Below, piece by piece: positions 1 to 15,506 of a DNA stretch of 15,506 bases (its first letter is position 1; the number at the start of each line of letters is the position of its first letter). Below the pieces are notes generated by a model. It did not search any database. It worked only from the letters and a program-made list of their open reading frames with translations, and was not told the DNA's origin. Origin of the DNA: a virus (Duplodnaviria > Heunggongvirae > Uroviricota > Caudoviricetes); IMG/VR virus record IMGVR_UViG_2703718798_000014, positions 1-15,506 of that record; one strand, written 5' to 3'. The position numbers and the translations under genes were made by a program.

Positions 1-440
1 GGCGCTCCCCTTCATTGGCAGATTGATTATGCCTGAGGATCTCTAAATGCGAATTGCACGATTATACGAAGTACTTAACAACGTTTTATAGAAGCTTACG
101 CTCCAACCTCTCTATCTGTAGTCTGTTACAGACTAATGATGCAGTAATCTGCAAAAAATGACCAACCAATAATGGAATATCACTACAGGTTAATCACTAT
201 TGTCAGATACAAACTGCATTTATGGTATAAAGGTATGTGATCTTTTCTATCCATACTTGGTCCGGCGTGATAATACTGAAGCCTTCTTACAAAAGGTTGT
301 ATGATACAGGCTGGTCATATTTATATGACCCGATTCTCTGCTGGCTACGCCAGCTACCACGTAAGCCGGGAAAATGACTTGAGGGTAAATTTGCATCTGC
401 AAGCCACTTCCCCTAATCTAGCACAAAATATAGAGATTCA

Positions 441-491
441 ACCAAACGACTCGGGGTGCCCTTCTGCGTGAAGGCTGAGAAATACCCGTAT
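441..491 (+). ncRNA. 5' portion of a TPP (THI-box) riboswitch aptamer, thiM-leader-like, truncated after ...GAGAAATACCCGTAT
   Basis: 441-491 (AACCAAACGACTCGGGGTGCCCTTCTGCGTGAAGGCTGAGAAATACCCGTAT) matches the E. coli thiM leader as I recall it, including the CUGAGA element. The expected continuation (CACCUGAUCUGG...GCGUAGGGAA) is absent; sequence diverges at 492. From memory, not a search. Confidence 0.6.
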
Positions 492-576
492 TTTCTCATT
501 TAGTGTTTTTTGCGGTTCGGGGGTGTTCGTGGTTGTTTGTGTATGTATTTGATATTAAATGAATTATTCTATTTTC

Positions 577-644
577 TTGTTTGTTGTTGTTCGTCGTTGT
601 TCGTAGAGCTTCAACAAAATGTGTGGTCAGTTGTGTGGTCAGTT
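577..644. repeat. Left copy of a ~75-bp imperfect direct repeat (triple TTGTT box plus tandem GTGTGGTCAGTT x2), 36 bp upstream of int
   Basis: 566-643 aligns with 15423-15497 with about 6 mismatches; tandem 12-mer GTGTGGTCAGTT at 621-632 and 633-644. Confidence 0.7.
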
Positions 645-679
645 TTTTGAGGCTGGAGGACTGAAAAGAGGATCTGATA

Positions 680-1915
680 GTGGGAAAAGCACTAAACAAA
701 CTGAGCGATTCGACGTTAAAAAAATTGGCGGCTGTCCAGGCAGAAAAAGAGCGTTTTTACTCCGACGGGGGCGGGCTGGAGATTAAACACTCAAAAGGCG
801 GCAAATTAACCTGGTATTTTCGGTACCGAACGGGAGGCCGTGAGGTCGCCGCAGAGCGGTTAAAGCTGGGGGCTTACCCTGAGCTGTCGCTGAAAGCTGC
901 TAGGGAAAAACGCACACAGTGCCGGTCATGGCTGGCTGAGGGTAAAAATCCCCGTTATGAGTTGTGCGCCACAGTACAGGAAGCATTAAAACCCGTTACG
1001 GTGAAGGAGGCGATTAACTACTGGCTGGAGGAATACGCGAAGGATAATCGCAAAGACTACATAAAACTGGTGCAACGTATGGATAAGCACATCATTTGCC
1101 ATATAGGGGCAATCCCTCTTGATAAATGCGATACAAGGCAGTGGATCGCATGTTTTGACCGTGTACGAAAAAAAGCACCAGTAGCAGCAGGGCACGTCAT
1201 GCAAACCTGCAAACAGGCGCTAAAGTTCTGCCGCAGGAGGCGCTACGCGTTCAGTAATGCCCTGGACGATTTGATCGTCAGCGATGTGGGTAAGAGAGCA
1301 GAAATTCGCGAGAGGGTACACAGTAACAGCGAATTAAAGGAAATTTTACGCGCTATCGATGGTGATGTGTTCGCGCCTTACTACAGCGCGTTAATGCGCT
1401 TGCTGATTGTGTTCGGGTGCAGAACGGCAGAGGTCAGACTTTCAGAGATCAAAGAATGGGATCTGAAAGAAATGTTGTGGACAGTGCCAAAAGAGCACAG
1501 CAAAACGAAGGTAACGATATTCAGGCCAATCCCCGATGGCATTTTGCCGTTCATTCAGAAGCTGGTGGAGCAGAACCGACATACAGGGTTATTGCTCGGA
1601 GAACTGAAAAAAGATACCACGGTAGCGCAATATGGGCGAAATGCGCATAAGCGGCTTAACCAGGAACACTGGTCGCTGCATGACTTTCGCCACACGTTTA
1701 CAACGATGATGAACGATTTAGGTGTCGATCCGCATATCGTGGAGCACATCACAGCGCATCAGATGCCCGGTCAGCAAAAAACCTATAACCATTCACGCTA
1801 TTTACAGGCAAAGCGTGACGCCCTTAATCTATGGGTAGACCGTCTCGAGCTTCTCCAGAACAATGATGAAAAAATCGTTGTTATGATCCCGCGAATTTAC
1901 ACCCAAAATTCTTGA
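680..1915 (+). CDS. int: Tyrosine recombinase / phage integrase (P4-type, N-terminal arm-binding domain)
   Basis: 411 aa ORF with GTG start and AAGAGG RBS 8 nt upstream. C-terminal catalytic signature HDFRHTF...HITAH...YNHSRY (R/H-x-x-R/H, tyrosine). Lies at the island edge next to the junction. Confidence 0.9.
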   Translation: MGKALNKLSDSTLKKLAAVQAEKERFYSDGGGLEIKHSKGGKLTWYFRYRTGGREVAAERLKLGAYPELSLKAAREKRTQCRSWLAEGKNPRYELCATVQEALKPVTVKEAINYWLEEYAKDNRKDYIKLVQRMDKHIICHIGAIPLDKCDTRQWIACFDRVRKKAPVAAGHVMQTCKQALKFCRRRRYAFSNALDDLIVSDVGKRAEIRERVHSNSELKEILRAIDGDVFAPYYSALMRLLIVFGCRTAEVRLSEIKEWDLKEMLWTVPKEHSKTKVTIFRPIPDGILPFIQKLVEQNRHTGLLLGELKKDTTVAQYGRNAHKRLNQEHWSLHDFRHTFTTMMNDLGVDPHIVEHITAHQMPGQQKTYNHSRYLQAKRDALNLWVDRLELLQNNDEKIVVMIPRIYTQNS

Positions 1916-1958
1916 CAAATTACGGCTGTTTTTCTTGCGAAAAATGGCCCTCTAAAAT

Positions 1959-1991
1959 AAATCGTCGAATATCGGCAAATATCGACGATTT
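1959..1991. promoter_or_regulatory. Inverted repeat with perfect 10-bp arms (AAATCGTCGA / TCGACGATTT, 14-bp spacer) downstream of int
   Basis: Arms at 1959-1968 and 1982-1991 are exact reverse complements. No clear U-run follows, so a protein-binding site is as likely as a terminator. Confidence 0.35.
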
Positions 1992-2323
1992 ATATGTGTC
2001 AAGTATTGAAAAAATTTGAAATGTCTTCTTCTGAGTTCTTATTCTCTGTTTCTTGATTGTTCCAACACCTGATGGTTTATCTATTTGTTTTTAATGAGGT
2101 AACTCAGGTGTCATGCCAAATGACGACATTTTTTGTTGCGTCGCTTAAAAACTCGTGACACGATTTCATGAACAGCAGCAAACTCTAGAGAACTTTGACG
2201 AACATAAAGTTCAGAAAGGTTACGTATTCAATTTAAGAGGTGAAAAAAGCTAAGAAGTAATCTTTTCCCGTATATCCACAGCGAAACAAAAATTTCTATA
2301 CGTAATTTTATGTAGGGCTTTTT

Positions 2324-2518
2324 ATGCGCGAAATAAATGAAGATCGTGTAATCCGCGAAAAAGAATGCAGAGAGCTAACAGGCGTTTGCCGCACAACTCG
2401 TTACGAGATGGAAAAACAAGGCCGCTTTCCCTCCCGTATCAGTCTTGGCGGTCGTTCGGTTGGCTGGATTAAGTCTGAGGTTGTCGCCTGGGTCAAAAAC
2501 CGCGAACGCGTCAATTAA
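2324..2518 (+). CDS. alpA: AlpA-family (Xis-like, MerR-type winged helix) transcriptional regulator
   Basis: 64 aa; motif ELTGVCRTTRYEMEKQGRFPSRISLGGRSVGWIKSEVVAWV matches the AlpA pattern TG..R.T.Y....G.FP....LG.R.VGW..SE...W. Position immediately after int is typical of P4-like elements and PICIs. Confidence 0.85.
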   Translation: MREINEDRVIREKECRELTGVCRTTRYEMEKQGRFPSRISLGGRSVGWIKSEVVAWVKNRERVN

Positions 2519-2550
2519 GAATATTCATTCTTTAAATTCCGTCCGTGTTT

Positions 2551-2577
2551 TTGTTTGTACTTGTTCGCGGTTGTTCG
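2551..2577 (+). promoter_or_regulatory. Triple-box module TTGTTTGTAC-TTGTTCGCGG-TTGTTCG (10-bp register)
   Basis: Boxes begin at 2551, 2561, 2571. The same module recurs at 577-603, 15426-15452 and, in variant form, 7910-7936; a looser copy at 514-540. Followed by SD TAAGGAG (2608-2614) and ATG 2624. Confidence 0.55.
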
Positions 2578-2676
2578 TGAAGAAAAGAAGCGGCGCGTAT
2601 GCACCGCTAAGGAGTTTATTTTCATGACTTATGCAGCTTTCAATCTTAGCACCGCCGTAGCTGGTGGACAAGGCTA

Positions 2677-2904
2677 TCAGCCAGGCGGTCGGTTTTTGCC
2701 GGATTTAAGCCGCCGTGGGTATTTCTCGACAAAATCTTCAAGGGCAAATTTTTCTGGTGGCACTAAGCGCGGCGCTGGTGGTGGTATTTTTGTTCTGGTT
2801 AGTTCTTCCTCAAGTCTGGCGCAGGCTTCTGACTGCCTTTGCCGGATGATTTCATCATCTTGCGTTTGCGTGTCTTGTATTGGTGATAGTGTGTTGTTGG
2901 TCAT
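2677..2904 (-). CDS. Hypothetical protein (75 aa), second gene of leftward regulatory pair
   Basis: ORF downstream of and co-directional with the RHH gene; charged, helical-looking composition; weak RBS. No recognised domain. Confidence 0.4.
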   Translation of the reverse strand: MTNNTLSPIQDTQTQDDEIIRQRQSEACARLEEELTRTKIPPPAPRLVPPEKFALEDFVEKYPRRLKSGKNRPPG

Positions 2905-2961
2905 GATACTGCCCTGTAAAGCAATGCGCCGGAGTACCTCACACCACGGCGCTGATAGTGA

Positions 2962-3141
2962 TTATTCTGATTCTTTGGCCTTACGGCGCTGGCGGCGTTT
3001 GATCTCGCCTCGCATGGCTGTAACGATAAATTGCGCAGTGCTCTCGCCTGTTTCTTTTACTTGCTCCATAGCCTCAACAACTTCATGCGGGGCGCGAGCC
3101 TGTAATTTCTGTGATTTGTTATTGATATGGTCTCTTTCCAT
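2962..3141 (-). CDS. Ribbon-helix-helix (CopG/Arc/MetJ-like) DNA-binding protein, candidate island repressor
   Basis: 59 aa ORF, below the ORF-track length cutoff, translated by hand: MERDHINNKSQKLQARAPHEVVEAMEQVKETGESTAQFIVTAMRGEIKRRQRRKAKESE. Segment LQARAPHEVVEAMEQVKETGESTAQFIVTAM fits the RHH beta-strand/helix A/G-x-S turn/helix B pattern. AGGGA RBS 8 nt upstream. Start abuts a triple-palindrome operator. Confidence 0.5.
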   Translation of the reverse strand: MERDHINNKSQKLQARAPHEVVEAMEQVKETGESTAQFIVTAMRGEIKRRQRRKAKESE

Positions 3142-3157
3142 TTCTGGTTCCCTTTGT

Positions 3158-3259
3158 GATTACTGGAATCCAGTATACACGAAAAAGACCAAAACAAAAC
3201 GCTTGAAGTGGATTCCACTTAGTGATTATACTGGAATCCAGTTGAGTGTTTATCACTCA
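3158..3259. promoter_or_regulatory. Divergent promoter/operator region: three related palindromes (ACTGGAaTCCAGT x2, AAGTGGAtTCCACTT) plus IR TTGAGTG-N5-CACTCAA; candidate rightward promoter TTGAAG-N18-TATACT
   Basis: Perfect palindromes at 3163-3175, 3206-3220, 3230-3242. O1 and O3 sit in ~22-bp direct repeats (TGATTA(TA)CTGGAATCCAGT). -35 TTGAAG 3203-3208 and -10 TATACT 3227-3232 are overlapped by O2 and O3. A second TATACT on the minus strand (complement of 3173-3178) could serve the RHH gene. Confidence 0.5.
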
Positions 3260-3338
3260 ATGCAAACGAGGCTGAAAAGGATTGCCGTCCTTTCGCAGCC
3301 TCTGACCACCAACGATAGCGAAAGTATCGAGGTAGCTA

Positions 3339-3538
3339 TGAGAAATCATACCACACACCCGCAAGGGCGGGACTCGCACAACCTGAATAAATTCACCTGG
3401 CGCTTTATGCAGTGCCTGACAGACAGCATTGCAATATTCACCGTTACCGCTGCCACTGAACGCGAAGCCCGCGCCCAGTTGCCGCACGCACATCTGATTT
3501 TTGTCGCCCGTATTCGTCAGGGGGTGTGCCATGCCTGA
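3339..3538 (+). CDS. Hypothetical protein (66 aa; alternative start 3260 gives 93 aa), first gene of rightward operon
   Basis: GAGGT RBS 5 nt upstream of ATG 3339; E. coli-preferred codons; stop overlaps next gene start (coupling). Strand assignment is uncertain: an antisense ORF (3257-3532) covers the same DNA. Confidence 0.35.
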
Positions 3539-3851
3539 TATGTCAAATTACCAGTACCTGATTAATCCGCATTTTAAGTGTGATCATGATATTGCTAAGA
3601 AGGTTTATTCCGCTGCTGATGGGGCTACTGACAATATATCAATGGGTATTGCGTCAATTGGTAGCCTTATGTTTCATGCGTCAGAAAATGAGGAATATGA
3701 CGAAAAGGCCATGCGCATTGATATGGGTAATATCGGTTTGTTACTGGCAATGCTTGGACATTTTGATATTTCGTTACGGTGCACCATTGAAAATGCCACA
3801 GATGCATTAAATGCCATAAAGAAAGCGAATACTGATTCAAATCGGGGATAA
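3531..3851 (+). CDS. Hypothetical protein (106 aa)
   Basis: ATG 3531 with AGGGGG RBS 6 nt upstream; overlaps previous stop. No recognised motif. Confidence 0.5.
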   Translation: MPDMSNYQYLINPHFKCDHDIAKKVYSAADGATDNISMGIASIGSLMFHASENEEYDEKAMRIDMGNIGLLLAMLGHFDISLRCTIENATDALNAIKKANTDSNRG

Positions 3852-3857
3852 ATAATC

Positions 3858-4157
3858 ATGAGAACGTATTTATCTGGCTTGACTGCCAGCGGTTATGCAC
3901 ATCCAAAAATTATCCCCGGCGCTATTTATCGGGATAAGAACGGCAACAGAGTAACAGTAAAATCGATAATGTTTGACCGTGTGTATTTTATTCGTGATGG
4001 CTATTCATTTCATAGCTCGCTGAACGTGGAGATCTTTATTTGCAGATTCCGGCGGGAAATTCCGCCTTCCAGAAATAACCATGTGTCATGTATGGATGTT
4101 GATAAAAAACTACAGGAACTGAAAAACATGATTGCCGCGTGGAGAGAGCAGAAATGA
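3858..4157 (+). CDS. Hypothetical protein (99 aa)
   Basis: ATG 3858 with GGGGA RBS; stop overlaps primase start (ATGA). Confidence 0.5.
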   Translation: MRTYLSGLTASGYAHPKIIPGAIYRDKNGNRVTVKSIMFDRVYFIRDGYSFHSSLNVEIFICRFRREIPPSRNNHVSCMDVDKKLQELKNMIAAWREQK

Positions 4158-5971
4158 AAAAAGCGCCAAATTTAAAACACCAGCCACGTGACAAAATGAC
4201 GGAAGTCATCATTTTTGCGGGTAGTGATGCGTGGGCACATGCGAAGCAGTGGCAGGAACAGGACGGGCGACTGGCTGGCGATAACGTGCCACCTGTCTGG
4301 CTTGGAGAGCAACAACTTGCCGAACTGGACAACCTGCAAATCGTACCGGACGGACGCTATCGCGTGCGTCTCTATCAGGCGGGGTTATTGCGTTCGGGGC
4401 TTGTTAATACCATCGGGCAGAAACTGGCAGCGGCAGGTGTCAGGGATGCTGATTATTACCCTGAAGGAATGCACAGCCAGAAACGGGAGAACTGGCGCGA
4501 ATATCTGGAACGTGAGCGGGGAGATCTGACGGAAAAGAAAAAGGTAGTTGAACTGCCTGTAAAGAAAAAAGAGCGGGTAAAAGACGATAACGCTTCATCA
4601 CTGGCGCTTAACCAGATGGGAGCAAGTCAACGCGGCGAAGTTCTCCTGGCACATTATGGCGGTGAACTGGCGATTAATGCTGACTCTGACACTGTTCACC
4701 ATTACAACGGCGTTGTATGGGAGCCAGTACAGGATAAAGAATTACAGCGAGCTATGGCACAGATTTTCATTGATGCGGAGATCAGCTATTCGCAGAACGC
4801 CATTAAATCGGCGGTCGATACCATGAAGTTAAGTTTGCCTGTAATGGGGAATACAGCCCGTAACCTGATTGGATTCAGTAACGGGGTATTTGATACCCGT
4901 ACAGGTGATTTCCGTGAACACGATAAAAATGACTGGCTGTTAATTGCCAGTGAGTTACCGTTCACTCCACCAGCAGAAGGTGAAACGCTGGCAACACATG
5001 CGCCGAATTTCTGGAAGTGGTTACGCCGTTCGGTGGCTGAGAATGACCGCAAGGCAGATCGCGTTCTGGCAGCGTTATTTATGGTGCTGGCGAACCGGTA
5101 CGACTGGCAGTTATTCATTGAGGTAACAGGTCCAGGGGGAAGTGGTAAAAGCGTGATGGCGGAGATTTGCACCATGCTGGCGGGTAAGGCCAACACAGTA
5201 TCGGCAAGCATGAAGGCGCTGGAAGATGCAAGGGAACGCGCGTTAGTGGTTGGCTTTTCGCTGATTATCATGCCGGATATGACCCGCTACGCTGGTGATG
5301 GGGCAGGAATTAAGGCCATTACAGGCGGTGACAAGGTGGCAATTGACCCGAAACACAAAGCCCCCTACTCAACGCGTATTCCGGCAGTAGTGCTGGCGGT
5401 TAACAATAACGCCATGTCATTCAGTGACCGCAGCGGGGGGATCTCGCGCCGTCGGGTGATATTCAATTTTTCGGAAGTTGTACCGGAGAACGAACGCGAT
5501 TCAATGCTGGCGGAAAAAATAGAAGGTGAGCTGGCGGTAGTGATTCGTCATCTGCTTACACGGTTTGCTGACCAGGACGAAGCCAGACGCCTTTTATATG
5601 AGCAGCAGAAATCAGAAGAAGCACTCGCGATAAAGCGTGAAGGTGATTCGCTGGTGGACTTCTGCGGCTATCTCATGGCGTCGGTAATGTGTGATGGCCT
5701 GTTAGTGGGTAATGCTGAAATTGTGCCATTCAGCCCGCGCAGGTATCTCTATCATGCCTATCTGGCTTATATGAAGGCACATGGGTTTGGTAAACCTGTA
5801 ACACTGACGCGCTTCGGTAAAGATATGCCGGGGGCAATGGCGGAATATGGCAGGGAGTATATGAAACGGAAAACGAAGCACGGTTTGCGTTCAAACGTGA
5901 CACTGACGGAGGAATCAGAAGACTGGATGCCGTCATGTGTATCGGTCACTAATGACGATAGCAAAAATTAA
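4154..5971 (+). CDS. DNA primase/helicase, P4-family (SF3 helicase-type NTPase)
   Basis: 605 aa from ATG 4154 (GGAGAG RBS 7 nt upstream; the track start 4139 is an upstream GTG). Walker A GPGGSGKS in ...FIEVTGPGGSGKSVMAEI...; Walker B-like LIIMPD. Followed directly by an iteron array of the P4 ori type. Confidence 0.85.
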   Translation: MKKAPNLKHQPRDKMTEVIIFAGSDAWAHAKQWQEQDGRLAGDNVPPVWLGEQQLAELDNLQIVPDGRYRVRLYQAGLLRSGLVNTIGQKLAAAGVRDADYYPEGMHSQKRENWREYLERERGDLTEKKKVVELPVKKKERVKDDNASSLALNQMGASQRGEVLLAHYGGELAINADSDTVHHYNGVVWEPVQDKELQRAMAQIFIDAEISYSQNAIKSAVDTMKLSLPVMGNTARNLIGFSNGVFDTRTGDFREHDKNDWLLIASELPFTPPAEGETLATHAPNFWKWLRRSVAENDRKADRVLAALFMVLANRYDWQLFIEVTGPGGSGKSVMAEICTMLAGKANTVSASMKALEDARERALVVGFSLIIMPDMTRYAGDGAGIKAITGGDKVAIDPKHKAPYSTRIPAVVLAVNNNAMSFSDRSGGISRRRVIFNFSEVVPENERDSMLAEKIEGELAVVIRHLLTRFADQDEARRLLYEQQKSEEALAIKREGDSLVDFCGYLMASVMCDGLLVGNAEIVPFSPRRYLYHAYLAYMKAHGFGKPVTLTRFGKDMPGAMAEYGREYMKRKTKHGLRSNVTLTEESEDWMPSCVSVTNDDSKN

Positions 5972-5984
5972 ACTTATGGAATAA

Positions 5985-6213
5985 CTGTTCACCACTGTTC
6001 ACCCTGTCATAAATATCTTTTATATCAGTATATTATAGGGTGAACAGTTATTTATGAACTGTTCACCAAACTATTCACTGTTCACCTTTTTGATTGTTTA
6101 TTGAGCTTCAAGGGTGAACAGTGGTGAACAGTTGGTGAATAGTTTTTGTGAAACTGTTCACCCCTTAACATTATGAATTAAAAGATAAAATATCAAAAGG
6201 TGAACAGGTGAAG
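5985..6213. repeat. Replication origin: at least 9 exact copies of the octamer core TGTTCACC / GGTGAACA in both orientations (plus degenerate copies), flanking an AT-rich segment
   Basis: Direct (CTGTTCACC) at 5985, 5995, 6059, 6078, 6154, with degenerate 6071. Inverted (GGTGAACAG) at 6039, 6113, 6123, 6199, with degenerate 6134 and 6208. AT-rich 6010-6038. Octamer matches the P4 ori/crr type I iteron as I recall it. Confidence 0.75.
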
Positions 6214-6258
6214 GGTTAAAACGCAAAAATTTTAATTTACTGCTGTGAGATAAAGCCT

Positions 6259-6504
6259 ATGACAGCGAAGCACACAAAAAAATCACAATCGCACGCCCTT
6301 GATTTGACGGAACACTGGTTAAGGGTGTCGATAAAAATCATCGACCGCAACGCCGGGGAAGGATATGCGAAAGCACATCCCGAACTGATTAGCGCATTCA
6401 TGACAACGGCAGCTGCAAACTTTGCCACGCTGACAGAACGGGAGATTGCCGAAGCGGAACAGGTAACAACCATCAACGTTAAAACCGGAGAGGTGGAATC
6501 ATGA
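6259..6504 (+). CDS. Hypothetical protein (81 aa)
   Basis: First ORF after ori; no clear RBS; stop overlaps next start. Confidence 0.45.
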   Translation: MTAKHTKKSQSHALDLTEHWLRVSIKIIDRNAGEGYAKAHPELISAFMTTAAANFATLTEREIAEAEQVTTINVKTGEVES

Positions 6505-6806
6505 GCGAACCAAAATTTGGTGAAAAATTTTACAAGCACAACGGACGGATCACGATTCTGCAAATAAGCGCAGCTACACCAGGCTGGTGGGTTGAAACAG
6601 ACGAAGGATCCTCACCTGTGGCATCATGGGCGCTTTGTGTGCTTAGTTACCCTGACCGCGATGTGTATCAGGATATTCTGCCTGTGATATCCACTGACAA
6701 AGGCATGAAACCCGTAGACATCAAAAACATGGGTTTTCAGTGTGTAATGCTCACTGAAAAAATGATGGAAGAGATGAAAAAGAACAACGCCGGATCGCTT
6801 CACTGA
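6501..6806 (+). CDS. Hypothetical protein (101 aa)
   Basis: GGAGAGGTGG RBS; ATGA overlap with previous gene. Confidence 0.55.
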   Translation: MSEPKFGEKFYKHNGRITILQISAATPGWWVETDEGSSPVASWALCVLSYPDRDVYQDILPVISTDKGMKPVDIKNMGFQCVMLTEKMMEEMKKNNAGSLH

Positions 6807-6815
6807 GGTGGCAAT

Positions 6816-7226
6816 ATGACAGCACAAATTGCAGCTTACGGGCGGCTGGTGGACGACCCGCAGGTAAAACAGACCAGTAAGGGCACACCGATGACGCTGG
6901 CGCGTATGGCGGTATCGTTGCCATGTAGTCAGGCGCAGGATGGGCAGGCGACGTTATGGCTATCGGTCATCGCATTTGGTAAGCAGGCCGACTTCCTGGC
7001 TAAACATCAAAAAGGCGACGTTGCCAGCGTATCCGGCACGATGCAGGTCAGCCAGTGGACCGGACAGAACGGGGAAACGCGGCAGGGTTATCAGGTTATT
7101 GCAGACAGCGTAATCAGTGCCCGTGCGGCACGTCCTGGCGGGAACAGACGCAAAACCACAGGCACACAGGGTAATCAGCCACCAGCGGGAGGCGATGACC
7201 CTTACGGTGACGGTATTCCGTTCTGA
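6816..7226 (+). CDS. ssb: Single-stranded DNA-binding protein (OB-fold, SSB family) with short C-terminal ...DDPYGDGIPF tail
   Basis: GAGGTGG RBS. N-terminal YGRLVDDPQV...; core WLSVIAFGKQADFLAKHQKGDVASVSGTMQVSQWTGQNGETRQ aligns by eye with E. coli SSB (W..V..FGK.A....KG......G....WT...G); C-terminal GIPF resembles the DIPF tip. Confidence 0.75.
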   Translation: MTAQIAAYGRLVDDPQVKQTSKGTPMTLARMAVSLPCSQAQDGQATLWLSVIAFGKQADFLAKHQKGDVASVSGTMQVSQWTGQNGETRQGYQVIADSVISARAARPGGNRRKTTGTQGNQPPAGGDDPYGDGIPF

Positions 7227-7236
7227 GGGGGTGGCG

Positions 7237-7509
7237 ATGGTACATGACCGCATAGCGGAAGAACTCGAGGCGAAAGGCTTTTACCGGAGGGCGGCGGCGC
7301 GATGGGGTGAAGTCATGCTGCTGGTGGAGACAGACAAGGAACGGCATCAGGTTACGATGCGACGGCTGGAATGTTCCAGGAAGGCACAGAAGCCACCGGA
7401 GCCGCCGGATAACTTCGGAGACCTGAGAAAGGCAGTAGATCGCACTTATGCTGAAATGGGTATAGATGGTGTAAGCGATGAAATATGGCGTAATTACCCA
7501 GACAGCTAA
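7237..7509 (+). CDS. Hypothetical small protein (91 aa); possibly PerC-like regulator (tentative)
   Basis: ATG 7237 with GAGGGGG RBS (the track start 7117 is an upstream extension overlapping ssb). Motif EELEAKGFYRRAAARWGEVM resembles my recollection of PerC-family proteins; unverified. Confidence 0.5.
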   Translation: MVHDRIAEELEAKGFYRRAAARWGEVMLLVETDKERHQVTMRRLECSRKAQKPPEPPDNFGDLRKAVDRTYAEMGIDGVSDEIWRNYPDS

Positions 7510-7514
7510 TCAAC

Positions 7515-7538
7515 AGCCGGAGAAATCCGGCTTTTTTT
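7515..7538 (+). terminator. Rho-independent terminator (stem AGCCGGA / TCCGGCT, GAAA loop, T7 run)
   Basis: Perfect 7-bp stem 7515-7521 / 7526-7532, tetraloop GAAA, then TTTTTTT; directly after the stop of the 7237-7509 gene. Confidence 0.65.
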
Positions 7539-7633
7539 GCACCAGTTGAAACGGTATGGCGCATTACCGGGTTTTCGTCACGGTCAGGCATAGTTACTAT
7601 CTGAAACAAACAGACACAACAGAGGAAAAAACA

Positions 7634-7858
7634 ATGCCGATGAAATTTGATGAGATATTAAAACAGCGTGATAAATACCATGCTGACAACATGGAGACGA
7701 TGAGCATCAATGATTACCGCGCATTCCTGGAGACGGGCGCACTGATTGAAAAGGATCAGCATGGTTTTGTGAGATGTGCTCTGTCCGGTGAAATGCTGGC
7801 GGTAAATCCTGAACAGATAGATGCATTGATAGAATTTCTGAAAGGGATCAGGGACTGA
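7634..7858 (+). CDS. Hypothetical protein (74 aa)
   Basis: ATG 7634 with AGAGGA RBS 7 nt upstream (the track start 7556 is an upstream extension). Flanked by two near-identical terminators. Confidence 0.5.
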   Translation: MPMKFDEILKQRDKYHADNMETMSINDYRAFLETGALIEKDQHGFVRCALSGEMLAVNPEQIDALIEFLKGIRD

Positions 7859-7868
7859 GCACGCATAC

Positions 7869-7890
7869 AGCCGGAGCAATCCGGCTTTTT
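7869..7890 (+). terminator. Rho-independent terminator (same stem AGCCGGA / TCCGGCT, GCAA loop, T5 run)
   Basis: Stem 7869-7875 / 7880-7886 identical to the 7515 terminator; T-run follows. Confidence 0.6.
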
Positions 7891-7909
7891 GTCATTTTTT
7901 GTAAATTAT

Positions 7910-7936
7910 TTGTTCGTGGTTGTTCCACGTTGTTCA
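7910..7936 (+). promoter_or_regulatory. Triple-box module TTGTTCGTGG-TTGTTCCACG-TTGTTCA upstream of the head/packaging operon
   Basis: Boxes at 7910, 7920, 7930 in exact 10-bp register; 215 bp upstream of the capsid ATG; third box (TTGTTCAC) also resembles the ori iteron. Confidence 0.5.
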
Positions 7937-8001
7937 CTGACAGGATCGGCATATTTTACCCGAACTGAATCATGAGTATTCTCGCCCGTGGTGCCAGGAC
8001 G

Positions 8002-8049
8002 CTGGGGCCACTTTCCCGCCTGTTAATGTGCTCGCCAATATTCATTACC
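8002..8049. promoter_or_regulatory. Long inverted repeat (11-bp perfect arms TTTCCCGCCTG / CAGGCGGGAAA, 26-bp spacer) in the capsid-operon leader
   Basis: Arms 8002-8012 and 8039-8049 are exact reverse complements. Confidence 0.35.
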
Positions 8050-8112
8050 AGGCGGGAAAACGATCGGTGCGATTGCTGATTTCCTTATGAAAAACGGTTG
8101 AGTTTTTGCCGC

Positions 8113-8150
8113 GTCCTGGAGTTCCTTACTTAACCCCAGGACTTTTTTTT
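8113..8150 (+). terminator. Intrinsic-terminator-like hairpin plus T8 run ending at the capsid start codon (candidate attenuator or antitermination target)
   Basis: Stem TCCTGGAGTT (8114-8123) pairs with AACCCCAGGA (8132-8141) with one mismatch; T8 at 8143-8150; ATG at 8151. No Shine-Dalgarno can fit between hairpin and ATG. Confidence 0.5.
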
Positions 8151-9308
8151 ATGCCGAGAATAATCGAATTACGCCAGCAGAAAACCGCCATTAAAAATCA
8201 GATGCGCGACATGCTGGAGAACGCGGAAAAAGAAAACCGCAGCCTTAACGATGCAGAGGGCGCAAAATTTGACGAATTACGCGCTAAAGCTGAATCCCTC
8301 GATAAAGACATTTCCCGCCTTGAAGCCATTGCAGACGAAGAGCGCAGCAAGCCAGGTAAAAGCAGCCAGACCACTGACCCGGCAGAACTCCGCAACTACA
8401 TCCTGACAGGTGAAACCCGCGCATTAAGTACAGGCGTTCCCGCTGATGGTGGTTATACCGTTATCCCCGAACTGAACACCGAAATCATGCGAATGCTGAC
8501 GGATGAATCCACCATGCGCCGCATCTGTACCGTGAAGAAAATCAGCAGCAACGAGTTTAAGCAGCTTGTTTCCGCTGGCGGTGCGACCGTTAACCACGGT
8601 GAAGAGGGTAAGACACGCGAACAGACCAGCACCCCGCAGATTAACGAGGTGAGCATTAAGCTGTATCCGGTCTATGCGTACCCGCGCACCACACAGGAAA
8701 TCGTGGATTTTTCCGATGTGGACATCCTTTCATGGCTGACGGGTGAGATTGGCGACACCTTCACGGAAACCGAAGAAAGCGATCTGGTTGTGGGCGACGG
8801 TGACAAAAAAGCAAAAGGTTTTTTATCCGTACCCCGTGCAGAGAAGAACGACAAAGAGCGTGATTTTGGTACGTTGCAGGTAATTAAACCTTCCGAATCT
8901 CTGGCGTGGACATCTGCGGACCCGCTGATCGACCTGAAATTTGCATTACGTAAAAAATACCGCAAAAACGCGGTCTGGGTGGTTAACTCCACGACGGCGG
9001 CAAAACTTCAGAAGGTGAAGAACGCGAACGGTGATTACATCTGGCGCGACCGTTTACAGGCTGGTGATCCTGATACGTTGCTGGGCCTTCCGGTCGAATA
9101 TCTGGAGTTTATGCCTGATAACGTTATTGCCCTGGGTGACTTCAAACGCGGTTACTACATTGTTGATCACGAAACAGGTGTTCGCACCAGACCGGACAAC
9201 CTCACAGAGCCGGGCTTCATCAAAATTTTCACGCAGAAATATTTAGGCGGTGGCGTGGTGGATTCGAACGCGATCAAGATTCTGGAACTGCCACAGGACG
9301 ACGATTAA
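8151..9308 (+). CDS. Major capsid protein, HK97 fold, with N-terminal delta (scaffold-like) domain
   Basis: 385 aa from ATG 8151 (the track start 8106 is an upstream TTG). N-terminal coiled-coil-like IELRQQKTAIKNQMRDMLENAEKENRSLNDAEGAKFDELRAKAESLDKDISRLEA; C-terminal half resembles HK97 gp5 by eye (...GDYIWRD...LLGLPVEY...GDFKRGYYIVDHETG...). Confidence 0.9.
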   Translation: MPRIIELRQQKTAIKNQMRDMLENAEKENRSLNDAEGAKFDELRAKAESLDKDISRLEAIADEERSKPGKSSQTTDPAELRNYILTGETRALSTGVPADGGYTVIPELNTEIMRMLTDESTMRRICTVKKISSNEFKQLVSAGGATVNHGEEGKTREQTSTPQINEVSIKLYPVYAYPRTTQEIVDFSDVDILSWLTGEIGDTFTETEESDLVVGDGDKKAKGFLSVPRAEKNDKERDFGTLQVIKPSESLAWTSADPLIDLKFALRKKYRKNAVWVVNSTTAAKLQKVKNANGDYIWRDRLQAGDPDTLLGLPVEYLEFMPDNVIALGDFKRGYYIVDHETGVRTRPDNLTEPGFIKIFTQKYLGGGVVDSNAIKILELPQDDD

Positions 9309-9318
9309 CAGCATACAG

Positions 9319-9347
9319 AAGGGGCTTAAAAGCCCCTTTAGTGTTTT
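9319..9347 (+). terminator. Stem-loop (AAGGGGCTT / AAGCCCCTT) after the capsid gene; partial terminator or stability element
   Basis: Perfect 9-bp inverted repeat 9319-9327 / 9330-9338, followed by T-rich TTTAGTGTTTT; sits between capsid stop and protease start. Confidence 0.4.
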
Positions 9348-9920
9348 ATGGGTGAAAAAATTATGAAGAGTATGGAAATCCGGTCATCGGAAATCACCAC
9401 CAGCGCCAGCAACACGCTTACAGGCTACGTTGTTCGCTGGGATAAGCTTTCAGAGCTGCTATGGGGGGAGTTTTACGAAAAATTCCAGCGGGGAGCGTTT
9501 ACTGAATGGCTTGCGGCGGGTAATGACGTTCGCGGCCTGTATGAGCATGACCACAGCATGTTGCTGGGGCGTACCCGTTCCGGCACGCTGAAACTGGAAG
9601 AGGACGAAACAGGGTTACGCTTTGAACTGACCCCACCGGATACCAGTACAGGGCGCGACGTTATCGAACTGGTTAAGCGTGGGGACATCTCGGGGATGAG
9701 CTTTGGCTTTCGCTCCCGTAAGGATGTATGGGATACCACAACAGATCCATGCGTGCGCACCGTGCTGGTGGCGGAACTGTACGAAATTACCGTTACATCG
9801 GTACCGGCTTACCCCGATTCCGGCGTGGAGCTGGCCCGCCGTTCCCTGTATGAGCAGCACCCCGAAAAAATGCCGCGTGCGGATAATCGCCGCTGGTGGG
9901 TGGATTTAGCGGGGGTGTGA
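9348..9920 (+). CDS. Prohead maturation protease, HK97 family (peptidase S78)
   Basis: Motifs TGYVVRWD, YEHDHSMLLGRTRSGTL, GRDVIELVKRGDISGMSFGF, ITVTSVPAYPDSG match the HK97 gp4-type protease pattern. Start ambiguous (ATG at 9348, 9363 or 9372). Confidence 0.85.
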   Translation: MGEKIMKSMEIRSSEITTSASNTLTGYVVRWDKLSELLWGEFYEKFQRGAFTEWLAAGNDVRGLYEHDHSMLLGRTRSGTLKLEEDETGLRFELTPPDTSTGRDVIELVKRGDISGMSFGFRSRKDVWDTTTDPCVRTVLVAELYEITVTSVPAYPDSGVELARRSLYEQHPEKMPRADNRRWWVDLAGV

Positions 9921-9921
9921 T

Positions 9922-11133
9922 ATGTGGCTTTTCAGAAGAAAAAAAGAGCAGCGCAGCATGACGCTTGATGAATTTATGGCGCTGGCTGGCACATCGAACA
10001 CGGGGGCGGGTGAGTACGTATCATCGGGGACAGCGGAATCACTGCCCGCCGTCATGAACGCCGTGACGGTCATCTCTGAGGCGGTGGCTACCATGCCGTG
10101 TTACCTGTACCTGGTACGCAATGAGAAGGGTAAGGAGGCCCGCGAGTGGCTTGATTCTCATCCGGTCGATCATATCCTCAACGAGCGCCCGAACGCATGG
10201 CAAACCCCCTACCAGTTTAAGCGAATGATGATCCGCCACTGCCTGTTAAACGGTAATGCTTACGCGGTGATTCAGTGGGGGCGTGATGGTTTTCCGGCGG
10301 CTTTACATCCTTACCCGCCGCAGTCGGTGAACGTGGAGCAGACAGGAGAACACAACTGGCGCTATTGCATCACTGACGCCTACACCGGAAACACCCGCAA
10401 CTATTTACCGTGGGAAGTACTTCACCTTCGTTACTCCACGGATGACGGCTTTATGGGGCGCTCACCTGTAACCATCTGCCGCGAATCGCTGGGGCTTGGG
10501 CTGGCCCAACAACGCCACGGCGCGAGCGTGATGCGTGATGGCATGATGGCGGCAGGGGTTATCACGTCAGGCGAATGGCTGGACGGCGTGAAAGGCAAAC
10601 AGGCATTAGCCGCACTGGAACGCTACAAAGGGGCCAGAAACGCCGGAAAAACGCCCATCCTTGAAGGGGGCATGAGTTACCAGCAGCTGGGCATGAGTAA
10701 CCAGGACGCCGAATGGCTGGCCTCCCGTCGCTTCACCATTGAAGACATCGCCCGAATGTTCAACGTCTCGCCGATTTTTCTGCAGGAATACAGCAACAGC
10801 ACCTACAGCAATTTCAGCGAGGCAAGCCGCGCATTTCTCACCATGACGATGCGCCCGTGGCTGGCGAACTTTGAGCAGCAGATAAAAAACGCCTTGCTGG
10901 TGGTCTCGCCTGTACCTGGTATCCGGTATCAGGTGGAGTTTGACAGCGCGGACCTGTTACGGGCCACACCTGGCGAACGCTTTGCCACCTATGAGCGAGG
11001 CATCAAATCCGGTGTTATGTGCCCGAACGAAGCCCGCGAACGAGAAGGGTTGTCTCCGCGTGATGGTGGTGATGAGTTCAGCCAGGCATGGAAACAGGAA
11101 GTAAAAATCAGCGAGGGAGAAAAACCGGAATGA
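9922..11133 (+). CDS. Portal protein, HK97 family
   Basis: 403 aa; portal-like motifs ERPNAWQTPYQF, LLNGNAYAVIQW, GRSPVTICRESLGLGLA, DAEWLASRRFTIEDIARMFNVSPIFL, NEAREREGL. GGGGGTG RBS; position after protease. Confidence 0.9.
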   Translation: MWLFRRKKEQRSMTLDEFMALAGTSNTGAGEYVSSGTAESLPAVMNAVTVISEAVATMPCYLYLVRNEKGKEAREWLDSHPVDHILNERPNAWQTPYQFKRMMIRHCLLNGNAYAVIQWGRDGFPAALHPYPPQSVNVEQTGEHNWRYCITDAYTGNTRNYLPWEVLHLRYSTDDGFMGRSPVTICRESLGLGLAQQRHGASVMRDGMMAAGVITSGEWLDGVKGKQALAALERYKGARNAGKTPILEGGMSYQQLGMSNQDAEWLASRRFTIEDIARMFNVSPIFLQEYSNSTYSNFSEASRAFLTMTMRPWLANFEQQIKNALLVVSPVPGIRYQVEFDSADLLRATPGERFATYERGIKSGVMCPNEAREREGLSPRDGGDEFSQAWKQEVKISEGEKPE

Positions 11134-11468
11134 ACATAGGGCGACTGCGTGACAGGGTAACGATTCAGACCCTGAAACAGACCAGAGCCATGACGGGCGA
11201 AATACTCGAAACGTGGGAGGACGGTCACACACTCTGGGCAAGCGTGAACATGGTCAGCAGCAAGGAGGCCATTTCATCGGGTGCAGAGCTGGCGATTGGT
11301 ACCGTAAGGATCTGGATACGGTACCGGAAGGACATCAACGCCACCAGCCGGATAAAGGTCAATACGGGGCCGCTGGCGGGGCGTGTACTGAATATCATCG
11401 GGCAGCCGCTGCCGGATGCCGCCAGGACACGCCTTGAAATTCTTTGTCGTGAGGGCGCGGAAAAATGA
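11130..11468 (+). CDS. Head closure / head-tail joining protein (Phage_H_T_join-like)
   Basis: 112 aa from ATG 11130 (ATGA overlap with portal stop; the track start 11088 is an upstream extension). N-terminus MNIGRLRDRVTIQ and ...WASV...IRYRKDI... fit the head-tail joining family pattern. Confidence 0.7.
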   Translation: MNIGRLRDRVTIQTLKQTRAMTGEILETWEDGHTLWASVNMVSSKEAISSGAELAIGTVRIWIRYRKDINATSRIKVNTGPLAGRVLNIIGQPLPDAARTRLEILCREGAEK

Positions 11469-11761
11469 CAGAAGAACTTATCACCCTGGAAGAAGTGAAA
11501 CTCCATTGCCGCATCGATGGCGACGAGGAAGACCAGTTAATCAGCGGATACATTGCCGCATCGCTTGAGGCGTGCCAGATACACATAGGCAGGCGCTTTG
11601 ATGACGGGCTGGAGTTCACGCCAGCCATAAAGATTGGCTGCATGATGTTTATCGCTCACCTGTATGAGAATCGCCAGATTGTCGCGGATAACGCAAAAAC
11701 ACACGTACCCATGACGATTGGCGCACTCTGGACGGCTTACCGTGATGTGGGGGTGTACTGA
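11465..11761 (+). CDS. gp6-like head-tail connector (DNA-packaging) protein
   Basis: 98 aa; N-terminus LITLEEVKLHCRIDGDEEDQLISGYIAASLEACQIHIGRRF matches the gp6-like connector pattern; start overlaps previous stop. Confidence 0.7.
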   Translation: MTEELITLEEVKLHCRIDGDEEDQLISGYIAASLEACQIHIGRRFDDGLEFTPAIKIGCMMFIAHLYENRQIVADNAKTHVPMTIGALWTAYRDVGVY

Positions 11762-12201
11762 TGCCGTGGCAACCATTAAGACGATGTACAGAACCAGGCT
11801 GCAACAGGCGCGTGAAGTCCGGCAAGTGTGAGGAGCACAGACGCAGCGCACGCCAGCAGCAGGACAGCCGGAGAGGCAGCAGCAGGGAGCGAGGGTATAC
11901 GAGGCAGTGGGAGAAATACCGCGCCATGTATCTGAGTAAAAACCCGTTATGTGCGCATTGCCTGGAAAAAGGAATATACACGCCCGCCGTGGTGGTGGAT
12001 CACATTATCCCAATCGATGGCGGTAATGATGTTCTCTTCTGGCCTGAGTGGAATCATCAGCCATTGTGCCAGGCGTGTCATAACCAGAAAACGAAATGGC
12101 TTGATCCGTCCACAAAAAACAAGCGTGCTGCGGGTGGATTCCGTGAGGAGGAAGAACGGGCCGCTAACCGCAATAACTGGATGTATGGCGCTGATGAATG
12201 A
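11761..12201 (+). CDS. HNH endonuclease (packaging-associated)
   Basis: 146 aa; zinc-finger/HNH signature CTEPGCNRRVKSGKCEEH...NPLCAHCL...VDHIIPIDGGND...NHQPLCQACHNQKT. Position just upstream of the terminase genes is typical of HNH/cos-packaging HK97-like heads. Confidence 0.85.
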   Translation: MPWQPLRRCTEPGCNRRVKSGKCEEHRRSARQQQDSRRGSSRERGYTRQWEKYRAMYLSKNPLCAHCLEKGIYTPAVVVDHIIPIDGGNDVLFWPEWNHQPLCQACHNQKTKWLDPSTKNKRAAGGFREEEERAANRNNWMYGADE

Positions 12202-12367
12202 GCGGGAACAAAACCGCCTTATCCGTGGACTTATAAGGCAGCGTGACGCATGGAAGGCACAGGAAACAGGGCATAAAGATAAAGCATCAGGACGCGCAGA
12301 ACGCATCACAGCGACGCGATTAAACGACCGTGACCGCGAGGTTATGGAATGTTTCCGCAATCGCTGA
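12194..12367 (+). CDS. Possible small basic protein (57 aa) between HNH and cos candidate
   Basis: ATG 12194 (or 12185), weak RBS, overlaps HNH stop. Product MNEREQNRLIRGLIRQRDAWKAQETGHK... The track ORF 11951-12367 is an upstream extension overlapping HNH. Confidence 0.3.
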   Translation: MNEREQNRLIRGLIRQRDAWKAQETGHKDKASGRAERITATRLNDRDREVMECFRNR

Positions 12368-12370
12368 TGA

Positions 12371-12489
12371 GGCAGCCGGACGGGGTGGGGGGAGTTTTCA
12401 GGACGAACCCGACCCCGCCCAGAACCGAACGCCTCCTCAAATTTTTATGCACGGGAATTTTTTGAAAAATAATCTGGCGAAAAATAAGC
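12371..12489. other. Candidate cos (terminase recognition/cleavage) region: G-rich imperfect inverted repeat followed by AT-rich A-tract DNA
   Basis: GGACGGGGTGGGG (12378-12390) and CCCGACCCCGCCC (12408-12420) are imperfect inverse complements; then AAATTTTTATGCACGGGAATTTTTTGAAAAATAAT. Located between HNH and TerS as in HK97-like cos phages. Confidence 0.35.
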
Positions 12490-12846
12490 ATGGCAAGACC
12501 ACCGAAAGTCCCCGCCTACCTGGATGACATCGCCGTGAAGCAGTGGCGGGAAAAATCGCGGCAGCTTGCGGAACGGGGAGACCTGACCCCCGCCGACTGG
12601 AGCAATCTGGAACTGTATTGTGTCAACTACTCCATTTACCGGAAAGCCGTTGCAGACCTTGCGGCGCGCGGGTTCAGCATTGTTAACAGTCAGGGCGGCG
12701 AGAGCAGAAACCCCGCATTAAGCGCAAAATCCGACGCTGAAAGAGTGATGATAAAAATGGCCTCCTTGCTCGGTTTTGACCCGATAAGCCGCCGTAAAAA
12801 TCCACCGGAAACAGAAGAAGAGGACGAGCTTGACCGCCTGGAATAA
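12490..12846 (+). CDS. terS: Terminase small subunit (P27 / HK97 gp1 family)
   Basis: 118 aa; pattern ...AVKQWREKSRQLAERGDLTPADWSNLELYCVNYSIYRKAVADL...SRNPALSAKSDAERVMIKMASLLGFDPISRRK matches P27-family small terminase; stop overlaps TerL start. Confidence 0.85.
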   Translation: MARPPKVPAYLDDIAVKQWREKSRQLAERGDLTPADWSNLELYCVNYSIYRKAVADLAARGFSIVNSQGGESRNPALSAKSDAERVMIKMASLLGFDPISRRKNPPETEEEDELDRLE

Positions 12847-14491
12847 GTACGCAGAAGACGTAAAAACGGGCAAAATTCCGGCCTGTAAACGGCTGAAACA
12901 GGCCGTTAAACGGTACTTTTCGGACCTTAAAAACCCCCTTTATACGTTCGATCGTGAGGTTGTGGAGCGGTTTATTGCCTTTTCCAGGGTGTGCCCGCAC
13001 GTAAAAGGGCCGATGCGTGGCAGACCCATTGAGCTGGAGCCGTGGCAGCAGTTCGCCTTTGCGTGCATCCTCGGCTTTAAGGTTAAGGCCACCGGACGGC
13101 GCAAATACACGAGCGCCTTTATCGAAGTGCCGCGCAAAAATGCTAAATCAACGACCGCCGCGATTCTGGCTAACTGGTTTCTGATTATGGAGAACGGTCA
13201 GCAGGATATTTACACCGCAGCGGTGAGCCGTGACCAGGCGAGGATCGTATTTGATGATGCGCGTCAGATGTGCATTTTATCCCGACCGTTACGCAGGCGG
13301 GTGAATATTCAGGCGCATAAGGTGATACACCCGAAAACCAACAGCCTGTTAAAGCCGCTGGCAGCAAAAGCGGCAACTATCGAGGGCACAAACCCCAGTC
13401 TTTCTATCGTGGACGAATACCACCTACACCCCGACAACGGCGTATATTCTGCGCTTGAACTGGGGATGGGGGCACGTCCCGAAGGGCTGTTATTTGCCAT
13501 TACCACATCGGGAAGTAACGTCGTTTCAGCCTGTAAGCAGCATTATGATTATTGCTGCCAGATCCTGGACGGCGAAGAGGTTAACGAATCGCTTTTTGTG
13601 CTGATTTACGAACTGGACGACGAAAACGAGGTTGATGATCCGGAGATGTGGATAAAGGCGAACCCTAATATCGATGTTTCCGTGGATCGTGAAAAACTGG
13701 CCTCAACCATTCAGAAAGCGCGGGGTATTCCGTCGCAATGGGTGGAGATGATGACAAAGCGATTTAATATCTGGTGTCAGGGGACTACCCCGTGGATGGG
13801 TAATGGTGCATGGGCTGAGTGTGCCGGAACGTTCACGGAGGAAGATTTACACGGTCAGGAGTGTTACGCGGGGCTGGACTTATCATCAACCAGCGATATT
13901 TCCAGCGTGTGCTATGCCTTTCCGGTCGGTAAAACCATTATGATGATTTCCCGTCATTATCTGCCGGAGTTCCAGCTACAGAACCCCGCCAATAAAAACC
14001 GCGCTGTCTATCGTCAGTGGGCTAAAGCAGGCTGGATACGCACAACGCCTGGCGACTGCATTGATTACGACCGGATCAGAGATGACATCATGCAGGACGC
14101 GGAGAAATTTAATATCAGGCTGGTGGGCTTTGATACGTGGAACGCCACGCATCTCAGAACGCAATTACAGGGGGCAGGTTTTGAGGTGGAGCCGTTCCCG
14201 CAAACCTACCTCAGATTCAGTCCGGCGGCGAAATCGTTCGAAGTTTTTGTTAACCGCAGGGTGATTGTGCATCGTGGCGATCCGGTGTTGTCCTGGTCGA
14301 TGAGTAACGTCGTGATGCAGAGTGACGCGAACGCCAATATCAAGCCGAACAAGAAAAAATCACCGAACAAGATAGACCCGAGCGTGGCGGCGCTGATGGC
14401 GTTTGGTACATTCCAGGCAGAGCATGAGGATTTTGCTTTTGATATAAGCGACAGCCACCGCCAGAAACTGGAAGAATTTAGCGGGGTGTAA
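12830..14491 (+). CDS. terL: Terminase large subunit (HK97 gp2 / Terminase_1 family)
   Basis: 553 aa; apparent TTG start overlapping terS. ATPase motif VPRKNAKSTTAA (the PRKNGKS-type Walker A of this family) and C-terminal nuclease-like region. Confidence 0.9.
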   Translation: MTAWNKYAEDVKTGKIPACKRLKQAVKRYFSDLKNPLYTFDREVVERFIAFSRVCPHVKGPMRGRPIELEPWQQFAFACILGFKVKATGRRKYTSAFIEVPRKNAKSTTAAILANWFLIMENGQQDIYTAAVSRDQARIVFDDARQMCILSRPLRRRVNIQAHKVIHPKTNSLLKPLAAKAATIEGTNPSLSIVDEYHLHPDNGVYSALELGMGARPEGLLFAITTSGSNVVSACKQHYDYCCQILDGEEVNESLFVLIYELDDENEVDDPEMWIKANPNIDVSVDREKLASTIQKARGIPSQWVEMMTKRFNIWCQGTTPWMGNGAWAECAGTFTEEDLHGQECYAGLDLSSTSDISSVCYAFPVGKTIMMISRHYLPEFQLQNPANKNRAVYRQWAKAGWIRTTPGDCIDYDRIRDDIMQDAEKFNIRLVGFDTWNATHLRTQLQGAGFEVEPFPQTYLRFSPAAKSFEVFVNRRVIVHRGDPVLSWSMSNVVMQSDANANIKPNKKKSPNKIDPSVAALMAFGTFQAEHEDFAFDISDSHRQKLEEFSGV

Positions 14492-14504
14492 TGAGGTCAG
14501 CAGC

Positions 14505-14786
14505 ATGACAGAAGCCGAAATAACGGGATTAATCCGCCGCGTTGCCGGAATCAGCCAGCAGGCTGACGAACAGGCCACGCAGCCGGACAGCGTGACAGCC
14601 GAAAACTATGCGCGTGTTGTTGCTGAGGTGATGCGCCGTGATGGTATAGAACTTAATGGCGTGGATATGCGCAACATACGAACCAGAGTTCTTGAGTTGC
14701 TGGCCTACCGTCGCCGCGTGGAGATGTATCGGGAGAAGGAGAAAATAACGTACCACTGGAAGAAGCCGGAGCGGTTGCGGCGGTAA
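14505..14786 (+). CDS. Hypothetical protein (93 aa) downstream of TerL
   Basis: GAGGT RBS 7 nt upstream of ATG 14505; basic C-terminus. No recognised motif. Confidence 0.5.
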   Translation: MTEAEITGLIRRVAGISQQADEQATQPDSVTAENYARVVAEVMRRDGIELNGVDMRNIRTRVLELLAYRRRVEMYREKEKITYHWKKPERLRR

Positions 14787-15081
14787 CTGGTTGATATTCC
14801 CGACGGACCAAAAATGGGTGGCTACATCCCTCGCTTCTGAGGACTGTTAACAAGCTGCCTGAAAGACAGTCACAAACTACGAAATTTTCGCAGTTTAATT
14901 AATGATCAGCTTAATCGCTAACCCGCTGATATTTTCGGAAACCTCAATTTGAGGAAGTCGGCGCGGTAACTCGCTGAACTTTAAGCAAAGTGCAAAATTG
15001 CGCTTGCTGAATAATCATTATGATTACGCAGATGATTAAGGAATGACCGAAGGCGGAAATTCGCCTGTGGTTAATGGGGGA

Positions 15082-15362
15082 GTTGCAGATCTGCAACTCG
15101 ACCATGAAACTACGGAAACTACCCGTAGTTTGGGTAGTAAGAGTAACACCCAGATTTTGGGTCTTACTCGTGATACCCAAATTTGGGGTATCAGTGGCAA
15201 CCATAACGACTTTCGTTACGGTTGATGCTTTTACCCCATTGGGGGAAAGGTATTACGATAATCATAACACCTACCGAACAGGTAAAGCCCACCAGCCTGA
15301 TTAACGTTTAACCGGAAAAAAATTCCGGTAGGTGGGGATCCCCATATCGGGGAACATCCACC
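15082..15362. other. Palindrome-dense non-coding segment (8 or more distinct inverted repeats), candidate structured RNA or multi-protein recognition site
   Basis: GTTGCAGATCTGCAAC (15082-15097); AAACTACGG/CCGTAGTTT (15107-15131); nested AGTAAGA...ACCCAGATTTTGGGT...TCTTACT (15136-15168); GATACCCAAATTTGGGGTATC (15172-15192); CCCCATTGGGG (15234-15244); CCGGAAAAAAATTCCGG (15312-15328); GGTGGGGATCCCCATATCGGGGAACATCCACC (15331-15362). No plausible ORF. Confidence 0.45.
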
Positions 15363-15422
15363 AGCTTCATAACGGATAGCCGGAAAATGATAACGGTTAA
15401 GCAAAACCGCCAGCAAATTTCC

Positions 15423-15497
15423 CTTTTGTTTGTTATTGTTCGTCATTGTTCGCAGAGCTTCAACGAAATGTGTGGTCAGTTGTGTGGTCAGTTTTTA
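15423..15497. repeat. Right copy of the ~75-bp imperfect direct repeat (triple TTGTT box plus tandem GTGTGGTCAGTT x2)
   Basis: 15423-15497 aligns with 566-643. Boxes at 15426, 15436, 15446; tandem 12-mer at 15469-15492. Homology ends after CAGTTTTT; the window ends 9 bp later. Confidence 0.7.
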
Positions 15498-15506
15498 GGT
15501 TTTTAA

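Follow-up and report, generated by a model that had tools for sequence, protein, structure and literature searches.

What is the identity, and what might be the role, of the palindrome-dense segment that lies at positions 15082-15362, behind the large terminase gene, in a 15,506-nucleotide stretch of viral DNA (hereafter, the window)? A sequence-only reading had described this segment as non-coding and packed with inverted repeats, and had considered three identities for it, namely, a structured non-coding RNA, an attP-like recombination region and an alternative packaging site. The window represents a capsid-forming PICI (cf-PICI) of E. coli inserted in the thiM riboswitch. The left flank of the island stops within the thiM TPP riboswitch and, by analogy with the thiM-inserted relative L028, the attR core must lie just past the end of the window. 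The island has a single recombinase, a P4-type integrase with an arm-binding domain, and encodes an SSB in addition to the following genes:

680-1915: P4-type integrase
2324-2518: AlpA
4139-5971: D5-type primase-helicase
8106-11133: three head genes (major capsid, prohead protease and portal), assigned by synteny with the related island L001
11761-12201: HNH protein
12490-12846: P27-family TerS
12830-14491: TerL
14505-14786, plus strand: orf93 (93 aa, phrog_1561, function unknown), the last conserved PICI gene

Extent and composition of the palindrome array

The palindromes are located where the earlier reading had placed them, and its description of a non-coding, palindrome-dense segment holds, with a density far beyond chance. 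The bin 15001-15300 contains eight perfect stems of at least 6 bp, whereas the remainder of the window averages ~0.95 per 300 bp. The predicted folding energy of 15060-15365 is -132.8 kcal/mol for the plus strand and -134.6 kcal/mol for the minus strand, versus about -85 +/- 5 kcal/mol for dinucleotide shuffles (z = -8.9 and -9.4, respectively), and the minimum free energy structure consists of ~10 hairpins arranged back to back. The absence of a plausible ORF was likewise borne out: four mechanical ORFs (60-86 aa) overlap the segment, none of which has a Pfam or PHROG match, and the corresponding segments of relatives differ by insertions and deletions of whole modules. Some details required adjustment. 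The palindrome reported as a perfect one of 16 bp is indeed perfect but extends over 20 bp (GAGTTGCAGATCTGCAACTC, 15080-15099), and among the four reported ACCC-N(4-7)-GGGT units, three are exact ACCC-N7-GGGT dyads (at 15121, 15148 and 15175, spaced by exactly 27 bp), whereas the fourth reads ACCCC-ATT-GGGGG (at 15234). In the entire 15.5-kb window, ACCC-N7-GGGT has four matches against 0.14 expected. The mutually exclusive pairings are real, given that GGGGATCCCC and CCCCATATCGGGG (15333-15353) share bases.

The palindrome-dense stretch is wider than the 280 bp originally delimited and runs from 14787 to ~15400. It is well supported that 15082-15362 is the distal half of a larger, PICI-specific array of extragenic palindromes (14787-15400), which has the last backbone gene on one side and the int-distal attP arm on the other. 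The array (0.6 kb) fills the gap from the stop codon of orf93 (TAA, 14787), which constitutes its first base triplet, to the integrase-specific att arm. Its constituents are as follows:

14787-15400, no strand: whole palindrome array, with ~19 hairpin-forming modules and ~63% of the bases paired
14784-14796, minus strand: IHF consensus TATCAACCAGTTA (WATCARNNNNTTR), overlapping the orf93 stop codon
14916-14963, plus strand: 'a' unit, with an IHF consensus (14919-14931, minus strand) and the palindrome CCTCAATTTGAGG (14942-14954)
14964-15009, plus strand: 'b' unit, with the box TAACTCGCTGA and the palindrome GTGCAAAATTGCGC
15007-15073, no strand: two modules forming hairpins, AATAATCATTATGATT...GCAGATGATTA, which has a paralogue in other islands (GGTCATAATGACC...GACCAT), and GGCGGAAATTCGCC
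15074-15105, no strand: H1, the 20-bp perfect palindrome flanked by ATGG and CCAT
15107-15193, no strand: H2-H4, the three ACCC-N7-GGGT dyads with a 27-bp period
15198-15224, plus strand: H5, AACCATAACGA-CTT-TCGTTACGGTT
15225-15307, no strand: H6 (TTTACCCCATTGGGGGAAA) and the H7 domain
15289-15296, minus strand: Chi, GCTGGTGG
15311-15362, no strand: H8 (ACCGGAAAAAAATTCCGGT) and H9 (GGTGGGGATCCCCATATCGGGGAACATCCACC, with competing pairings)
15350-15506, plus strand: att-arm module, which co-varies with the Int/AlpA type and contains a second Chi (15358-15365, minus strand), TTGTTCG repeats and the tandem TGTGTGGTCAGT x2 (15469-15492)

From the orf93 stop codon onwards, the array follows a simple grammar of ~48-bp units, in which the box TAACYNNYTGAWATT is followed by a palindrome and then by GGCGCGG. 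Read in reverse complement, the unit box is the IHF consensus WATCARNNNNTTR, and the positions conserved in the box are exactly the informative positions of that consensus. Across 17.4 kb of arrays, the consensus has 43 perfect matches, all on the minus strand, versus 1.5 expected. Two of these are in the window, at 14784 and 14919, and none falls within 15082-15362, the boxes being confined to the proximal half. The 54 unit variants carry different perfect palindromes in one common frame, including CCTCAATTTGAGG, CCACAGACTGTGG, TTCGCCAGCGGCGAA, CCCCCATTGGGGG, CCTGCAATGCAGG and GCGCAAAATTGCGC/GCTCAAAATTGAGC, and up to seven head-to-tail units of one ~48-nt Rha sub-segment are found in a single orientation, each with a different perfect palindrome.

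In the distal half, alternative configurations are common: H2 has two alternative pairings, H7 assumes two alternative forms across relatives, and the H2-H4 stretch can also be viewed as a 71-bp imperfect palindrome centred at 15155. In the diverged relative L099 and at site 2 of most relatives, the arms of H2-H4 are kept and the ACCC/GGGT motif is not. ACCC-N7-GGGT was considered as an operator and rejected, given that a pattern scan of viral contigs yielded only PICI copies and GC-rich chance matches and that the motif is degraded in L099. The Chi site belongs to CCACCAGCCTGATTAA, the stretch of the array with the highest conservation, and is invariant in 13 of 13 diverse aligned sequences; the whole window contains 17 Chi sites, compared to 0.42 expected.

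Parts of the segment are carried by 1,317 of 5,426 complete E. coli genomes, with ~76% lacking the array. In all nine PICI loci that we inspected, the array follows orf93 and precedes attR. These array-bearing loci occupy four att sites (tqsA, clpS, thiM and phoQ), vary in integrase and replicase (D5-type primase or DUF927), and display at least four packaging layouts. A role as a replication origin or crr-like site was rejected because the array is common to islands with different primases. One further match (L101) is a contiguous array segment located downstream of Q in a lambdoid prophage rather than in a PICI. The orf93 family is narrow, being confined to E. coli and Shigella, and is absent from phage records, save for one partial, marginal match in a Klebsiella phage (E 1e-3). 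The island in tqsA of strain 10205 is 99.8% identical to the window over the stretch studied here, and in the archetype EcCIEDL933 the distal half is present and 88% identical.

We extracted the arrays of 23 distinct relatives (434-1722 bp, at the same position in each), all of which are strings of 17-24 small hairpin domains. Individual modules are present or absent, duplicated (including in tandem) or reordered, and accessory genes, including one for an Abi protein, sit between modules in the arrays of other islands. It is well supported that the array is a mosaic in which islands have gained, lost, duplicated and shuffled modules of 20-50 bp. Literature searches returned neither a description of the array nor of Chi enrichment in PICIs; as far as these searches show, the array is unannotated and undescribed.

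Duplex symmetry, attachment site and packaging site

Can the palindromes be explained as RNA structure, as part of the attachment site, or as part of a packaging site? Searches of the whole window against Rfam at the gathering score produced no match, including to C4 and IsrK (P4-CI-like), and relaxation to E<=5 returned only two chance-level eukaryotic or archaeal matches; a tRNA/tmRNA scan yielded nothing. The stem mismatches in 61 unique hairpins comprise nine G·T and 14 A·C, with no strand bias. The search for covariation across homologous islands that had been advised along with the RNA proposal gave a negative result: none of the 26 predicted pairs displayed a compensatory change, and two alignments yielded no compensatory pair. 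Furthermore, 38 of the 82 unique inverted repeats (46%) have a spacer of 0-2 nt, compared to ~27% expected, and given that such spacers are unusable by an RNA hairpin, symmetry at the DNA level is indicated. The centres of the inverted repeats typically consist of an A-run followed by a T-run, and in L099 the centre of H1 reads AATT instead of GATC, a symmetric change. Taken together, the features of the array point to dyad symmetry of the duplex rather than to RNA hairpins. The proposed structured RNA is disfavoured on all these counts: the lack of an Rfam match, the similar folding of both strands, the lack of G·U asymmetry, the lack of covariation and the short spacers.

A search of 14400-15506 for intrinsic terminators (a GC-rich stem followed by a T-run) identified three terminator-like matches, none of them on the plus strand within the segment; the only one inside it is weak and on the minus strand (15162-15148). 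Neither a sigma-70-like promoter nor a convincing plus-strand intrinsic terminator was found in the array of the window, and terminator-like modules are present in some sibling arrays. The divergence of the aligned modules is close to that of 4-fold sites in orf93, and variable columns are not significantly rarer in stems (52/154) than in loops or linkers (32/87; p = 0.67), which gives no support for purifying selection on the arms within PICIs. Several other known element types were considered and dropped. For a CsrA sponge, GGA is not enriched over the rest of the island; for an integron attC/CALIN, some units begin with GCCTAAC, but by eye no complementary GTTRRRY closes them, and there is no IntI; and CRISPR-repeat mimics as well as dif/cer, matS, LexA and Fis motifs were poor fits by eye.

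In lambda, the int-distal arm of the attachment site holds directionality-factor and IHF sites. The segment is located ~150-500 bp from the predicted attR core and includes a direct repeat, CCACCAGCYTSAT...TAACG..CCGGAAAA, at 15289 and 15358, which could be taken to indicate arm-type sites for the integrase or for the directionality factor AlpA. We regard this explanation as highly improbable, because an island with another att site, and with only 66% identity in Int and 64% in AlpA, shares 15082-15349 at 99.8% identity. The sequence specific to the Int type and the repeats shared with the int-proximal arm begin only at ~15350-15420. Indeed, ~80 bp of the att arm (15421-15500) are repeated at 571-650, upstream of int, and shared arm repeats are found only there. 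The notion of an attP-like region is hence not supported for 15082-15349, a stretch common to islands with different integrases and att sites.

The proposal of an alternative packaging site does not apply to this island, the array of which contains a single H8 and no cos module, but it comes close by homology. Sibling PICIs that lack their own TerL have a genuine cos module inside the array, at the H8/H9 junction. In L002 and L028, this module matches the termini of phages SfII, SfIV and SfI and the annotated cos of phiP27 (E down to 1e-28), and in L003 and L024, two H8 copies enclose a 175-nt block with 80% identity to the sequence between HNH and terS in BP-4795-type Stx phages. Sibling arrays accordingly resemble the HNH-dependent phage cos (P27, SfII, BP-4795 and HK97 type) in carrying such blocks, whereas the segment studied here has none: no homology to phage cos of the P27, SfII or BP-4795 type was detected in it, and its palindromes have no counterpart in the compared phage cos regions. 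The P27-type cos of the window itself lies at ~12385-12450, upstream of terS, and has the same G-run...C-run...CTCAAATTTTTA layout as the phiP27 cos; a lambda-type cosN is absent.

From these observations, the array might be read as the vestigial flank of an ancestral packaging site. Under such a scenario, it would derive from the cos neighbourhood of helper-packaged PICIs, with accessory sites bent by IHF like cosB/cosQ; cos would then have moved beside terS and the cos module been lost, leaving functionless flanks. The cos modules in the L002 and L028 arrays, the BP-4795-like block in L003 and L024, and the combination of a single H8 with a separate cos in the window fit this history. Nevertheless, we judge it to be distinctly unlikely, given that the capsid-forming islands of our set (the window, L001, L025 and L100) all keep long arrays, with none needing them for packaging, and that the homology to Bro-network genes detailed below would be left unexplained. 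We know of no packaging role for flanking palindromes.

Module homology to phage regulator genes

When 50,697 phage records were searched with relaxed settings, the array modules gave short, sharply bounded matches. There is good support for the view that at least five types of module represent short copies of an inverted repeat located inside Bro-network regulator genes. The copied repeats come from the part of roi/rha, kilA-N and ant/P22_AR_N genes of lambdoid and Stx phages that encodes the N-terminal DNA-binding domain. The 'a' unit is an antisense copy of codons 42-57 of roi, with 32 of 35 nt identical (HK620, H-19B and Stx phages; E 1e-3), and the matching stretch contains the only IHF consensus of roi, 10 nt from one of its five inverted repeats of at least 6 bp. 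The counterpart of the 'b' unit, again in antisense, is the RNFALC...EL segment of a Rha-domain gene carried by Stx2a phages. H5 copies, in antisense, codons ~47-59 (ASTITEIVMVAED) of the ant genes of Stx phages (P22_AR_N domain). In its L028 allele, 30 of 31 positions agree with ant from phage PA2 and from many Stx phages (E 1e-3); the counterpart of H5 is the sole inverted repeat of at least 6 bp in the ant gene. H1 matches the main inverted repeat inside a KilA-N gene of SfII and Stx2a phages (21 of 21 positions for the L002 allele), and one more module, present in sibling arrays, corresponds to other KilA-N genes, both kilA-N matches being individually weak (E 2-5). A Pfam analysis confirmed the domains of the roi, rha, kilA-N and ant matches as those of the Bro network, a domain-swapping network of phage regulator genes in which RNA regulators have a precedent in satellites (PMC10111431).

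The 'a' unit resembles the Roi/IHF site of HK022-type lambdoid phages in combining the IHF consensus with the adjacent palindrome, a likeness predicted by homology. Roi is reported (Clerget and Boccard 1996, cited in PMC3430580) to bind a site within its own gene, beside an IHF site, with Roi and IHF reportedly binding jointly. Unlike that site, the island copy is non-coding, tandemly reiterated with other palindromes, and located outside the 280-bp segment. The island encodes no homologue of Roi, KilA or Ant. Furthermore, HK106, a proven helper of the related EcCIEDL933, has neither a Bro-network gene nor a module match, which renders an obligatory role of the array in helper sensing unlikely.

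The c4 RNA of P1, the CI RNA of P4 and the sar RNA of P22 are antisense RNAs that act on antirepressor-type genes. Might the array function in a comparable way, or otherwise as RNA? It could represent the 3' untranslated tail of a single rightward operon, with the hairpins stabilizing the mRNA or blocking Rho or read-through into attP-int or host genes, and the Bro modules possibly acting as antisense to roi, rha and ant of the helper. The array does begin at the last stop codon of a unidirectional operon, its folding z-score is very strong, and 'a', 'b' and H5 are antisense to phage genes. Like the antisense RNAs of P1/P7 (c4), P4 (CI/seqA) and P22 (sar), the modules are short structured elements tied to Bro-network genes, and RNA regulators inside such genes are used by satellites (PMC10111431). 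Unlike these RNAs, the array lacks an Rfam C4 or IsrK match, a promoter and a terminator, and displays symmetry of the DNA type: folding is just as strong for the minus strand, A·C mismatches are slightly more numerous than G·T, and complementarity that continues through the centre is useless to an RNA hairpin. In addition, one kilA-N module matches the plus strand of phage records and would be sense, if kilA-N is on that strand, as is roi in the same record. On balance, we consider a function at the RNA level unlikely.

Candidate functions and significance

The identity and origin of the array modules are well supported; what the array does can be approached through inference. We rank first, albeit tentatively, a reading based on the sequence features, in which the array is a DNA-level cluster of candidate protein-binding sites in a recombination hotspot. 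The array would act as double-stranded DNA and not as RNA, with host IHF binding at the boxes and phage proteins of the Roi, Rha, KilA or Ant type at the palindromes. Once bound or bent, it could form a nucleoprotein platform beside attP and the ancestral cos slot. With the Chi sites, it may further serve as a point of RecBCD-stimulated exchange, at which cis-acting sites and accessory cassettes would be swapped with co-resident phages. In favour of this reading, we count the constant position and wide distribution of the array, the duplex-type symmetry, the oriented IHF consensus, the variable palindromes in a fixed frame, the homology to Bro-network genes, the invariant Chi, and the cos modules and accessory genes inside sibling arrays. 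Against it stand the lack of a Roi, KilA or Ant homologue in the island, the negative result for the helper HK106, the near-neutral divergence and the similar variability of stems and loops, the absence of an IHF consensus from 15082-15362, the poor conservation of ACCC-N7-GGGT and the weakness of the two kilA-N matches.

A possible explanation to which we give somewhat less credence is that the modules are non-adaptive footprints, namely, small scars that accumulated as the island repeatedly recombined, or switched templates, with lambdoid phages replicating in the same cell, at a dispensable, Chi-stimulated hotspot from which the island gains nothing. The excess of palindromes would then reflect the occurrence of such events at hairpins, or quasi-palindromes 'corrected' by templated repair. 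Much of the evidence is compatible with this possibility: the near-neutral divergence, the stems that are not significantly more conserved than the loops, the lack of covariation among orthologues, the mosaic module content with tandem duplications, and the accessory genes between modules. The same can be said of the sharp boundaries of the module pieces and their high similarity to phage genes, of the differences among H5 alleles, which resemble coding differences between ant alleles, and of the array segment downstream of Q in a lambdoid prophage. However, the kept piece is the main or only inverted repeat of its source gene (kilA-N and ant) or the repeat beside an IHF consensus (roi), a selection not expected of random debris, and palindromes normally are prone to deletion. 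Moreover, up to seven Rha units in the same orientation with differing perfect palindromes are hard to account for without selection or a dedicated mechanism, and the IHF consensus positions are kept in 43 copies.

Alternatively, the array could serve the satellite as a library of decoy operators or of antisense modules, taken from autoregulatory sites inside the Bro-network (Roi/Rha, KilA-N and Ant) genes of many lambdoid phages. With the help of IHF, such a library might bind, sense or neutralize antirepressor-type regulators of a co-resident phage, and Chi might update it by recombination. We deem this a rather doubtful, if conceivable, possibility.

Two further types of DNA element are among the known systems that come closest to the array. 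BIME-1, RIB or RIP elements of E. coli reportedly consist of REP palindromic units that flank an IHF site at the 3' ends of transcription units (Boccard and Prentki 1993; Oppenheim et al. 1993). The whole array resembles them in that short, imperfect extragenic palindromes are combined with the IHF consensus just after the last gene of an operon (which holds for the array as a whole and not inside 15082-15362), in its variable copy number and mosaic structure, and in that the function of these elements is debated (mRNA stability, binding of gyrase or IHF, or nucleoid organization). It differs in the lack of the REP consensus (compared by eye), in the distribution over 1,317 of 5,426 genomes, which is not that of a chromosomal repeat family, in the palindromes, which are mutually different and in several cases come from phage regulator genes, and in the restriction of the IHF boxes to the proximal half. 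H2-H4, in turn, are reminiscent of the tripartite lambdoid operators (OR1-3 and OL1-3), being three dyad sites of ~17 bp with regular centre-to-centre spacing. However, this spacing is 27 bp versus 23-24 bp in the operators, neither a promoter nor a gene adjoins the sites, diverged relatives do not conserve the half-site motif, and no matching operator was found in phage contigs.

The array is carried by about a quarter of complete E. coli genomes and marks the place where PICIs keep their packaging site as well as accessory and defence cargo. Its modular grammar, with the IHF box and palindrome, Chi, and the cos slot between H8 copies, aids the delimitation of islands, the prediction of the helper terminase and the explanation of cargo exchange. 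Even without any adaptive value, the array would document short-patch exchange between satellites and phages with unusual clarity. The link to Bro-network genes suggests that these phage regulators carry their own operators within the coding sequence and that satellites copy those operators, which would provide a testable route to cross-talk between satellites and their helpers.

Extent of the palindrome array and related repeats in phage regulator genes

The extragenic palindrome array of the cf-PICI lies between the stop codon of orf93, the last conserved gene of the island, and the att arm, and its first repeat unit in effect overlaps the end of the gene:

14784-14796: perfect IHF consensus enclosing the orf93 stop codon

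The final codons of orf93 (CGG CGG TAA) are similar to the GGCGCGG/TAAC junction between the downstream repeat units; the array in effect starts with the 3' end of orf93 as its first unit.

Runs of array modules and insertions between them were found at the following positions in other loci:

L101 1460-1950: run of array modules in a lambdoid prophage of E. coli OkiPb01710
L099 1746-2507: gene for an abortive-infection family protein between array modules of a related PICI
L028 1691-1999 and 2315-2584: hypothetical ORFs between array modules of the thiM-inserted relative

The prophage run, located ~100 bp downstream of the antiterminator Q gene, comprises, contiguously, GGTCATAATGACC..., hairpin modules H5, H6 and H7 (form B), a Chi site and H8, with 77% identity to the window, and is followed by further hairpins of similar style. 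Thus, the array is not strictly confined to PICIs. The insertion of accessory genes between its modules marks the array as the 3' cargo hotspot of these islands.

Inverted repeats are also present within phage genes of the Bro network, a group of domain-swapping regulators:

L102 893-928: inverted repeat in roi
L103 1209-1230: inverted repeat in kilA-N
L105 2503-2531: inverted repeat in ant
L106 601-643: inverted repeat in rha

Each of these four lambdoid phage genes holds a conspicuous inverted repeat at approximately codons 40-60, in the region encoding the N-terminal domain, suggesting that intragenic operators may be general in regulator genes of this network. In kilA-N and ant, this repeat is the main or only one of the gene, and in roi, it adjoins the sole IHF consensus of the gene.

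Insertion site and att arms

The island is inserted into the TPP riboswitch of thiM, the two sides of which are found at:

441-497: 5' half of the aptamer, attL side of the window
L028 2520-2614: attR side, as seen in the thiM-inserted relative

On the attL side, the 5' half of the aptamer stops at ...GAGAAATACCCGTA, and a weak, truncated Rfam TPP match covers 442-541; in the relative, the 3' half of the aptamer, followed by thiM, lies beyond attR. Integration therefore parts thiMD from its promoter and half of its riboswitch. Each att arm carries one copy of an imperfect direct repeat of ~80 bp:

571-650: first copy
15421-15500: second copy

The repeat contains TTGTTCG repeats and two tandem copies of TGTGTGGTCAGT. 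An equivalent arm layout, with different 12-mers (GGTGTAGTCAYT, GGTGTAGTTAAT), is found in the tqsA, clpS and phoQ islands, and these repeats are probably arm-type Int sites.

Chi sites and cos

Chi (GCTGGTGG) occurs 17 times in the island, with 11 copies on the + and 6 on the - strand, compared to 0.42 expected from shuffled sequences. The E. coli genome averages ~1 Chi per 4.6 kb, so that the density in the island is ~5 times this average. We found no description of Chi enrichment in PICIs in the literature searched. Just upstream of terS lies a probable cos site:

12385-12450: candidate cos of the cf-PICI, GGGGTGGGGGG...CCCGACCCCGCCC...CTCAAATTTTTATGCACGGGAATTTTTTG

The annotated cos region of phiP27 has the same layout. 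The first correctly oriented Chi is 1.5-2.9 kb distant on either side of the predicted cos, suggesting that linear or rolling-circle DNA is shielded from RecBCD.

PICIs without a TerL of their own keep a helper-type cos block within the right-end array:

L002 9198-9280, L028 2184-2252 and L003 4587-4762: helper-type cos blocks in sibling arrays

For one type of block, matches (E down to 1e-28) were obtained with the phiP27 cos and with the termini of SfII, SfIV and SfI. The second, with a copy of H8 on either side, shares 80% identity with the HNH-terS spacer found in BP-4795 and YYZ-2008. The type of cos block thus predicts the helper terminases that package each PICI.
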